IMG/VR virus record: IMGVR_UViG_3300019935_000002
Span: 14,395 to 78,394 of that record
Length of the DNA: 64,000 nucleotides
Source: a virus
Reading direction: 5' to 3' (one strand)
The translations under genes were made by a program, and so were the position numbers. Positions within the stretch are counted from its first letter, which is position 1. Each line of letters begins with the position of its first letter. The notes under the pieces were generated by a model. That model did not search any database. It was given only the letters and a program-made list of their open reading frames with translations, and had not been told where the DNA came from. Of the stretch, positions 1-64,000 are shown piece by piece.

Positions 1-1535
1 GACCGCTCGTTCTCGTCCACCTCTTGACTCAGGATCATGCTGTCGTGGGAGTCCCACATCTCAATATCGAGAGATTGTACCGACAGGGCCATCTCAAACT
101 GAGCATTGTGAGCCACATAAGGCTTTTTCTGTCCCCGACAGGCATCCCTCATTGCGGTTAGCAGGTTGGCCAGTTTGGTCTTTTCCAGGTTGTCGAACTC
201 AAGTTCGCTGTTGTCGTGCTCCACAGTAAGGTAAACGCTGTGCTGGCAGTTCGAGCCAAAGCAGACAGATGCGCCGGTTGCCTCCATGGATACTACGTCA
301 AGGTAGGTGCTGCCGGACTTTGCCTGCTGAAACGCTTCATGTTGTAGGGTGTCGTAACCCTCGTAGTCGTATGAGATTAGAGGAGAGCCTGCCACCTGCT
401 GCGCCATCCGCCCCGGCATATCGTCAGACCAGTTGCCGCTGTGGATAAGAGTCTCCGTAGGCATGAACTGTTTGAGTGATTGCTCAAACACGTCAGTGCA
501 GCCAACAGAGGCCATAAGATCGGTCACGCGCTGACGGCTGGGAACTCGTTTACGGAAGTCAGGCTTGGTGATCTTACCCGCGTAGCTACGCCAGCACAGC
601 TGCGGCCTTAATGACGCCACCGTGTACATGGTCTGCCAGTTGGGGGCATCTTTCAGGATAAGAGACAGAGCTTTCTTTACCTGCTTGGGCGTACTGTCGT
701 GCTCAGCAGCAGCCTCGATGTTTTTGTAGTTACGGGTGGTTACGGCTTTGACCAGCTCATCCAGCCCACCATCACCTACAGCAGCGTAGAGGTCGTTCCA
801 TTTGGCTGGGCCAAAGGACTTAACGCCACCGTACTCGTCAGAGGCGTCCCCTACAAGCGACTTAAACAGCGTCACATAGCGCAGAGGAAATGGGCGCTCA
901 ACACTCTTGTCCACATCGTAGTAGTTGGTCTCTTTCCAGCGACCCTTGAGCACTGCAGTCACGTCTTCTCGCTCGGCAAGGGCAAGTAGATCGTGATCGT
1001 TGGTGTACACAAACTTGTCGCCCTGCAGACCTTGGCAGCACCAAGCGATTACGTCGTCAGCTTCAACGCCTTTAACTTTGATCGCGGTTGAGCCGGAATA
1101 GACCAGCACATCCTCCAGTACCTTCTTGAACTGGATCAGATTCTTCATCTCCTGATCCATCACCTGCTCAGCTTTGCGGGCCTCGCGCTTTGCTTTGTAG
1201 CCGGGGAAGATGCCTTTACGGAAATCGATGCCGCCGTCTTTTGCGAGGATGACGTTGATAGGCGCAGTGCCCATATTGCTGAAAAGTTGTGGGCCATACA
1301 CGTCAAAGAAGAAGCGCATAGCGCCACCGACAGTGGGAATCTTCTTGTCGGTTTCCGGATCGTACTCCTTGAAGCTGGCGCCATAAAAGCAGTGCTTGGT
1401 GACAGAGTTCCAGTCCAGCAGGTGCCAGAATGTGTCGCGTACTTTGGCCGCACCGTAATCAGCGATGTTCCGGTCGATACCCGACTTGATATCTTCTACG
1501 GTTAGTTTTCGATGTTCAGGCAGTAGGTGGTTCAT
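1..1535 (-). CDS. DNA polymerase I-like protein, N-terminal part (5'-3' exonuclease + 3'-5' exonuclease); continues beyond window start
   Basis: Not in ORF track (no stop in window). Manual translation from ATG 1535: DGGIDFRKGIFPGYKAKR, GVEADDVIA, TNDHDL, LVGDASDEYGGVKSFG (FEN/H3TH motifs), then YDYEG, VAHNAQFE, HDSMIL (proofreading exo motifs). Confidence 0.88.
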   Translation of the reverse strand, partial: MNHLLPEHRKLTVEDIKSGIDRNIADYGAAKVRDTFWHLLDWNSVTKHCFYGASFKEYDPETDKKIPTVGGAMRFFFDVYGPQLFSNMGTAPINVILAKDGGIDFRKGIFPGYKAKREARKAEQVMDQEMKNLIQFKKVLEDVLVYSGSTAIKVKGVEADDVIAWCCQGLQGDKFVYTNDHDLLALAEREDVTAVLKGRWKETNYYDVDKSVERPFPLRYVTLFKSLVGDASDEYGGVKSFGPAKWNDLYAAVGDGGLDELVKAVTTRNYKNIEAAAEHDSTPKQVKKALSLILKDAPNWQTMYTVASLRPQLCWRSYAGKITKPDFRKRVPSRQRVTDLMASVGCTDVFEQSLKQFMPTETLIHSGNWSDDMPGRMAQQVAGSPLISYDYEGYDTLQHEAFQQAKSGSTYLDVVSMEATGASVCFGSNCQHSVYLTVEHDNSELEFDNLEKTKLANLLTAMRDACRGQKKPYVAHNAQFEMALSVQSLDIEMWDSHDSMILSQEVDENER

Positions 1536-1777
1536 GGAGTCTCCTCATACGTGTCATAAGGGCTGCAGTCCCAAACATCATCAATGTCGCCCTGCATCAG
1601 GCTGTAAGTGCCTGACTCGGAGCACTTAGCGAGGGCGAAGTCCCTGCCGACGGCTACAACCGTCTGCTTTTTATCGGAGCCTTTACTGCCCTGGTAGTGA
1701 AATTGCTTGGCCCCGCAAAACCCGAACCAGATTTCGTCACCCAAGTGGATGTCGGAGTACTTTGTTATTTGTCCCAT
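1532..1777 (-). CDS. hypothetical protein
   Basis: ORF with SD, ATGA overlap with polymerase start. Confidence 0.7.
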   Translation of the reverse strand: MGQITKYSDIHLGDEIWFGFCGAKQFHYQGSKGSDKKQTVVAVGRDFALAKCSESGTYSLMQGDIDDVWDCSPYDTYEETP

Positions 1778-1839
1778 AAGTCACCTTAATTCAGACATAA
1801 AAATAGCGGCCCGAAGGCCGCCATCCAAGCTTCCAACGA

Positions 1840-2763
1840 TCAGAAGTCTTCCAGGTCTTCCACAGAGATGCCTGCAGCAGTCTCCAGGTTGATGCCCAGC
1901 TTCTGGCAGAAGTCGTCCTTCGTGCCAGCGACCGGATCGATAACCCAAGGGTTGTAAGTCTTGCCATTACCACCCTGAGTTTTAGGCCCTACGCTTACCT
2001 TCAGCACCCGCTGATCAATGGGAGTGCCTTGCTTCTTGGCCATCACCATCAGACCGCGAAAGCGCTGCATGGAAGCCTGAGCGATCTGCATCTCACACAT
2101 AGTACCTACCGGCACCACATCGCCTACTTCCTTGCTGAACTTCAGAATTTGAGCGCCGACCATTTCGTACTCAACTTCTTCAGGCTTCAAGCCTTCCTCA
2201 CGCAGCTCCTGCTTGAACTGCGTGACAGACTTGCCTCGGGTGGTCTGCATCTCATTTTCGCTGAGGCCAGGCTGCACAGTATAGTAAGCCATCTGTTCCT
2301 TCGTCGGATTCTCTACGCCAGCAGGCTTAATGAGGCGCTGCAGGCGGCGGTTGACCACTGCCACGATAAGCGCCTTACCTGCAGATGCGTTGTCCAGATC
2401 AAACTCGGCGTTCTCAATCTTCAGCTTTTTGAAGGCACCGTAGCCCAGCTCACTAACATCCACGTCTTCGCCGCCCATCGTAGGAGCCTGAACATCGGCT
2501 GGGTTAGCGACCGCTGTTGACTGAGTTCGTACCGCAACCTGAGTGCTTGGCTCTGAATCCATAGGGGCGCCTGCCATCAGGCCGTTGCTGGTTTCTTCTG
2601 CCGGGTCGGCGTCCATTACCAGACCATTAGCCGGCTCCTGTTCTGCAGCTTTAGTTTCTGCAGGCTGGGCGTCCTCAGTCACCAGACCGTTGCCGGAAGC
2701 AGCTGCGCCATCTTCTGCAATAAGTTTGTTCATCTTTTTGTTACCAATAACATTAAAGTTCAT
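1840..2763 (-). CDS. putative ssDNA-binding protein
   Basis: Replication module, own promoter, acidic C-terminus ending in aromatic residue (SVEDLEDF). Confidence 0.5.
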   Translation of the reverse strand: MNFNVIGNKKMNKLIAEDGAAASGNGLVTEDAQPAETKAAEQEPANGLVMDADPAEETSNGLMAGAPMDSEPSTQVAVRTQSTAVANPADVQAPTMGGEDVDVSELGYGAFKKLKIENAEFDLDNASAGKALIVAVVNRRLQRLIKPAGVENPTKEQMAYYTVQPGLSENEMQTTRGKSVTQFKQELREEGLKPEEVEYEMVGAQILKFSKEVGDVVPVGTMCEMQIAQASMQRFRGLMVMAKKQGTPIDQRVLKVSVGPKTQGGNGKTYNPWVIDPVAGTKDDFCQKLGINLETAAGISVEDLEDF

Positions 2764-2817
2764 TTTTTCTTCTCTTCTTCATTTAGTTGGGGGGTAGACC
2801 GTGTAGGTCTGGGAAAG

Positions 2818-2846
2818 ACTATAGCAGCGGTTGCGGCTACAGTCAA
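2818..2846 (-). promoter_or_regulatory. sigma70-type promoter
   Basis: TTGACT-17-TATAGT with TG extension. Confidence 0.7.
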
Positions 2847-3181
2847 AGGTTAGTGTTTACCAAAGGGCATGACTTTTCTTGGGACTTCAGCCTTTCGCTG
2901 ACAGCTAAGGCCTCTTCTGCCTGAAGCTTTTTCTTTTCAATCTGTTCAGACTCCTCCAGTATTTTGGCAGCGGCCCTAAGATAGTCAGCGGCATAGGTGT
3001 TGCTTACCTTATCAGCAAGTCGGAACGCTACCTCTGAATCTTTCAGCACCAAATTGCGGGCTGCGGCCCTAAGGCTCCCATCACGTACCCAGTATGAGAT
3101 TCCACCGCAGGCGATGTAATCTTCCACATCGCCTGCGCCTGTGAACTGAACCTCATCCAGCAGCTCTTTTTCGTCAATCAT
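2843..3181 (-). CDS. hypothetical protein
   Basis: Start refined to ATG after GGAGG. Confidence 0.7.
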   Translation of the reverse strand: MIDEKELLDEVQFTGAGDVEDYIACGGISYWVRDGSLRAAARNLVLKDSEVAFRLADKVSNTYAADYLRAAAKILEESEQIEKKKLQAEEALAVSERLKSQEKSCPLVNTNL

Positions 3182-3208
3182 CAGAACCTCCAAAGAGTTC
3201 TACTACAG

Positions 3209-3631
3209 TCAAAGGTTGATTTTGTTCGCCTTTACGTACTCGGCACTACCTTGCAGTAGGCTCTTTAATTCAGCAATTCTGAACTCTTTAGGTACGATAT
3301 TACCAGGAATAAGAGGGTTGCTGTGCGGAGCCTCCTTTCTTATCTTGGCAAACTCACACCTGCCTACCGGCCTGCGTCGGACAAGCAAGGCCCTGATGGC
3401 GTCGCCTTCCACCTCAACTTTCATCAGGGCGAACTGGTGCTTGTCTTTTATACGTCTCACTACGTGCTCTGAACTTAAGACCATCACGCCACACAGAGTT
3501 ATAGTTCGCTCTCCCTCTATGGCGACTGCAAGTCGGGAGTTGCTGTCAAAGAGGTCTGAGGACTCCATTAACTTCTCCATCTCCACAGCTCTTGCTTCTG
3601 CCTTGTCAATCTCACTCAGTAAATCAATCAT
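3209..3631 (-). CDS. hypothetical protein
   Basis: Start refined to ATG after GGAGG, overlapping helicase stop. Confidence 0.7.
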   Translation of the reverse strand: MIDLLSEIDKAEARAVEMEKLMESSDLFDSNSRLAVAIEGERTITLCGVMVLSSEHVVRRIKDKHQFALMKVEVEGDAIRALLVRRRPVGRCEFAKIRKEAPHSNPLIPGNIVPKEFRIAELKSLLQGSAEYVKANKINL

Positions 3632-5183
3632 CAGAACCTCCAAACAATTCAACTTCCATCGCTTGAACAGGGAACTCTCTGCCGTTAATCTCCGTAACCT
3701 TCCTAGTCTTATCTACCATCTTAGAGAAGGACTTGTCGGCTACAGTGCCCAACACCCGCAGGAAGTAACAGACCATCGCAAACTTCTGCCCCGTCCTCTC
3801 CATGCGAGCTACCGCCTGCTGCACGTCCCTAGGGGTCGTAGGGTTCTCGACAAACAGCATGTAACGCGCTACCTGCCAGTTGAATCCTGCCCCTCCTGCA
3901 CCCCAGTTGGCGATCATCATCCCACATTCGTCCGAGGTCTCGAATTTGATTCGGTTCGCCTCTGAGTCTTTTGGTGATTGGCCACCGTAGATGACCGCAG
4001 GATTAAACTCTGCGTACCGTTCCTTCAGGTAGTCAATGGTGTCCTTGTACCAGGCCCATACGATGATCTTGTGCTTCCTTGGGTTAACAGACTCAATAAT
4101 CTCGTCAGCCGCCTGCAGTACAGTGTTGTCTTTCTTGAATTTACCCGCCTTGTCGTCATCTACATAGTGATGAGGGCAAGATAGGATTCGCCCGGCGTAC
4201 TGCCGTAGCTGAGAGGCATGCTCTGCATTAAGCAGCTCGCCGTTCACCTCCAGCAGACGAGTGTTGATCAGATTGCGGTAGAGCTTCCGGTGTGCAGGGG
4301 AAAGGTCGACAGGGACTTCGACCGGTCGCAACTCAGGCAAGTCCTTCTGTACCTCACGCAGAGTTATCTTCCTTGCCCTGCGGCACATGATTTCACCGAG
4401 CTTGTCGAGATTCTTATAGGTGTAGCCTATGATGTTCTCGAACTTACGGCCGGTATCAGGGTCCTCCTTATAGACGGTAATTGCCTGATCTACGAACATG
4501 TTGTAGAACTCTGCGTAATCAAAGAAAAGTTCAGGGTCAATAAGTTTGATCAGACCATAGGCGTCTGTCGGAACGTTGCGGATCTCTGAACCTGTAAACA
4601 GGTGAACTCCGTACATTCCCTTGCTGGCGTAGAACAGTCTCCATACAGCCCCCCATAGCTTGGTCTCGGCATTAGATAGCTTATCTGCCTCGTCAAACAG
4701 GAACGCTCGGTAGCCGACACTCTTTAGGTAGCTGCCGTCTCTGCGGATTCGCTCATAGCTCATCAGCATCAGAGGTGGCCAGCTGTCGTCCATCGTGTAT
4801 TCGGCATACTTTTCGTCGCGCTTCTTGGGGGTCATGTCCTGGACTAGGTAGTCAAACCCCAAGTCGTCAGGCACCGTCCAATCTCGCTTAAAGTCAGACA
4901 GCCACCGTCCTATCAGTTTAGGAGGCATCACCATCAGGCACTTAATGCCTGACAGGTGGTACAGGAGGATCAGAGCTTGCATAGGGATCGTCTTGCCGAC
5001 CCCCGGCTCATCCCATAGCGCTGACCGCTCCGACCACTCCTGTCCGGCCAGAATGTTAAGGCCGGATATTTGGTGGTCGAACGGGGAGTACTGATCGTTG
5101 CCGTCCGGATGGCATACGATCCTATCTGATCCTGGAGGTGAAGCAACCCCTGCCTTCTGGCACATTTCACTGAGTGTCATCAT
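3624..5183 (-). CDS. SNF2-like SF2 DNA helicase
   Basis: DEPGVGKT, FDEADK, TGSEIRN, AGGAGFN, QAVARMERTGQ. Confidence 0.9.
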   Translation of the reverse strand: MMTLSEMCQKAGVASPPGSDRIVCHPDGNDQYSPFDHQISGLNILAGQEWSERSALWDEPGVGKTIPMQALILLYHLSGIKCLMVMPPKLIGRWLSDFKRDWTVPDDLGFDYLVQDMTPKKRDEKYAEYTMDDSWPPLMLMSYERIRRDGSYLKSVGYRAFLFDEADKLSNAETKLWGAVWRLFYASKGMYGVHLFTGSEIRNVPTDAYGLIKLIDPELFFDYAEFYNMFVDQAITVYKEDPDTGRKFENIIGYTYKNLDKLGEIMCRRARKITLREVQKDLPELRPVEVPVDLSPAHRKLYRNLINTRLLEVNGELLNAEHASQLRQYAGRILSCPHHYVDDDKAGKFKKDNTVLQAADEIIESVNPRKHKIIVWAWYKDTIDYLKERYAEFNPAVIYGGQSPKDSEANRIKFETSDECGMMIANWGAGGAGFNWQVARYMLFVENPTTPRDVQQAVARMERTGQKFAMVCYFLRVLGTVADKSFSKMVDKTRKVTEINGREFPVQAMEVELFGGSDD

Positions 5184-5544
5184 GGCCGCAGACTCCCAGA
5201 CCCTCTTTAAAGAACTTTACCGAGGCGTCGAATTCTTCTTCGCTGATTTGTTCCAGTAACGAATCAGGTCGCCAGTTCAGATAGCTCTTGTGCCTATACC
5301 ATCCTCTCCTTTTATTAGGCACTATTAAGAAGATTACAGTCTTACCTGCTGCCGAGAAGCCGGTAGCGGCAGCTCCTAGGCCCTCTCTTCCCTTAAAGAG
5401 CAGAGGTTGTTTGGTAGTAAGGCCCGCAGCTTCTACTATTTCAGGGCACAGTTCTCCGTCAGTGCCGTGCTCGGTAAAGGCTTGAATCAGCGGGCCTTGT
5501 TCCGCTTTGTAGAATGAAAACTTTTCCATAGAGATTCCTGTCAC
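5167..5544 (-). CDS. hypothetical protein
   Basis: ORF filling gap between primase and helicase; start may be 5529. Confidence 0.65.
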   Translation of the reverse strand: MTGISMEKFSFYKAEQGPLIQAFTEHGTDGELCPEIVEAAGLTTKQPLLFKGREGLGAAATGFSAAGKTVIFLIVPNKRRGWYRHKSYLNWRPDSLLEQISEEEFDASVKFFKEGLGVCGHDDTQ

Positions 5545-8447
5545 TAAAATTCATCTATTTCAGAGGCAGGCGGTGAAGACATCCACCAGCCTTTCTCCTC
5601 CAGATCCTGCATGGAGATGTATGCGAATCCGTCCTCTCCCATTCTGACGTACTTAGGAGGCGCTGACTTGAGCATCTTCTCAAAGTCTTCCGGAGCCATC
5701 TTGAATACACCTCTCTGACCCTGACGATCTATCCGGGACAGAGCCTGGTAGGCATACAGAGGCAGGAACCTGACCTTATCCGCTGACGCAAGATACATCC
5801 CGACGGAACCTGACATCTTAGGCCCGTCAGGATCTATATCGAGCACAGCATTATTGATCGACCATGCAATACGCTTGATTATGAGATCTATGTTAGAGTC
5901 AATCGTCTTGCTTTCAGTAACGGTAAGCTTGTCAAGCAGCGCCACTTCCAGCTCTTTTAACCTTACGCTACAGTCAGCACCAAGCCGCTTAAGAGCCTTA
6001 CCTAAGAAGTCCAATCCCAGCAGGCAGGCGGCATAGCCCTCCCGCTTGCGGTCAGATCCGCTCACCTTAGGCACCTGCTCGATTCTTCTGCTGAATTGGT
6101 CTGCTACCCATAGGACTTCAGTAGCCTGCACAGCCTCTACTAACAGGTCTAGTCCGAAGCTGGCTAGCAAGGGCTTTCGGGCTGAAACGTACATAAAGTT
6201 CGCCCTTCTGTCACTGTCGTCCTTCCATTGCATATCGAACGCAACCTCCAAGGTCCTGGTGCGCAACGACCGGTGCTCTGCGGCGATGGTCTCCTCACCG
6301 CAAGTCACCACAGGAGAAGTAGACACCTTGTCCTGAACTCCGCCTGACGCCATCTTAGAAGTCGCACTGTGATCCCATGAGGACTTGAACACATTGACCA
6401 GTTCCTTGTACTTGTGGAAGTCAATCGTGCCTTGGTTAACCTCGTCCACAATGGTAGGCACCGAGTTAGACTGGGACAGCTTTTCCCGGATAGAGACAAT
6501 CGTAGACTGACTTGCATCCACTACTGGGGCATCTGTGCCAGGCACTCCGTGCAGGCATAGCATAAGGGACGCCGACGCCGTCTTGCCTGACTCCGGCGCT
6601 CCGTACAGGTTCAGCAGTGGGAAATTGACTCCTGTCGCCCTCAAGTGAGGTTTGATGTGAGCAGCGCAGAACCATCCCAGGACAGTAGCTGCCTCAGCCT
6701 CAGGCAGAGTTCTGCTGATGCTGTCTATCAGCTTGCTAAGGTCTTCTGCGGTGTAATTGCGAGCACCCCTTTCCATTTTTCTGCTAAACGGAGGTACGTT
6801 CGCCAGATTAGGCATACGGCTCCTGCAATTCTTTACCTTCTCTCGCCTCGGATCTTCAGGAAACTCGGTTCTAAACACCTCCTCAATATCCGGATCAGAC
6901 AGAAGATCCGTATCCGGATCGCAGTACACGATGACCGGATCTCCGTCCCTGAGAAAGACGGAAGTTCCGAAGTGAGGAACTACTGTGATCTCTTCTGCGT
7001 TCATAACTTTTAGGTTCCCACGATCTGTAAGTACCATCCTTAATTTGCTCCAGAAGTCCGGAGAAGTTAACCAACTGCCGCCGGATGACACGATGACATC
7101 TCTGGCTATCATTGGGGAGTTTGCCGCTTCCTCGCTCAGGTTCACCTCAACAGGCTCCGAAGCCCCCATAGAGTCAAACGTCGTCATCTCCAGTAGCAGT
7201 CCGGCAGGTTTGCGGTAATTCCTGCGCAGCTCAGGGGTGTTGTGCCAGTCCACGGGGTAACCTACCTTCACCGCCTTGGTGCGCAGGTGGAAGTTAGTTG
7301 CTGGTTGCATGGCCTTGCCAAACCCAATCTCATAGCCTTTGTTTCCTATGGCTATCTGCAGTCGCTCATCAATATCAATCGCCACGTCGCCCTGCAGGAC
7401 TTTGCGGGTCTCGCATAGGCTACAGCCGCCGCACTTGTTGATTACTGAGAACAGCCCGCCCTTGCTGAAGTGTCTGTCAGAAGTTCTGATGTGCTCATAT
7501 ACGGAGAGGATGGCGTTGTATCTCTCCGACTCCGTCCGGTAACTGGACGATGTAACTGACTTAGCCATCCTCCGGCACAGTTCTTTTACTTCCGGTGCGG
7601 AGAGTCCGGCATCCTTGCAGTACGCCGCTAGCTGCATACACGCCTGATTAAAATTGCTCTTCTCGTCTCCTTTGGTTACCAGCCTGTCGATACAGCCAGG
7701 AAGGCCGTTTTCCTTGTAGTCTTTGGCAAGGTCTTCCTTAGGCGTAGCCTCTGAAAGTTTCTCGCGCTCCTTCCTTAGCTTAGCGGCCTCCTCTCTCGCC
7801 ATCTTAAATACGGCAGCGAGGGAATCCGCCTTTTCAGGCTCCCCAAATACAAACCCAATTCTTCTTTGGGACACCAGCTTCAGGTAGCCGTCAGGGCTGA
7901 GCAGGCTCAGTTCGTCTACAGTGAGAGGCACTTTATAGGTGTTGATGCCTTCTCTGCGCACATTAGGCATGCGTAACGTAGACCCCTGCCCTCCCTTGTA
8001 GACTCCCATGTCCAAACCGTCTACCTTAAAGTGGACGGCTATTTGGCGGTATGTGTCATACAGAAATGGCTGCGGCCGTAAGCGGCCAAAGTTCTTCCAA
8101 GGCAGGATTACGTGGAACCCTTTTGACCCTGACGCATAGATTTGCAGGCCGGTAGCTCCTACCCCCAGCAATTTAGAGACTAGTTGCTGGCATGACTTAA
8201 TGGCCCCTGCTATCGCGTCTTCCTTCGTGCCGCCCACTTCCTCTGGCTTGAAGTCAATATCGAACCACATATCACCAAAATATTTAATGACATGTCTGGG
8301 GGTCTCTTTAGTAACTGGCCTGTCAACCGACAGCACAGTCATGTGGCGGACAACGTTGTTCGTTATCAGCTTTACCAGAGTCTCCGGGTCGTCTTCTGTC
8401 TGCCGCCACTCACCAGCTTTTTCCTCTTTTTTCCAATACTTATACAT
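5544..8447 (-). CDS. AEP-family primase fused to P-loop helicase/ATPase
   Basis: WFDID and SGSKGFH AEP motifs; LPGCI and CGGCSLC Cys cluster; GAPESGKT Walker A, IVDE Walker B. Confidence 0.85.
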   Translation of the reverse strand: MYKYWKKEEKAGEWRQTEDDPETLVKLITNNVVRHMTVLSVDRPVTKETPRHVIKYFGDMWFDIDFKPEEVGGTKEDAIAGAIKSCQQLVSKLLGVGATGLQIYASGSKGFHVILPWKNFGRLRPQPFLYDTYRQIAVHFKVDGLDMGVYKGGQGSTLRMPNVRREGINTYKVPLTVDELSLLSPDGYLKLVSQRRIGFVFGEPEKADSLAAVFKMAREEAAKLRKEREKLSEATPKEDLAKDYKENGLPGCIDRLVTKGDEKSNFNQACMQLAAYCKDAGLSAPEVKELCRRMAKSVTSSSYRTESERYNAILSVYEHIRTSDRHFSKGGLFSVINKCGGCSLCETRKVLQGDVAIDIDERLQIAIGNKGYEIGFGKAMQPATNFHLRTKAVKVGYPVDWHNTPELRRNYRKPAGLLLEMTTFDSMGASEPVEVNLSEEAANSPMIARDVIVSSGGSWLTSPDFWSKLRMVLTDRGNLKVMNAEEITVVPHFGTSVFLRDGDPVIVYCDPDTDLLSDPDIEEVFRTEFPEDPRREKVKNCRSRMPNLANVPPFSRKMERGARNYTAEDLSKLIDSISRTLPEAEAATVLGWFCAAHIKPHLRATGVNFPLLNLYGAPESGKTASASLMLCLHGVPGTDAPVVDASQSTIVSIREKLSQSNSVPTIVDEVNQGTIDFHKYKELVNVFKSSWDHSATSKMASGGVQDKVSTSPVVTCGEETIAAEHRSLRTRTLEVAFDMQWKDDSDRRANFMYVSARKPLLASFGLDLLVEAVQATEVLWVADQFSRRIEQVPKVSGSDRKREGYAACLLGLDFLGKALKRLGADCSVRLKELEVALLDKLTVTESKTIDSNIDLIIKRIAWSINNAVLDIDPDGPKMSGSVGMYLASADKVRFLPLYAYQALSRIDRQGQRGVFKMAPEDFEKMLKSAPPKYVRMGEDGFAYISMQDLEEKGWWMSSPPASEIDEF

Positions 8448-8469
8448 GCTGTGGCTCCGGGCCGGACGA

Positions 8470-8934
8470 TCAGATGAAGACTATGGCGATGAAGATCTCT
8501 CCAGATGGCATTTCCTGACGCAGCAGGGTGTAGTCTTTGTTAACCTTCAGCCCTATGACACCGAGCTGCTTACGGCAGTTGTTGCTGCTTCGGTCGAAGT
8601 CGAGCGGGAGGACTATTCGCTTACCGTCGAATACCCCAGACTTGACCCGGCTTCTGAACAAGTTCCACCGGAACCGCTTACCCCGCAGACTGTGGGAGAA
8701 CATGTTGTCCAGCAGCAGCGCTTCTTCGCCCGCCAGAGCCGACTTGAGGGTGACGTCACCGGCAACGATCTCCTCCGGGCCGTCATTTGGCAGCACGGAG
8801 GGGTGGAACTCCTCCTCAGCGTCTATCTGTTTGCACACGGCAGCGAAAGCTGAGTCTGCGTCCGACTGCTCATGCGTATCAGAGAAAGTTGAGTCAGTGC
8901 TATCGTCCTTAGGCTCAATATTGTCGTATGACAT
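8470..8934 (-). CDS. hypothetical protein
   Basis: ORF with AGGAG SD, downstream of promoter. Confidence 0.75.
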   Translation of the reverse strand: MSYDNIEPKDDSTDSTFSDTHEQSDADSAFAAVCKQIDAEEEFHPSVLPNDGPEEIVAGDVTLKSALAGEEALLLDNMFSHSLRGKRFRWNLFRSRVKSGVFDGKRIVLPLDFDRSSNNCRKQLGVIGLKVNKDYTLLRQEMPSGEIFIAIVFI

Positions 8935-8967
8935 ATTCGTCTCCTGTTAAATTCGGGTTGGATCGCA

Positions 8968-8996
8968 ATACTAGATTGAAATGATGAGGTCGTCAA
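8968..8996 (-). promoter_or_regulatory. sigma70-type promoter
   Basis: TTGACG-17-TAGTAT; inverted repeat TCAATCACGG/CCGTGATTGA (8993-9022) overlaps -35. Confidence 0.7.
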
Positions 8997-9002
8997 TCAC
9001 GG

Positions 9003-10388
9003 CTATAGAGCACCGTGATTGAACGCAACGTTAAACTTGGCCCGGCTGGTGCCGACATAAATAAGGCGCCAGTAAAGGTCTGGGCTCAAAGTGCCACCCA
9101 GGTATGCCTGCATGTTTTTAGCGTCAACAAATACTGTGTGGTACGTGCTGCCCTGAGAGCGGTGGGCAGTGATTGCGTAGGGGTATTTAACTTGGTTAAA
9201 CTGCTCTTGAAACGGGTAGAACAGCTTAGACCATTGCGACCTGTCCGTATAGCAAATCTTCTTGATGTCATTCAGGGCCTTATCAAACGCCTGTCTCTCG
9301 CTCTCGTGGAGAATAGTCAGGACTTGCTGTCCAGATCCTCCTCGCTCATGAACGTAAAGCTGCCAACACTTCCACGCTCCTGTCTGGGCGACTTCATCGT
9401 GGATCTCGACGTTCTCCACAACCTCATCTACAACCACTTCCTCGTCGGTAGGAAAGATCGTGAACTTTTCCTCGTGGTCGATTACCGGGGAAGCAATAAT
9501 CAAAGTCTCGTTGCGGATGAATCGCTTAACGTCTTCACCGTGGATGAACTTCCTTGCCTGGTCATTTAGGAAGTCGACCCGAGCGTTGGTATAGGCAATA
9601 GCGCGACTGTGGTCAATATTGCCCGAATCCCAGCAAGCCTTTGCCTGAGCCTTGAAGTGACTCATCCAATCCCCTGGAGACAGGATGTACTGCCCGCCTA
9701 GCTTGGGGTCATTTGATGGGCTAAGCCACATCTCGCGGTAGTCCTTATTACGAATCTTCTGTCGGATCTCATGGACAGTCGCTTGGATTGGGCTGCCTGC
9801 ATCTGAGCGCTCAATCTTTAGAAGCTCCATGAAGTCCTGCACCAGCGCAGATACCGGAGAGTGGCTTTCCTTGACAGGTGGAATCTGGTCGTCGTCGCCT
9901 AAAAAGATCAGCTTTAGGTTGAACCTTAACGCTACGTTAGCCAGCTCTTCTGTCACTTTTCGAGGTAGCATGGAGTACTCGTCCACGACTACGATCCGGA
10001 ACTTGGAGGCAGCAGGTTCGTCTGATGCCCGTGTGACATGGCGTACCTCTCCACTGTCCATAAGGCGCATACCGAGTGCCTTATAAATCGTGGTCGTCTC
10101 GAACCTGACGCCTACGTTGTCAAGCATGACCCGAAGCTGACGGGTGGCCTTATTGGTTGGAGCTGTAATTAGGATAGGCGGCAGCGTTGAGGTTGGGTCC
10201 GTCAGGGCCGGGCCTGCGATAGATAGCATCGACAGTACCAGAGTGGTGGTCTTGCCCGAGCCTGGAGGACCGGACATTCGGATAGCCTGCAGGTCTCCTT
10301 CTTTAGGGGGCTGGCTGCAGAACTCCTGCAGTCTCTGCAGGGCGTTAGATTGCTCTGGGTTTAGTTGTTCGATAGTGGGTAGTTTCAT
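9003..10388 (-). CDS. Dda/RecD-like SF1B DNA helicase
   Basis: GPPGSGKT, TAPTNKA, VVDEYSM, GDDDQIPPV, YAITAHRSQGSTY, YVGTSRA. Confidence 0.92.
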   Translation of the reverse strand: MKLPTIEQLNPEQSNALQRLQEFCSQPPKEGDLQAIRMSGPPGSGKTTTLVLSMLSIAGPALTDPTSTLPPILITAPTNKATRQLRVMLDNVGVRFETTTIYKALGMRLMDSGEVRHVTRASDEPAASKFRIVVVDEYSMLPRKVTEELANVALRFNLKLIFLGDDDQIPPVKESHSPVSALVQDFMELLKIERSDAGSPIQATVHEIRQKIRNKDYREMWLSPSNDPKLGGQYILSPGDWMSHFKAQAKACWDSGNIDHSRAIAYTNARVDFLNDQARKFIHGEDVKRFIRNETLIIASPVIDHEEKFTIFPTDEEVVVDEVVENVEIHDEVAQTGAWKCWQLYVHERGGSGQQVLTILHESERQAFDKALNDIKKICYTDRSQWSKLFYPFQEQFNQVKYPYAITAHRSQGSTYHTVFVDAKNMQAYLGGTLSPDLYWRLIYVGTSRAKFNVAFNHGAL

Positions 10389-10400
10389 GTTGGGTCTTCT

Positions 10401-10826
10401 CTATTTAATCAGGTTTGCATATTCAAGCAGCCAGACCTTGGGTGCGATTAGAATCTGCAGCCAAACCAAGTTGAAAGTCTTGAGGAGTACGATAAGTAGT
10501 ACTACTGCAACTACTAGTACCACTAGCGAGCCTGCGTGCAGATCTCCCTCTGAGTCGTGGGTAAGGGTTTCCTTCCTTGTTTCTCCAGAGTCGGAGTCAG
10601 ACTCTATGACTTCCCCTTTCCCGCAATGCTGGCTGATCATTTTTGCCGCCACGACCGTAAAAGTCAGAGCTGCTGCAGCCTTTAAAGAGTAGTAAATTAG
10701 GTTCCAAGTCAGTAGCTGGTGCACATACTCAGGTAGCTGGGCGCTAAAGAAGCTGGTTGTAGCCTCCAAGCTCTGCACCGTCTTTTCTATAAGCTCTACG
10801 AGTTTGCTTTCGAGTTGCCCGTTCAT
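10401..10826 (-). CDS. hypothetical membrane protein
   Basis: Two hydrophobic segments, SD. Confidence 0.7.
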   Translation of the reverse strand: MNGQLESKLVELIEKTVQSLEATTSFFSAQLPEYVHQLLTWNLIYYSLKAAAALTFTVVAAKMISQHCGKGEVIESDSDSGETRKETLTHDSEGDLHAGSLVVLVVAVVLLIVLLKTFNLVWLQILIAPKVWLLEYANLIK

Positions 10827-10873
10827 TGCGGTTCCTTGGTTGCCCTCCCTAAGGAGGGCTGTATAGATAAAAA

Positions 10874-11488
10874 TCAGAAGCTTGTAACTTCACCAGTCGC
10901 TTTCTGCGTATCGCCTGCCATAGCCTTGCACAATCGCTGAACCAGGATGGCGTCATAGCGGGCACGGTGAGCCCCTCCAGTCTGGTCAACCATTACCACG
11001 CCTTCCTGCTCAGCGGCTACGACCAGCTTGATGGATTTGTAAGAGCCGCGAGCCGTCCGTGCACCGTTGAATACCGAATAAGGCTTCATCGCGCAGGTGG
11101 TCTGCTCGTCGATCATCGTGTCGAACTCGACGCCGCCCTTGCCAAACGGAGCTGCCGTCTGCTTGATGATGCGGCTGTCGAAGCTGCGGTTGTAGAAGAC
11201 CACGGTCTTGCCTTTAATAGCTTCCATGAACTGGTCGTGAATATCCGCCCAAGTAGGCGCATCTTTCAGATCATCTTCGGTGATCCCATGTACTTCTTGG
11301 GCACGCGGGTTGATGGGCACGGTTGGCTTCAGCAGAGTATCCAGCACCGTGTTGCCTTCATGGTCGACCAGAGTGATTTCGATGGCTTGGTCGGATTTCG
11401 CTACACCTGTGGTTTCGGTGTCACCGAACAGGTAGCCTTCAGAGGCGAAATTCGCCAGGGTTTGTTTTGCTTTAATTTTGTCGTTCAC
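10874..11488 (-). CDS. DEDDh 3'-5' exonuclease (DnaQ-like)
   Basis: DTETTG, YNRSFD, AHRARYD. Confidence 0.92.
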   Translation of the reverse strand: MNDKIKAKQTLANFASEGYLFGDTETTGVAKSDQAIEITLVDHEGNTVLDTLLKPTVPINPRAQEVHGITEDDLKDAPTWADIHDQFMEAIKGKTVVFYNRSFDSRIIKQTAAPFGKGGVEFDTMIDEQTTCAMKPYSVFNGARTARGSYKSIKLVVAAEQEGVVMVDQTGGAHRARYDAILVQRLCKAMAGDTQKATGEVTSF

Positions 11489-11686
11489 TTAGTTTTCTCC
11501 GTCTTTATCATTAGCGTTCAATGCCAGCCACATGGCGACTAGCTCTGACTCTTCTACTTCGGGATGGGCATACATCACCTCTTCGAGCGCTGGCAGCAGA
11601 CTGTCGTGCATTTTATAGGCGTCCGCCATGGCATAGGCGGCTTTTACTGCCGGATGCTCGGCAGATAGTTCGCTGATTTCAATCAT
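11489..11686 (-). CDS. hypothetical protein
   Basis: ORF with AAGGAG SD. Confidence 0.7.
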   Translation of the reverse strand: MIEISELSAEHPAVKAAYAMADAYKMHDSLLPALEEVMYAHPEVEESELVAMWLALNANDKDGEN

Positions 11687-11704
11687 CGCTGTTCTCCTTC
11701 GGGT

Positions 11705-11947
11705 TCACCACTTGCTCCCTGATGTCAAAACCGACACCAGTTCGGCATTACTCAAATCATTCAGCCAATCCTCCACGTCAGGAAGCTCAGCGCTGTGGCC
11801 ATTCTTGGCTGCGGCCTTTTGCTTGAAGCCGCAATCCTGCTCGTAGGCTTCTGACACGTTGTCCTGAAGCAGAGCCTCGACCGCATCTTTGGTTAGCCTT
11901 GCCTTGCCGTCTTGGTCTATATCCAAGCTGTAGTATTCAGGTTTCAT
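11705..11947 (-). CDS. hypothetical protein
   Basis: ORF with SD, packed in operon. Confidence 0.7.
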   Translation of the reverse strand: MKPEYYSLDIDQDGKARLTKDAVEALLQDNVSEAYEQDCGFKQKAAAKNGHSAELPDVEDWLNDLSNAELVSVLTSGSKW

Positions 11948-12185
11948 TGATCTCTCCTTTAATCTCAGCCTCTTTTTCCACTTTAGGCAGGTTTAGCTGG
12001 GCATAGTGGGTGGGGAAGACGAAGTCTTTGCCTACCTTGTAACCTACGCCTCCTTCAGGAGTGAAAGTGAACTGAGCCGCTACAGGTCTGGTGCAGACAC
12101 CGGTTGTCTTGTCCAACGAAATGACCAGAACATACTCACCTATCTTAACCGGGTCATCATCTTGGATGTCTTCCCATTCGATCAT
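11937..12185 (-). CDS. hypothetical protein
   Basis: ORF packed in operon. Confidence 0.7.
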   Translation of the reverse strand: MIEWEDIQDDDPVKIGEYVLVISLDKTTGVCTRPVAAQFTFTPEGGVGYKVGKDFVFPTHYAQLNLPKVEKEAEIKGEINET

Positions 12186-12194
12186 TCTGTCCCC

Positions 12195-12665
12195 CTAACG
12201 TCGGTGGTCACAGCGAGAATCGTCAGAAGACCCAAACCCGCCTTCGCCTCGATCTGTCACTGAGTCAAACTGGTCGACTTCCAGCAGCTGAACCTGCTCG
12301 ATTCGCTTGAACACGAGCTGGGCCACTGCCTTGTTCACGTCTACCGGCATGCGCTCATCCGTGCGGTTCCACAGGCTGACCTTCAGCTCTCCTTGGTAGT
12401 CCTGATCAATCAGACCTACCAGATTGCCGATAACCAGGCCCTTGCTGCCAGTACCTGACCGGGGCAGGATCTCAGCAGCAATATTGACGTCGTTAATGTG
12501 GATACTGATGCCCAAACCAACCAGCTTCGATTCGTTAGGGTACAGAACCACCTTCTCCGTCTGAGGTAGGTACAGGTCATGCGCTGCTGATCCCGGGTAG
12601 CCCTTGGATAGCTGGTCAGGGTGGTGGGCGACTTGTGGGTCGCGGATTAGCTCAACTGTTTTCAT
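12195..12665 (-). CDS. dut: dUTPase
   Basis: GSAAHDL, PRSG, GLIDQDYQGE, AQLV, RGEGGFGSS motifs. Confidence 0.95.
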   Translation of the reverse strand: MKTVELIRDPQVAHHPDQLSKGYPGSAAHDLYLPQTEKVVLYPNESKLVGLGISIHINDVNIAAEILPRSGTGSKGLVIGNLVGLIDQDYQGELKVSLWNRTDERMPVDVNKAVAQLVFKRIEQVQLLEVDQFDSVTDRGEGGFGSSDDSRCDHRR

Positions 12666-13021
12666 GCTTTTCTCCGATTTGCTCGCTTGTACGTTATAAC
12701 ACCAGCAACAGGGCCTAGGTCAGAGATGGACACTTCTTTCAGGTAGTCCATCGAATTGTGTCTGACATTACCTTGCAGCATCCTTCTTACCGCAGAGAAC
12801 TCCGCACCTCTTAGCTTGGCAAAGTCTAACTTGCTGGCAGCTTCCGGATTGTCCCTTATCCTTGAAAAAACTTGGTAGGCGTCCTGCCCTAGAAGCAGCC
12901 AGAACTGATCAGGGCTGCACTCCATCGCAATGCTTAGAGGAACCTCTTGCTTCTTGAACCTCCCGTCCTTCTGCCTTACCAAGGTGGCCCTAATTTCATA
13001 CCTGTTTATCTGGTCGGACAT
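12662..13021 (-). CDS. hypothetical protein
   Basis: ORF overlapping dut start. Confidence 0.7.
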   Translation of the reverse strand: MSDQINRYEIRATLVRQKDGRFKKQEVPLSIAMECSPDQFWLLLGQDAYQVFSRIRDNPEAASKLDFAKLRGAEFSAVRRMLQGNVRHNSMDYLKEVSISDLGPVAGVITYKRANRRKA

Positions 13022-13023
13022 GG

Positions 13024-13425
13024 CTACATCACATAGCCGGTGTCATTGGCGCGCTTCATAGCCTCTTCGCGGCCAAAGCTTTCCCAGTCTGCGCCGGCAA
13101 ACAGATCGTCAGGGTCATCGTAGATGCCGAACACCTGCTCTTCCTTCATGACGCCCAGCTTCTCACCTTGGTGCCAAACAGAATAGGACGTAGCTACCGG
13201 AGAGATGCTGACCAAGTTGCCCGGCACTACCAGCTTACAGTCACCTCCTACCGCGAGCACCAAGGCGACATTCAAATCCGCCTTATCAGGGTTGGTATCG
13301 GTAACAATGCCGCCTGCCGACACCTTCTCCAGCTGGGGTAGGATACGAACACAGATATGGGTTTGGGTCGGTACCAGAGGGAGTTCGCGGATGGCTTCAA
13401 ATTTTTTGCTGTAGTCTTGAGACAT
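13024..13425 (-). CDS. groES: GroES/Cpn10-like co-chaperonin
   Basis: LVPTQTHICVR, EKVSAGGIV mobile loop, VLAVG, MKEEQVFGI. Confidence 0.8.
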   Translation of the reverse strand: MSQDYSKKFEAIRELPLVPTQTHICVRILPQLEKVSAGGIVTDTNPDKADLNVALVLAVGGDCKLVVPGNLVSISPVATSYSVWHQGEKLGVMKEEQVFGIYDDPDDLFAGADWESFGREEAMKRANDTGYVM

Positions 13426-13463
13426 GTTGTGCTCCTAGATTGGTTATGGGTTAATTCCCAATT

Positions 13464-13493
13464 AATATACGAACAGAAGGGTCAGCCTGTCAA
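13464..13493 (-). promoter_or_regulatory. sigma70-type promoter inside 15-bp inverted repeat
   Basis: TTGACA-18-TATATT; arms 13474-13488 and 13512-13526. Confidence 0.7.
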
Positions 13494-13549
13494 CAACTTC
13501 TGTTGCTGCGTAGGCTGACCCTTCTGCGGTTAGTGATGCAGTTATGCGG

Positions 13550-13792
13550 CTACCATACCTTCAGCGTCCTCTTACCTTTGTTGCTCATGACCTGCTCATA
13601 TTCCTGAGCACATTGCCCGCCCGGGCAAAAAATTGCGTCAGGGTTCTCCAGGTCGTCGTCGCAGACTGGGTTGTGGCAACGCCCTTTCGGCACCAACTTC
13701 GGCTTAGCTGCCTGCTCCGCTTTAGCCTTGGCGATTGCGTTATCCCGGATGACCTGCTCATTCTCGGACGCGATATCTACATTTGTATCCAC
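13550..13792 (-). CDS. TraR/DksA-like C4 zinc-finger protein
   Basis: DxxDIASE N-terminal helix followed by four Cys (CHNPVC...FCPGGQC). Confidence 0.6.
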   Translation of the reverse strand: MDTNVDIASENEQVIRDNAIAKAKAEQAAKPKLVPKGRCHNPVCDDDLENPDAIFCPGGQCAQEYEQVMSNKGKRTLKVW

Positions 13793-15108
13793 TACTGTTC
13801 TCCGTCGGTTAGATAAAAATCTTTTACTTTCTGCTCAAACTCCTGCCACACCCCGTGCTGCAGGCTCTTAGATCGTCCCATCTTGCCCTTCCATGATGCC
13901 CATTCCAGTCTGTCCACCACTTCAGAGACGAATGACTCAGGGTAACTTCTCTGGTACGCATAGGAGGCTACTTTAGCGAATACTTGGCTGGTGGTGACGC
14001 TGAAATAGAAGCGGTAGATTTTCCGGGCAGGGGTCCGCTCTACTCTGGATTGGATAAAGTCCGGGTGGCACTTCCATACGTCTGCCTGGTGCCGCTGGAC
14101 GCCTTTGGCCAGTACGCCTCGGTTAAACGCCTTGTAAGGGTGCTCAGTTCCGTAAGCGTCTGCCGCCTCGAAATAGGCCTTCAAGAGGGTGCAGGGGGTA
14201 ATATCCATGGCCTGCATGTTACCTGGCTCAGCAACCTTAGCAACGATCTCTTCCGCCACCGCATCTACGAACCGCTCAGCAAAGTCTAGCTTGAGTCGGA
14301 ACTCAGTGAGATCCGGCAGGTCGTGACCCTGCACCTCTAAGTGAGTTGTCAGCTTGTCAAAGGATTTCAGGTTAGCCAGAACGGATGCTGACATTACCTG
14401 TAGGTACAGGGCTTCGTCCAGCATTTCCGCCTTGCCTTTTAGGATAGACGGGACCATAAGCATGAGAGCCAAGTACTCCCCGATGGCTGGTAGCACCAAG
14501 TCCTCCAGTGCCTCTACCGTAGGAGTAACCGGGATGGTGTGGGTTTCCCATGCCGGGATGTCGTAGGAGGACACAGGGACTATCCAGTCTACTTGGATTC
14601 CCAGATGATTTCTTAAGCTAAGTTGGCGGCGGCAGTGACCTAAGAAGATGCCAATAGAGTTCGGCATGTTGCCTCCCAGTCCGTAACCCGCACCGTCGAT
14701 GCTGTCAACTGGGAAGCTGGAAGGGCTATACAGCGTCTGCAGCCCGTGAGTACGGTAGGCGGTAAGACGAAGCTTAAGTTCGCTCCAGACCTTTTCCTGA
14801 AACACTTCGTGCCCCTCGAATGCCACCAGAGACGACAGGTATCCCAGCCCTGAGCCGGGCAGATGCTGCTGCCATACAGTAGGGTCTGCCTGTTCCTCCT
14901 CAAGGAGATCATTGCCGAGTAGCACGAAGGGCTGCATTAAGGCGCCTAAATAGTTCGGCTTCTTGCAAAACCCTGATACGTTTACTGTGCCTAGCAGTAG
15001 GTTAGCGATGTGAAAGTTTCGGCTCAGCATGACGTTGGCCCATGCAGGAGATGCCTCCTGAGGAAGATCTTTGCTGGGCTTTACTTTGTGGTGCTTAGGA
15101 TTGTACAT
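13792..15108 (-). CDS. hypothetical protein
   Basis: 438-aa ORF with AGGAG SD. Confidence 0.8.
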   Translation of the reverse strand: MYNPKHHKVKPSKDLPQEASPAWANVMLSRNFHIANLLLGTVNVSGFCKKPNYLGALMQPFVLLGNDLLEEEQADPTVWQQHLPGSGLGYLSSLVAFEGHEVFQEKVWSELKLRLTAYRTHGLQTLYSPSSFPVDSIDGAGYGLGGNMPNSIGIFLGHCRRQLSLRNHLGIQVDWIVPVSSYDIPAWETHTIPVTPTVEALEDLVLPAIGEYLALMLMVPSILKGKAEMLDEALYLQVMSASVLANLKSFDKLTTHLEVQGHDLPDLTEFRLKLDFAERFVDAVAEEIVAKVAEPGNMQAMDITPCTLLKAYFEAADAYGTEHPYKAFNRGVLAKGVQRHQADVWKCHPDFIQSRVERTPARKIYRFYFSVTTSQVFAKVASYAYQRSYPESFVSEVVDRLEWASWKGKMGRSKSLQHGVWQEFEQKVKDFYLTDGEQ

Positions 15109-15116
15109 AATCTCTC

Positions 15117-15404
15117 CTACTTGAATTTATGGATGTGCATGTCACGGGGGTTTTTTAGGAAGGTTGTAACAATCTTCTTGCCTTCGTTTATCATAACAGC
15201 TGCCACTGCGCCTCCCTTCGATACATATATCTTTCCACCGTTACCTACCTTATTCGAGACCGGGGTACACTTACCCGGCAAGGTCTTTGCCAGCTGCTTC
15301 ATTAGGCGCTTGCTGGCAGGCTTGAAGGTCTTTTCCTCCTTCACTAGGTTCAGATGTGGGTAACGCTCGGCAAAGCGCTTCAGGGCGTGTTTAGTATAAA
15401 TCAT
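15117..15404 (-). CDS. hypothetical basic protein
   Basis: ORF with SD; TKHALKRFAER...IVTT pattern reminiscent of DUF4258/RelE-like folds. Confidence 0.7.
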   Translation of the reverse strand: MIYTKHALKRFAERYPHLNLVKEEKTFKPASKRLMKQLAKTLPGKCTPVSNKVGNGGKIYVSKGGAVAAVMINEGKKIVTTFLKNPRDMHIHKFK

Positions 15405-15416
15405 GGCATCTCCTAG

Positions 15417-15653
15417 TTAGGTAAGCAGGGCTGCTGCCACCGTCAGTGCGAGGTTAGAAAGAGCGGCCAGCATAAAGAATGCGGCGATGAAATTGGTCAC
15501 TGGATTTTGGAAGGCCGAGTTATCCCCTGTCAATCTAAAGTCCAGGTAGCTGATGGGCATCAAGGTAAGGTAAAAGGCCATCAAAGGGTGGTAGGCCGGA
15601 GTCAGGCCCGCCAAGATTGCCAAAAAGCATAACAGTGCTGCTGTTAGGAACAT
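15417..15653 (-). CDS. hypothetical membrane protein
   Basis: Hydrophobic ORF with AAGGAG SD. Confidence 0.7.
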   Translation of the reverse strand: MFLTAALLCFLAILAGLTPAYHPLMAFYLTLMPISYLDFRLTGDNSAFQNPVTNFIAAFFMLAALSNLALTVAAALLT

Positions 15654-15663
15654 TAGGTTCTCC

Positions 15664-15927
15664 TTAGTTAATTTCTTGTTGCTGGCGCATTTTATCGCAA
15701 AGGCTCTCGGACATCTCTACTGCTGAGTCGGGATGCTCAACGCTCCACTTTGCAATAGCCTCTAAACCTATGCGGGCTCTATAATGCCCCTCTTTAGGGT
15801 CGCCTTGGTACTCGTAGGCCAGGTCGATGAATCTCTGCCCGATGCTATGGAACGGCTCGGGCAGAGAGTTAAGAATGCCTGCGCTGTCCTGCTTCAGCTG
15901 TTCCAGATATTCAGCCTCAAAACTCAT
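15664..15927 (-). CDS. hypothetical protein
   Basis: Start refined to MSFEAE. Confidence 0.65.
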   Translation of the reverse strand: MSFEAEYLEQLKQDSAGILNSLPEPFHSIGQRFIDLAYEYQGDPKEGHYRARIGLEAIAKWSVEHPDSAVEMSESLCDKMRQQQEIN

Positions 15928-16648
15928 AACGCTTAAGCCTGTTTCGGATGTCTTTCTTGTAGGCAAACGGATGCTGCTCGCAGGCTGATCCAGTTATTTC
16001 CTGCTTGATCAGAGCCAGACGGACAAAGGTTCTGCGGGGTTTGCCTGGCCAAAGCCAGCCGTCGCTTAGGCTAAGACTGGCGCGGTGCACAGATGTCCCG
16101 GTATAGTAATCCCAATGCCCTACGCTGCCTTGGCAAAACTCCTTGCCGTCGCCCTTTCCAGAGTACCAAAGATCTTCCAAATACCAATTCACGTTATGAA
16201 CTCTGGGGTCTAAGTCTTCCGGATAGTCAAACCGTCCTACCCAGAACTCTGTCGGCTCCCGGTTGCACCACGTAAACATAAGGTCTACGTCCTGCGGATG
16301 GTTGACTGAATAGCCATCCCGGTGCCACTGCGATGCGCTTTCACTGTAGATGTCGCCGTGCCTAACCGTCAGGTACAGGTGGTGCTCATCCCATGCGTGA
16401 CCTATGCCTATCGATTTAAGGTAAGCTTTAAGATACTTCAGATGAGGAGCCAGCCACCGACATCGGTGCGGTAGCTTTATGTAGTTCCTACCCTTGAAGA
16501 GGTTGCTATCTGAATCCTTCGGCCATTTTATCAGCAGGCTTTGTATGTACTGGTGGTCGTAAGGTATGTGAACCTTTGGGATCGCCAGTCCTCTCAGGGA
16601 CACCGGAGGGTGGGAGATGTGGCTGTCCACTTTACTAGGCTGGGGCAT
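15917..16648 (-). CDS. putative 2OG-Fe(II) oxygenase-like protein
   Basis: WHRDG (HxD), distal VHR and RTFVR motifs. Confidence 0.55.
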   Translation of the reverse strand: MPQPSKVDSHISHPPVSLRGLAIPKVHIPYDHQYIQSLLIKWPKDSDSNLFKGRNYIKLPHRCRWLAPHLKYLKAYLKSIGIGHAWDEHHLYLTVRHGDIYSESASQWHRDGYSVNHPQDVDLMFTWCNREPTEFWVGRFDYPEDLDPRVHNVNWYLEDLWYSGKGDGKEFCQGSVGHWDYYTGTSVHRASLSLSDGWLWPGKPRRTFVRLALIKQEITGSACEQHPFAYKKDIRNRLKRYEF

Positions 16649-16649
16649 A

Positions 16650-17072
16650 TCATACTCCTTTGAACTGGACGAATGGATATCTTTCTCGTAGTTGCGCCTC
16701 CACGTCCTCGCGTGACCCTCTCAGGTAGTCGATGAACAGAGTACGGTCAGAGCTAACAGAGATGACTTCCTCGTCCTTAACCCCGTAGCCCATGGCTTTC
16801 AGCTCGCTGGTAACGAGGACGGCGTGTGCCACATAAAGCGGCCCGCCGTCCATGCTGTTACCCCAGTAAGCTCCTCCACGATCATAGCCTTTTTTGTTCA
16901 GCTGGACCTCCCGCAGATTCGCTCGCCACACACAAGCTTTTAGGGCCATATCGAGAGGGCCTGTAAGCCTCACCTTCCTGCCGGAAGGGACGCCATGAAG
17001 CTCCGGGGTGTTGCAGATCAACTTGTCGAAGGGGAGGGCTTTATCAGTGGTGAGGGTTTTGATTGTTTTCAT
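16650..17072 (-). CDS. phage hypothetical protein
   Basis: ORF; LNxxGYDxGGAYWG motif. Confidence 0.75.
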   Translation of the reverse strand: MKTIKTLTTDKALPFDKLICNTPELHGVPSGRKVRLTGPLDMALKACVWRANLREVQLNKKGYDRGGAYWGNSMDGGPLYVAHAVLVTSELKAMGYGVKDEEVISVSSDRTLFIDYLRGSREDVEAQLRERYPFVQFKGV

Positions 17073-17073
17073 C

Positions 17074-17334
17074 TCAGCCTCCGAACTCAGACATGTAATC
17101 CTCGACCATAACTGCGCCCTCGGGCAAGTCTTGAACCAAGCGGCCGCTGGCGATTGACTCTTCAGCCAGCTCTCGACTGACGTTAAAATGCTCTCCGTCT
17201 ACCGTAAATCCGTGGGTGTACAGGATATCCGCCAGTTGCTGCTTGTCTTTCCTACTCAGGCTACGTGCCTGGGTCGGGATGGCTACTTGAGTTGGCCCAG
17301 GGATCAGCAGGTAACGTGTCTTGCTTGATTTCAT
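17074..17334 (-). CDS. hypothetical protein
   Basis: ORF with GGAGG SD. Confidence 0.7.
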   Translation of the reverse strand: MKSSKTRYLLIPGPTQVAIPTQARSLSRKDKQQLADILYTHGFTVDGEHFNVSRELAEESIASGRLVQDLPEGAVMVEDYMSEFGG

Positions 17335-17657
17335 TTTGCCTCCAGAATTGCTTCAGTTAGTTTAGTTACACAGTCAGGGCAGGTGTTGACTTGGTTGCTT
17401 AGATCGGTGTCCACCTTGACTATTACATCATTCTCAGCTTTTCCGCACAGCGAACACGACAGCAGCCCTGCTCGCTCTCCTTGTGTGTGATTTGCCCACC
17501 CGCTGAAAGTGAAGGTCTCATATTTCAGATAATCGAGAAGGTAGCCCGCCTCCCTGCACTCTCTACAGTTGCACGGCTGGTCCTCGCATAACCAGGCAGA
17601 TAGGCGGGCGATCTCGGCTTCTATCTGCCCTCCGACATCTAGTACGGTTACCTTCAT
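17331..17657 (-). CDS. hypothetical Cys-rich (CxxC) protein
   Basis: ORF, ATGA overlaps. Confidence 0.7.
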   Translation of the reverse strand: MKVTVLDVGGQIEAEIARLSAWLCEDQPCNCRECREAGYLLDYLKYETFTFSGWANHTQGERAGLLSCSLCGKAENDVIVKVDTDLSNQVNTCPDCVTKLTEAILEAK

Positions 17658-18121
17658 TTTCTCTCCAGAATGGCTTCAGTTAGTTGTTTGGTTATCTCCC
17701 GCTCCAGTTCCAGCGTTCCTCTGTTGACTTCTGTTAGAGGGACGGACACTGAGTCATGCAGGGCCTCGGCAAGGGAGAGTTGGCCCTCGGTTAGCTTTGC
17801 TTTGGGACCGTCCCCAAATTTTTCCCGTATACGTCGGACATCGGAGACATACGTCGGAGGGTGAAACAACTCCTCTATTTCGTCCGGTGCCAGGGTCAGC
17901 TCGGTTCCTGCATCAGTCAATGCCTCAAACTGGTACAGGGCCGTGCTGCCGGCCGGAACACTCTCGCGGACGATATGGGCATTTCCGCAGCGGCGGCCAT
18001 CTTTCGTAGGTAGTTGGGCGCCTACCTCCAATCCCTCTGCGACCCCCTCAGCCCATTCAGGTGGTGGCATTAGATGCCACCACTTCTCGTCCATAGGGTC
18101 TATCTCGCTAAATGGAATCAT
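17654..18121 (-). CDS. hypothetical protein
   Basis: ORF, ATGA overlaps. Confidence 0.75.
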   Translation of the reverse strand: MIPFSEIDPMDEKWWHLMPPPEWAEGVAEGLEVGAQLPTKDGRRCGNAHIVRESVPAGSTALYQFEALTDAGTELTLAPDEIEELFHPPTYVSDVRRIREKFGDGPKAKLTEGQLSLAEALHDSVSVPLTEVNRGTLELEREITKQLTEAILERK

Positions 18122-18816
18122 TCGCTCACCTTTACCTTCGCTCGCCGGCCTCGCTTACCGTTAGAAGACTCACGCATCTTTGCCATTTCGGCCATTAGCT
18201 CAGCAGGAGGTACCGCTAATTTGACGCCTGTACCTTTCACTGAAATCGGCACGTATTTCTCAAGGTCTGGGTAGGTCTCAATTAGTCGTTTGACCGTGGT
18301 CACAGACTCCAGGCAGCTGGACAGCTTCGACTTCATTTTGCTTTCGTCTCCTCTCAGTTTGCTGCGTTTCAGGAAGAAGTCGTCGAGCTGTTGGCTTTGC
18401 TTAGGGGTGACGTACTTTTCCCTAATGTCCGTCCCATACTGGGAGATAACCGGCATACTGACCGTGGTAGGTTTGCCAGACATTGCTCCTCTGACAAATT
18501 CGCCCTCGCTGTTGAGGTAGTTGTTAAGACGGTCCTCGCTATGCCACTTTCCGAAGCATGACGCGACGCAGTAGGTGTATTCGACCCTGAGGGCGAAAAC
18601 CTCCTGCCCCAGCTCTTTATTGCACTGCTCGATCTTTTCCCGCAGTTCGCGGCGTAGTCGTTCCGCCTTGTCCTGATCTTGAACCGCCCGAGCCTTAACA
18701 ATCTGCTGGACTAGCAGGCTCTCCTCTCGAAGCAGCTCTTCGCGTCGCGTCTTGAAGATATCGTCCATCGCGTTGGTTACGATGGTTTCTTTGGCAGATT
18801 TAGTAAGTCTTGTCAT
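18118..18816 (-). CDS. Nmad5-like (nucleotide modification associated domain 5) protein
   Basis: N-terminal RLTKSAKETIV and C-terminal LESVTTVKRLIETYPDL match the family pattern as recalled. Confidence 0.65.
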   Translation of the reverse strand: MTRLTKSAKETIVTNAMDDIFKTRREELLREESLLVQQIVKARAVQDQDKAERLRRELREKIEQCNKELGQEVFALRVEYTYCVASCFGKWHSEDRLNNYLNSEGEFVRGAMSGKPTTVSMPVISQYGTDIREKYVTPKQSQQLDDFFLKRSKLRGDESKMKSKLSSCLESVTTVKRLIETYPDLEKYVPISVKGTGVKLAVPPAELMAEMAKMRESSNGKRGRRAKVKVSE

Positions 18817-18866
18817 GATGGTTCCTTAATTTGGGTTCAATTTTGCTTTAATTCTGGTTCGTAACG

Positions 18867-19130
18867 TCAGTAGATGCACCACTCATAGGCACCAGTTACT
18901 TTCTCTCCGGTCGACTCAATCTCGTACTCAACCAGAGATTTGAAGTCCTGCCCCTTCTTAGGAGGCACCACCACGTAGTTCGGCCTTCTGCATAGGACTG
19001 GGATCATCCTCTTTGGCAGCTTTACCCAAAGCAGTACGCCCACAGGTGGAAGCCCTGTGCTGAATTTTGGCTCCCAGTTGGGGTCGGACAGTGGGGCGGA
19101 TGTCCTCCATCTGTGATATGAGGCAATCAT
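18867..19130 (-). CDS. hypothetical protein
   Basis: ORF with SD. Confidence 0.6.
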   Translation of the reverse strand: MIASYHRWRTSAPLSDPNWEPKFSTGLPPVGVLLWVKLPKRMIPVLCRRPNYVVVPPKKGQDFKSLVEYEIESTGEKVTGAYEWCIY

Positions 19131-19372
19131 TTCCTTTGGTACCCGTAATGAGTAATGGCAGAGGCCAGGGTTTGGATCTCTCGGAATCCCCTGTGGAATC
19201 CATTACCCTTAATCCTTTGGGCGATCTGGTCGATTTTCTCAGCGTCCAGAGTCTCGAAGTAGTTTGCGATAAAAGAGGTTTGGGTTGATATGTCCGCCTT
19301 AGCTAGAAATTTGGCCACGCAGTCCACGTCTACCTCGTACTCTTTCATCTGGCTAACTGTAAATGTCTTCAT
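19127..19372 (-). CDS. hypothetical protein
   Basis: Start refined to MKTFTV after AGGAG. Confidence 0.7.
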   Translation of the reverse strand: MKTFTVSQMKEYEVDVDCVAKFLAKADISTQTSFIANYFETLDAEKIDQIAQRIKGNGFHRGFREIQTLASAITHYGYQRK

Positions 19373-19400
19373 CAGATCTACTCCTATCAGCAGCGCGGCG

Positions 19401-19748
19401 TTACTTCCACAAGTCACCCGACATGCAGCCAATGGTAATTTCCGATGCGAAAGCTCTCACAGTCTCTTGCTTACCCTCGGTCGTATCGGCCACCGGCTTT
19501 GACCATGCCTTGGCTGCCAATTTAGCGTGAAGGCGGGCCAGTGGGCCATAGCTGGCCAGAGCCATGTAGCCGTCCAGTGTGTCGCCTCGCTGTCTGGCTC
19601 CCATCACCGGGGCGGCCATATTGCCCAAAGCCTTGCACTCGCTGTAGGGCGAAGCTTGGGCTGGTTGCGCGGAAGCCGCTGCCATTACCGCCACGAATGC
19701 TGCAGCCAGTAACTTATTTTTCAGGCTCAATTTCTGTGCTTTGTTCAT
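19401..19748 (-). CDS. hypothetical exported protein
   Basis: Signal-peptide-like N-terminus (AQA site); start after GGAG. Confidence 0.7.
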   Translation of the reverse strand: MNKAQKLSLKNKLLAAAFVAVMAAASAQPAQASPYSECKALGNMAAPVMGARQRGDTLDGYMALASYGPLARLHAKLAAKAWSKPVADTTEGKQETVRAFASEITIGCMSGDLWK

Positions 19749-19776
19749 GGTTATTCTCCAAAGTGTAAGTAGCTTT

Positions 19777-19805
19777 ATTGTAGCCATAGGTACTGGTTTA
19801 TTCAA
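19777..19805 (-). promoter_or_regulatory. sigma70-type promoter inside 11-bp inverted repeat
   Basis: TTGAAT-17-TACAAT; arms 19782-19792 and 19806-19816. Confidence 0.7.
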
Positions 19806-19821
19806 TACCTATGGCTCATAC

Positions 19822-19857
19822 TCGATTTAGTCGATTTAGTCGATTTAGTCGATTTAG
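19822..19857. repeat. tandem repeat (TCGATTTAG)x4
   Basis: Direct reading. Confidence 0.95.
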
Positions 19858-20204
19858 TTGATCTTACTCAGGCACATACTGCGGTTCATCGCTGACATGG
19901 CGTTATCTGTTACGCCAAGCTCATGCAGAGCATCCAGAAGTGAAGGTGACATGCCTTCGGCCATCTCGATAGCACGGCTAATGTTCCCGTTGATCAGCTG
20001 CCCTGCTATGAAGTAGGCCGGATCAAGGGTTGGCTCGCTAATTCTTGATTCGATCTCACCTGAGCTGTCACATATCCACCAAGTGGTATCCGAATGCTGC
20101 AGGTAGTAGTCCGGGTGTTCCGGCAGCTGTCCTCGGTAGACAATGGTGCCGTCCTCAAGTGTAAACGCCGGTTCGTGCTGCGGAGAGAATGTAGGTTTTG
20201 TCAT
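19854..20204 (-). CDS. hypothetical protein
   Basis: ORF with AAGGT SD. Confidence 0.7.
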   Translation of the reverse strand: MTKPTFSPQHEPAFTLEDGTIVYRGQLPEHPDYYLQHSDTTWWICDSSGEIESRISEPTLDPAYFIAGQLINGNISRAIEMAEGMSPSLLDALHELGVTDNAMSAMNRSMCLSKIN

Positions 20205-20253
20205 AGGTTTTACCTTTTAAGTCTTAATTTTTAATAGGAGCGGCCTATGGCCG

Positions 20254-20685
20254 CTATTGGATGGTTGTCGGGGCTGGCAGCCTGACGACGTTATCAGGCA
20301 GCTTCTCCTCCGGGTTGCGGCCCATGAGTTGGTCGTAGCCATCAGGCTTTGCATCTGGATCAATGACCAGCTGCACTATGCGAAGGTCATTGGCATGACC
20401 GTAGGCTACAATCGCGGAGTAAGGGATCTTGACCTCGTCAGCGGGCAGCCTGACCTTAACCTCCTCGTGGCATACCTCGTGGTCATACTCCCCAATGTAA
20501 AAGCCCGATACATAGTCCCCATGGGTCTCAATCTCTTGGAGACCCGTCAGCTTAGCCAGGTCTTCTTCCGCCAAATTGAAGTAGACCACTAACCCGTCAG
20601 CGGCCATCTCCCTGATGATTGCCCGGCCTATGGCGTCATTGAATGTCTTCGGGAATTTAGAGGGTAAGTAGGGAAGTTTCTTCAT
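20254..20685 (-). CDS. hypothetical protein, weak SspB-like resemblance
   Basis: VYFNLA...VKIPYSAIVAY and NVVRL tail loosely resemble the ClpXP adaptor SspB. Confidence 0.6.
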   Translation of the reverse strand: MKKLPYLPSKFPKTFNDAIGRAIIREMAADGLVVYFNLAEEDLAKLTGLQEIETHGDYVSGFYIGEYDHEVCHEEVKVRLPADEVKIPYSAIVAYGHANDLRIVQLVIDPDAKPDGYDQLMGRNPEEKLPDNVVRLPAPTTIQ

Positions 20686-21194
20686 TAGGTCTCCTTCTCG
20701 TTGTTGGTTGGGAACCTCACAACCATGTTGAGGTTGACTAGCTCAGGGTCAAAGGCCCCATAGCCTGCAAACATGTCGACCAGTTCTTTCTCCATCAGAC
20801 TGAAATCGATATCACCGGCAGGGGATGCCCACCAAGCATAGGAGACGAAGTGCTTCTCGTTTTGAGAAGCTATCAGTCTGTCGCACATCTTCCTGATGGC
20901 AGGCGATAGGGACTTTATCGTTCCAGATTCCTCAAGGATGTCGACCTTGTGGTACAGCTCGTCATCTGACTGGCAGAAGACTATCGCTATCACCTGCCAG
21001 CTGTAGCTACCCTTTAGGATCTTGTTTGCGGTTGCCTGGGGCAGCACCACCGTCCTGTCTCTGGATCGAGATATCATCTTGGGAAGCATGGTACCGTCGG
21101 CGCACCAGAAGTTTTTGACTTGGTCTCTGATAAGGTTGTCAGCTCTCTTCCGCCGGAAGTGAGTCTTTGATTTTCTGTGTTTGGATTTAGGCAT
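20685..21194 (-). CDS. hypothetical protein
   Basis: ORF with AGGAG SD, basic N-terminus. Confidence 0.75.
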   Translation of the reverse strand: MPKSKHRKSKTHFRRKRADNLIRDQVKNFWCADGTMLPKMISRSRDRTVVLPQATANKILKGSYSWQVIAIVFCQSDDELYHKVDILEESGTIKSLSPAIRKMCDRLIASQNEKHFVSYAWWASPAGDIDFSLMEKELVDMFAGYGAFDPELVNLNMVVRFPTNNEKET

Positions 21195-21224
21195 AATTGC
21201 TCCTAGGCTGAGCCAAAGTTGTGG

Positions 21225-21455
21225 TCACCGGTGAATCATCAGGGTCTCGCCGTAGATGTGGTGACATTCATCCTCGTCCAGCCCTAAAATATCGTACAAT
21301 TTGTCGTCCTGCTCCCTGTCAGTGCAGGACATATCAACATAGAGCTGATCTGGGTCGCCTTCACGGGTAAAGCAATCAATCTGGGAGGCGACTGCCTCAA
21401 ACTGTTCAAGGCTTACCTTGATTGAGTACAGTGCGGCGGGTTCGATGCTTGTCAT
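21225..21455 (-). CDS. hypothetical acidic protein
   Basis: ORF with AGGAG SD. Confidence 0.7.
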   Translation of the reverse strand: MTSIEPAALYSIKVSLEQFEAVASQIDCFTREGDPDQLYVDMSCTDREQDDKLYDILGLDEDECHHIYGETLMIHR

Positions 21456-21481
21456 AGGTTTCTCCTATCAAAAATCCAAAT

Positions 21482-21691
21482 TCAATCGTCTGAATCTATC
21501 TCGTCATCGATCCGGTCAGCATCCCAGTAGCCTGCCAGCCACCAATGTCTTAAAGTCATTGGTGACGCTGACCTGTCTGAACGATATTGAGGCAGAGACT
21601 CCGGAGGGTAGGGGCAGGCTGATTCTGATTCGCCTACCCACCTTGACCGGATGCCTTCATAGTAGACATCCGGGTAATCTTCCGGCTTCAC
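21482..21691 (-). CDS. hypothetical protein
   Basis: GTG-start ORF; CPY...WLAGY motif. Confidence 0.55.
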   Translation of the reverse strand: MKPEDYPDVYYEGIRSRWVGESESACPYPPESLPQYRSDRSASPMTLRHWWLAGYWDADRIDDEIDSDD

Positions 21692-21694
21692 TTC

Positions 21695-22135
21695 CTAATC
21701 CAAATAGAGCAGGCCATCGGCGCCTTCATAAACATCGACGTCGCCGAACTTAACCGCTACTTCAGTTAGCCAGCTGCCGAGATCCCCCAGCCCTCTATCA
21801 AAGAACCCTGACCCGTGGCCACAGCGGGTCAGCCAGAAGTCATGGCCGAGGTTGGAGGCTTGGTCCTCCATATACTCGCGGATCTTCTCGGACACCTCCA
21901 GCTCAATAACAGAGGTGTCCAAATCCATCAGGTTATACATACCGTCTGCAGCTATCAGCATGACGCCGCAGTCTCTTTGGGCTTGGAGGACGGCAATGGG
22001 TGAGAAGTTCTCGACGGAAAACGAGGCGTCCATGGGGTTGCTATACTCATCTACGGATGCCCACAGAGCTGTGGCCAGGTATTGGTGCGTCATCTTATCG
22101 ATGTCTTTGCTGAGGTCTAGGTTAGGATGCGGCAT
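21695..22135 (-). CDS. phage hypothetical protein
   Basis: ORF with SD; GHDFWLTRxGHGxGF motif. Confidence 0.8.
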   Translation of the reverse strand: MPHPNLDLSKDIDKMTHQYLATALWASVDEYSNPMDASFSVENFSPIAVLQAQRDCGVMLIAADGMYNLMDLDTSVIELEVSEKIREYMEDQASNLGHDFWLTRCGHGSGFFDRGLGDLGSWLTEVAVKFGDVDVYEGADGLLYLD

Positions 22136-22144
22136 GGTGAACTC

Positions 22145-22720
22145 CTATTGAGCTTCTTCGGTTTCGTCTTCAGGTTCGGTCAAGGCTAAGATCGCGCCTG
22201 ACATGGCTTGGATCAGCATTGTCGACCCGTGCCCTAAGTTGCCGTAACCGCGCCAAAAAGGTGCTACTAACTTTGCCAAATCAGCAGGTGTTAAGACTTC
22301 GCGCTCAAGTAGTGTGCCTAGCAGTCTTGGGTGGAACTCTTTCCCGCACAGGATGGACAGCGCAACGGTTATATCTGGGCTGACAAACTCGGAGCTTATA
22401 TTGCCGTCCCAGCTTATGTAATCGACGCACTTAACCAACTGCTCAAAGTTGGTGACCTGTGGCAGAATGTCTGAGTGCTTCCAGCCTTTCTCAACTTTCG
22501 GCCATATAGCTTTGGCCTTGTTAAGCGCCTCTCCGTAAGTCATCGGGAACTTGGGGTACCGGTACAGGTCGATAGAGCGACCCTCAACCGAGAAATGGCC
22601 TTTGTTGAAGTCGTCGACGAAATTGATCAGGTCGTCTGCGCCTTCATGGTTAGCGAATATATCGAGTACTTCGTCGACGCTGTAGTTTACGTGTTCTTTG
22701 GTATGTTTGAGTGGTTTCAT
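22145..22720 (-). CDS. hypothetical protein
   Basis: ORF in operon. Confidence 0.75.
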   Translation of the reverse strand: MKPLKHTKEHVNYSVDEVLDIFANHEGADDLINFVDDFNKGHFSVEGRSIDLYRYPKFPMTYGEALNKAKAIWPKVEKGWKHSDILPQVTNFEQLVKCVDYISWDGNISSEFVSPDITVALSILCGKEFHPRLLGTLLEREVLTPADLAKLVAPFWRGYGNLGHGSTMLIQAMSGAILALTEPEDETEEAQ

Positions 22721-22730
22721 GTTAATGCCT

Positions 22731-23642
22731 TTAGTTTTCGGTTAGTTTGATTTGAAGAGCCTTGAACTCTTCGTCAGTTAAATCTTCGATGAACTGCTTA
22801 TCAGCCAAAACTTCCTTGCGAACCCTGTCGTTCTGCTCCGCTGGCGCCAGCATATAGTCCCTCAGCCTTTCCGTCCGGTAGCCGTGAGACTCAGGCAGGT
22901 TTTCGTAGGGTTCATCCTCTACGGAGACTTTAGGACTGGCGGACATGTCAATCAATAAGGTGGCTGGCTGATTAACCCTAAGCTGTAAGGAGAGCAATGC
23001 CGGGCGGCAGTTCAGACGTACATTCCCTAAAATATGCGGGTGGCTTATATAGCTGAGAGGAAGATTTGATCCTAACCCTGCTACGGAGGTTGTAACTTCT
23101 AAAGTGCTGCGACCTATGTCCACCTCCTTTTGCAGCTTATCAAATAAGGCTTTGGCGTGGCGTACCACTCCCTCCCTTGGGCCAAAACAAACGCTTATGA
23201 ACTGCCTGTCCGGGTCATCGATTCGCACCTTGACGTGAGTGTCGACCACTTTAAAGCCCAAGTTAGCAGGCACCGGTACACTTGCCAGGCGGTCGAACTT
23301 GAGCAGGAGTCCTAACTCATGCGTGTCTTCCGTGATGAACCCTCCCTCGGTCAGACTTTTAACATGGCGGCCAAACCTTTCCCTGGAAGCTTCAAGGTCA
23401 AGCCCCAAGTGCATAGCCCTGTGCAGGAGGTCACTGATATCAGGGTGTTGACGGCTGTAGCCTGCGATGTACAAGCCCTGCGTCTCGGGATCGGTTATAT
23501 GGTGAACCCGGTATCGAGTCTTGACCTGAACCTCTGGCTTCACGTCGTCTGCGACTGATGAGCTTACCTTGGGCCTAGTGACCCAGTAAGAGGTGAGAGC
23601 GGCGATAGTTCCTGCCGCGATCAGAAAGTCTGAAAGTTCCAT
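22731..23642 (-). CDS. hypothetical protein with N-terminal membrane anchor
   Basis: 303-aa ORF with SD. Confidence 0.75.
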   Translation of the reverse strand: MELSDFLIAAGTIAALTSYWVTRPKVSSSVADDVKPEVQVKTRYRVHHITDPETQGLYIAGYSRQHPDISDLLHRAMHLGLDLEASRERFGRHVKSLTEGGFITEDTHELGLLLKFDRLASVPVPANLGFKVVDTHVKVRIDDPDRQFISVCFGPREGVVRHAKALFDKLQKEVDIGRSTLEVTTSVAGLGSNLPLSYISHPHILGNVRLNCRPALLSLQLRVNQPATLLIDMSASPKVSVEDEPYENLPESHGYRTERLRDYMLAPAEQNDRVRKEVLADKQFIEDLTDEEFKALQIKLTEN

Positions 23643-23651
23643 GGCTGTTCC

Positions 23652-23882
23652 TCAAAATTTGCCCGACAGAACTCCCAGCAGCCCTGCCAGAGCGGTTAAT
23701 TGCAATAAAGATCCTGCCGTCCATTTCAGTGACTCTGCAGGCAAAGCCGCCCACTGCTGTAGCCGTAGCTCCGGATATTTCCACCACAGAGCCACAAGCA
23801 TAACTAAAGGCCGGTAACCTAGCAAGCGCAGGACATTGGCCATTAGCAGGGAGGAAAGGGCGGCGATGGCTACAGAGATCAC
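23652..23882 (-). CDS. hypothetical membrane protein
   Basis: Hydrophobic ORF, GTGA overlap. Confidence 0.55.
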   Translation of the reverse strand: MISVAIAALSSLLMANVLRLLGYRPLVMLVALWWKYPELRLQQWAALPAESLKWTAGSLLQLTALAGLLGVLSGKF

Positions 23883-24217
23883 TTCAGGTAGTCCATTGAG
23901 GTCTTAAGGATGTGCTCGGCTTGGCGCATCTGCCTGTCCAACTCCTTCCTTCGCAGCTCAGCTGTATGCCTTACCTCCTCAGCGGCCTGTTCTGGGCATT
24001 TAAATAGGAAGCAGGATGAAAAATCGTACTCCGCATCCCTCTCTAAGACACTGCGGAAGAGTGGGTCGCAGCTTATTGCGAATTTTGACGGTCTGTGAGC
24101 TGTCTTAACTGCTGAGAAGCCTATTCCCTGCAGCTCAGAAGACCGATTCAGCACTCCGTAAAATTTAGTGCCTATAGGGGCTTCAAGTATCTGCATAACC
24201 GCCTCCTCAGAAAACAA
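23879..24217 (-). CDS. hypothetical protein
   Basis: ORF; true start may be the downstream ATG after GAGGAGG. Confidence 0.65.
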   Translation of the reverse strand: MFSEEAVMQILEAPIGTKFYGVLNRSSELQGIGFSAVKTAHRPSKFAISCDPLFRSVLERDAEYDFSSCFLFKCPEQAAEEVRHTAELRRKELDRQMRQAEHILKTSMDYLK

Positions 24218-24273
24218 AAGTCTTCAGCTGCTGATCTTTAGGTACCCATACCACTGTCGGTTCAATCGCAGGT

Positions 24274-25008
24274 TCAGCTGTCAGGATCATCGCGGCCAGA
24301 ATTAGTGCCATGCTTAACTCCTTTAAATTTTGGAATTTTAATTTTAGTCAGCGCCACGACCATCCGCTGCATCGCGTCAGCTGTTGCGCAAGCGCCGCAC
24401 TTCTTGAAAGCCTCAGAGTTTACATCTTGTCCGCAGGGAGAGCAGATGACTCTGTCCGCTGGCGGCTGGGGTGGAGTTGGAGGCTGAGGAGGAAGGTTGG
24501 CAGGCGTCATCTTCTCCTTAAACTCTGCCTCCCTCCTGTGATAGATTTGGCCGGATTCAGTGTCTTGGTAGATGACGCGGTTCTCACCGCGAGATCGCCC
24601 TGCGCCTTTTGCTATGCCTAACACCCTGTAGATCGTGAGGTTGGCACTGTAGGTTACGTACTCAGGTAGGTTCGTGGCTGTCCCCGGTTTGATGTGCAGT
24701 CCGTCTTTAGAGAGACACACCTTAAAATCCCTGCCTTGGTTAACAACTGTAATGCGAACCTGAAGAGGTGATGTGGGTACGGTTCCGTCCCAGGATTCAG
24801 CGAAGGCGTGAGTTATTTCCTTCACTTCACCCGGCCGAATCTTGCCAATCAGGTTGGCAGACATCCGGGTGCCTAGCCCTTCCAACTTCTCTAACTTTTG
24901 TCCAGTGGTTAGCTCTGTACCCAGCAGGGACTGGGCCTCGCGCCTTAGGTAGGCTGGGACGTTCAGATCTGACGCCACCTTTTTAATAAAGCTTTCAGTT
25001 TTGGCCAT
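24274..25008 (-). CDS. hypothetical protein with DUF1653-like segment
   Basis: YRVLGIA...VIYQ...YHRREAEF pattern. Confidence 0.7.
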   Translation of the reverse strand: MAKTESFIKKVASDLNVPAYLRREAQSLLGTELTTGQKLEKLEGLGTRMSANLIGKIRPGEVKEITHAFAESWDGTVPTSPLQVRITVVNQGRDFKVCLSKDGLHIKPGTATNLPEYVTYSANLTIYRVLGIAKGAGRSRGENRVIYQDTESGQIYHRREAEFKEKMTPANLPPQPPTPPQPPADRVICSPCGQDVNSEAFKKCGACATADAMQRMVVALTKIKIPKFKGVKHGTNSGRDDPDS

Positions 25009-25009
25009 C

Positions 25010-25297
25010 CTACACCTTCAACTCTTCAAATCCATCCACCAAATTCAGAACCAGCTCATCACCCGGCAGGCTGTTATAGTAGTCCTGCACTTTTTGGACG
25101 AACGCTTCAGCCTGCTCGCCTTTTACAGCCACGCCCTCGTCCACCCACTCCTTGACGGCCTCGTTGTGGCCTTCCTCGAAGCAGAAGGTTCCGATCCAGC
25201 TAAGGTTGTATGCTGCACTCCAATAGACGAGGTGCCTTACAGGCATGTCGGCTGCGTCCAGAGCGTCAATCACGATCACGTTCACGTTCAGTTGCAT
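25010..25297 (-). CDS. hypothetical protein
   Basis: ORF with SD. Confidence 0.7.
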   Translation of the reverse strand: MQLNVNVIVIDALDAADMPVRHLVYWSAAYNLSWIGTFCFEEGHNEAVKEWVDEGVAVKGEQAEAFVQKVQDYYNSLPGDELVLNLVDGFEELKV

Positions 25298-25306
25298 AGG
25301 TTTGTC

Positions 25307-25432
25307 CTAGTTGTCTGCCATCCAGTACGTCATGTGCATAAAATGCCCGCCGAGATAGACGGGTCGTGAGGATAGCTTAGGGTTAGCTGCACCTCCTAAT
25401 GTGCAGTAGCCAAGGTACGATATCTGCGTCAT
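25307..25432 (-). CDS. small hypothetical protein (41 aa)
   Basis: Manual translation MTQISYLGYCTLGGAANPKL..., fills gap in operon. Confidence 0.4.
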   Translation of the reverse strand: MTQISYLGYCTLGGAANPKLSSRPVYLGGHFMHMTYWMADN

Positions 25433-25476
25433 GTCGAGGCCTATAGATTGTCGGAGGCCGGAGCCTCCTATTGTAG

Positions 25477-25941
25477 TTACAGCTCTACTTCACCCGAGTT
25501 GAGCTTATTCGCCAATTCTTCCGCCACTTCTCTCGGCATGTAGACTTTGCCAGCATCCTGCAGGGTGCTCTCAAATGACGCCCCCCAGGCTTGGTTAGTA
25601 TGGTCGAAATAGACGTACCACTTTCTCTCCTTAATATCAGACCACTCAGGTTCCCACCCAGGAGCATGCTCATCGACATAGGCCAGGAGACGGTTGAAGG
25701 TTCGTGCTTTTTCATAGGCAGACTTGGCCTGCTCTCTGGTCTTTCTCTCGATGCCGTAATCACGGCATCGAGAGTCGGAAGTGCCGTAGAAGGCCCCGGA
25801 AGCAGCGAAAACAAAATCCCCGTCCTCAGGCTCCCACTTCTCAATCTCAGCCTTGCCCGCCGTAGCATTCTTCAGCTCTCCGGCAACCTCCAGCAGCTCA
25901 GCTGCCTTTGCTTCCAGTTTTTCAATCAGTTCTTTTGACAT
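25477..25941 (-). CDS. hypothetical protein
   Basis: ORF with AGGAG SD. Confidence 0.75.
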   Translation of the reverse strand: MSKELIEKLEAKAAELLEVAGELKNATAGKAEIEKWEPEDGDFVFAASGAFYGTSDSRCRDYGIERKTREQAKSAYEKARTFNRLLAYVDEHAPGWEPEWSDIKERKWYVYFDHTNQAWGASFESTLQDAGKVYMPREVAEELANKLNSGEVEL

Positions 25942-25984
25942 GTTGTAACTCCTGATGCTTGTTTATGCTCACGTTTAGGTGCCT

Positions 25985-26230
25985 TCACACCCTCTTCCCG
26001 TTCACGACCACCTCAGCTTCCATATCCACTACGATGACCCGGTACTTGTTCTCACCATTGACGGCTACGTTCTGGACAGTTCCGACCGGGAACTTCATCT
26101 CCATCGTCTTCAGGAACTCGCTGGTGACGTCCTTCTTGCTATTGCCTACCGCTACGCCTTGGCCGTTATGGCGGCCCCAATAGATGCGCTCGGTCAGTGG
26201 GCTGAACATCAGCCCTGTTTGGTAAGCCAT
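25985..26230 (-). CDS. phage hypothetical protein
   Basis: Start refined to MAYQ after GAGGAG; SPLTxRIYxGR...KDVT motif. Confidence 0.75.
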   Translation of the reverse strand: MAYQTGLMFSPLTERIYWGRHNGQGVAVGNSKKDVTSEFLKTMEMKFPVGTVQNVAVNGENKYRVIVVDMEAEVVVNGKRV

Positions 26231-26240
26231 AATTTTCTCC

Positions 26241-26663
26241 TCAGCCTTTCGGCAAATCTCCGGACAAGAATTTAAGAGCCTCATCGCCTACTAACTGCGT
26301 GCTGCCGATGTTTAACTCAAGATGGTTGGACTCAGTCTTGTGCACGCAGGCCAGCAGAGCGTCCTTCCACAGACCTACGCCGCCTAAGGTCAGCTGATAG
26401 ATTCCATCCCTGACATAAACGACCGTCAGACGTCGCGCTTCTTCGCGCCCAAGGCGGAACTTAAGGAAGTAATTTAGCGGGCCTGATCGGCTAATCTGTA
26501 TCTCTGCCTTTCGCAGACCTAGCTCGGTCACGGCCTGGCGATACAGCAGGTTGTGCTCGATGTGGATTTCCTTGATAACACTGTCGATACCGTCGGCACA
26601 GGCGCGGGCTACCTCTATCTCGCTGTTGTATGCAGGGATTATTTTTAGTGTGACTGTTGCCAT
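26241..26663 (-). CDS. hypothetical protein
   Basis: ORF with SD, TGATG overlap. Confidence 0.7.
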   Translation of the reverse strand: MATVTLKIIPAYNSEIEVARACADGIDSVIKEIHIEHNLLYRQAVTELGLRKAEIQISRSGPLNYFLKFRLGREEARRLTVVYVRDGIYQLTLGGVGLWKDALLACVHKTESNHLELNIGSTQLVGDEALKFLSGDLPKG

Positions 26664-26935
26664 CAGAACCCTCCTTTAAGCTCTTCCAGTGCGCTTACAC
26701 ACCCGGCCATCTCCGCAATCTGCGTAGCCAGATCACCAGCCAGTATCATGATCTGTTTAGGCTCCCAATCCTCGAAATCAAGGTTCAGGGCCATGTTGAT
26801 ATCATCCAGCAGGGCTGTTTTGTTGCCCGCCAAATAGCTGACAATTTTGCTACCGTCCATGTGTTCTCGGAGGAAGGCAGACAGCGCTATCTGATAACAG
26901 TCGATCACCTTCTGGGTTTGTTCTGAGTATTTCAT
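26663..26935 (-). CDS. hypothetical protein
   Basis: Start refined to MKYSEQ after AGGAG. Confidence 0.7.
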   Translation of the reverse strand: MKYSEQTQKVIDCYQIALSAFLREHMDGSKIVSYLAGNKTALLDDINMALNLDFEDWEPKQIMILAGDLATQIAEMAGCVSALEELKGGF

Positions 26936-26939
26936 AGGG

Positions 26940-27113
26940 TTACTCCTGTTTCTCTTTTTTGATGCGCTCGAAGATCTCTTGTCGGTGCACCTCGACCTCC
27001 CGAGGCGCACTTACACCGATACGAACCTGGCAGCCGTTAACCTCCAGAACCTTTACCGCTACGTCATCACCAATCATGATAGTTTCGCCAATGCGTCGAG
27101 TTAGAATAAGCAT
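26940..27113 (-). CDS. csrA: carbon storage regulator CsrA/RsmA homologue (57 aa)
   Basis: Missed by ORF track. [57 protein letters not shown]. Confidence 0.96.
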
Positions 27114-27155
27114 TTTATTTACCTTTTATTGAGTTTGTGGGTTGTGGTTTGTCGC

Positions 27156-27368
27156 TTAGTTTTGGTTCGGTTGCTTACCTGGGTCAGGTAATTCAATCGA
27201 GTTTTCCAGCACTGCAGACAGCATCGAGCCTACCTGTGCCCTTGAATCCTGCAGGTCTTCGTTGCCTTTACGGGCGATGGCCTTCTGGATGCGGTCTGTC
27301 TGGAAGCTTACGCTGCCCGCTACATCGGACAGGTTTTCGGCTAGGTCTCGGAGACCTACGACCTTCAT
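27156..27368 (-). CDS. hypothetical protein
   Basis: ORF with GAGG SD. Confidence 0.55.
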   Translation of the reverse strand: MKVVGLRDLAENLSDVAGSVSFQTDRIQKAIARKGNEDLQDSRAQVGSMLSAVLENSIELPDPGKQPNQN

Positions 27369-27445
27369 CGCCTCGCTAAGGTAGGCTAACTCTCTAGCGT
27401 TATCACGCTAGAGTTTCCATCGCGTCGAAGGTTTCGTTGATATAG

Positions 27446-27937
27446 TCACTCATCAGCAATCTCTCCGCTAAGCTCGAAGCTAATGCCCTCTTCTGCCTCG
27501 AAAAGGTCTCGGGCAATGTCAGCCAGCTCTTTTGACAATTTGGTGTTACCTACCCGCTCAAGGTGGATGGACAGCCCGTGCAGATTTTCTGAGCAGTTGG
27601 ACACTGTTGACAGGTGCTGATCGATTTTTGAGGGTGCTGGAATGAACTCCACCTTGAAATCAAAGCAGGCGTCGGTTCCGGCGCGAACGAGCTCCATCTT
27701 GCAGATCTTCTCTGCAATACCCTCCTTAACCAGCAGGTCAGCTGCCTGATCCTCTACGGGCTCGAACATGTCGCACCGGAACCAGGCATCTGCCCCTGCC
27801 CCTACATTCGCCTTAGCTGAGCTTTGCAGGCTTGTAGAGCAAAAGTGAAAATGAGGGTGACCGGATAGTGGGGCTACAGTCACGATTACTGATTTGGTTT
27901 CTTTCTGGTTTGCTGGGTCTTTCTTAGGATTGGTCAT
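27446..27937 (-). CDS. hypothetical protein
   Basis: ORF with GAGGT SD. Confidence 0.7.
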   Translation of the reverse strand: MTNPKKDPANQKETKSVIVTVAPLSGHPHFHFCSTSLQSSAKANVGAGADAWFRCDMFEPVEDQAADLLVKEGIAEKICKMELVRAGTDACFDFKVEFIPAPSKIDQHLSTVSNCSENLHGLSIHLERVGNTKLSKELADIARDLFEAEEGISFELSGEIADE

Positions 27938-28478
27938 TCATCACCTCTACAAATTTCTCAAGTTCAATTCTCAGGGCGGTGGGTTTGTCGTCCTCGTATC
28001 CTCCGTCCATGCCCATACGGATATTGCCGTTCAGGCAATACTCGGCCATGTCCACTACCGTAGACTTAGCTTCCTCACTGAGCGAATCCCAGGCAGTCTC
28101 AGGCGAGCCTTCCTTCCCAAGCTTACCCACCAGCCACTCGGCCATAGCCTCAGTGTTAACCATGGCGATAGTTTCTGTCTGGTCGTCATGGTCATCCACA
28201 ATCCGACGAACTACCTCCCATCCATCCGCGCAAGGGCTGTAGCTGTATGTCGTAAGGTCATCTCCGTGGCGAGACTGTATGGCCCGTTCGCACTCCTCCC
28301 AACGCTCAGGGTGAAGATCTGCTCGGTCGACCTTGGCCTTTGCCATAGTCTCAGACATGTGACTGGTGCAGAGGATTATCGCCTCCTCTCGCGTCATATC
28401 GGTATGAGTGAAATCCTCCACCACATCGCTGAAACGGGCATAGAGTCCGTCGGGTTGTTTTACAATTCGCCAAGCCAT
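27924..28478 (-). CDS. hypothetical protein
   Basis: Start refined to MAWRIV after GAGGAG. Confidence 0.75.
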   Translation of the reverse strand: MAWRIVKQPDGLYARFSDVVEDFTHTDMTREEAIILCTSHMSETMAKAKVDRADLHPERWEECERAIQSRHGDDLTTYSYSPCADGWEVVRRIVDDHDDQTETIAMVNTEAMAEWLVGKLGKEGSPETAWDSLSEEAKSTVVDMAEYCLNGNIRMGMDGGYEDDKPTALRIELEKFVEVMNDQS

Positions 28479-28741
28479 GTTGTTCTCCTCAATTACTTTG
28501 CGGCTGCCTCTATGGCGCCGTAGTCTAATTCCGACACCTTCAAGGTCTGCCCTCCCAGCTCCACCTGCGTCCAATCCTCACCTCGCTGCCACAGCAAAAG
28601 CAGCTTGGCAATCCTTCCGTCTTCGAGAACGACGAACGTCTTATAGGTGAAGGATTCTACGTAGACAGGCAGATTGTGCAGGTCTGGCAAGAACACTGTG
28701 ATTCTTTCTTCTTGCCTCCTCTGGGATAGGTATGAATATTT

Positions 28742-29419
28742 CTAACATCTGTGCCCCTCATTCACCTGCAGAACCTCTTCTCGGGTCAGCCAAGTGCTCT
28801 TATCGCTGACTTTTACGGTCTTGTAGGCATAAGCTCTTCCGGCTCCCACCGGAACCGCCCCATACATCCTCGTCCAGTCATCCGTCGTGTACTCCATCAT
28901 TCGGAAATGCTCGAACTGCCAGCCCGTTACCCAATTCTCCGGCGGCAATGCCTCCAGAGCCTCCCAGTACTCCTCATCCGCTATCCGGTGTACCTTACCG
29001 AAGCGCTTGCGATCAAGGTCGTCCTGAATCTCCAGAGCTTCCTCAAGGGTCGTAACCAGGAAAATCCGCTCTTCATCAGGGTCTTCGTTGAGGATTTTCC
29101 GGTATTCTTCCTTCCAGTTGTCACCATGCAGTTCCTGCCAGTTCTCAAAGACTTCCGCCTTGTGCTTACGAAAAGATTCGTAGCTGTATGCCATCAGCCG
29201 GTCAGCTGGCTCTGTGCGTCGGCCTAAATTCAGCTCCTCTGACAGGGGCAGAGAAACCGCCCGGGGAATGCTCGCTACGCTGTAGTAGTTAAGCCGGCCT
29301 TCCCTGATATAGATCGCGACCAGCGTACCCTCAAGGTCAGGGTGCATAGCTTTGATGGAGATGCCAGTAACTGCCGACTCCTCAACCATGACACGGTCAG
29401 ACGTGTAGATGTTGTTCAT
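28742..29419 (-). CDS. DUF1419-like protein
   Basis: EEYWEALEALPPENW...FRMMEY motif. Confidence 0.65.
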   Translation of the reverse strand: MNNIYTSDRVMVEESAVTGISIKAMHPDLEGTLVAIYIREGRLNYYSVASIPRAVSLPLSEELNLGRRTEPADRLMAYSYESFRKHKAEVFENWQELHGDNWKEEYRKILNEDPDEERIFLVTTLEEALEIQDDLDRKRFGKVHRIADEEYWEALEALPPENWVTGWQFEHFRMMEYTTDDWTRMYGAVPVGAGRAYAYKTVKVSDKSTWLTREEVLQVNEGHRC

Positions 29420-29435
29420 GGTTTTCTCCTTGGTT

Positions 29436-30023
29436 TTAGTCTGAATCAGCCATCCAGTCGGCCGGGACTGTGTAGCACTCGACGACTACTCCTTTTTCCA
29501 CAGCGTCTAGCAGTGCTGCCGTTGTCCCGAACGCGCTCTTCCCGTGAATCAGACTGCCTAAATTTCCTGCTCCAGGTACACAAGGGGAGCAAGGCCGGGC
29601 ATAGACTATCGACTCCGACGACAGGATGAAGAAGTTCAGCGCTCCTCCCAGCCAGGAGGACAGGTAGTGAACGCCTTCCTGCTGACCTTCTACTGAAGGT
29701 TCTTCGGTGTGAAGCCTATCCAGCAACTCTTGGTAGGCGTCGAAATCTGACTCTCCCAGATCAGCTTCAAACTCAGCGATCCAATCGCACAGCTGTTTGT
29801 ACTTGGCGCGCCTTTCTTCGTAGAAGTAGGTAATTTTAATCTCTGGGCAGCAAGCAGTTATTCCTGCGCCTTGGCAAAATTCCTGGATGAGGTTTAGGTG
29901 TGCCTGCAGATGTGTCCAGTCCATTGAATTTGGGCCATACATTAAGGTATCAACCAGCTCACTGTCCAAGCTATCGGCGGAGATGTAGCCAAAGGCTACA
30001 CCTGTTATGGGATTAGTATTCAT
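29436..30023 (-). CDS. phage hypothetical protein
   Basis: Start refined to MNTNP; WLGGA and CSPCVPGAGNL motifs. Confidence 0.75.
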   Translation of the reverse strand: MNTNPITGVAFGYISADSLDSELVDTLMYGPNSMDWTHLQAHLNLIQEFCQGAGITACCPEIKITYFYEERRAKYKQLCDWIAEFEADLGESDFDAYQELLDRLHTEEPSVEGQQEGVHYLSSWLGGALNFFILSSESIVYARPCSPCVPGAGNLGSLIHGKSAFGTTAALLDAVEKGVVVECYTVPADWMADSD

Positions 30024-30045
30024 GGTGTTCTCCTGTTCCATGCTG

Positions 30046-30540
30046 TCAGTTACTGTTGTGGATCGCCTCATCGACCTCATCGCCCGCCATACGCAGGCAG
30101 AAGCAAGCGATCATATAGAGGTATTTGGCATGGTCATCGGTGATGGCGTCGTCGTAGAAGACTGCCATCCAATTGCTGCCACACTCACCAATAACCCGAA
30201 CGCAGTCGATCAGCATAGTCTCGGTGCCCAGAGCATCCCATTCTGTCAGACGCAGCATTGCTGTGTAGCCGGCCACAGTCGAGCCATGCGCCCTTGCATG
30301 CTCCTGTAACCGATCCCGCACCAAAGGCCAGTACTTAGCACAGAAATTAACGCCGTCTTCATAGCTGATAAAGCCTTGGTAACCTTCGTTGCCGTCTCGC
30401 ATGCTGGCGTTGATCGCGTCCTTTGCCCAGCTGTAGAGGTTGCCTTCGGAGTCGTACAAATCCCGCAGACGGGTTGGTGCAGGGGTTGCTCCTAACTGGC
30501 TCAGCACGGCGGCGGTGAGAGGAGATAGTTTGATAGACAT
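30046..30540 (-). CDS. hypothetical protein
   Basis: ORF with AGGT SD. Confidence 0.7.
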   Translation of the reverse strand: MSIKLSPLTAAVLSQLGATPAPTRLRDLYDSEGNLYSWAKDAINASMRDGNEGYQGFISYEDGVNFCAKYWPLVRDRLQEHARAHGSTVAGYTAMLRLTEWDALGTETMLIDCVRVIGECGSNWMAVFYDDAITDDHAKYLYMIACFCLRMAGDEVDEAIHNSN

Positions 30541-30568
30541 AGGTCACCTGTGTAATAGGAGGTTGGAT

Positions 30569-31366
30569 TTAGAAGGAAGTTTTGATTGAGATCTCAAAAG
30601 GAGCCTCAGCCAGGATGGCTTTCTCCTTTTCCGTAGCAGGCGTTCGCCAGCCGTAGGCCAGCCCTTTGCCGGTGTAATAGATCAGGTTATCCATGTGCAA
30701 TTCTGGATGTTTCGCTATCCACAGGCGGGCTTCGCCTTCGATTTCGAGAACTCGCTCCTTCTCCTGAAGTTCCTGCCCGCGAGCCTCCAGCCAATCCGCA
30801 GCGCGCTGCTCTCGGGCAGGCACTTGCTCGATCACCCATGCCTCCCGCAGCTGCTTCATATCAGGGGACGTCCCACGGCTACCGTCAATAGACGTCCACG
30901 CCAGCAGAGATAGGTTTTCTTCCTCAAGATATCGATTTGGTAAACAGCCTGCGTGGTAGTCCTCGGTCGGCTCCACCTCTATAGCGCCGCAATAGCCGCA
31001 CTTAAAGGTCGTGCGACGAATCTCACGCATCTCATCGGTGATGGTCAGGTAATGTCCAGCCTTAATTCTCCGGTTCGGGAGGATGGATTCCGCCCAGTCA
31101 AAGACGCGGAGACCTGATTTGCCCTCCTCCTTAGGTACAGTGTTCCACTGATTAGAGGACAGGAAGTTTGTAGCCAGTTCCACTTCGCCAGCCGGGACTT
31201 GGTCGTAGGTCCGGTATTCGCCTCCCTGACCGCTAGTAGCATAAGTGTCGAACACTTTCAGACCTTGAGCCTCCAGAGATGACTTGAGTTCAGCGTAAGC
31301 TGCGGCCTCCTCAGGGTTATCGATATTAAAACAGTAGGTGTGCAAAGTCGTTTTGAGTGTTTTCAT
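30569..31366 (-). CDS. phage hypothetical protein
   Basis: 265-aa ORF with SD. Confidence 0.8.
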   Translation of the reverse strand: MKTLKTTLHTYCFNIDNPEEAAAYAELKSSLEAQGLKVFDTYATSGQGGEYRTYDQVPAGEVELATNFLSSNQWNTVPKEEGKSGLRVFDWAESILPNRRIKAGHYLTITDEMREIRRTTFKCGYCGAIEVEPTEDYHAGCLPNRYLEEENLSLLAWTSIDGSRGTSPDMKQLREAWVIEQVPAREQRAADWLEARGQELQEKERVLEIEGEARLWIAKHPELHMDNLIYYTGKGLAYGWRTPATEKEKAILAEAPFEISIKTSF

Positions 31367-31416
31367 GGTGTGATCCTGAGTTGTAGGTTTGATTCAATTT
31401 GATTAAGGTTCGACCT

Positions 31417-31821
31417 TTAGCTCTCGTCCGAGAGCTGGCCAGCGGGACAGAAAGGCTTAACCCTGTCACCGCAGTCAGAGACTTTATCAGCCAGGGAAAG
31501 GCGGTCGACCTCTGGCCGCTTGTACCAGCCGGGCATGGGCTTAGTCACCATCCCAGCTAGAGCTTCAGACGTGACCTCAGTCAGGCAGCCGAAACTGTTC
31601 AGCTGACAACCAGTGCCAAACTGCCGGGACGGCCTGCAGACAGAGCCAAACTTATAAAGTCCTGTCAGTCGCTCCACCTCGAACCCTACGGCGGGGCTGT
31701 CGAGCGAAGTTGAGAAGAATCCGTAGTTGAAATGGGTGGAGTTGGATACGTACACCCTGAACCCCAAACCGTTCATGTGTTCCGCCAGTTTAAGTAGGCG
31801 ATCTCTGTAGAATTTTCGCAT
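31417..31821 (-). CDS. hypothetical protein
   Basis: Start refined to MRKFY downstream of promoter. Confidence 0.7.
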   Translation of the reverse strand: MRKFYRDRLLKLAEHMNGLGFRVYVSNSTHFNYGFFSTSLDSPAVGFEVERLTGLYKFGSVCRPSRQFGTGCQLNSFGCLTEVTSEALAGMVTKPMPGWYKRPEVDRLSLADKVSDCGDRVKPFCPAGQLSDES

Positions 31822-31850
31822 AGCGCACCTGTAGGTTAAATTATAGTCCA

Positions 31851-31879
31851 AGCGTAGCCGTAGACCTTGATTTTGTAAA
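31851..31879 (-). promoter_or_regulatory. sigma70-type promoter inside 14-bp inverted repeat
   Basis: TTTACA-17-TACGCT; arms 31852-31865 and 31880-31893 (one mismatch). Confidence 0.6.
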
Positions 31880-31907
31880 GTCTATGGCTACGCCTAACGT
31901 AAGAAAT

Positions 31908-32027
31908 TTAGTCAAAGCTCTTCCATGACCAAGGTGTTTCTTGGTCGCAGGGCGTGAAGTCGATCTCGGTGATCTCTGCGATCTCGACAATCTCGTCAAG
32001 ACCTTCGGTCAGCAGGTCAAAGTCCAT
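31908..32027 (-). CDS. small acidic hypothetical protein (39 aa)
   Basis: MDFDLLTEGLDEIVEIAEITEIDF..., AAGGAG SD. Confidence 0.5.
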   Translation of the reverse strand: MDFDLLTEGLDEIVEIAEITEIDFTPCDQETPWSWKSFD

Positions 32028-32358
32028 CGCAGTTCTCCTTCTTGTACTCATCCAGCAGCATTCGTGCTGCTGCCTTACCCACGCAAGTGCGGGTGCTCAA
32101 GGAGGGTAAGGAATTCATCCCTACCTCCCCTAACTCCCTCGCCTTTTGTAAACCTATCGGTGTGCGGTCCCATAACCAGCTCCCTCGACCGCTGCGGGAC
32201 AGGATGTCGTTAAAGTGCGGGTCTTCCGACTCCAGCAGTCTCTGGACGCCAATATGGGTGCAGACGTAGTGGAGAGTATCTTCCGTGACGAACTGCTGGT
32301 AAAAGTCCTGATATAGACGTTCTGAGTCCTGCATGTACTCTTGATGTGTGATGCTCAT
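32017..32358 (-). CDS. phage hypothetical protein
   Basis: ORF with SD. Confidence 0.75.
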   Translation of the reverse strand: MSITHQEYMQDSERLYQDFYQQFVTEDTLHYVCTHIGVQRLLESEDPHFNDILSRSGRGSWLWDRTPIGLQKARELGEVGMNSLPSLSTRTCVGKAAARMLLDEYKKENCDGL

Positions 32359-32882
32359 GATTTCTCTCCAACAGTTGGTCGATTTACAGACGCGATCATC
32401 GCGTCCAGCAGAGTTGTATCGTTAAGCTCGGTCGGCCTCTGGCTTCGGATCAGAGTTAGCTCGGTCGTCCCGATCAGACCTTTGCGCGCCATCGGCACTA
32501 GGTCTTCCGGCGTGAATCGCCGACCCAGCAGCAAGGACAGTGCGATGGTTGTGCTGACAATTGTGCCAGCCTCCTGGTTTTCGGGAACTACGAAGCGGTT
32601 TAACCGGCTGCAGAGCTCGCGGAAGTCTTCTACCGGCTCGTCCTTGCGATAGGTGCCCATCTTCCAGCCCATCCGGTTTAAGGCCACCTCTACCTCTTCT
32701 AGGGTCGCAGGCAGGCGGAACGGTCTTATATCCCGATAGGTCACCTCGTCCACCTTAAGGTCTCCCGCCAGGAACTCATCGCACAAAAGTATGCGGTCAT
32801 CGCTGGACTCGTAGAAGTCCATCAGCTCAGCCAAGAACTGAGCGGTGGTGATTTCTCGTGCAGTTTTTTCGTTATTGGGCAT
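32355..32882 (-). CDS. hypothetical protein
   Basis: Start refined to MPNNE. Confidence 0.7.
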   Translation of the reverse strand: MPNNEKTAREITTAQFLAELMDFYESSDDRILLCDEFLAGDLKVDEVTYRDIRPFRLPATLEEVEVALNRMGWKMGTYRKDEPVEDFRELCSRLNRFVVPENQEAGTIVSTTIALSLLLGRRFTPEDLVPMARKGLIGTTELTLIRSQRPTELNDTTLLDAMIASVNRPTVGEKS

Positions 32883-33348
32883 GTTCTTTACCTTCTTTCT
32901 GATCCAAACATTCAATCAACCCTCGGAGCAGGACAATTGTAGCGCCCAATAACTCCCGTCTCTTGGTTAACGATTTGCCTTCCCACTTAGGCTGATGGAT
33001 GTACTCCTGAGTCCCGCCTATAGGGAACTTAGGCAAGGCGATAACCCTGCCGTCCAGCTCGGTTACGGGGTCATCAGGTGTTATGCAGCACCAGCTGAAC
33101 TGCTGAGCGGCTAACCCTACCAGCCAGTTCATAGCCGAAGTGTGGCTCAGGTTTCGACATAGGCCATGGTGACCCAAAAACCAGCCAGGAGGCTTACCTT
33201 TCAGCAACCCCTCCTGCAGCTCCTCTGCCATAGCAAGCGGGCAGAGGAGGTTTGACGGAGCTATCTCCAAGTCCTCACACATGGTCTTGGCGAAACGCAG
33301 GATTTGTTCTGGGGTTAAAGTTTCAGCTCTGACTACTGGGCTACTCAT
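32872..33348 (-). CDS. hypothetical protein, paralogue 1 of tandem trio
   Basis: Shares GLCxNL, VGLxAxQFxWC, WEGxxLTKR with the two upstream genes. Confidence 0.75.
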   Translation of the reverse strand: MSSPVVRAETLTPEQILRFAKTMCEDLEIAPSNLLCPLAMAEELQEGLLKGKPPGWFLGHHGLCRNLSHTSAMNWLVGLAAQQFSWCCITPDDPVTELDGRVIALPKFPIGGTQEYIHQPKWEGKSLTKRRELLGATIVLLRGLIECLDQKEGKEHAQ

Positions 33349-33796
33349 CGGGTTCTCCTTCCAAACATTCAATCAATCCACGTAGTAGGACAATTGTAGC
33401 GCCCAATAACTCCCGTCTTTTGGTTAAGGACTCACCTTCCCATTTAGGCTTGAAGTAGAACTCCTTGCTGCCTCCAACCGGAAAGACAGGCAGGGCTACG
33501 GTTTTGCCTCCGAACTCGACCTGATGGCAGGTCGTAGAGCAGTTGCACCAATCAAACTGCAGAGCCGCTAGACCTACCAGCCGGCAGATGAAAACCCAGT
33601 TCTCCGGTGTGTCCAAGTTGTCGCACAGCCCCATTCCCTTGTTGAATCCTCGCGGTAACTTTTTAGCAAGCTGACCTCTTAGCCCCTCCGCCTTACTCAG
33701 GGAGACATTTAGGTCTGCAATCGAGCTTGTGCTTTCTTCCCACATCACCTTGGTGATGGATAAACACTCTTCTGGGGTTAATTTAGGGTGTTTCAC
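33341..33796 (-). CDS. hypothetical protein, paralogue 2 of tandem trio
   Basis: Same shared motifs. Confidence 0.75.
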   Translation of the reverse strand: MKHPKLTPEECLSITKVMWEESTSSIADLNVSLSKAEGLRGQLAKKLPRGFNKGMGLCDNLDTPENWVFICRLVGLAALQFDWCNCSTTCHQVEFGGKTVALPVFPVGGSKEFYFKPKWEGESLTKRRELLGATIVLLRGLIECLEGEPDE

Positions 33797-34266
33797 AACT
33801 CGTCCTCCATGTCACAGACATATTCCAAGACTTCAATTACCGCGTCTAACAGTTGAAGTCTTTTAGTCAAACCTTCTCCTTCCCACAGGTTGACTGTGCG
33901 GCAGTAGGCATCTACTCCCTCGACTGGGTACGTGTAAATCTCTACTGGCAGACCAAAGTTCGCCCGGGGTAAGTCCATACAGCACCAATCAAACTGCAAA
34001 GCCGTGAGCCCTACCAGATCTATAACATTTGAAAGATCATAAGTTCCTCTGATGTTGTCGCAGATGCCCGCCTCAGGCCAGAACGGTCTATCTTTGACCT
34101 GCTCAGGTAGGTCAGGCAGAGAGTGGCGCAACGCAGACCTTAGCGCCTTGCCTCTTACCAGAGTCTCAGCAGGAGACCATGCGCCTAGTGTTCGGCAGCT
34201 GTGGCGGTAAAGTTGCCGAACATATTCCTTCACCTTTGCGTTTGATAATTTCTGATGATTTTTCAT
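33793..34266 (-). CDS. hypothetical protein, paralogue 3 of tandem trio
   Basis: Same shared motifs; start refined to MKNHQ after GGAGGAG. Confidence 0.75.
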   Translation of the reverse strand: MKNHQKLSNAKVKEYVRQLYRHSCRTLGAWSPAETLVRGKALRSALRHSLPDLPEQVKDRPFWPEAGICDNIRGTYDLSNVIDLVGLTALQFDWCCMDLPRANFGLPVEIYTYPVEGVDAYCRTVNLWEGEGLTKRLQLLDAVIEVLEYVCDMEDEL

Positions 34267-34331
34267 GAGGGCTCCTCCATGGAGAATAAGAGTTACAGAT
34301 GAGATAGGACTGCAGATGCGGGCCGGTTGCT

Positions 34332-34943
34332 CTATCTGTCTGAGGGTTGGGTAGGCTCGGCAGGGGATGCCTTTATGATTTGACGCAGTACCGGCTTCCA
34401 TCGCTTCCACCAGAGTAGAGCCCTTTTACCGTCCATCTCCAGAATGGCTCTGTCGTCAAAGCTCCACCAATCCTCGATAGGATGCTGCTCGCACCCAATC
34501 TGAACTACCTCTGCCGTGTAGGTGACAGGGTAAGTGTCGCAGAGAATGGCCTTTATGTGGCGCATGTCTCCTAAACATCTCCAGAGCTTAGCTCCCCCAA
34601 GGTCAGCCCCTTCAAGATTGGCTCCCTCAAGATCGGCCCCTCCAAGGTTAGATCTTCTGAGGTCAGCCCCTCCAAGGTTAGATCTTCTGAGGTCAGCCCT
34701 CCATAGGTCAGCTCCTTTGAGGTCAGCTCCTTTGAGGTCAGCTCTCCATAGGTCAGCCCCTTCAAGGTTAGATCTTCTGAGGTTAGATCTTCTGAGGTCA
34801 GCTCTCCATAGCTTAGCGCCTTCGAGATTGGCTCTCTCACCTGTGGCCTTTCCATCCAACCAGTCCTTGTGCTTTCGCAGGATTTCAGGCAGGTCTATAG
34901 GTCTCCCCTTAACGTCAGTAGGGGCGAAAGTTGAGTCAGTCAT
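34332..34943 (-). CDS. pentapeptide repeat protein
   Basis: A(D/N)Lxx repeats followed by QIGCEQH..W C-terminal domain; start refined to MTDS. Confidence 0.92.
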   Translation of the reverse strand: MTDSTFAPTDVKGRPIDLPEILRKHKDWLDGKATGERANLEGAKLWRADLRRSNLRRSNLEGADLWRADLKGADLKGADLWRADLRRSNLGGADLRRSNLGGADLEGANLEGADLGGAKLWRCLGDMRHIKAILCDTYPVTYTAEVVQIGCEQHPIEDWWSFDDRAILEMDGKRALLWWKRWKPVLRQIIKASPAEPTQPSDR

Positions 34944-34966
34944 AGGTTCACCTTTGTGTGTGCGGG

Positions 34967-35089
34967 CTAGCCCACCAAATAAAAATGTCCGTCGACCCAT
35001 TTGATGCGCATTCCCACCTTGTAGCAGGTAGCAAAAGCATCAGTCAGGGTCGTGTTGAGTGGTATGTCCACCTTTAGACGGATAGCCAT
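34967..35089 (-). CDS. small hypothetical protein (40 aa)
   Basis: MAIRLKVDIP..., TGATG coupled to upstream ORF. Confidence 0.4.
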   Translation of the reverse strand: MAIRLKVDIPLNTTLTDAFATCYKVGMRIKWVDGHFYLVG

Positions 35090-35460
35090 CAGTAAGGCCT
35101 CGCAGATTGGCAGATTGCCTCGCAGAATTTAAGGCAAGCCTCGTGCTCAGGCTCGGTTAGATTCGATTTCTCAATCTCCTCTCCTTCCTCACCAGTGGCC
35201 CAGTTGTGGTTCGTGATGGAGAACTGGTCAGAGAGCACCATCACAGTCACGCCATGGTTCGCAGACACCTCATTACGCAGGATCAGAGTTGCGCGTCCAC
35301 GAGTGCTAAAATCCGCCTCCAGCTTGTAAGCCTTGAGGTAGCGCGGCAGCAGATCCGCCAGGCAGGCCCCAAGCTGGGTCAGGTCGGTGGGGTTGGCAAG
35401 GGTTGTGATTACGGGCTGGGTGTCTGAATGGGTCATAGAGTTGGTCACGAGGTTGGTCAT
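35089..35460 (-). CDS. hypothetical protein (first gene of early operon)
   Basis: ORF with AAGGT SD. Confidence 0.7.
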   Translation of the reverse strand: MTNLVTNSMTHSDTQPVITTLANPTDLTQLGACLADLLPRYLKAYKLEADFSTRGRATLILRNEVSANHGVTVMVLSDQFSITNHNWATGEEGEEIEKSNLTEPEHEACLKFCEAICQSARPY

Positions 35461-35759
35461 GGGTTCACCTTTAGGGAAGTTGAGGCTTAGAGTTGTGTGC
35501 GTAGGTGTAACTTGGTGTCTGAATAGGCCTGAGGCTTATCAGAATGGATTCTAAGGCGTTTTCTTTGTTGACAGGTACGATGGCCGCACCTTTATGGGTT
35601 GAGCCTTAGAATCGAAAATAGGGCCACCTTTACTGACAGAGGGTTGAGAGTGGTCAGTCGGGGGGTGGGTCATGAGTCGAGGCACCTTTGCAGGTAGCGC
35701 CTAGCAGATGTAAGCAAAGGTGTCAATGCCCTGCTAGTGAGGTCAGAAAACAGGGTGGG

Positions 35760-36830
35760 TACTCGAAAATGCAAGAAATTTCGGAATTTTTTTTTTTGTT
35801 TTGAAAGTGCGCTCAGAAATGACGAATGTGACCGTGACACGATAAATAGTCACGCTAAAGTAATTATATTATTATTTATATTTATTAAAAAAAAAAAAAA
35901 AAAAAAAAGAAGTTCTGGCTAGTGTTGCTAACGCATTGCTGTTGCACCCTGCCAGTACCCGTGTAGAACGAAAATGGGACATTTTGACACAGGTTAAATC
36001 GCGGTTAATTCGCAATTAAATTCGGGTATAGAAGAACTAAAAAAATTTAATATAAATCTCTTATAACTCGATTTTCGGATTTTTTGCGTTCAAACAGGTG
36101 TTTGAATGAAATCGTGGCAGACTTTAACCCGAAATTAACCACAAATTGACCCCGAATTAACCACTTTGTACCCGAAACCAATTGCAAACGTATTGCGAAC
36201 TAACCGCGAACTAGTTGTGTATTAACCCGTCACCTAAATAATAAGTACCTTTAATCAGTTGTGATTAAATTGCGAACCTACCCCGTTCAAGTTGCTTATC
36301 AGTTGCTAATTAACCACTGATAAGACATCCCTAATATTCGGGTTAAGTCTTGGTTAAATCCGGGTACTAAATTTTGGGTTAAATCCGGGTACTAAATTTT
36401 GGGTTAAATCTGGGTAGTGTCGCAATTAAATCGTGGTAGGTTTACAGTTAGCTATTGGTAATTATTTTATAAAAATTATCTTATAAGAACTCAGTAGTTC
36501 AATATGAGTCTTTTATAAAAAATCCGAGGTTACAAACTGTTACAAAAATACCAAAACGGGTTAAATAAGGGTTAACTCTGTAATAGCGAAACCAAAGTTA
36601 ACCCTTATTTAACCTCTATTAAGTTGCTATTGAATTGCGAAACAACTTAGTTCTAACCCTTCTACTGTTGCGAATTAATAGTTATTTAACCCGAAACTAA
36701 GCGACCAAATTACGGCAAATCCGGCCTTTCGCGCCTGAAATCCAGCCTCTAACCTCTGCCGAATCTTGACGGTGTAAAAGGATTTTTCTATTAAAATCTC
36801 TTAAATATAAAATAATTTTTGCAGCCTGGA
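35760..36830. repeat. AT-rich non-coding region with ~11-bp phased degenerate repeats (TTAACCCGAAA-like) in both orientations; candidate origin or packaging region
   Basis: Arrays at 35990-36030, 36124-36232, 36336-36440; 19-bp inverted repeat ~36559-36614; T11 and A22 runs. Confidence 0.65.
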
Positions 36831-36832
36831 CG

Positions 36833-36865
36833 ACGAAAGCCCCAGCCGGTTGCCCGACTGGGGTT
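36833..36865 (-). terminator. intrinsic terminator
   Basis: CCCCAGTCGG-GCAA-CCGGCTGGGG followed by CTTTCGT. Confidence 0.65.
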
Positions 36866-36880
36866 AGCGTTTCCGCTTCA

Positions 36881-36908
36881 ATCTCTATTGCGCTTTGTTG
36901 TGCCTAGT
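36881..36908. repeat. 28-bp perfect inverted repeat, arm downstream of ORF
   Basis: ATCTCTATTGCGCTTTGTTGTGCCTAGT is the exact reverse complement of 37913-37940. Confidence 0.97.
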
Positions 36909-36938
36909 TGGGTTGGGAATTGATCAGGCTAGGCCTGA

Positions 36939-37883
36939 TTAGAAATATTGAACCAGTTCTGAAAGGATTTTCTTAAGCTGGTTCACTTCAGGAGCTTCAG
37001 ACGCTAGAGCGTCTTTAGCCTGAGATTTTAAAGCCTGCACGGCTTCAAAGTTTAACTGAATGGCGTTTAGCATACTTGCTAAGCCTTCGGTCTTCTCTTC
37101 AGACATAAGCAGGTTAGCCGCCAGCTCTACACGCTTAGATGCGTCTAGCGCGGCCTCGCTACTCTTGTCCAAGGCTTTTTCAATGCTAGACGCTGCTTTC
37201 TTTGCGTCCGCTTCAGGGTCGTTAAACTTTCGGTTATCCTTGCCGTTTTGCTTGAAGCTACGCAGGCTGTCCCAGTACGCAGGCGGACGCTTGCGCCACA
37301 TGTAGCCTTTTTTGCGCTTAAGCAGCACAACCAGCTCTTTCTTGCCGCCAGAATCACCAGCGGTTCCGATGGCCTCTTGGGCTGTCGCGTCTGTCGCTAC
37401 TACATCCTTTTTCTGTACACGTACAATAAAAGGTGTAGTTGCTTCCAGATACTTTTTAGCGGCATCAAAATCATGCCGCCAGCCCTTGCTAGTGTACATC
37501 AGCCAAAGGATAGATTGGATTAAGGAGAAGTCTTTATTGCCTGAATCCTGCAAGCGCAAAATACCGGATTGAAGACTATCATTTACCGTTTCCCTGTTAA
37601 CCGTGCCATCCTTGAACGCCTGCACTGTTGAGGCGTAGGACTTCAAAGATTCGGCCAGTTTTAAAGGCATATCCGCGAACGTTTCCACGGCTTCAGGATC
37701 AGCTTCAGCAGTAGCATTCTGCAATGCGGCTAACTCAAACTTAGCCGCATCTTGCCAGCTTTTTGCCGGTTGTCCTGTAAGGTCTTTGTACCCCTTCAAA
37801 GTCTTATATTCTTCTTTTAAAAGAAGAGTGCAAGACTCAATTTGGGCCGAGGTAAAGTCTGTTTTTGCTGTATTTGTTTGCAT
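36939..37883 (-). CDS. hypothetical protein (~314 aa) in its own transcription unit
   Basis: Long ORF with GGTG SD, own promoter and terminator; no recognised motifs. Confidence 0.85.
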   Translation of the reverse strand: MQTNTAKTDFTSAQIESCTLLLKEEYKTLKGYKDLTGQPAKSWQDAAKFELAALQNATAEADPEAVETFADMPLKLAESLKSYASTVQAFKDGTVNRETVNDSLQSGILRLQDSGNKDFSLIQSILWLMYTSKGWRHDFDAAKKYLEATTPFIVRVQKKDVVATDATAQEAIGTAGDSGGKKELVVLLKRKKGYMWRKRPPAYWDSLRSFKQNGKDNRKFNDPEADAKKAASSIEKALDKSSEAALDASKRVELAANLLMSEEKTEGLASMLNAIQLNFEAVQALKSQAKDALASEAPEVNQLKKILSELVQYF

Positions 37884-37912
37884 AGTAATCACCACTTTTA
37901 AAAGAAATGAGG

Positions 37913-37940
37913 ACTAGGCACAACAAAGCGCAATAGAGAT
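37913..37940. repeat. 28-bp perfect inverted repeat, arm upstream of ORF
   Basis: ACTAGGCACAACAAAGCGCAATAGAGAT. Confidence 0.97.
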
Positions 37941-37956
37941 AAATTGTTAAGGAGCG
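37941..37956 (-). promoter_or_regulatory. boxA-like Nus-factor site 2
   Basis: CGCTCCTTAACAATTT(ATC) vs rrn leader TGCTCTTTAACAATTTATC. Confidence 0.65.
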
Positions 37957-38015
37957 AACGGGTAACATCTCGCTAAACTGGCAACACTGTCAACCAGTTA
38001 TTAACCCGTGATCTT

Positions 38016-38174
38016 AATCTAGTTTGCTTGTTCCGCTAAACTGGCGTTCCCTGCTGGTGATGGTAGGTGGGCGCATCCTGCGCCCTTTCTTCACATAGTC
38101 TTATACTCTGCCCCGCATGGCGGCAACAGACGGCAGCCCGTACAAAATGCACGTCCGAGCAAGCAAACCAAATT
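38016..38174 (-). ncRNA. putative small RNA enclosed by 15-bp stem
   Basis: Arms 38160-38174 and 38016-38030 pair in the transcript; contains GGGCGC-AGGAU-GCGCCC hairpin. Confidence 0.45.
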
Positions 38175-38185
38175 GTTAAAGAACA
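38170..38185 (-). promoter_or_regulatory. boxA Nus-factor site 1
   Basis: TGTTCTTTAACAATTT matches GYTCTTTAANA consensus, preceded by hairpin CCGCC..GGCGG. Confidence 0.75.
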
Positions 38186-38271
38186 ACCGCCAGATCAGGC
38201 GGGCAGCCATCCCGCGCGGGGCTGGCCTGTAAATTAGGGCAATCAAACTGAAATACCCTAACCACAAAGTA

Positions 38272-38300
38272 ACTATAGCAAAGTATAAAAGACTTTGCAA
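38272..38300 (-). promoter_or_regulatory. leftward sigma70-type promoter
   Basis: TTGCAA-17-TATAGT with TG extension and AT-rich UP region; TATAAAAGA/TCTTTTATA inverted repeat around -35. Confidence 0.75.
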
Positions 38301-38448
38301 ACTCTTTTATAAAAATAGTAATAAATAAGTACCACGGTTAAAAATTCACGGTTATTAGAGTTACCGTGAAAAAATAACGAACTAGCAATATGACTGTTGC
38401 CTTGGGACTGGTCACACCAGCCAGCCAGCGACAGAGACCCCCTCCCCA

Positions 38449-38474
38449 AAATGTTATGTTATAACGTAACATTT
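38449..38474. promoter_or_regulatory. 26-bp near-palindrome resembling overlapping Zur boxes
   Basis: AAATGTTATGTTATAACGTAACATTT. Confidence 0.5.
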
Positions 38475-38564
38475 CACTCCTACCCTAACTCGTGATATTT
38501 TTGGATTTTTAAAGTTAGTACCCGAATCCAACCCGTCAGCCTCCCTCCGACCAGAACCAGCCCC

Positions 38565-38593
38565 TTGCAAAGCTACAAAACCTGATCCATAAT
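38565..38593 (+). promoter_or_regulatory. rightward sigma70-type promoter
   Basis: TTGCAA-17-CATAAT. Confidence 0.6.
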
Positions 38594-38623
38594 CAGCCCA
38601 CAAACCTACTCAAGGAACTGAAC

Positions 38624-39184
38624 ATGAAATACGTTAAAGAGCTGAGGCTACATAAGGTTGGCGATATCCTCACCGGCAAAGATGGCAGAGACATGGGAGT
38701 CGTAGAGCACCTGAAATCAAAAGCCTGCGAAGTAGTGTCAAGCTCTAGCTTTATGGAAGCTGAGGAGCTAGTCCTAACCTTCAAATACGGCGCGCTTAGT
38801 GAAGAGTACCTGCATAGGTACGATAATCAGTTAGGCCCTTACCAACTGACTCTGCACCCCTCCGAGCAGAAGGTCGTCAGATCCGCCACCGTGTTCCTGC
38901 TGGGAGCGTCACTCTCCGATAAGAGTGTATGGAAGTTCATCGATAGCATTGAATGGGCCGATAGAATCACTGCCGAGGAGAGTATGTGCGAATACATTGA
39001 CATCTCGCGAGGCGGCCAAGTGGTACTGACCATCACCGTAGAAAAGCCTCTGACCCAGGAAGATTTGATTGAGACCCTGGAGAAATCCCCGACCAACTAC
39101 GTCATAAAGTACGTTGAGCTGACAGCTGATGATCGCTGCGACTTTGAAGAGGTGGACCGAAAAGCCTACGAGACTATAAGATAG
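38624..39184 (+). CDS. hypothetical protein
   Basis: ORF with AAGGA SD. Confidence 0.75.
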   Translation: MKYVKELRLHKVGDILTGKDGRDMGVVEHLKSKACEVVSSSSFMEAEELVLTFKYGALSEEYLHRYDNQLGPYQLTLHPSEQKVVRSATVFLLGASLSDKSVWKFIDSIEWADRITAEESMCEYIDISRGGQVVLTITVEKPLTQEDLIETLEKSPTNYVIKYVELTADDRCDFEEVDRKAYETIR

Positions 39185-39238
39185 CAACTGGCCAGCTACG
39201 TGATTGATATTACCGGCAACCCATTTACAAGGTGATTT

Positions 39239-39538
39239 ATGTCCAGACCACCCCGTAAGTCAGAGCCCGGACTTACTCGAATCAAGATGAAGTTCCACTT
39301 GTCGGGACTAAGCTCGCCAGACCGGGCTGAGTCGTCTCTGGAGGCCGAGCGGCTACTAAGATCATGGGACTGTGTAACCTCATTATCTTGGGAAGTGAAG
39401 GAAGACTGGATGTATGTCGACATCAAATTACTCCGAGGCTTCAAGACGTCGGCTGAGTTTAAGGTGGAGGTAGAACGGCGCATTAAGGGGCAAGTGTTCG
39501 CCTCCCTCCTTGTGATAACCGCAGCAGAGATAGCTTAA
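39239..39538 (+). CDS. hypothetical protein
   Basis: ORF with AAGGTG SD. Confidence 0.7.
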   Translation: MSRPPRKSEPGLTRIKMKFHLSGLSSPDRAESSLEAERLLRSWDCVTSLSWEVKEDWMYVDIKLLRGFKTSAEFKVEVERRIKGQVFASLLVITAAEIA

Positions 39539-39547
39539 GGAACCACC

Positions 39548-40504
39548 ATGACCAAAAATTTTTCATCCCCCACACTCGACTACCACAACCTGCTTGTGGA
39601 TCTGAAGTTGAACGGGCATACGGAATACAACGAACGTACCGGCAAGCGCTGTACGTTTCTTCTCAACAAGACTCTGACCTACGACAGGCTTCCTTATGTA
39701 GCCACGAAGAAGGTGGCGATTCGTTCTGCGGTGGCTGAGATGCTGGGCTACCTTAAGGGTTGCACGTCGGCTGCTGAGTTCCGAGCTTTAGGAACCAAGA
39801 CATGGGATGCCAATGCGAACGAGAACAAGGACTGGCTTGAGAATCCTGCTCGCAGGGGTCAGGACGACATGGGCCGGGTGTACGGGGCACAGGGAAGAGA
39901 TTGGATTTCTCCTGCTCATGGGCTTGACCGTTCTAAACCTCCTACTTTCTATGGCAACCTCCGCAGCACGGACCAACTGGCAAAAGTGCTTGACCATCTG
40001 CTTAAAAGAATCGACGACCGAGGCGAGATCATAACTTTCTGGAACCCAGGAGAATTTCATCTTGGCTGCCTGAGACCGTGCTTGCACACACACCACTTCT
40101 CTGTCATGGACGGCAAGTTGTACCTGACCAGCACTCAGAGGTCGGCAGACGTTCCGCTGGGGCTGCCGTTCAACATGATCCAGCCTTGGTTCCTGCTTAA
40201 GTTTGTGGCCTGGCTGACAGGCATGGAGGCGGGCACTGTTACGCACCACATCGTCAACTACCACATCTACGAAGATCAGTGGGATGGCGTGGAAGAGCAG
40301 ATCGGTCGTATAGAGGCTGGGATGATGTGCGACAACCGGAACAGGGAAGCGGCAGATGACTTTGCATTTTCCTCTGCTCTTCCTCAAGGCTGCGTGTTGG
40401 GATTACAGGACGCACTGGACGAAATCAAGGAATTTAATACTGATTGCGTATGGTTCCCGGATGTTGACCATCTGTCGGCTATCGAGTTTCCTTTCTCTGT
40501 GTGA
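39548..40504 (+). CDS. thyA: thymidylate synthase
   Basis: ERTG, MGRVYGAQGR, LRPCLH catalytic Cys, QRSADVPLGLPFN, HIYEDQ. Confidence 0.97.
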   Translation: MTKNFSSPTLDYHNLLVDLKLNGHTEYNERTGKRCTFLLNKTLTYDRLPYVATKKVAIRSAVAEMLGYLKGCTSAAEFRALGTKTWDANANENKDWLENPARRGQDDMGRVYGAQGRDWISPAHGLDRSKPPTFYGNLRSTDQLAKVLDHLLKRIDDRGEIITFWNPGEFHLGCLRPCLHTHHFSVMDGKLYLTSTQRSADVPLGLPFNMIQPWFLLKFVAWLTGMEAGTVTHHIVNYHIYEDQWDGVEEQIGRIEAGMMCDNRNREAADDFAFSSALPQGCVLGLQDALDEIKEFNTDCVWFPDVDHLSAIEFPFSV

Positions 40505-40523
40505 CCGGACAGGCAGCTACTTG

Positions 40524-40552
40524 TTGACATAGGCTCAGAACCTGCCTAGTAT
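40524..40552 (+). promoter_or_regulatory. sigma70-type promoter of RNA cluster
   Basis: TTGACA-17-TAGTAT. Confidence 0.8.
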
Positions 40553-40556
40553 AGGG

Positions 40557-41217
40557 ACTGTTCAAATAGGTAGTTCCTTCCGGCTAGTCCGGAGGTTTTG
40601 GGTACCTCATCCAGGTACGGCATCTTAGCAGTGACACAGGCCTTTAAGGAGGTTCGACTGTGTAGCGGGTGCCTAATCGGCCGTAATGAGCAGCAGTGGG
40701 TTTTCTGAGTTCCCTTGAGCCGTCCGCCGGCACGGTCTGCGAATGCCGGCATCTGTTTGGTTTATGCGAAGCGATCTGGCCTCATCGCCTATAGATCGTG
40801 GAGGAACCCCCATAAGTAGATGAGTGCTTGTGCAAGGGTGAGACTTAAACCGCTAAACAGGACGCCCTGCCAGCTAAGCTGGAGCCTGCACTAACCTGTA
40901 GTAAGGTCGAGCCCATGGCGGGTAATAAGTGCGTGGGACTATAGGGCAGTTGCAGGACTCTGCCACCCGCTGACTGACCAGCGGTTAAACAACACCTGCA
41001 CCCGTGAAAGCGGAAACCCTTCGAGGTCGCAGAAGTAAAAGCGGCAACCGGCACCATCAGCGGTATATCTGGTGGTCGTTGGTTAGGGCTATTAGTTTGA
41101 AAAGGGTGTCTAAGTAAGCTTTCGGCCTCTGCATTCACCGATCAAAATACCACGCGGCCGCTTTAGAACAGAAGAGTGGAGAGTGAGGTTGGAATCCTCA
41201 TAGCCCTAACCAATGAC
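40557..41217 (+). ncRNA. putative large structured ncRNA (~660 nt) with tRNA-like 3' module
   Basis: No credible ORF; more than 10 hairpins/helices incl. GAAA tetraloop and a 17-bp helix 41075-41091/41201-41217; follows a promoter, precedes tRNAs. Confidence 0.7.
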
Positions 41218-41244
41218 AATAATCTACGCAAGCAGGGTGTCATA

Positions 41245-41607
41245 ATGAGACAGCTAGACGACCACAAAATAAACCCAGCAAACGACACTATAAATATCAC
41301 AGTTCTGGACGAACCTGGGGCAGGCGGAGCTTGCCACGAATATGAAATCAGCCACAGCGAAATGCCGTCGACTGTTATCAGCTTTCAGAACGGCCCGATT
41401 AGTGAAGAAGGGGTCGGAGTAAACGGCCTGACCCATGAAGTACTGCTGGCTATACTAGCTGATCGTCTGAGGGGTTTTCAGTCTGGCCCCTACGCATGTA
41501 AGGCCAACGAGCAGGCGCTAACGAAGCTGGAAGAAGCGCAGCACTGGCTACAGCAGCGTACGCTGGAGCGCATGCGACGCGGCGTTGAGGGAACTCATAA
41601 GGTTTAA
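41245..41607 (+). CDS. tad1: Tad1-family anti-defence signal sponge
   Basis: GAGGACHEY, FQNGP, LLAILADRLRGFQSGPY, NEQALTKLEEA, RRGVEGT align with Tad1 motifs as recalled. Confidence 0.8.
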   Translation: MRQLDDHKINPANDTINITVLDEPGAGGACHEYEISHSEMPSTVISFQNGPISEEGVGVNGLTHEVLLAILADRLRGFQSGPYACKANEQALTKLEEAQHWLQQRTLERMRRGVEGTHKV

Positions 41608-41738
41608 GAGAACACTCCCCGGCAAGGAGTGATCGTCCGAGGGCGGGTTAGCAACCGTCAAGTGATCTTCGGGAGAATGAACGCGACGACCGTTCCGTTA
41701 TTGCGGCTCACAACGCAGTGGCCTGACGGCCAAACTTT

Positions 41739-41813
41739 GGGCCTGTAGCTGGACGGTTCAAGCGGACGGCTCATAACCGTCTGACCCCGGTTCGATTCCG
41801 GGCAGGCCCACCA
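41739..41813 (+). tRNA. tRNA-CAT, probably Ile2 (lysidine) rather than Met
   Basis: GGGCCTG/CAGGCCC acceptor, GACGG-CTCATAA-CCGTC arm, TTCGATT loop, CCA; paired 1-72 so not initiator. Confidence 0.9.
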
Positions 41814-41837
41814 CTAACTACACGAGAGGCAGAAATC

Positions 41838-42029
41838 ATGAAAACTTACGAAGAGTGGAAAGCTGATGTTGACCAAAAGGTCGATGATGCCGTCGCCGCA
41901 ATGAAGCGAGTAAAGGCCGTTTTTGAGGAGATCGATAAGGTCGACACTAAGGGCGTCTCACCGACAGACGTACATGCCTTTGCGATTGCTGCGTCTCTTA
42001 AAATGAGTAAAGCCGCGGAGGAAATGTGA
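41838..42029 (+). CDS. hypothetical protein
   Basis: ORF with GAGG SD. Confidence 0.7.
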   Translation: MKTYEEWKADVDQKVDDAVAAMKRVKAVFEEIDKVDTKGVSPTDVHAFAIAASLKMSKAAEEM

Positions 42030-42307
42030 TGGACGTTTTCCCTAAGTGGTCAGTAGTAAATCTCGACAACGGCTATCAAGTGCTCGTAGAGCTGCGTGAA
42101 CCGGATGAAGACGAAGACGACCTAGAGACAGCGACCGCAATTGTAAGCTATAAGACGGCGTTCCCGGAGGCGTTGATGGAAGACAAGTCCTACGTAAAAG
42201 ATAAAGCTCCAGAAGAGATTGACTTCGCGGCTATTACGACTACTGAGATTTGCCAGAAACGATGGGATGAGATGGACAAATCCTACAACGCCTTCTACTC
42301 TTTATGA
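42026..42307 (+). CDS. hypothetical acidic protein
   Basis: ORF coupled to upstream gene. Confidence 0.7.
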   Translation: MMDVFPKWSVVNLDNGYQVLVELREPDEDEDDLETATAIVSYKTAFPEALMEDKSYVKDKAPEEIDFAAITTTEICQKRWDEMDKSYNAFYSL

Positions 42308-42313
42308 TTCACA

Positions 42314-42387
42314 GCGCCATTAGCTCAGCCGGATAGAGCGGTCGTCTCCTAAGCGACAGGCCGTAGGTTCAAGTCCTGCATGGCGCA
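42314..42387 (+). tRNA. tRNA-Arg(CCT)
   Basis: GCGCCAT/ATGGCGC acceptor, GTCGT-CTCCTAA-GCGAC arm; CCA not encoded (TCA). Confidence 0.92.
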
Positions 42388-42391
42388 TCAC

Positions 42392-42465
42392 AGGTCGGTA
42401 GCTCAAAGGTAGAGCAGAGGTTCCAAACTCTCGTGTCGAGGGTTCGATTCCCTCCCGGTCTGCCA
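42392..42465 (+). tRNA. tRNA-Trp(CCA), atypical anticodon stem
   Basis: AGGTCGG/CCGGTCT acceptor, G73, CCA end, loop TTCCAAA; 5' stem strand one base short. Confidence 0.75.
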
Positions 42466-42466
42466 A

Positions 42467-42540
42467 GCGGGTATAGTTCAAAGGTAGAACATCAGCCTTC
42501 CAAGCTGAGAATGCGAGTTCGATTCTCGTTGCCCGCTCCA
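42467..42540 (+). tRNA. tRNA-Gly(TCC)
   Basis: GCGGGTA/TGCCCGC acceptor, TCAGC-CTTCCAA-GCTGA arm, U73, CCA. Confidence 0.95.
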
Positions 42541-42565
42541 ACCACACTACTCAGGGTGGTCAACT

Positions 42566-42619
42566 ATGATGCTAATCCTTATCGCGCTTCTGATTCTTTT
42601 CCACTTAGTATTCGGCTAA
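42566..42619 (+). CDS. 17-aa hydrophobic micropeptide
   Basis: MMLILIALLILFHLVFG with GGGTGG SD-like sequence. Confidence 0.45.
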   Translation: MMLILIALLILFHLVFG

Positions 42620-42678
42620 CTTGACTTCGAGCTGTGATAAACTCTACACAATGTTACACGCACAGTAGAGGGCGTCCT

Positions 42679-43014
42679 ATGTTCAGAGAAAGAGAAGTGT
42701 CAGGTCCAGTCAACTCGGCTATCGAAGTTGATGACCCTTACTTTAGTCGCCTCCCTAAAGGTTATATCACTGTCGCCTACTTTCAGGATCAGGCCTGCAC
42801 CGTCCCTGCCACCCCCTCGACAGGCGACGTAACCCTGCACGTCTGGATGCGTGGAGGACAAGAGCCTTTGGAGCTTGAAGACTCGCCACTGCCCTCTACT
42901 GATGTAGCGTCATTTGGATCGTGGGCTGGGCCAGCTATAAAGTTCAAAGCTACAGCCAATGCGGTAGCTGGAGCTGCCTACTACAAGATGACAATTACAG
43001 CGAATAGAGGCTAA
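42679..43014 (+). CDS. hypothetical (possible virion) protein
   Basis: Start refined to MFRE after GAGGG; beta-rich. Confidence 0.7.
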   Translation: MFREREVSGPVNSAIEVDDPYFSRLPKGYITVAYFQDQACTVPATPSTGDVTLHVWMRGGQEPLELEDSPLPSTDVASFGSWAGPAIKFKATANAVAGAAYYKMTITANRG

Positions 43015-43017
43015 GAC

Positions 43018-44382
43018 ATGAGAGCACCAAGAGCCGTACCAAGTCGAGGTATAGAGATACGCGATGAGCACATCTTCTCCGACACCGCTGCCAGAGACGC
43101 CTACTTCTCCGCTAACCCTGGCGAGCTTAGAGCTAGCCTCTACGTCTCTGCTGGCAGCCAGCTCTTTAAGCGGGTTGCCGGGCAGTGGGCAGACTTGACC
43201 CCGGTTATTCAAGGTCAACCGGGGAGCGAGACCGACTTCTCAGAGATACCTACTGATCACTTAGTCGCTATTGGTCTGGACAACAGACCATACGATTCAG
43301 GGCTGGTAAAACAAGGCAGAAACTTAAAGACCGAAGGGAGCATACAGGCAGGCCCATCCAGCCTGCTGATTGGTCCGAAGTTCCGGATGAGTTCAGGTGT
43401 GAACGCCGTAGCGTTCACACTGGGTACAGGTCAGGACGCGGTGGGTATCAACACCACCTATGACTCGCAGGGGTCGACTTACCCTTTCTACTACAAACTG
43501 GCCCCTATGGAGAATTTGACGGTCAATAACAAGACTGACCAAATGGTCACGTCTCCATTTGAGCTGCAGTACTCCACTTTCGGCGATAACCTCACCTACG
43601 ACTTCATGTTTATACCTGCCGAAGCTGGAGAGATGCGGGTAAGGTACTGGCTAGGCACAGCCATCACTGACGAAGACCTAATCTTTGATGAGATCAGGGA
43701 GGTTACTCAGGCAGAGGTGGACGCTGGAGTCCCGGTACAATTTGGCGTAGGCAACAAGTACATTCTGCCACAAGGACAAAACTTGTACGTCCAGTTCTCA
43801 GGTGTTGACCTGGTTGGAGGCTATCCTGACTCAGGCCCATTTGCAGGACAGCTTCTCCCTTACTTTGTCAGCCAGATTCACCCTTACCGCAAGATAACCT
43901 TCACCTCGTTCGGATGGTACGACTACAGCAACTCCCTGCCAGCGCAGAGCATCAGCAAGAATACCTGGACGACACTGCTAAATGACGGTGACGGCCCCTA
44001 CACTAACAAGGGGTACCCTCCACACGCAGTAGGAGAAATGCTGGACCCACTAACAGGCAGGATTCTGTTCGACGATCTTGACCCGGGAGACGAGGTCTAT
44101 ATCCGACATACTCTGTCGGTCAAGCCGAATGCCAATGGCGTGACTTACTTCGTAAGACACCTTCTTGGCGACGGAGCTGGCCAGTATAGCTTGCCAATAG
44201 GCAGGCCTACTAAATTAGAGCAGGGCGGTGGAACGTCCACAGGTGACTTCGTAGTAGATACTCGTATTTACATAGGCGACAATAATACTCTTATCGGAGG
44301 GGCTGTCCCTCAGATACAGTTAAGCGGAACCGCCGAGGTAGCCTACAAAGGCGCCTACATTTCAGTAACCAGGAGAGGGTAA
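43018..44382 (+). CDS. hypothetical beta-rich protein, possibly virion fibre/decoration
   Basis: 454-aa Gly/Thr-rich ORF. Confidence 0.7.
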   Translation: MRAPRAVPSRGIEIRDEHIFSDTAARDAYFSANPGELRASLYVSAGSQLFKRVAGQWADLTPVIQGQPGSETDFSEIPTDHLVAIGLDNRPYDSGLVKQGRNLKTEGSIQAGPSSLLIGPKFRMSSGVNAVAFTLGTGQDAVGINTTYDSQGSTYPFYYKLAPMENLTVNNKTDQMVTSPFELQYSTFGDNLTYDFMFIPAEAGEMRVRYWLGTAITDEDLIFDEIREVTQAEVDAGVPVQFGVGNKYILPQGQNLYVQFSGVDLVGGYPDSGPFAGQLLPYFVSQIHPYRKITFTSFGWYDYSNSLPAQSISKNTWTTLLNDGDGPYTNKGYPPHAVGEMLDPLTGRILFDDLDPGDEVYIRHTLSVKPNANGVTYFVRHLLGDGAGQYSLPIGRPTKLEQGGGTSTGDFVVDTRIYIGDNNTLIGGAVPQIQLSGTAEVAYKGAYISVTRRG

Positions 44383-44858
44383 TGATTGCATCAAAATTAG
44401 ACTGGTCTCAAATAGAAAACTTCAAAAAGTCAGAGTTCCCTGCAGGCGTATTACGCCAGACGTCTGGCGAGCTGATAGAACAGCTGGCGAAGTACCGGAC
44501 TCACCTGGGAAAGGCCCTGCATCCGTCTCCTAACCATAAGGGGTGGGCGAGGACAACCGGATCAGAGGGTTCCGAGCACTACGCTGTAGGGCGGCGATCC
44601 ACAGCCGGTGACGTCTTCCTGTCATCAAGTCAAGATGCCAGATACGCATTTACTCTTGCCTGTCAGTACTTTAATGGCGTTGGCATCTACTATGACACTA
44701 AGCTTAATGGCCAGCCACGCATCATGCTCCATCTCGACTTACGGGACACGCCGACGGTATGGTGCCGCCACCACGGAGAATACCTGTATCCTGCTAAAGG
44801 CGGACGAGATGCTGACGCATTCTACCACCTGCTGAACATAGGACTACCGCAACCATGA
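44382..44858 (+). CDS. peptidase M15-family (endolysin-like)
   Basis: NFKKSEF, SEH...AGD, GVGIY, HLDLR. Confidence 0.75.
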   Translation: MIASKLDWSQIENFKKSEFPAGVLRQTSGELIEQLAKYRTHLGKALHPSPNHKGWARTTGSEGSEHYAVGRRSTAGDVFLSSSQDARYAFTLACQYFNGVGIYYDTKLNGQPRIMLHLDLRDTPTVWCRHHGEYLYPAKGGRDADAFYHLLNIGLPQP

Positions 44859-45544
44859 AAAACCTGTCAGACAAGTTCTTTACGATAGTTGCGGCTATGG
44901 CTAAGGATCGAACTATCGGGGATGCCGGAAAACTTCCTTGGCACATGCCGTCCGAGTTGCGTCACTTTAAATCTATCACCACAGGAAAGGTCGTAATCGC
45001 CGGTAGGAAGACCTACGAATCGCTCCCAAAAGCAGCGCTGGCAGGGAGGCAATACGTAGTGGTCAGCAGAGACCCCTACTACGTTCTACGTAGGGCAGAG
45101 GACATACTGGCCACGGATCTTGAAGAGGCCGTGTTTGCAGCAGCTTACACCTCACCGTCAGCCGAGATTATGGTAATCGGGGGTGGCGAGATATTCCGAC
45201 AGGCTGCCGAGTTCGCGGACCGCGCCATCATCTCTACGATAGATGCCGAGTTCCAGGGAGACACCGAGTTCCAGGCGGACTTGTCTGGATGGAGGTCGGA
45301 CAAGGAGGAAGAGATCCGCTGCGAGACATCCGAACTAACTGCCACGATACACTACCTAACAAGGCCTGCAGATGGGAGACTGACACCCTGCACCGGCATC
45401 TGTTCATCTTCCTCCCTTGGCGATCCGGTATGTGCAGGCTGCGGGAGAAAGTCAAAGGAGGTGGACTTATGGTATCTCCAACCAAAAGCCTATAAAAGGC
45501 TGGTAACGAGTCGATTAAAGGAGAGTCAAAGTGACAGGACTTAA
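44855..45544 (+). CDS. folA: dihydrofolate reductase with C-terminal DUF1289-like Cys domain
   Basis: IGDAGKLPWH, HFKSIT, GRKTYES, VIGGGEIF, GDTEF; then TPCTGICS...CAGCGR..EV..W. Confidence 0.9.
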   Translation: MKNLSDKFFTIVAAMAKDRTIGDAGKLPWHMPSELRHFKSITTGKVVIAGRKTYESLPKAALAGRQYVVVSRDPYYVLRRAEDILATDLEEAVFAAAYTSPSAEIMVIGGGEIFRQAAEFADRAIISTIDAEFQGDTEFQADLSGWRSDKEEEIRCETSELTATIHYLTRPADGRLTPCTGICSSSSLGDPVCAGCGRKSKEVDLWYLQPKAYKRLVTSRLKESQSDRT

Positions 45545-46046
45545 CCCGATCAAAGAACCCAAGCCTGCCCCGGAGCGCAGCCTAAACCTAAATATTAAGC
45601 AGGCAGTTTCCATGGTAGCTTCTGCGATGAGGGAAGGCATGCTAGACCCTGACGATGTGTTGATGCTGGAACAGGGAGGTATTCACCGGACGCAAGTAAA
45701 GCAGAGCGTATATGAGACCTATGAGGATCTGCTGGCGACTGCGCAGGAAACCCTAGCTGAGGTTAGATCCAACAAGGTCATGATCCGCGAGTCTCCCGCC
45801 GAGTTCAGCCGGATAGTTGGACTCGTAGTGAAGCTGATGGATTCAGTAAGAAAGTCTCAGTCAGAGGCTCGCAGGGTAGAGGAGTTGACGGCACTGGAAT
45901 CTGCCCTGCATGGGTGCATATCTGACATCCAGGATGAGGTGTCGGGCAACAAGGACCTTGAGGTCCTTGTCGATTCTGCAGTTAAGACTATGATGCGTAA
46001 CTTGGAAGACAACCTCAAGAACATACAGGCCAAGTACGAGGATTAG
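45531..46046 (+). CDS. hypothetical helical protein (candidate small terminase)
   Basis: Coiled-coil-like ORF near terL; function by position only. Confidence 0.6.
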   Translation: MTGLNPIKEPKPAPERSLNLNIKQAVSMVASAMREGMLDPDDVLMLEQGGIHRTQVKQSVYETYEDLLATAQETLAEVRSNKVMIRESPAEFSRIVGLVVKLMDSVRKSQSEARRVEELTALESALHGCISDIQDEVSGNKDLEVLVDSAVKTMMRNLEDNLKNIQAKYED

Positions 46047-46110
46047 GTTGCGATAGGGTCGGTCTATAAGGTAGTATCGGCCACATAGATACAACCTATC
46101 GGAGTGAATT

Positions 46111-46398
46111 ATGAACACTAAAGAGCTTATTAAGGTAGTGCACGAAGAAACTGGGCTGACTTATCGCGAAAGCGAGCGAGCTGTCAGGTCTGTAATTGGT
46201 CAAGTTAAAGAGGCGGTTGCAGGTGGGGACGAGGTCAACCTGAAGGGTTTACTGAATATTAAACGTGTCCACCGTAATGCCAGAGTATATAAGTCCGGAA
46301 TGACAGGCAGCACAGTGACTAAACCAGCGCACACTCGGCCAGTTATTAGTCTTTCGGGCCCGCTGGTGAAAGAAGCCACGCGCGATATTAACGGTTGA
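46111..46398 (+). CDS. HU/IHF-like DNA-binding protein
   Basis: MNTKELI, GDEVNLKG, RNAR..., PAHTRP. Confidence 0.85.
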   Translation: MNTKELIKVVHEETGLTYRESERAVRSVIGQVKEAVAGGDEVNLKGLLNIKRVHRNARVYKSGMTGSTVTKPAHTRPVISLSGPLVKEATRDING

Positions 46399-46423
46399 CT
46401 TGCAGCTGACCTTCTGCGGCGAT

Positions 46424-46448
46424 AAAAGGCCTCCTAGGAGGCCTTTTT
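46424..46448. terminator. bidirectional intrinsic terminator
   Basis: AAAAGGCCTCCTAGGAGGCCTTTTT between convergent genes. Confidence 0.85.
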
Positions 46449-48329
46449 CTATAACTTAATTCTAGCTCCGTCATCCCGACCGAACCTAGAGCCAGCGCCG
46501 AGAGACGGCCCTTTAGGTCGGAAGGTAGACATAGCCGGCGGCATATACACACCTGAGCTAGCCCCTTTAGCTACGGCACCCACCACCATATAAAGTAGAG
46601 CATGTACAAAGTGGTCAGGCTCATTAGAAGCAACTTTGATCCACTGCTCTTCAGGCTGACCGTTGTTATCCTCCAAACGGGTAACAACTTTTTTCACGTT
46701 GGCCATATTCCTTCTCAGGTCAGCAATTTTCTTCTCATTCCAGCCCTTAGGCAGCCTTATCTTGCCAGACTGCCATAGGTAGAGAAGGTGGTTTAGCATT
46801 TTAGTCCGGTAGACTTTCGCCACTCGGTCGTCATTATCAACAGCCAACAGGTCGGCAGTACCAAAGCCGCCAGACACATACTGAGCCTGAAGCCCCCAAG
46901 TTGCTGCAGATACCTTCAACGCTGCGGTCTGATCCGGAAGCTGGTCAATTACCAGCGACCGGGCATTATACTTTTTCTGGACGTAGGCCAGACGGTCGAA
47001 AAGTTCCGGTTCAGGGAAAGCCTCAGCAAACTTACCTGTTAAAGTAACGTCGTCAATCGTCTTATGTACAGGGGAGAACCTTTCCCACTCATGTACGGTC
47101 ACTTCTTCCGGCATGCCAGATGAGGCAACTTTAACCCTACCGATCACAATGTCAGATGTAGCGCCCACGTCACAGCCTACCGCACAGCCCTGTAGCCTTT
47201 CTCCATTCTCCACTGCAACTCTTTCGGTTGTGAAAATGCTCTTGTCGTCGATACCCTTAAGACTGAAGGCTTGGTCACCATCCTCATAGGCCTCCCCTAG
47301 AACAAAGTTAACCCAGTCGCCATGACTGAAACCGCCTTTCGCCTGAGAAAGGATCTTAGGGATGTCGTTGAACTCGTAAAAGTCGTAGGGCTTGGTCTCG
47401 AATCCGCGGTGATCAAGGACGCCTGGACGCTGCGCAACCCATTCACGGTCTTTGGCCAGCAGCTCCTCATGCAGCTTCTTGCCACACTTCTGGCACTTGA
47501 GGTAGGCAGATGAGATGTCAACCCCAGGAGTGCCGACATAGTGGCCTCTGAATTCAGAGAGAGGCCTATCGAAACCGGGGATGACTACATCATCAAAGAA
47601 GTTAGGCGCCTGACGAGTTCCGCAGCGACCGCACTTGACCATGTAGCGCATGCCATTAGAACTTTGCAGCAGGCCGTCTACCCCGTAGCCTGGCAAGGTT
47701 GGAGTAGAGAATCGGTACAAAACCCCGCGCATGGTATCTTCGGTGCCTGGGATATTGAACTCGGTCGCGTGACGGATACGGGACTCATACTGGCCTGCAA
47801 TCTTCATGTTCATGAAGTCGTACTCGTCGAGAATCACAGCTTCCGCAGGAGTGGAGATAGCGCCACCGGTGGAGTCCTGAGTACCACCAAGGTGGACAAA
47901 GCTAGACCCTACTTGCCGAAGAAGAGTAGTCTGAGTGGTCCCACGACCGTAGTTCAGGGCAGGACAGCTGTCGATGATAGGTTTAATCCGGACGGTACTG
48001 TTCTTCTCGGCCATCTTACCAGTAGGCATAACATACAGGATGTTTGCTCCCTTCATACAGGCAGCAAACGCGACAGCCATTCGGATAGTAGCCTCGGTAG
48101 CGCCGATCTGCGATGGTTTAATAATGCTTACCTTTGGGTGCGGCTCCATTTGATCGCCACCCATAAACCAAGCAGCCTGAGCCTCGTGGCCCTTAAGACT
48201 GAACTTCTTGTCTTTTATGTAAGTATTTCTCGTTGCCCAAGACAAGGCACCGGCCAGGCCTAGCCGAGAGTCGACCGCAGTACCCATGCGATCCAAGTAT
48301 TGTTGGTATCTTGGCGATAATGATCTCAT
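46449..48329 (-). CDS. terminase large subunit, lambda gpA-like
   Basis: KPSQIGATE, YVMPT, ILDEYD, STPT, CxxC pairs, GCDVG and DHFVHA nuclease motifs. Confidence 0.92.
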   Translation of the reverse strand: MRSLSPRYQQYLDRMGTAVDSRLGLAGALSWATRNTYIKDKKFSLKGHEAQAAWFMGGDQMEPHPKVSIIKPSQIGATEATIRMAVAFAACMKGANILYVMPTGKMAEKNSTVRIKPIIDSCPALNYGRGTTQTTLLRQVGSSFVHLGGTQDSTGGAISTPAEAVILDEYDFMNMKIAGQYESRIRHATEFNIPGTEDTMRGVLYRFSTPTLPGYGVDGLLQSSNGMRYMVKCGRCGTRQAPNFFDDVVIPGFDRPLSEFRGHYVGTPGVDISSAYLKCQKCGKKLHEELLAKDREWVAQRPGVLDHRGFETKPYDFYEFNDIPKILSQAKGGFSHGDWVNFVLGEAYEDGDQAFSLKGIDDKSIFTTERVAVENGERLQGCAVGCDVGATSDIVIGRVKVASSGMPEEVTVHEWERFSPVHKTIDDVTLTGKFAEAFPEPELFDRLAYVQKKYNARSLVIDQLPDQTAALKVSAATWGLQAQYVSGGFGTADLLAVDNDDRVAKVYRTKMLNHLLYLWQSGKIRLPKGWNEKKIADLRRNMANVKKVVTRLEDNNGQPEEQWIKVASNEPDHFVHALLYMVVGAVAKGASSGVYMPPAMSTFRPKGPSLGAGSRFGRDDGARIKL

Positions 48330-48416
48330 CTCTGCCCCTACTGCGGTAACTGGTAAAATATTCTAATCTGGTGGTATCATAGCGCACAACCAACCATTCT
48401 ACACCGGCAGACATTT

Positions 48417-49865
48417 ATGGCACAGTCACCAAAGATCAAGCCCATAGTAAGACCCAAAAAGACACCAAATAAGGCGCAGTCTCAGGTAGTAGGTCAGAAC
48501 GTGGACGCCGGTTCAGAAATCACGAACCCGGACAGAAGTTACACCTTCTACACCGGCAGAGACCTGCTTTCTCTGATCAACAGCGGGGCTGCCACCGACG
48601 CTGTAAGGCGGATGGTTAGAACTTCCGACTCTACCGTATCCTCAGACGTTAGCACGAAAGCCACTCTGGCCAACTCAGGCTATGAGGTGACAGCTTACAA
48701 CTCCCAGACCATGGAGTTTGACGCCGAGGCGACGATTGCGGCGACCAACGTACTTAAATCTCTTGGGAGGGTGTACGACTACACGAAAGGCTTCGTAGCC
48801 AAGCCGTCTATCAGCGAGGTCCTCCACAGGATGCTAGTTGATACGCAGATAACCGGCGCTCCGGCGGCTGAACTGGTTATGGACAAGGATAGGCTGCCCT
48901 CTCACATCAACACCATAGCCTACGACTACCTGAAGAAGATTGCCAAGAAAGACGGCGGATGGTTCCCAAGACAGGCCATTCCGCGTCAGGATGAGGTTGA
49001 CCTAGACTACCCTAACATCTTCCTAAGTGAGATGCTGAAGGACTCAGGGTCAGTTTACGCGATCAGCCCAATTATACCAGCCCTACCAGACGTCTTTGAC
49101 CTTAGGGTGTTTAAAGACGATATGCAGAGAGCGGTGAGCAGGGCGGGTCATGGAAGGTTAGTGGTTACCGTCGACTACGAGTCGGTGTTCAATAATATGC
49201 CGGACGAAGTAAAGTCTGCGGATAAAGAGGTCATTTATGCTGAGATGGAGAAGGCAAGGGCACAGCTTCAGGGCATTGTCGATGAGCTAGAACCACAGGA
49301 CGCTCTAGTTTCCTGGGATTCTGCGACGGTCGATGTTAAGGACGGCTCAGGTTCCAGAGCAGATTACAAACCTCTGCTTGAGACTAAACTGAGTCAACTT
49401 GCATCAGCTCTGAAATCCAATTCATCAGCGCTAGGCCTGCGCATCGAAGGCTCCCAGTCTCTTTCCAATACTGAGTCACTGATCTACCTGAAGCAGTGTG
49501 CCGGCATACAGAAACCGGTGGCAGACGTGATGACCCGCATGCTTACATTCGCCTGCCGCATCCTCGGCATGGACGTCACCGTGGACTTCAAGTTCAAGGA
49601 TATCAATCTGCGACCAGAGGACGAGCTTGAAGCCTTCAAGACTTCACGGCATAGCCGATACAGAAAAGACCTATCTGACGGCCTAATATCTGACGCCTAT
49701 TTTTACCACGTTACCGGACTGCCCCCGCAACCTACGAACCTATCCGGAACCGGATTTGATTCTGGAGCAGGCAAAGGAGTCCCTGAAACTACGTCTGGCC
49801 CCCAAGAGGACAGGCTACAACCTGACAACGATGTGCCGCGACGCGGCGGAGGATCGGATCAATGA
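48417..49865 (+). CDS. portal protein
   Basis: Size and position at head of capsid operon. Confidence 0.75.
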   Translation: MAQSPKIKPIVRPKKTPNKAQSQVVGQNVDAGSEITNPDRSYTFYTGRDLLSLINSGAATDAVRRMVRTSDSTVSSDVSTKATLANSGYEVTAYNSQTMEFDAEATIAATNVLKSLGRVYDYTKGFVAKPSISEVLHRMLVDTQITGAPAAELVMDKDRLPSHINTIAYDYLKKIAKKDGGWFPRQAIPRQDEVDLDYPNIFLSEMLKDSGSVYAISPIIPALPDVFDLRVFKDDMQRAVSRAGHGRLVVTVDYESVFNNMPDEVKSADKEVIYAEMEKARAQLQGIVDELEPQDALVSWDSATVDVKDGSGSRADYKPLLETKLSQLASALKSNSSALGLRIEGSQSLSNTESLIYLKQCAGIQKPVADVMTRMLTFACRILGMDVTVDFKFKDINLRPEDELEAFKTSRHSRYRKDLSDGLISDAYFYHVTGLPPQPTNLSGTGFDSGAGKGVPETTSGPQEDRLQPDNDVPRRGGGSDQ

Positions 49866-50752
49866 GTGAATTCTCTATCTGGCTTGGCTCCCATAATGTA
49901 GCCCTGGATACAGCCGCAAGGATTACGCTAGGACATGAGAGGTACGTCCCGGAAGCCGCCAAGTATAAGGACAAAAAGGGGCCGATGGCCACTGCCAGCT
50001 TCTCGTCAGAAAATGGCCTATACGGCTACATGGCGCAGAGGCAGGGCAGGCAAGGAAGAACGGCCATGATCTCCATCCAGGGCGGCATGGTGCAACGGGC
50101 CGAGTGGTGGCACGAGTATGTAGGGCTGCCCAGCTATGAGGCCATCAATCAGGCCCTAGCGGCAGCGTCCGCTGACGAGTCTGTGGATAGCATTCTGCTG
50201 AATCTCGATTCCCCTGGAGGCATGGTGTCTGGGATCGACTCAGTTACTGATACTATGGCTAGGATAGATAAGCCGATAATCGGATACACGGACGGTGTAA
50301 TGGCATCAGCCGCTTACTGGATAGGATCTAACACTGATATGTTAGTCAGCTCTCGCCTAGCTACAGTGGGTTCTGTGGGGGCTATTGTCATCCGGCAGGA
50401 CATCACTCAGATGCTTGAGAAGGCCGGCATCAAGATGGAAATCTACAGAGCCGGTGACAACAAGGCCAGGATGAACCCGTTCGAGGATATGAGAGAAGAA
50501 GACAAGGAACACCTGCAAAGTAGTCTGGACGAAAGCTACTCAGCCTTCCTGGATCAAGTCGCTATAGGTAGGAAAGGTAAAGTAAGCCGACAGGGACTTG
50601 AGGAGCTGACGGAGTACGGTAGGACGTTCTCGGGTAAGACGGCATACGCTAAAAATCTGGTTGATTACAACGCCTCGCTTATTGAAGTCCTTGAACAAAT
50701 GGACGAAACAATCAATAATAACGATCAAAACCCCATGTCGTCCATAGGTTAG
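49862..50752 (+). CDS. S49 (SppA-like) prohead protease
   Basis: LDSPGG, MASAAYWI, VGSVG, AGDNKA. Confidence 0.93.
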   Translation: MSEFSIWLGSHNVALDTAARITLGHERYVPEAAKYKDKKGPMATASFSSENGLYGYMAQRQGRQGRTAMISIQGGMVQRAEWWHEYVGLPSYEAINQALAAASADESVDSILLNLDSPGGMVSGIDSVTDTMARIDKPIIGYTDGVMASAAYWIGSNTDMLVSSRLATVGSVGAIVIRQDITQMLEKAGIKMEIYRAGDNKARMNPFEDMREEDKEHLQSSLDESYSAFLDQVAIGRKGKVSRQGLEELTEYGRTFSGKTAYAKNLVDYNASLIEVLEQMDETINNNDQNPMSSIG

Positions 50753-50792
50753 AGCTATGGAAGACAGGAAGTAGCTGACAAAGGTACTTACT

Positions 50793-51437
50793 ATGTTACG
50801 CAAACGTCACGGCCGAGTGGTCTGCTTGGCTCCTGCTTCTGAGCACGGTTCTGTTGATGGACTGGCTCAGGCCATGCAGGAAAATCTGAACATCTCGCCT
50901 GCAGAGTTAGAGGCAGCAGCCAGTCTTGAAGAAGATGGCGCCGAAGAGGAAGGACCTGAGCCTGTACAGACTCCGGACGAGCCAGAGGAATCTCCTGCAG
51001 ATCTGGACGCATCCGCAGGTCAAGATCTGCAGGCCAAGCTGGACGCGGCTCTGGAAGAGAATAAAGCCCTGACAGCACAAGTGTCTCTGCTGGAAAGACT
51101 TAACAGCACCCTGAACTCTGATAAGTCAGGCATGCAGGCCAAGCTAGATGTGCAGGCATCAGAACTTGAAAGCGCTGCTCAAGCCTGTGAAGCCCTAAAG
51201 CCGGGGGCGGTGCGGGCGGTTAAAGTCCTGTCACGAGTCCTCGGAGAGCCGGTAGCGGATGACCTCTCAAGCAAGTCAGCAGCCGAGATCGGCTCTATCT
51301 GCGCGTCCCTGATCTCGAAGAACGAGAAAGTGATGCCTAACCGCCAAGTTTCAAATGAAATGCCTACAGGCACCGGTGCCGAGCCGGAACAAGTAGTTGT
51401 ACCAACCGCCAGCGAAAGCGGCTTGTCCAACTTCTAA
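50793..51437 (+). CDS. scaffolding protein
   Basis: Acidic coiled-coil between protease and capsid genes. Confidence 0.65.
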   Translation: MLRKRHGRVVCLAPASEHGSVDGLAQAMQENLNISPAELEAAASLEEDGAEEEGPEPVQTPDEPEESPADLDASAGQDLQAKLDAALEENKALTAQVSLLERLNSTLNSDKSGMQAKLDVQASELESAAQACEALKPGAVRAVKVLSRVLGEPVADDLSSKSAAEIGSICASLISKNEKVMPNRQVSNEMPTGTGAEPEQVVVPTASESGLSNF

Positions 51438-51457
51438 ACTACACCAGGAGAGAGATA

Positions 51458-51877
51458 ATGGGTCCATTATTCGACGAAAACATCTCCAACTCTACCTACC
51501 CGGCAGACACGGTCTACTTGACTGGTGTAGCAGGTAGTGCAGATGTTGGCAAACCTGTAATTCTGGCAGGCGCAACTACGTTCGCTCTGGCCGAAGACGG
51601 CGACGACTTTGAAGGATTTATCTACGCAGTTGATCCTGTCTTCGCTGACGGCACTGTCACAGGCTCGATTCAGCGACAGCCTCTGCTGCGTAAGCGTGTT
51701 ATTAATGCAGGCGCTACTCAGCTGGCTATTGGTGACACCGTGGTGGCGGCAGCTCAGGTAACCGCAGGTACTAAGGGTAAGCCACAGGTTAAGGCAGGCG
51801 CGGGCAGCTGGCGAGTTATTGAGCTGCTTAATGGGACAGGTCTGCAGACCGAAGAACTGGTTATTGAGAAGGTGTGA
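51458..51877 (+). CDS. head decoration/cement protein
   Basis: DVGKPV, ALAEDGDDFEGFI; immediately before MCP. Confidence 0.65.
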   Translation: MGPLFDENISNSTYPADTVYLTGVAGSADVGKPVILAGATTFALAEDGDDFEGFIYAVDPVFADGTVTGSIQRQPLLRKRVINAGATQLAIGDTVVAAAQVTAGTKGKPQVKAGAGSWRVIELLNGTGLQTEELVIEKV

Positions 51878-51879
51878 GC

Positions 51880-53064
51880 ATGAGCTACGAAGCATTGAAA
51901 TTTAATTATGAGGCTACTGACGGCACCAAGAAGGAAGCTCAGGTAGGCCTCCAGGAGTACCAGCAGGCGTCTCGCGCAGGCATGAACCTTAATCAGTTCC
52001 TGCAGGCGAAATACCAAGATGCAGACCCGAAGGTCGGCACGGTATTCCAGCAGTTTGCGGCTGCCATGGGCTACAACTTAAACCCTATGGCCAAGTTCAA
52101 AAACACAGCTGCTGAGATTCTGGAAGGAAAAGGAATCATCGCAGGAGCTGTTACAGCCCCGGACGGCCAGGACCGATCCATCGCAGGTCGCCTGTTGATG
52201 CCTGAGATTGTACTGGGCATGCAGGAGCAGTTCCTGCCGCAGGACACTATGCCTCTGCGGAATGCCCTGATGAGCAAGGTTGCTATCCGTACCAACGTCA
52301 ACAGCAAGACGTACTACCGTCCCGTTGTTGATTCCGATACCAACCGTGACTTTGAGCAGCGTGTTATCAGCCAGGGTGCGACCCCCGACCTGCTGGTTAA
52401 AATCGCGACATCGGAACGTGGCTACACCATCCCGACGACCTCCTTCGGTGTTGAGATCACGGACGAGGCCATGGCCTCCAGCACTCTTGATCAGATCGGC
52501 ATGATGCTGCGTTCAGCTCGCCGCAGTATCGACAACAAGTCTGTCTACCGCTGGATCAGCCGTATCGTAAATGGCGACGCACAGTACGGCATCACCGGCC
52601 TAACTCCTGTAAGTCTGTCCAGCTTTGACGGGTCTATCTCGGGTGACGAAGTGACCCAGACCGCATGGCTGAAGGCGCTTATGGACGGACAAGAGTACTG
52701 GGAAGCTGACACCATGTTGGCCACTAAAGACTCTTACCTGGCTATTGAAAACCGTGGCCAACGTCCGACAGTCAGCGATGACACCGGCCGTGACAACCGC
52801 CTGAACGCCGGCATGAACCTGATGAACGTATCTCTGGACACCATCGATACCATCTTGGTTAACCAAGATTCAGCACTGGGCGGCGCAGGCAACTTCCTGC
52901 TGTTCGATTCGCAGCAGTCTCTTGAGTACGTGCAGAACGTATCAGCGTCCTACGAAGCAGTAGAGCGTTACGTGATGCGCAAGATGGAGCAGATGCGCTT
53001 CGACATGGCAGAGGAAATGTTCCGCTTCCGTGACGACGCCATGATGCTGGTAACCCGAGCGTAA
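51880..53064 (+). CDS. major capsid protein
   Basis: ~394 aa, position, biased codon usage, GVEITDEA segment, downstream hairpin. Confidence 0.85.
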   Translation: MSYEALKFNYEATDGTKKEAQVGLQEYQQASRAGMNLNQFLQAKYQDADPKVGTVFQQFAAAMGYNLNPMAKFKNTAAEILEGKGIIAGAVTAPDGQDRSIAGRLLMPEIVLGMQEQFLPQDTMPLRNALMSKVAIRTNVNSKTYYRPVVDSDTNRDFEQRVISQGATPDLLVKIATSERGYTIPTTSFGVEITDEAMASSTLDQIGMMLRSARRSIDNKSVYRWISRIVNGDAQYGITGLTPVSLSSFDGSISGDEVTQTAWLKALMDGQEYWEADTMLATKDSYLAIENRGQRPTVSDDTGRDNRLNAGMNLMNVSLDTIDTILVNQDSALGGAGNFLLFDSQQSLEYVQNVSASYEAVERYVMRKMEQMRFDMAEEMFRFRDDAMMLVTRA

Positions 53065-53072
53065 GGCTGATC

Positions 53073-53092
53073 TGCCCGGGTTCGCCCGGGCA
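53073..53092 (+). terminator. stable hairpin after MCP (no U tract)
   Basis: TGCCCGGG-TTCG-CCCGGGCA. Confidence 0.55.
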
Positions 53093-53120
53093 ATCCATCG
53101 ACTAAACAGGAAACAATACC

Positions 53121-53357
53121 ATGGCTAAGATTGATACAGGCAAGATCGCTGTGTACAAAGGTAAATACCCTCTGAACGTAGCAACTAAGGACGGCAAACC
53201 GTTCACCAAGGAACCAGGTGAAGAACTGACTGCTGCGGAAGTAGCAGCTATCCCTGATAAAACCTTCCGCAGTATGCAAATTGCTGGGGACGTGCTGGTA
53301 GCCGACAAGCCTAAGGCGTCAGCAAAACCGGCAGGTCAAAAGGAAGACGATAAGTAA
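53121..53357 (+). CDS. small virion-associated protein
   Basis: ORF with AGGA SD after MCP. Confidence 0.7.
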   Translation: MAKIDTGKIAVYKGKYPLNVATKDGKPFTKEPGEELTAAEVAAIPDKTFRSMQIAGDVLVADKPKASAKPAGQKEDDK

Positions 53358-53806
53358 TGGCCTTCCTGGGCAGTATCTGCACAGCGGAAGACGTGAGGCA
53401 GGTTTTTGGCTTAGAGGACGACGAGCTGACGGATTCAACGATCCTCTCTCGCGCTACTCGGGTTGATATAGCTGTTAAGCAAGAAATTCCCGACTACCAG
53501 ACGATAATCGACAACCAAGCCTCAGATGCTGAGCCTTATGAGAAACTTGTCGACTACGTCATATACACGTCCGCAGATAAGGTACTGCCCGCCCTCATCC
53601 TTACCCTTGAGAAGAGTACCAAGGATGACTCAGGGGCTGAAGGGTCAAGGTACGATGACCTGAAGGCCAATCTTGAAGGCCTGAGGCAAGATATATCTGC
53701 CTATCTGGGGCAGCTAAGGGCTGACCTAACAAACACCTCCACTTCTGCCACCCTTACCATCATGGGCAGAAGCATTCCTGCCGTGGACGTAGTTACTGGC
53801 GGGTAA
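53357..53806 (+). CDS. putative head-tail adaptor
   Basis: CTAEDVR N-terminus, position. Confidence 0.6.
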   Translation: MAFLGSICTAEDVRQVFGLEDDELTDSTILSRATRVDIAVKQEIPDYQTIIDNQASDAEPYEKLVDYVIYTSADKVLPALILTLEKSTKDDSGAEGSRYDDLKANLEGLRQDISAYLGQLRADLTNTSTSATLTIMGRSIPAVDVVTGG

Positions 53807-53826
53807 ACTTAACCGCAGGGCGCGCC

Positions 53827-54780
53827 ATGAGCAAACGTCTTAAGAGAATCCAAAGAAAGTACCGAGACTCTGTGATGGAGCAGCTTGACCCAGGCGGCGC
53901 TTGGTCAGCATGGCTGCCCGTATCCGCTGAACCAGCCACCTCCCGCAAAAATAAATTTCACCTATTCGACGTAGACCGATTTTTGTCGATCTATAATCGA
54001 CCAGTACGCAGGCGCCAAATATCTCATGAGCCGGGCGCAATCTTCCCAAGTACGGGCGTGGTAAGAAATCCTGCAGACGGTGCCGTCTATATTTTAGGCG
54101 CAGACAGAACTGACACTGATGGCTCGCTGACGATAGAGACTCTGACGACCCTTCACGAAGTAGGGCAAACAGGCACTGTAACCCGTCGACAGCTGTCGGC
54201 TACCGCTACGCCAGAAGATCCCGGATGGCTTGATCAGGTGCAGGTTGGCGAGTTCTATTTCGATTCCGAGCTGAGAACCGTTACCGAGGAATCCGAGCAG
54301 GCTGGAGAGTTCGTAGGCAAGTATTTCACCTTCACCAACTGCTCAGATCTCCAGCCCAACGACGTCCTGACTATTGGGCAAGACTCTTACATTGTAGAGG
54401 CCCCGTACAAGGACGCAGGCTTCAACTCTGCCCGAGTGGCCAAACTTAAGGACTGCAGGCAGGATGTTGTCATTAACAAGCAGCAGTCGACAGCCGGGGT
54501 AACCTCTTCAAAGTACGATCCGCACAACCCGACCGCCAGCTCGACATCTACTGATCCTGAGCCATTCAACGTCACGGCTTGGATAGGTTCTTCAATGTCA
54601 GAGCCAGCAACCGCCATGACGGCCGCCGATGAGCTGCGAGTTTTTATCGATAAGACGGCTATAGGGTTCCGGCCTACTGCGTCACACTCCGTCGTCGTAG
54701 ATGGCGTAGAATGGAGCGTGGAGGACGTTAAATACAGCCACCAGTTCGAGCAGTACAGGCTAGACTGTAGGAGGGTGTGA
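53827..54780 (+). CDS. putative head closure/neck protein
   Basis: Position, beta-rich. Confidence 0.55.
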   Translation: MSKRLKRIQRKYRDSVMEQLDPGGAWSAWLPVSAEPATSRKNKFHLFDVDRFLSIYNRPVRRRQISHEPGAIFPSTGVVRNPADGAVYILGADRTDTDGSLTIETLTTLHEVGQTGTVTRRQLSATATPEDPGWLDQVQVGEFYFDSELRTVTEESEQAGEFVGKYFTFTNCSDLQPNDVLTIGQDSYIVEAPYKDAGFNSARVAKLKDCRQDVVINKQQSTAGVTSSKYDPHNPTASSTSTDPEPFNVTAWIGSSMSEPATAMTAADELRVFIDKTAIGFRPTASHSVVVDGVEWSVEDVKYSHQFEQYRLDCRRV

Positions 54781-55253
54781 TGGGTAGGAACAAGGCAGTA
54801 TCCGCAGCAATTATCAAAAAGCTCAGAGCACTGCCAGGTAGAGTGCATGCGGCAGGCCTTGAGGCGGCTATCTTCTTCCTGCCTGCTAATTCATATCAAG
54901 ACTCAGGCAGAGCTGCGTTTAACTGGCAGACTGAGTCTGGAAGAAATTCAGCCAGAGTGTACTTGGAAGACAGAGGCAGACCTCCTGTTGGTAACAGAGG
55001 TGATCGTAGGACGGGTACCGGAAAGTCACTCGATGCGGTGTCAAGGTTTAGAGTGAAAGAAGCTATGCAGCTACTTCGGTCGATAAGAGAAGGGTCAGTC
55101 AGCACGTCGACTATCTCCAATCCGATTCCCAAGGTCAACGAGTTCTACGAAGATAACGCCAAGCTAAAAGAAGCCCTTGAGGGTTCTAAGATCAGGATAG
55201 AGTCGGCTATGAAAGCGGAAGTAGATCACTGGCATAAAGAGAACGGAAGATGA
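54777..55253 (+). CDS. putative tail completion protein (HK97 gp10-like)
   Basis: QDSGRAAFNW motif, basic, position. Confidence 0.55.
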   Translation: MMGRNKAVSAAIIKKLRALPGRVHAAGLEAAIFFLPANSYQDSGRAAFNWQTESGRNSARVYLEDRGRPPVGNRGDRRTGTGKSLDAVSRFRVKEAMQLLRSIREGSVSTSTISNPIPKVNEFYEDNAKLKEALEGSKIRIESAMKAEVDHWHKENGR

Positions 55254-55675
55254 CCAGAATTGAGACAGGCGAGATGATGGTGCAGAAGTTCAGGTACGAC
55301 GAACTGAACCCTGTATTTGAGGGAGACCCAGTAGAGTTCCTGTTATCTGGCTCTCCGGGTGCGTCCAATGAAGACTTAGATCTTCCCTTTATAGAAATGG
55401 AGTGGACGCCAGGCGATGGTAGGTCTATCGGGACTTCACTGCAGACTTTCCAGTACCAAGGGTCAGTCAGTTTCTTGGTGTTCATGCCTAAGGGACTACC
55501 CCCTCACAAGGCCAAGTCCGTGGTGGGGCAGCTTGAGCAGTCCCTTACTCATGCCTACAAAGACTACCCTGAAGGAACCGTCACCTTTGGTAAGGCCAGG
55601 ATCAGACCGATAAGACCTGTAGGGACGTCAGAGATGACTGAAGTTACAGTGGAAACGAATCTCCTGCTAAGGTAG
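55250..55675 (+). CDS. putative tail terminator
   Basis: Position and size. Confidence 0.5.
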   Translation: MTRIETGEMMVQKFRYDELNPVFEGDPVEFLLSGSPGASNEDLDLPFIEMEWTPGDGRSIGTSLQTFQYQGSVSFLVFMPKGLPPHKAKSVVGQLEQSLTHAYKDYPEGTVTFGKARIRPIRPVGTSEMTEVTVETNLLLR

Positions 55676-55710
55676 GATCAGCGCTAAAGACACAAATACA
55701 AGAGGACAGC

Positions 55711-56100
55711 ATGAAATTATCTGCGATCACCAACAAACACCCTGACGGCCAGTGGTTCGAGTACGCTGGAGTGCTAAAGGTTAAGTTGAAGTTTGGCCAA
55801 GGCATAGAGACTAAACTTAACTCTGCTATGGTAGAGTTAACTGTAAAAGCAGGACAGTCAATTGAAGGCAGTGATTTAGAGCCAATTAAGCAGGCAGAGC
55901 AGGAATTCCGGCAGGAAGCCGTCAGACTGATCTGCGAGGACTACTTCCTTGATTTTGAATCAGTAGATGGAAGTCTCGAAGACGACGAAGGAAACGCGGT
56001 GGAAAACACTCTTGCCAACCGAATGATGCTGCTGTCAAAGGTCGAAGACCTACACGACTTTGTCGACGTAAGGATCAGCACCTACTCGTTCTGGACGTAA
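55711..56100 (+). CDS. putative tail assembly chaperone
   Basis: Acidic 129 aa directly before TMP; DGQWF motif. Confidence 0.55.
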   Translation: MKLSAITNKHPDGQWFEYAGVLKVKLKFGQGIETKLNSAMVELTVKAGQSIEGSDLEPIKQAEQEFRQEAVRLICEDYFLDFESVDGSLEDDEGNAVENTLANRMMLLSKVEDLHDFVDVRISTYSFWT

Positions 56101-56132
56101 CCTTCCCGTTAATATCCTGACGCTTTAATGCT

Positions 56133-56165
56133 AAACTCCCGGTATCTGTTATCGGGAGTTTTCTT
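56133..56165 (+). terminator. hairpin/terminator sequestering TMP ribosome-binding site
   Basis: AAACTCCCGGTA-TCTGT-TATCGGGAGTTT-TCTT then ATG. Confidence 0.6.
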
Positions 56166-59100
56166 ATGTCTGAAGAGTACAAAATTGGGTTTAGTACGGA
56201 AGAGTCAGAGGCCAGACTCAGCTCGCTGATCGGCAAGCTAAACTCACTCGCCTATGCTGCGGACAAAGTTGACAGGAGAAGCGTCAACCCGGTAACCGGC
56301 GGGTCCATAAGAAATGTTGATGAGATGAGGAGAAGCCTGGACGGCATGTTCTCTCGCCAGCTATCCCAGGCCCAGAGGCTATTTGCCGAGCACCTGGAGA
56401 GAATCAATCACGAGTCGTCAGCCACTAGTAACGCAGTGGACCGGCTAACCGCATCAATATCCAGGAACAGGAGGGTTACTAGGTCAGCCGCTAGGGACCG
56501 AAGCATGGTTTCTTCCCTCCATTCAAGCGCCCAAGCGACTGCAGCATGGCGAGCAGGCCTTAACGCTGCAGGCACCTCCATGGGTATATTCACCAGCCAG
56601 ACTATTGCCGTGGCCTCGGCTACTTACGCCGCTGTATCAGCTTTCAGGGCCTCAATCACCGCAGGCATCGAGTTCACTGACCTGATGGCGAGAGTCCAGG
56701 CGGTAACAGGCGCGTCCGCGGAAACCCTTGACTGGATGAAGCAGGAGGTTAGGAGCTTTGCAGGAGAGACCATCTTTACTGCTGCGGAAGCAGCTGACGC
56801 TCTCTTGCAGCTGGGCATGGCTGGCCTATCAGCCGAGGAGTCGGTAGCGGCTATGCCTGCGACTCTCAGGCTGGCATCCATCGGCCTGATGTCCACTGGA
56901 GAGGCTGCTGACTTAGCCACCAACGTCATGACCCAGTTTGGCCTTGAGGCTAAGCACTTGGCAGCAGTTGTTGATGACCTGGCTACCGTAGCTAACAACT
57001 CCAACACGTCAGTGTCTCAGCTAGGGCTGGCCCTTTCTTACACCGGCCCTGCAGCTGCCTCTGCCAACGTTCACATCACAGAGACAGTAGCGGCTATCGG
57101 TTCGCTTGCCTCTGCAGGCATTAAAGGTTCCCGCGCAGGTACGGCTATGCGCCGTGTAATATCAATGTTGGTCGCTCCGACCGAAAAAGCCCAGAAAGTG
57201 CTAGCCAAGCTGGGGGTGTCAACCAAGGACTTGGAGGGTAATGCAAGGCCGCTAGGCGACGTGTTGGAGGATCTTTCGGCTGCTGGCGTAGATTACGCTG
57301 ACGCCGTTGATCTGGTTACCCTGAGACAGTCTCAAGGCCTGCTCGCGCTGACCAGCAACACAGAAAAGTACCGAGAGCTTGAAGAGCAGCAGCACAAAAA
57401 TACGGGCGCTGCTGAAAAGTTCCAGAAAACCATCGAGGACACACTAGGGGCGGATTTTAAGCTTCTGGTTTCTGCTGCCTATGAGCAGATGCTGAAGTTC
57501 TTTGACGCCAATGAAGACGGTTTCCGGTCGATGGTCCAGGAAGCCACTGAATTCGTTAAGTCCCTAGACGTCGATAAGATCAATGCCTTCCTTCATAACC
57601 TGAAAGACGGAGCCATCACGGCAGCCAAGGCACTTGCCGGACTATGGGTCACCAGTAAAGTATTCGGCCTCGTCAGCGCTGTGGCAGCTCTAAGCAGCAA
57701 TCTGCAGCACTTGGGCGGGGTGTCAGGGGCTACCAGGAAGGGGCTTTCAGCCTTAATGAGAGTGGCTGCAAGGCTGCACCCAGCTCTACTGGCCCTTACC
57801 GTGGCAGGCGGAGGCCTAGCCTACGCTATGTACCAGACACAGCGTAGAACAGCAGCAGCAGCCAGCGAGCTTGAAAGGGTAACCAGCCTAGCCGACAAGT
57901 ATAGACGGACAACCGAGCAGCTGACTAAGGCTCAGAAGGAAAGCCGATACGAAGCCCTCAAGCAGCGGGAAAACGAGATTCAAAGTCAGCTGAACGTTTC
58001 GTTCGAGGAAGATGCGACGCTTAACCAGCTACGTCCAGGCTATCAGAATCTGGTAGACGCTGGGCACGGAGACTCTGAGCCCGCCAGAGCTATTAAGGCG
58101 CTTATTGATAGGCGCCTAGTGCAAATAGCCGAGATGAAGGCAAAATCCGCAGAACTAAGCTCTGAGCTCCAGGAAGTTCAGAGGGAGCTGAACGAAGTAG
58201 GGGAAGCTATAGGCATCCCCGCCAAAGCCCTGAAGGACCATGGGAACCAGTATGACCTGCTGACTGAAAAAATTTCTAAGTTTGTGGATAAGGAGACTAC
58301 GGCCTCAGAAAAGGTGGCCCTCTACAAGAAAGCCTTAGACGCTGCGAATGCGAGTGTGAAGGACTACAGCAAAGAGCTGACCGCCGCTAATGACCAAGTT
58401 AATAGGGAACACCAGCTCAAAGAGAAGAGCATTCGCGTTGAACTGGAGATGCACAACCGTAGACTTCAAAACCTTCAGGCCTATGCGGCCAAGGAAAAGG
58501 AAGCACTTGCGCAAAGAAGAGCCAACTTCAACCGCTTCGCAGGGATGTCAAAGGCTGCCTACGTAGGAGAAGGAGGCAGTCTAACTCAAGCCAGGGAGGC
58601 TGTAATCTCTGCCGAGCTAGACCGACTGTTCAAGTCTGAGCAGGGACTGAGCGCCGCAGGGGGTGAGGACTACATCCTCGATCTGTACGAAGAGCGTACT
58701 AAGCTGGAGGAGGAGTACGCGAAGCTGCAAGAAGAGCTGAGCAAGAAGTCAGCTGATCTGAGAAAGGACGAGCTGACTTTAGCAGCTGAGCTGACTTCTA
58801 CTGAACTGAAGCTGTCAGATACTAGGATTCAAGCCATAGCCTCGTACTCTAAAGGTTTAGTATCGTCGAGGGTCCTGCTGGAGAGGGTAACCGAGGCGAA
58901 TGACAAGTATGTGAAGTCGGTCAAGAAAGCCAATGAAACCTTCAAGCCCGGCTCGACTGCTCACTCAGAAGCGCTGGAACAAGCCAAGAAGGAGTTTGAT
59001 GACGACCTCTACTCGGCAGCCGGAACTGCCGGAGAGAGATTCGCCGCTAACTTGCTGGACAACCTGTCTGGAATAGGTCAAAGCGTAGCTGACGCTGTGG

Positions 59101-61721
59101 CATCAGGGGATTACTCCGGATTAAGGGACGCTCTACAGGCCGCACTATCCGGTGCTATAGGTAAGAGCATAGGCGACGCCGTCACTCAGTCCCTAGGCGA
59201 CAACCTAGGCGGACTGATGGGCAACGTGGCCGGAGACTCGGTCAAGGGCATGTTCGGCAAGGCTGCGGGGGGCATACTCGGCGGAGTGGCCGGAGGTGCT
59301 GTCGCCGGCATCGTGACGGGGTTAATGAAAGGCAGTAAAACCGAAATCACGGGCAAGGGTTACAGGATAGGTATAGAGGCCGGTAAGATATTCTCCGCCG
59401 AGCTTAGTACGTCCTTCAAAAAGTCTTCAATGTTCGGCAGTAGGAGATGGACCGAATATCAGAACATGAGGCTAGCTGAGTCAGACAACCTGGCTAGCTC
59501 AGTAGCAGAATTGAACGAACAGTTCACACAGGGCGCTAGCAGCATGGGGCATGCTGTTAACCTATGGACGGGTCAGTTAAAGAATAAAAATGCGGACATC
59601 AGCGCAGCCCTGACAGAACTCTCTGAGGAGACCGCCAAAGCTCAAATGGCAGCGCTGGAGAAGTTCCAGCAGGTCGGGGAGACAGCGGCAGAGACCTACC
59701 TGGACATGGTCGACAGGTACCAAACCATTCAGGAGGGGTTCCGAGTATCTGGTATGGATTTGGGCGCCGCCTCTCAGGGCTACATCGCCACAGAGTCCAG
59801 CAGGCTGGCAGACGAGTATGAGAAGCAGTACCAGGACTATTTGCGTACAGAGAAGCTAATCACTTCCCATATAGCGTCCAGGGTGACAACTGGAGATAAG
59901 TTCAACGAAGCTGCAGTTGAGATGTACATGGGTATGCTGGAAACCATGACACCTGACGAGCTGATAAACAGCCTAGAGCCCGGCAAGGCAAGGTTCATAG
60001 ATGGAGACAATTTAGCGTCTTGGCTAGCCTACAATGACGCTAAGAAAAGACTTAAGAATGAAGTGTACCCTGTAGCGGAGGACGCTGCGGAAATCCTGAA
60101 ACGCATGGGGGACGTCTACAAAGAGGCTACCGAGAACTTTAACCAAGAGTTGATAGGCGCCATTGCTGACGTGGAAAACCTGACCACCGACGAGGCTGAG
60201 GATAGGTTCGGGCAGCTGGCAGCCTCTTTTGCAGAGAACTACCTATCTGCACAAGAAAGGCTAGAGAACACGAGGAAGCTGACAGAGTTCAGACTGGCTC
60301 AGCTGGACGTAGGGATAGGTATGGACTCCTCCGTTGAGGATGTCAGGGCGGTTATAGACTCACTTAAAAGCAGCCCAGCTGACCTCGGCAAGGCTTACCT
60401 GGCCGCTGAGTATCTTAAGGTGTACACAGATGCCGTAGAAGATTCAGCCAACGCCGTAAGGGAGCTCGACACAGGACCGTGGGACAACCTGACGAAAGTA
60501 GTTAACAGAGAGATGGAGGCTTTAAACCTCCTTAAAGACGCCGCTGAGTCCTCTCTATCAGGTATCAGGGTGGCTATTGATGCAGAGATGGAACTTAATG
60601 CCTCGCGGCAGGAAGCTGTAAAGGAACAGGTCAAGCTGTCCGAGGAGGCAGTTAACCGTCTTAAATCCCTGTACGACAAACTGGACTCAGCCCTGTACGG
60701 GATGTCTAATCTGTCGGAGGCTCAGAAGTACAGCCAAGCTCAGCAGGAGCTTGCAGATGCCCTGAACTTGGCAAGGACCACAGGTGAGCTTCCGCTTGAC
60801 GGAGAAATAGACCGGGCACTGTCAGTGGTGCAGGGGGTGGATTCCTCTGCCTTCAGTTCTGCGGCTCAGATGGCTTTTGAGCAGGCCAAGACGGCCAACC
60901 AGATACAGAGTCTGAGAGACATAACAGGAGATCAGCTCAGCTACGAAGAGTCAGCCCTGCAGGCAGCTAACGCTCAGCTAGAGGCCCTTGAGGCCCAATC
61001 GGACAGGCTCGACGACGTCTACAGTACAGCCGAACGTCAATTACGTGCAGCGCTAGGCACTGATCAGGGTGTGCTTAGCCTAGGGGACGCGCTCGATAAA
61101 TTTGCGGACGACTTACTCGCCCTAGACGAAGCGGATTACGCTGAAAAGATGGGGTATTATGAGGACTCGTTGGAGTACTACCGCAAGATACTGGAAACTC
61201 TGCAGTCTGGGTACACGGCAGATACAGTAGCTGGAGCAGTATCCGATGTAGAGGCAGCTGCACAAGCGGCGGTGTCTGATGAGGATATTATCTGGAGAGT
61301 CAACGAGATAATAGGCAGGTTCGGAGGGGTTACTGACGAAGCCGCCATGGAGATGTACAATACCGCCAAGGCGTTCGGAGTTTCCCTCGAAAGACTCAGA
61401 CCTTTTCTGCCTGAGCAAGACCAGCTGAACATGGAAGGATGGTTATCGGGCCACAGTCTGCCTAAGTTTGCAGCTGGAGGGTTGCACTCAGGAGGGTTTA
61501 GGCTAGTAGGGGAGAACGGGCCAGAAGTTGAGGCAGTGGGTCCGGCTAGGTACTACTCAGCTGGGCAGACTAGACAGCTTCTGTCAGGCGGAGCTGATAA
61601 CGGGCGTATCGCTGAAATGGCTGACGCTCTAAAATCAGTTGATTCCAATACAGAGCAGCTGAGAAGAGATATTCGACAGTGGTCCGTGCTCGGGTTACCC
61701 CCGACGAGGCAGACAGTCTAA
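56166..61721 (+). CDS. tail tape measure protein
   Basis: 1851 aa, TP901-type core (GIKGSRAGTAMR), coiled coils, FAAGG...VGENGPE C-terminus. Confidence 0.95.
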   Translation: MSEEYKIGFSTEESEARLSSLIGKLNSLAYAADKVDRRSVNPVTGGSIRNVDEMRRSLDGMFSRQLSQAQRLFAEHLERINHESSATSNAVDRLTASISRNRRVTRSAARDRSMVSSLHSSAQATAAWRAGLNAAGTSMGIFTSQTIAVASATYAAVSAFRASITAGIEFTDLMARVQAVTGASAETLDWMKQEVRSFAGETIFTAAEAADALLQLGMAGLSAEESVAAMPATLRLASIGLMSTGEAADLATNVMTQFGLEAKHLAAVVDDLATVANNSNTSVSQLGLALSYTGPAAASANVHITETVAAIGSLASAGIKGSRAGTAMRRVISMLVAPTEKAQKVLAKLGVSTKDLEGNARPLGDVLEDLSAAGVDYADAVDLVTLRQSQGLLALTSNTEKYRELEEQQHKNTGAAEKFQKTIEDTLGADFKLLVSAAYEQMLKFFDANEDGFRSMVQEATEFVKSLDVDKINAFLHNLKDGAITAAKALAGLWVTSKVFGLVSAVAALSSNLQHLGGVSGATRKGLSALMRVAARLHPALLALTVAGGGLAYAMYQTQRRTAAAASELERVTSLADKYRRTTEQLTKAQKESRYEALKQRENEIQSQLNVSFEEDATLNQLRPGYQNLVDAGHGDSEPARAIKALIDRRLVQIAEMKAKSAELSSELQEVQRELNEVGEAIGIPAKALKDHGNQYDLLTEKISKFVDKETTASEKVALYKKALDAANASVKDYSKELTAANDQVNREHQLKEKSIRVELEMHNRRLQNLQAYAAKEKEALAQRRANFNRFAGMSKAAYVGEGGSLTQAREAVISAELDRLFKSEQGLSAAGGEDYILDLYEERTKLEEEYAKLQEELSKKSADLRKDELTLAAELTSTELKLSDTRIQAIASYSKGLVSSRVLLERVTEANDKYVKSVKKANETFKPGSTAHSEALEQAKKEFDDDLYSAAGTAGERFAANLLDNLSGIGQSVADAVASGDYSGLRDALQAALSGAIGKSIGDAVTQSLGDNLGGLMGNVAGDSVKGMFGKAAGGILGGVAGGAVAGIVTGLMKGSKTEITGKGYRIGIEAGKIFSAELSTSFKKSSMFGSRRWTEYQNMRLAESDNLASSVAELNEQFTQGASSMGHAVNLWTGQLKNKNADISAALTELSEETAKAQMAALEKFQQVGETAAETYLDMVDRYQTIQEGFRVSGMDLGAASQGYIATESSRLADEYEKQYQDYLRTEKLITSHIASRVTTGDKFNEAAVEMYMGMLETMTPDELINSLEPGKARFIDGDNLASWLAYNDAKKRLKNEVYPVAEDAAEILKRMGDVYKEATENFNQELIGAIADVENLTTDEAEDRFGQLAASFAENYLSAQERLENTRKLTEFRLAQLDVGIGMDSSVEDVRAVIDSLKSSPADLGKAYLAAEYLKVYTDAVEDSANAVRELDTGPWDNLTKVVNREMEALNLLKDAAESSLSGIRVAIDAEMELNASRQEAVKEQVKLSEEAVNRLKSLYDKLDSALYGMSNLSEAQKYSQAQQELADALNLARTTGELPLDGEIDRALSVVQGVDSSAFSSAAQMAFEQAKTANQIQSLRDITGDQLSYEESALQAANAQLEALEAQSDRLDDVYSTAERQLRAALGTDQGVLSLGDALDKFADDLLALDEADYAEKMGYYEDSLEYYRKILETLQSGYTADTVAGAVSDVEAAAQAAVSDEDIIWRVNEIIGRFGGVTDEAAMEMYNTAKAFGVSLERLRPFLPEQDQLNMEGWLSGHSLPKFAAGGLHSGGFRLVGENGPEVEAVGPARYYSAGQTRQLLSGGADNGRIAEMADALKSVDSNTEQLRRDIRQWSVLGLPPTRQTV

Positions 61722-61730
61722 GGTAAACGT

Positions 61731-62648
61731 ATGAGCCAGATGAGTATGTCCATACCACAAATGATAGACGATAGTACATTGTTGTCGTCTAATGCTGTGG
61801 ATGAGGCAATAGACCAGTGGGTAGCCGGCACTTACGTCACGGGTACGCAGAAAATATACGAGCAACAGGTATGGAAAGTAGCTGCGGACCCGAGCACGGA
61901 TGACAGACCCGACATAGGTGCGGAGAAAGAAATACCTACATGGACTAGGATGGGGTGGGTCAACACTTACCGCATGTTTAGGGATGGAGTAGATTCCAAG
62001 ACCACAGCAACCGGGAATCTTGAGGTGAGCCTGTCACAGACGGGCAACAACACCTTAGTTGTGCTGCTAGGGGCTGAAGGGTTTGAGGCTGTTTTGGAAC
62101 TTCTTGACGAAGTGGGACAGCCCATACCCGAGTACACTGAAACTAAGCCCCTAATAGACTACTTAGTCGACAACACCGAGGACTGGTGCTTCAAAGACCC
62201 AGTGCTCTATGAGGAAGTGGTCTTTGAGTTACCAATAGGATTCAGCACCAACGACGTAAGGGTCACTATAGTGGCAGGTAGCCCAACCGACCCAACAGCA
62301 TGTGGAAGGCTGCTGTTGGCGGAGGAAAGGACGCTAGGGATAACCAATTACGGCACGGAGGTGTCGGCACTGAGCGGGTCTGAGATCACCAGAGATGGGT
62401 TCAACAATCTAATACTCGATAAGAAACGAACAGTAAAGCTGGTAGACTACAAAGTGACCGTGGAGACGCTTTTAGTATCTACGGTTAGGTCTGCACTGGC
62501 GGCTGCCGATGCCACGGAAGCCCTGTTCATCGGCAGCTCCATACCCGGGTATGGAGCTACTATCGTATTTGGCATCTACCGCGACTTTAGAACTGTGTAC
62601 GAAAATAAATCGATATCTGACATGACACTGACTGTGGAGGGTCTGTAA
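61731..62648 (+). CDS. distal tail/tail tip protein
   Basis: Position after TMP. Confidence 0.6.
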   Translation: MSQMSMSIPQMIDDSTLLSSNAVDEAIDQWVAGTYVTGTQKIYEQQVWKVAADPSTDDRPDIGAEKEIPTWTRMGWVNTYRMFRDGVDSKTTATGNLEVSLSQTGNNTLVVLLGAEGFEAVLELLDEVGQPIPEYTETKPLIDYLVDNTEDWCFKDPVLYEEVVFELPIGFSTNDVRVTIVAGSPTDPTACGRLLLAEERTLGITNYGTEVSALSGSEITRDGFNNLILDKKRTVKLVDYKVTVETLLVSTVRSALAAADATEALFIGSSIPGYGATIVFGIYRDFRTVYENKSISDMTLTVEGL

Positions 62649-64000
62649 TGGCCTCAGTACTGCCGGACAAACCTACACTTACCCCTATAACATTCGACCT
62701 GCCTCAAAAGGGCCAGGTTAAGTCTGTATTTACGCCCAACTTTAACAACTTCATCTCTTGGACACCCAACTTCCAGCAGAACCTGCAAGACGCTATAGAT
62801 TGGATGGAGACTGTGTCGGATTACGTGGAGGCATGGTCGGCCACAGTAGAGCAGACGGCTGTCGAGGTGGCGCAGAATGCAGCGCTTGCCGAGGAGTACA
62901 GAGACAGCGCGGTGGAAGCGAAAAACCTGGCCGAGGCGGCGGTGGCATCCCTCCCAGAGGGAACTATCGACGACTTGATTACGTCTGAAACTACGACGTG
63001 GTCTAGTTATGAGATTAATAAAAGACTGGCCACTGCTGGAGGGGTGCAGGAGTTTACTGCAAGCGGTTCGATACCTGACGGAAGGACAGTCAGATTGAAT
63101 GGAGATGGGACGGTGAGCGTGATTAGCGGGGTACCCACTGAGGCTGGGACTTCTGTTGTTTTTAATAGCGCTAGCACCTTTTACATCTCAGCTACATTTG
63201 ACTCTATCTCAAATAAAGTTGTCATTGCTTATACGGATAATGGCAACTCTAATTACGGTACAGCAGTGGTTGGTACAGTATCAGGGACAAGTATCACATT
63301 CGGCACTCCTGTTGTTTTTGAGAGTGCTAGTGTCACATACATCTCAGCCACATTTGACTCTATCTCAAATAAAGTTGTCATTGCTTATACGGATAATGGC
63401 AACTCTAGTTACGGTACAGCAGTGGTTGGTACAGTATCAGGGACAAGTATCACATTCGGCACTCCTGTTGTTTTTGAGAGTGCTAATTGCGCATATACCA
63501 CAGCTACATTCGACTCCAACTCAAATAAAGTTGTCATTGCTTATGCGGATGGCAACTCTTTTTACGGCACGGCCGTGGTTGGTACAGTATCAGGGACAAG
63601 TATCACATTCGGCACTCCTGTTGTTTTTGAAAGCGCTAGTTCCATATATACCACAGCTACATTCGACTCCAACTCAAATAAAGTTGTTATTACTTACAGG
63701 GATAATGGCAACTCTAGTTACGGTACAGCAGTGGTTGGTACAGTATCAGGGACAAGTATCACATTCGGCACTCCTGTTGTTTTTGAGAGTGCTGGTTTAT
63801 CATACATCTCAGCTACATTTGACTCTATCTCAAATAAAGTTGTCATTGCTTATACGGATAATGGCAACTCTAATTACGGTACAGCAGTGGTTGGTACAGT
63901 ATCAGGGACAAGTATCACATTCGGCACTCCTGTTGTTTTTGAGAGTGCTGGTTTATCATACATCTCAGCTACATTTGACTCTATCTCAAATAAAGTTGTC
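62648..64000 (+). CDS. tail fibre/receptor-binding protein (partial)
   Basis: Not in ORF track; open from ATG 62648 to window end; helical N-terminus then 52-aa beta repeats. Confidence 0.85.
   Translation, partial: MASVLPDKPTLTPITFDLPQKGQVKSVFTPNFNNFISWTPNFQQNLQDAIDWMETVSDYVEAWSATVEQTAVEVAQNAALAEEYRDSAVEAKNLAEAAVASLPEGTIDDLITSETTTWSSYEINKRLATAGGVQEFTASGSIPDGRTVRLNGDGTVSVISGVPTEAGTSVVFNSASTFYISATFDSISNKVVIAYTDNGNSNYGTAVVGTVSGTSITFGTPVVFESASVTYISATFDSISNKVVIAYTDNGNSSYGTAVVGTVSGTSITFGTPVVFESANCAYTTATFDSNSNKVVIAYADGNSFYGTAVVGTVSGTSITFGTPVVFESASSIYTTATFDSNSNKVVITYRDNGNSSYGTAVVGTVSGTSITFGTPVVFESAGLSYISATFDSISNKVVIAYTDNGNSNYGTAVVGTVSGTSITFGTPVVFESAGLSYISATFDSISNKVV
63150..64000 (+). repeat. 156-bp tandem coding repeats (more than 5 units, one of 153 bp)
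   Basis: Unit starts 63182, 63338, 63494, 63647, 63803, 63959; YISATFDSISNKVVIAYTDNGNSNYGTAVVGTVSGTSITFGTPVVFESA. Confidence 0.97.

Follow-up and report, generated by a model that had tools for sequence, protein, structure and literature searches.

The leftward genes of an uncultured 78-kb phage open with a transcription unit laid out like an rRNA (rrn) operon, in which the second of two long-range helices wraps a whole gene. The unit lies on the minus strand of the 64,000-nt stretch of this genome that was analysed (the window), and contains two successive sets of hairpin, boxA and 5′ arm of a long-range helix, in that order. We favour, with a probability of roughly 0.6, the reading that this is a self-contained immediate-early unit, read by the host RNA polymerase and built as a miniature rrn operon. 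At the level of sequence, the analysis establishes the anatomy of the unit, its non-randomness and the occurrence of the same design, with covariation, in other phages. The original prediction had placed a promoter, two boxAs, two stems, an ORF and an end hairpin on this strand; all were recovered at the same positions (Table 1), and the rrn-like succession that it had read from them was borne out.

Anatomy of the unit

Table 1. Features of the unit, in the order of transcription (positions in the window)
Feature	Position	Strand	Remarks
Sigma-70 promoter, TTGCAA-17-TATAGT	38272..38300	-	extended -10 (TGc), AT-rich upstream region; strong
Leader with three hairpins	38187..38265	-	from folds and hairpin scan
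boxA1, TGTTCTTTAACAATTT	38170..38185	-	perfect rrn-type boxA
Stem 1, 5′ arm	38157..38174	-	overlaps the last bases of boxA1
Stem 1 insert, 123 nt	38034..38156	-	candidate small RNA or degenerate module
Stem 1, 3′ arm	38016..38033	-	pairs with 38157..38174
Hairpin ACGGGT...ACCCGT	37958..38009	-	from folds; stops 1 nt ahead of boxA2, a second boxB-like position
boxA2, CGCTCCTTAACAATTT	37941..37956	-	near-boxA, 229 nt past boxA1
Stem 2, 5′ arm, 28 nt	37913..37940	-	first base directly after boxA2
ORF P0001, 314 aa, orphan family	36939..37883	-	GGTGAT 5 nt ahead of ATG
Stem 2, 3′ arm, 28 nt	36881..36908	-	30 nt past the ORF stop codon
GC-rich hairpin CCCCAGTCGG-GCAA-CCGGCTGGGG then CTTTCGTCGT	36840..36863	-	weak intrinsic-terminator candidate closing the unit

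Transcription would start at about position 38265 of the minus strand. Both promoter hexamers are intact in two relatives, X10 and X11, whose changes at 38285 and 38293 fall in the spacer. The third leader hairpin, CCGCC-TGATCT-GGCGG (38202-38187), stops 1 nt ahead of boxA1 (38185), in the position of a boxB. The untranslated leader runs for ~380 nt up to the ATG of the ORF, and boxA1 is found ~85 nt past the promoter and ~300 nt upstream of any ORF, that is, downstream of a host-type promoter and upstream of a long untranslated RNA.

The core of boxA1, GTTCTTTAACA, is the sole perfect match to GYTCTTTAANA on both strands of the 78,394-bp genome; this consensus is the gammaproteobacterial one (PMC5725501), assumed here to apply to the host as well. 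Together with the GG that follows, boxA1 forms an 18-mer with 121 bacterial matches; 98 of these are the 16S-23S spacer boxA, identical in every letter and sitting between the 3′ end of 16S and the 5′ end of 23S. The same word is present in the rrn spacers of Alteromonas, Shewanella, Methylophilaceae, Neisseria, Bordetella and others. boxA2 has TTAACAATTT in common with boxA1 and shows one mismatch to the consensus, a U to C change at the sixth base of UGCUCUUUA. Its C at position 1 is that of the lambda boxA and its C at position 6 that of the Aquifex aeolicus rrn boxA; in a sample of ~160 bacterial rrn boxAs, position 6 was always T and never C. In the NusB-NusE-BoxA structure G2 and C5 are the key nucleotides, and a C/U exchange at position 6 is judged tolerable, with minimal effect on NusB-NusE binding (PMC3177189). 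Both boxAs retain G2, C5 and a pyrimidine at position 6. A search of the window with the 16-mer that tolerates up to three mismatches finds these two and no others, a count of two being reached by 8 of 100 shuffles. The pair of boxAs that had been proposed is hence confirmed, one perfect and unique in the genome and one a single mismatch away, and by sequence criteria both are predicted NusB/NusE sites.

Stem 2 consists of 28 Watson-Crick pairs out of 28, with its arms 1004 nt apart and an energy of -50.7 kcal/mol. No other inverted repeat of the genome is as long, the next long-range one measuring 14 nt, and stem 2 is far beyond chance, the maximum inverted repeat in 100 Markov-simulated genomes being 17 nt. 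The perfectly complementary 28-nt arm anticipated ~1 kb away, on the other side of the 314-aa ORF, is therefore real. As in a leader-trailer helix, at least about 20 bp flank the product and the 5′ strand begins soon after boxA. Since the pairing is purely Watson-Crick, the window offers no G-U or compensatory sign that the repeat acts as RNA rather than as DNA. The enclosed protein, P0001, is predicted to be mostly helical, with a pI of 7.6, and has no PHROG or Pfam match; its homologues P0002 to P0008 are 25-68% identical to it. Its AlphaFold2 model is of low confidence (pLDDT 69, pTM 0.39), and a Foldseek search with this model gave no PDB match.

Stem 1 is of another quality. It pairs at 15 of 18 positions as DNA and at 17 of 18 as minus-strand RNA, and the two G-U pairs that make the difference render it more stable in the latter form (-20.6 vs -18.1 kcal/mol). 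It appears in both the MFE and the centroid folds, and its gapless 17/18 pairing is reached by 4 of 300 shuffles. Its duplex energy is equalled by 233 of 1000 shuffles and is by that measure indistinguishable from chance, so that stem 1 as a whole lies only modestly above it. The predicted stem is thus present where it had been claimed, and pairs better as minus-strand RNA, but it is statistically weak. The insert holds the hairpin GGGCGC-AGGAT-GCGCCC (38085-38069), also hit by the hairpin scan, with CAGGAUG at the loop, and a 20-codon mini-ORF; no convincing ORF was seen in this first module. Rfam 15 covariance models found no family for 38016-38185 at E values as high as 10, and weak hits to Rfam P15 were rejected as mere likeness to terminator hairpins. 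A relative is apparently ~209 nt shorter across this stretch. Given the Rfam result, the weakness of stem 1 and this shorter relative, the small RNA that had been announced here is unproven, and nothing in the analysis points to a circularised RNA, which had also been suggested. More speculatively, the ORF-less module might be a small RNA with a CsrA-type GGA hairpin, partnering the CsrA gene that the phage carries at 26958-27113.

The end hairpin is strong and kept in X10 and X11. Its tail, CUUUCGUCGU, is a weak U tract and the terminator scan made no call at 36863-36840, so that the proposed intrinsic terminator is a weak candidate with a genuine GC-rich hairpin. Past this hairpin come 1.4 kb of repeat-rich non-coding DNA, and a genome scan for the consensus detected no boxA after the second helix. 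Because of this, the Nus modification is probably lost at helix 2 and the unit probably ends at the hairpin; antitermination carried into the ~35-kb early region, as originally envisaged, is doubtful for the same reasons and in view of the non-coding stretch.

Comparison with relatives was informative in one case. In X11, a contig of 3528 nt and the sole relative that can be overlaid on the locus, the flanks are ~95% identical but other sequence stands between them; one breakpoint falls inside boxA1 (38174), the other inside the 3′ arm of stem 2 (homology resumes at 36890). Against 50,697 phage records neither the locus nor P0001 gave a BLAST hit, and nothing came from a search for related loci in viral, metagenome and genome collections using P0001, its family alignment and two neighbouring proteins. 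A pattern scan with the end hairpin was equally empty, and one with the -10/leader word gave two matches, both by chance, in unrelated DNA. The cluster membership listing tied no P0001 homologue to the X11 contig.

Resemblance to rrn operons and to units of other phages

The order of hairpin, boxA and 5′ strand of a long-range helix is that of the rrn leader and of the 16S-23S spacer, and boxA1 with its GG is the same as real spacer boxAs. The rrn helices measure 25-40 bp for 16S and 27 bp for 23S (PMC10250234); the 28 bp of stem 2 fall in the 16S range and near the 23S length. In the published model the leader strand is retained by the rrnTAC until the trailer has come out (PMC10250234). Unlike in rrn operons, helix 2 of the phage is perfect and encloses a translated mRNA instead of an rRNA, and the arm follows boxA after 0-5 nt, compared with the 18-19 nt of the boxA-boxC spacing, with boxC absent. 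Beyond the boxA word, no extended similarity was found to any of 120 bacterial rrn loci.

The same design is present in SP6/K1F-like Autographiviridae (Zindervirus, Vectrevirus, Acadevirus, Phimunavirus), which carry tandem boxAs and a covarying helix around early ORFs. SP6 has a boxA at 656 followed by a helix around gene 0.2, a second at 926 with a helix of 31/32 pairs around genes 0.6 to 2; a further boxA stands at 1536. The same modules are found in Vectrevirus, UAB_Phi78, Proteus Pm5460 and Pectobacterium Lelidair: they stand in tandem, each consisting of a boxA and, within 3 nt, a helix of 22-31 bp that holds one to three small early ORFs, with the next boxA directly after the 3′ arm. 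These helices contain G-U pairs and bulges. In the 30-bp helix common to SP6-like phages, whose cargo varies from 442 to 762 nt, 11 of the 30 pairs are changed on both sides with pairing kept; compensatory changes, which the original prediction had named as a check, thus exist in independent phages of the same layout, for the SP6-like helix only. Our phage differs from this group in lineage and genes, which are unrelated, in having just two modules, and in their content, the first being without a convincing ORF and the second holding one large ORF.

We also surveyed 117 IMG/VR loci with an exact boxA for helices of at least 19 bp starting within 45 nt of it, and found them at 3 of the 117 loci vs 1 of 2340 control positions. 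Two unrelated phages with this layout are L117 and L078. L117 shows a promoter, a hairpin, a boxA and a 28-bp helix around a 213-aa ORF, which proved not to be homologous to P0001; in L078 two small ORFs lie within a 29-bp helix, and a new promoter and boxA come next. Across unrelated phages boxA is kept perfect or near perfect and in a fixed register, 0-5 nt ahead of the 5′ arm. The presence of the layout in SP6 and relatives makes this a recurring design, not a one-off.

In T7, a boxA past the early promoters is described as an anti-termination element whose mutation alters the phenotype (PMC3709561). This rrn-type boxA, CGCTCTTTAACAATCTGG at 812-829, lies between promoter A3 and the RNase III site R0.3, so that T7, like our phage, has an early unit of the host polymerase (A1-A3) with boxA just ahead of the first processing site and of the gene 0.3 leader. 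T7 differs in having a single boxA, and no long-range helix was found starting within ~45 nt after it. The RNase III sites of T7 (R0.3 to R1.3) are local hairpins between genes. The earlier statement that no phage mRNA of this layout had been described was accordingly not upheld, considering the functional T7 boxA before R0.3 and the SP6-like tandem modules. Searches of the open-access literature gave no description of phage boxA-plus-helix modules except for the T7 boxA.

Two further systems share some traits with the unit. Phage lambda also uses host NusB/NusE through boxA, at nutL and nutR, and shares C1 with boxA2; there, however, boxB comes after boxA and is bound by N, whereas in our phage the hairpins stand ahead of boxA, as in rrn, and boxA has the full rrn extension AACAATTT. 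In hok mRNA, pairing of the 5′ tac and 3′ fbi ends closes the whole mRNA and affects its stability and translation. The entire mRNA is closed by end pairing in both cases; in hok, which is part of a toxin-antitoxin system, this pairing is short and imperfect, and closing involves neither boxA nor RNase III.

Proposed mechanism and rival explanations

In the mechanism that we propose, the host polymerase would start at the strong sigma-70 promoter, and the nascent boxA1, later boxA2, would bind host NusB/NusE, to be joined by NusA, NusG and SuhB. So modified, the polymerase would be Rho-resistant across the ~380 nt of untranslated leader, and the Nus complex would hold each 5′ arm near the RNA exit channel until its 3′ partner has been transcribed. 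Helix 1 would close off the 123-nt RNA segment and helix 2, with its 28 perfect base pairs, the complete mRNA of the 314-aa early protein. Host RNase III, for which a perfect duplex of 28 bp is a substrate, would then cut this helix, parting the mRNA from the boxA-bearing leader and leaving its ends paired, and such ends should resist exonucleases. Cleavage may also free translation held back by the nearby Nus complex. That Nus factors bind, that the helices form in vivo, that RNase III cleaves them and that stability or translation is affected are inferences.

Could the helices frame RNAs without Nus factors, just stabilising or insulating the mRNA, with the boxAs serving as homology patches or recombination joints? 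The break of homology inside boxA1 in X11 (38174) agrees with this, as does the departure of boxA2 from every sampled rrn boxA; moreover, the conservation of the SP6-like helix around a variable cargo means that boxA and arms could be module borders. We nevertheless find it rather unlikely, because unrelated phages keep boxA (near) perfect and in fixed register, because the T7 boxA has a genetic phenotype, and because the enrichment of helices right after boxA is hard to explain through recombination alone. Negative control has a precedent in the work of Baniulyte et al., where a boxA near the start codon, in the 5′ UTR, represses E. coli suhB and many such gammaproteobacterial sites are reported (PMC5725501). 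A Nus complex bound at boxA2, 58 nt ahead of the start codon, would in that case repress translation of the ORF and let Rho terminate. This is unlikely as the main function: the sites in that study were sought no further than 50 nt from the start, and its mechanism has no long-range helix, while boxA2 here leads into a 28-bp helix, boxA1 is far (~300 nt) upstream of any ORF, and the tandem arrangement fits an rrn leader and spacer. It can coexist with the rrn-like reading if repression lasts until RNase III cuts.

The repeats might also act as DNA, bounding either an invertible segment of the Hin/Gin type or a small mobile cassette that carries the ORF. Perfect 28-bp repeats 1 kb apart do resemble hix/gix sites or terminal inverted repeats, and the interior is replaced in a relative. 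On the other hand, neither a recombinase nor a transposase domain is present in the ORF, no target-site duplication or flanking direct repeat adjoins the arms, the X11 breakpoints fall inside the 3′ arm and boxA1 instead of at the outer ends of the repeats, no strand-switch joint was found among the contigs compared, and the analogous SP6-like helices have G-U pairs, bulges and RNA covariation; we regard a DNA-level role as very unlikely. As for coincidence, that is, boxA-like words and a repeat brought together by chance, stem 1 is weak alone and the genome holds nine one-mismatch boxA-like words. Yet a 28-nt repeat against a simulated maximum of 17, the sole perfect boxA of 78 kb at the head of the unit and the recurrence of the layout in other phages leave this explanation practically negligible.

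Returning to the rrn-like reading, we tentatively extend it to a general idea, possible if less probable than not: pre-rRNA-like framing may serve many unrelated phages as a portable cassette for expressing their first genes. In such a cassette Nus factors would let RNA synthesis proceed uncoupled, the helix would close co-transcriptionally, RNase III would free a stable mRNA with paired ends, and phages would swap cargo genes with one another at the conserved boxA and arms, which would thus have a second use as joints. The layout being present in SP6 and K1F-like coliphages, this is directly testable in E. coli. If the rrn-like model holds, phages outside the lambdoid and T7 groups would make regular use of the host machinery of rRNA transcription and maturation to produce protein-coding mRNAs, and boxA/Nus control would reach beyond rRNA, suhB and CRISPR arrays. 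The model would also account for the escape of long untranslated phage leaders from Rho, and would provide a natural design for stable, insulated and swappable expression cassettes.

Anatomy and setting of the unit

The original prediction described a phage transcription unit built like an rRNA operon, and all the elements that it named were found in place on the minus strand: a promoter, two putative NusB/NusE sites (boxA1 and boxA2) and the end-pairing helices that follow them (stem 1 and stem 2). The unit is real and clearly non-random. It lies at the divergence point between the leftward and rightward arms of a virus record in IMG/VR (78,394 bp, direct terminal repeats), of which the window is bases 14395-78394; all four runs containing the whole stretch are microbial-mat metagenomes. 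Genes for a primase, helicases and an exonuclease lie on the left side, and those for a terminase, a portal, a major head protein and an 1851-aa tape-measure protein on the right. The portal shares only ~35% identity with its counterparts in Vibrio phage SHOU24 and similar phages. The rightward arm also holds four tRNA genes.

Features of the unit and of the sequence around it, in window coordinates
Feature	Position	Strand	Remarks
Promoter	38300-38272	-	TTGCAA-17-TATAGT; extended -10 TG; AT-rich upstream region
boxA1	38185-38170	-	core GTTCTTTAACA
Stem 1 arms	38174-38157, 38033-38016	-	17/18 pairs as minus-strand RNA, two G-U
Hairpin in 123-nt insert	38085-38069		CAGGAUG at loop
Direct repeat GCCAGTTTAGCG, 12 nt	38034-38045	-	just before stem 1 3' arm
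Direct repeat GCCAGTTTAGCG, 12 nt	37971-37982	-	in hairpin before boxA2
boxA2	37956-37941	-	CGCUCCUUA; one mismatch to GYTCTTTAANA; TTAACAATTT common to boxA1
Stem 2 arms	37940-37913, 36908-36881	-	28 nt, perfectly complementary; bracket the 314-aa ORF
P0001 ORF	37883-36939	-	314 aa
Closing hairpin	36863-36840
boxA-like word GCTCTTTAACG	38632-38642	-	one mismatch; upstream of promoter
186-aa ORF	38624-39184	+	across divergent promoters
CsrA homologue	26958-27113	-	Pfam PF02599, 84 bits
tRNA genes	41739-42540		Met, Arg-CCT, Gly-TCC and one with irregular anticodon loop
Non-coding stretch	35461-36830		1.4 kb, after the unit
25-nt unit x2.6	36352-36416		in non-coding stretch
Inverted repeat, 19-22 nt	36559-36614		in non-coding stretch
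22-A run	35887-35908		in non-coding stretch

The boxA1 core is the sole perfect match, on both strands of the whole genome, to the gammaproteobacterial consensus GYTCTTTAANA (PMC5725501). Extended by the following GG, boxA1 becomes an 18-mer that has exact matches in the genomes of at least 120 bacterial species. Of 121 occurrences, 98 lie in the interval from the 16S 3' end to the 23S 5' end, and the word is therefore a true rrn spacer boxA in Alteromonas, Shewanella, Glaciecola, Methylophilaceae, Neisseria, Bordetella and others. None of the matching bacterial rrn loci shares more with the window than the boxA word, and boxA1 was therefore not recently captured from one of them. boxA2 has a C at position 1, as in lambda boxA, and a C at position 6, as in the rrn boxA of Aquifex aeolicus. 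Key contacts in the NusB-NusE-BoxA structure are G2, C5 and position 6, and the exchange of C6 and U6 is described as having minimal effect (PMC3177189). Since C at position 6 occurred in none of ~160 bacterial rrn boxAs sampled, boxA2 may be a weaker site. The additional boxA-like word listed in the table lies inside the start of a plus-strand ORF and is probably a chance match.

No inverted repeat in the genome is longer than stem 2; the runner-up among long-range ones measures 14 nt, and the maximum in 100 simulated genomes was 17 nt. Stem 1 is present in both MFE and centroid folds. Its support is modest: 17/18 gapless pairs turned up in only 4 of 300 shuffles, yet 233 of 1000 shuffles equalled its duplex energy. 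Of the predicted intrinsic terminator, the hairpin is strong but the U tract is poor, and the terminator scan did not call this element. The shared GCCAGTTTAGCG repeat is a hint of duplication as the origin of the two modules.

As for the enclosed products, P0001 (the orphan protein inside stem 2) matched no Pfam or PHROG family and no PDB fold, and is predicted, with low confidence, to be mostly helical. Its family counts just seven further members (25-68% identity), and its alleles are much more diverged than the flanking DNA. The 123-nt insert enclosed by stem 1 matched no Rfam family and carries a 20-codon mini-ORF and a hairpin presenting a CsrA-type site. As the phage also encodes a CsrA homologue, a Csr link is possible; GGA occurs four times in 159 nt, which is not above expectation.

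Related loci and the same layout in other phages

Close relatives are scarce, searches of viral, metagenome and genome collections having found no related locus. A 3528-nt contig from sequencing run X11 is ~95% identical to the window over 36400-36890 and 38174-38649, but in place of the 1283 nt between these flanks it has 1074 nt of dissimilar sequence. One breakpoint lies within boxA1, after TGTTCTTTAACA; the other lies within the stem 2 3' arm, where homology is retained over the ten outer bases. The exchange makes X11 shorter here by 209 nt, a difference similar to the 229 nt that separate boxA1 from boxA2, and from these lengths the relative may carry a single module with diverged cargo. 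In a soil contig (X10), boxA1 and the 40 nt that follow it are preserved. Regulatory flanks thus appear conserved and the interior swapped. The X11 homology also ends at 38649, and therefore the 186-aa gene differs too, the intergenic control region alone being shared (~95%).

The layout had been thought to lack precedent, a claim overturned by the T7 boxA and by SP6-like modules. Scanning IMG/VR with the exact boxA 16-mer yielded 117 loci, half of the matches lying outside long open frames. A helix of at least 19 bp beginning at most 45 nt from boxA occurred in 3 of the 117 loci; among 2340 control positions within these loci there was 1. One locus (L117) combines a promoter (TTGATA-17-TAAAAT), a hairpin and the same TGTTCTTTAACAATTTGG with a 28-bp helix of -46.9 kcal/mol, which encloses a 213-aa ORF unrelated to P0001 and is followed by a clean terminator. 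In another (L078), the 29-bp helix after boxA encloses two small ORFs, and downstream of it lie a new promoter and another boxA. The L048 locus (10245-10436, minus strand), on a phage contig of 360 kb, has an exact boxA within a 22-tRNA array, and the 19-bp helix after it brackets ~145 nt called as tRNA by ARAGORN. Four further exact-boxA loci are K1F-like coliphages.

In SP6 (L125, 656-1552), a boxA at 656 precedes a 22/24 helix enclosing gene 0.2, a boxA at 926 precedes a 31/32 helix enclosing genes 0.6, 1 and 2; at 1536 there is a third boxA. Tandem modules of this type were also found in Vectrevirus, UAB_Phi78, Proteus phage Pm5460 and Pectobacterium phage Lelidair (L007, L126-L131), and in SP6 and these K1F-like, Proteus and Pectobacterium Autographiviridae they frame the earliest genes. 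Seven phages share a 30-bp helix in which 11 of 30 pairs are changed on both sides with pairing kept, around a cargo of 442 to 762 nt. No description of SP6-like boxA-helix modules was found in the searchable literature, a coverage that does not extend to the SP6 genome papers. T7 has one boxA (812-829), which lies downstream of promoter A3 and ahead of the gene 0.3 leader; the passage of PMC3709561 that cites Savalia et al. 2010 presents it as an anti-termination element whose mutations make gp2 dispensable.

Alternative readings and proposed mechanism

The inverted repeats could also act as DNA, bounding an invertible or mobile segment. This explanation is weakened by the lack of a recombinase domain and of a target duplication, by the X11 breakpoints, which lie inside the arm and boxA1 and not at the outer repeat ends, and by the analogous helices of other phages, which behave as RNA. 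Among RNA-level explanations, a suhB-type repressive boxA is possible, as are helices that act without Nus factors. Of all the readings we favour the rrn-like one, although it is unproven for this phage.

The original prediction also allowed that the unit might carry antitermination into the 35-kb arm, which we doubt. The whole-genome scan found no boxA-like word after stem 2; a hairpin and then 1.4 kb of repeat-rich non-coding DNA lie there, and the unit is for this reason read as self-contained. This non-coding stretch also contains several 11-nt GGTTAAATC / TTAACCCC arrays, and looks like a replication origin or a regulatory protein-binding region.

We infer every step of the rrn-like mechanism beyond the sequence anatomy. 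Host polymerase would initiate at the strong promoter, and a Nus complex loaded at boxA1 would shield the ~380 nt untranslated leader from Rho. In rrn operons the spacer boxA is thought to reload the Nus complex; by analogy, the second hairpin and boxA2 would reload it past the first helix. The complex would keep each 5' arm by the exit channel until its 3' partner emerges, as holding of the 5' strand has been proposed for rRNA (PMC10250234). The perfect 28-bp helix would then close the entire mRNA and offer a substrate for RNase III, whose cutting would set free an end-paired message and might also lift a repression of translation exerted by the Nus complex nearby, as in the lambda N and suhB precedents referenced in PMC5725501.

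Follow-up and report, generated by a model that had tools for sequence, protein, structure and literature searches.

A gene-free stretch between the thyA and Tad1 genes of an uncultured phage as a possible patchwork of small RNA modules

The locus and its relatives

The window analyzed here, a stretch of 64,000 nt, corresponds to positions 14395-78394 of an IMG/VR phage record of 78,394 bp with direct terminal repeats. The sequence is found in DNA runs of microbial-mat metagenomes, with no RNA run among those listed, and four partially matching sequencing runs gave low-depth, identical fragments with zero variants inside the RNA stretch. Within the window, thyA and the gene for Tad1 (Thoeris anti-defence 1) enclose a gene-free stretch, with a tRNA cluster lying beyond Tad1 (Table 1). 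The initial annotation had described about 660 nt of this stretch as a single large, ornate non-coding RNA, preceded by a near-consensus promoter, lacking a credible ORF, densely paired, and heading the tRNA cluster. The promoter is indeed there, with a predicted transcript start near 40559, and the absence of an ORF is borne out: the longest ORF on the + strand reaches at most 37 aa, and the minus-strand ORFs (97, 68, and 46 aa) have negative codon scores of -0.06 to -0.19 bits per codon, as is found in shadow ORFs. For real genes of the window the score is +0.08 to +0.43, and it is positive for the Tad1 gene and the small ORFs too.

Table 1. Positions of the features discussed (window coordinates unless a related contig, L096 or L128, is named).
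Feature	Position	Strand	Remarks
thyA	39548-40504	+	Pfam PF00303, E 3e-53
Gene-free stretch	40505-41244	+	between thyA and Tad1 gene
Sigma-70-type promoter	40524-40552	+	TTGACA-17-TAGTAT; 10/12 consensus positions
Leader hairpin	40576-40599	+	CCTTCCGG/CCGGAGG then UUUU, terminator-like; window only, not in L096 or L128 leaders
Conserved 5' core	40600-40690	+	irregular ~90-nt hairpin opening with GGGTAC; hand alignment of three sequences
H1	40606-40610 with 40686-40690	+	CTCAT with ATGAG
Loop	40611-40618	+	CCAGGTAC
H2	40619-40624 with 40668-40673	+	GGCATC with GGTGCC
Loop	40625-40634	+	TTAGCAGTGA
H3	40635-40663	+	variable hairpin
AGCG	40664-40667	+	
Extension of 5' domain	40691-40750	+	GUGGGUU...UUCCC and H5; common to window and L128
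H5	40726-40732 with 40744-40750	+	GCCGGCA/TGCCGGC, GCGAA loop
Window-specific middle	40751-41074	+	~320 nt; many short hairpins possible, including CCGT-GAAA-GCGG
tRNA-like 3' module	41075-41217	+	143 nt; z -4.1; layout recurs in L096 only
Closing stem	41075-41091 with 41201-41217	+	17 bp
T-arm	41184-41200	+	TGAGG-TTGGAAT-CCTCA; joined directly to 3' strand of closing stem
Tad1 gene	41245-41607	+	120 aa; matches solved Tad1 structures (8kbb, E 1e-17)
tRNA cluster	41739-42540	+	Met, two small ORFs, Arg, odd tRNA, Gly
Odd tRNA	42392-42465		anticodon loop of 6 nt (TTCCAA); CCA encoded
L096 promoter	3287-3315		TTGACG-17-TATATT
L096 closing stem	3595-3601 with 3704-3710		7 bp (plus 3)
L096 T-arm	3686-3702		GTCGG-TTTGAAT-CCGAC
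L128 promoter	4266->4238	minus	TTGACA-17-TATATT

The thyA product is 318 aa long, with an extra segment ahead of its normal C-terminus; full-length counterparts occur in just a handful of uncultured relatives (56-96% identity), and ordinary ThyA proteins cover ~70% of it. The odd tRNA is called by ARAGORN as tRNA-??? (Gly|Trp, 'cc') and scores 51 bits with the Rfam tRNA model; it may decode with a shortened loop, or else be in decay. Between tRNA-Met and tRNA-Arg, the ORF at 42026-42307 encodes a very acidic protein of 93 aa with a DEDEDD run, a high codon score of +0.43, and no Pfam match, a composition that recalls DNA-mimic anti-restriction proteins.

The search covered IMG/VR, the GenBank phages, 185,579 prokaryote species with one genome apiece, and, in a single pattern scan, the JGI metagenomes; it yielded two related loci, L096 and L128. 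Both came from IMG/VR, where motif scans with four patterns returned these two alone; the JGI metagenome scan gave 28 matches, all of them chance or coding, and an 18-base pattern matched GTDB genomes three times, in unrelated MAGs, which we took for chance. Neither the window RNA nor the L096 RNA had a blastn match among 50,697 GenBank phages, nhmmer, blastn, and tblastx detected nothing similar in the DNA upstream of 73 Tad1 loci and 15 thyA loci, and the whole records of five Tad1-bearing phages contained no similar element. Major capsid and TerL anchors retrieved only fragments of the same small lineage; TerL has just 11 relatives among 5.8 billion proteins, and the nearest cultured phages by this protein are Vibrio phages at 34% identity. 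The count of three loci thus holds within the reach of exact-motif and BLAST searches, and the comparison is one of three sequences from a single narrow phage lineage, the contigs of the closest thyA relatives (up to 96%) and of the TerL relatives, known from protein searches, having been left out of the alignment.

L096 is a 14.6-kb contig whose TerL and capsid are 82% identical to those of the window phage at the protein level. Its thyA is followed by a promoter, ~390 nt without an ORF, tRNA-Arg, and tRNA-Met, and Tad1 is absent. In L128, a 5.1-kb contig whose upstream gene differs from that of the window, the promoter is followed by a 55-nt leader and the initial ~155 nt of the element, behind which stand a Shine-Dalgarno site and a 22-aa ORF; there is no tRNA-like module, no tRNA, and no Tad1. 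The promoter layout, with its 17-nt spacer, is common to all three loci. The notion of one conserved unit of ~660 nt does not survive this comparison, as L096 has only ~390 nt with another interior and L128 only the first ~155 nt. That the RNA heads the tRNA cluster is true of L096 alone, where it runs straight into tRNA-Arg; in the window the Tad1 gene intervenes.

Tad1 lies between the RNA and the tRNAs in this phage only, being missing from L096 and L128, and on 73 further viral contigs the gene stands in surroundings of other kinds. Because the gene is so widespread, with nothing similar to the RNA region in the upstream DNA at any of these 73 loci, we regard it as mobile cargo; judged by this distribution, Tad1 is inserted cargo and no member of the RNA family.

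Some further observations concern the related contigs. The 22-aa ORF of L128 (4009->3950, minus strand; MQYLALVLLILWLMIESYM) is strongly hydrophobic, has a good Shine-Dalgarno site, directly follows the 5' RNA domain, and may encode a small membrane peptide controlled by the 5' RNA leader. Between the promoter and the RNA core of the same contig, the leader contains a direct repeat, TTGAACGTTTGG, present twice (4224->4195, minus strand). In the window, non-coding DNA at 37913-38370, upstream of the + strand gene block, shares 72-85% identity with L096 over 270 and 66 nt and is a further candidate regulatory or RNA region.

A conserved 5' hairpin, a variable middle, and a tRNA-like 3' module

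The 5' core is an irregular hairpin present at all three loci, with the consensus GGGTAs, CTCAT, CCAGGyAC, 6 nt, TTAGCnnTGA, a variable hairpin, AGCG, 6 nt, 11-12 nt, and ATGAG, in that order. Covariation was assessed in a hand alignment anchored on the invariant words; RNAalifold on a MAFFT alignment, in which the 3' strand of H2 of L128 was misaligned, gave a poor consensus and was not used. The fixed segments of the core outside H2 are identical at 35-36 of 38 positions (92-95%), as compared to 67-73% for neighboring coding DNA. The strands of H2 are identical at only 4-8 of 12 positions, yet 17 of its 18 cells pair, the one exception being A-C, and four of the six pairs have changed on both sides (GC to CG, CG to UA, UG to GC, and CG to AU). 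A conservative count puts compensated changes at four of five changed positions, with a chance probability of ~0.07. The U-G pairs of H2 are compatible with the + strand only and so favor it as the RNA strand. The inner hairpin, H3, keeps its position, its sequences being unrelated and 19, 29, and 32 nt long, and the conserved loop, GC-NNN-GA opposite NA-GC, may, judged by eye, be a k-turn signature.

Downstream of the core, the extension shared by the window and L128 ends in H5, which in L128 reads GCCGAC/GTCGGC, one compensatory change from the window. In the window H5 is followed by a U-rich tract, ATCTGTTTGGTTTAT, that L128 does not have. The 5' core gains no stability over shuffled sequences (z from -0.85 to +0.7), so the case for it rests on the three sequences. 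Folding no better than shuffles is common among irregular hairpins that bind proteins.

The stretch as a whole had been called densely paired. The complementary word pairs listed in support are all present (13 of 13), and short inverted repeats outnumber those of dinucleotide shuffles about 2- to 5-fold (7-mers, 15 vs 5.4 ± 3.0; 8-mers, 8 vs 1.4 ± 1.5), a good share of the excess being supplied by a single 17-bp stem. The folding energy, however, is weak: z is -1.9 for the + strand and -0.9 for the - strand, and along the + strand it goes from -0.75 in the 5' part through -1.35 in the middle to -4.1 in 41075-41217, the only segment that stands out. The middle, for which z is +0.24 on the - strand, has a counterpart in neither L096 nor L128 and shows no coding signal by codon score, and most of the helices proposed initially fall within it, without comparative support or a significant folding signal. 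Between the 5' core and the tRNA-like module lie ~384 nt in the window and 178 nt of unlike sequence in L096. Other mat samples yielded two short Logan contigs that match just 41002-41043 or 41046-41098 and then diverge, which hints at population variants with a different RNA middle.

The 3' module has one layout in the window and L096: a closing stem, ~90 nt of interior that include a long arm, and a T-arm adjoining the 3' strand of the stem directly. Its z in the window is due to the 17-bp closing stem, and the L096 module reaches a similar value on the + strand (-4.07); on the - strand the values are -4.5 for the window and -2.2 for L096. Both phages keep the T-arm features of a 5-bp stem, G53-C61, U54, U55, R57, and A58, and the three stem pairs that differ between them all still pair. 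C56, which is present in all six true tRNAs of the two phages, is replaced by G in the window and by U in L096, and the module is thus not a plain tRNA. With both strands of the 78-kb genome taken together, T-arm-like motifs occur only nine times, and four of these belong to the true tRNAs. The L096 module ends 4 nt before tRNA-Arg, so that it stands at the head of the tRNA row without decoding. Its T-arm matches that of the tRNA-Met of the same phage at 13 of 15 positions, so that the two module T-arms may be separate tRNA derivatives rather than orthologues; if they did arise independently, the apparently compensatory changes between them could mean little.

Known RNA families and coding alternatives

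At gathering thresholds, Rfam 15 finds four tRNAs and nothing else in the whole window, and a cmscan of 40400-41400 at E<=10 returns just two chance snoRNA matches. The suggestion that this might be a divergent GOLLD or ROOL RNA (Rfam RF01998 and RF03087) fails on these searches, and the ROOL model finds no match in L096 or L128 either. Nor do the tRNA model (RF00005) in 40400-41400, the YrlA model (RF02553) in the window, or the models for group I and II introns and RNase P RNA give any match at E<=10; in L096, RF02553 reaches E 1.8 with 21 bits against a cut-off of 69 bits, at a site overlapping the true tRNA-Arg. ARAGORN at default settings, with or without introns, calls no tRNA in the region, and tmRNA is found neither by the Rfam models nor by ARAGORN at default. 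Given the negative Rfam 15 results, we assign the stretch to none of GOLLD, ROOL, tmRNA, RNase P RNA, group I or II introns, T-box, YrlA, or tRNA.

Other candidates were considered and set aside. At -ps80, ARAGORN makes a sub-threshold call of a permuted tmRNA in the window, with none in the relatives, and we judged such low-threshold calls to be noise. In L096 the word GGUGGUAC resembles a T-box, but it does not occur at the other loci, and RF00230 gives no match. An intron of thyA is ruled out because that gene is intact up to its normal C-terminus and the promoter lies beyond its end. A phage attachment site (attP) carrying a copy of a host tRNA 3' end is unlikely: the T-loop departs from the canonical one, and an integrase gene was not noticed in the vicinity. 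A reading frame does remain open through the 5' core at all three loci, its start codon being TTG in the window, ATG in L128, and missing in L096, and the peptides diverge completely after ~12 residues, with a codon score of -0.10; a hidden small protein gene is unlikely since there is no common start codon and the peptides diverge so early.

The likeness to previously described RNAs is in each case partial. GOLLD and ROOL are long, ORF-free RNAs associated with phages and prophages and often found beside tRNA genes (PMC5737381; bioRxiv 10.1101/2024.12.08.627333); they are conserved over their full length, in contrast to the stretch described here, which is conserved in parts and negative with their covariance models. 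YrlA RNAs contain a tRNA-mimicking domain with a T-arm and are substrates of RNase P and of CCA addition (PMC4201824). The 3' module shares the T-arm with them, but its topology is not permuted, C56 is absent, and the phage has no Ro60 gene: Ro60 (TROVE) and RtcB are both absent from the complete 78-kb genome.

A proposed composite operon head and its rivals

We propose that the stretch forms a composite operon head, made up of several small RNA modules and not of one giant RNA, and give this reading a probability of about 0.45, a little short of even. In the suggestion that it forms a new class, the part that stands concerns the covarying 5' helix with its near-invariant loops and the tRNA-like 3' module, whereas the stretch as a whole does not qualify. 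Going by the comparison of the three loci, these modules are probably real RNA elements under selection and would constitute a new, very rare family.

Under this proposal, the host RNA polymerase would read a transcription unit that has this stretch as its untranslated head. The first module (40600-40750) is fixed behind the promoter whatever lies upstream or downstream, which suggests to us an action in cis, on the transcript that carries it. The likeliest mode would be that of a docking site for RNA polymerase or for a protein, which would keep a long RNA/tRNA unit transcribed or stable in the manner of HK022 put or of boxA-type leaders; such a unit would be prone to Rho and to terminators because it is long and largely untranslated. 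The second module (40751-41074) would be lineage-specific filler or accessory structure. The third (41075-41217) could be an anticodon-less tRNA look-alike, ancestrally the first of the tRNA row, whose T-arm, stacked on an acceptor-like stem, would draw tRNA-processing enzymes, RNase P above all, while the 17-bp stem could draw RNase III. A cut at this module would set the Tad1 mRNA and the tRNAs free of the leader RNA, leaving a stable capped end. The paired extension of the closing stem would, however, hinder RNase P, which counts against the processing proposal. Among described RNAs, T4 RNAC and RNAD (PMC3014915) and the tRNA mimic YrlA (PMC4201824) come nearest to this third module.

Put-type RNAs offer the nearest parallel for the first module. 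As nascent RNAs they bind the beta-prime zinc-binding domain of RNA polymerase and suppress termination in cis. HK022 put is a two-stem RNA of ~70 nt lying just downstream of an early promoter, where it makes the polymerase termination-resistant (PMC9378689). In common with putL and putR, and with boxA/nut elements, the 5' core is a promoter-proximal irregular stem-loop with conserved bulges or loops and a long operon downstream. The likeness to put is one of position and stem-loop form only, not of sequence or structural homology, so that antitermination would be an analogy here, and the Rfam matches include no put family; put, moreover, is built of two stems of ~35 nt, as opposed to one ~90-nt hairpin with two large internal loops and extra hairpins. 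One could go further and envision a cis-acting RNA of a new class, binding the polymerase or a protein and rendering its RNA/tRNA/anti-defence operon termination-resistant, joined to a tRNA look-alike serving as decoy or processing handle, the whole forming an RNA-based control unit of a counter-defence island, but we regard this fuller version as improbable.

Three other explanations deserve consideration, and each is rated below the composite operon head. The first envisions two trans-acting small RNAs, one of ~190 nt ending at H5 and its U-rich tract and the other an anticodon-less tRNA mimic that would act as a decoy or sponge for host tRNA-binding factors, e.g., tRNA-cutting defence nucleases. 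Such a pair would fit the neighboring Tad1 and spare tRNAs, the tract that follows H5 in the window, and a module located in the tRNA row and, in both phages, devoid of C56. Small RNAs of this kind have a precedent in T4, whose RNAC and RNAD have tRNA-like ends and are processed with the tRNAs. RNAC and RNAD (species 1 and 2) are small non-coding RNAs of unknown role made by cotranscription from the T4 tRNA gene cluster (PMC3014915), and phages are also known to have tRNA-mimicking YrlA RNAs (PMC4201824). The stretch resembles RNAC and RNAD as non-coding RNA accompanying a tRNA cluster; it shares no sequence similarity with them (blastn, GenBank phages), and its tRNA-like part comes last in a far longer leader, opened by a separate conserved hairpin. 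Against two small RNAs, L128 lacks the U-rich tail after H5, the domain there being a 5' UTR, and Tad1 is linked to the RNA in none of the relatives. The genome has neither Ro60 nor RtcB, and the conserved loops have no target complementarity within the phage genome. We thus consider this explanation unlikely, albeit the most probable of the three.

Less probable again is that the stretch is mostly non-functional spacer containing a decayed tRNA copy and an insertion, its 5' conservation reflecting a DNA-level signal such as an operator or another promoter-proximal site. The folding of the 5' part and of the middle, which is not significant, would be consistent with this, as would T-loops that deviate from the canonical form, an L096 T-arm resembling that of its own tRNA-Met, and a lineage so tiny that drift is possible. 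However, H2 varies in sequence and still pairs between invariant flanks, which is unlike a DNA-binding site, and the closing stems are kept in both phages with different sequences and z of about -4. The stability of the L096 module is, in addition, strand-specific.

The least likely is the original idea of one large, trans-acting RNA of ~660 nt, a new GOLLD- or ROOL-like class of which the relatives would be reduced or rearranged: the stretch is long, ORF-free, promoter-driven, and adjoins tRNAs, with enriched inverted repeats, a lower whole-region z on the + strand than on the - strand, and GNRA-type hairpins in the window and in L096, but it has no Rfam match at E<=10, its interior is different sequence in L096 and missing altogether in L128, its middle folds no better than shuffles, and in L128 a small ORF, predicted to be translated, directly follows the 5' domain.

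The composite operon head remains our preferred reading. With three loci the family is tiny, and its general impact is therefore limited unless more members turn up; the host-type consensus promoter makes the whole unit directly testable in a laboratory bacterium. Should the modules work as proposed, they would add to the poorly understood non-coding repertoire of phage tRNA regions a new promoter-proximal RNA element, here situated next to an anti-Thoeris gene, and another anticodon-less tRNA mimic.
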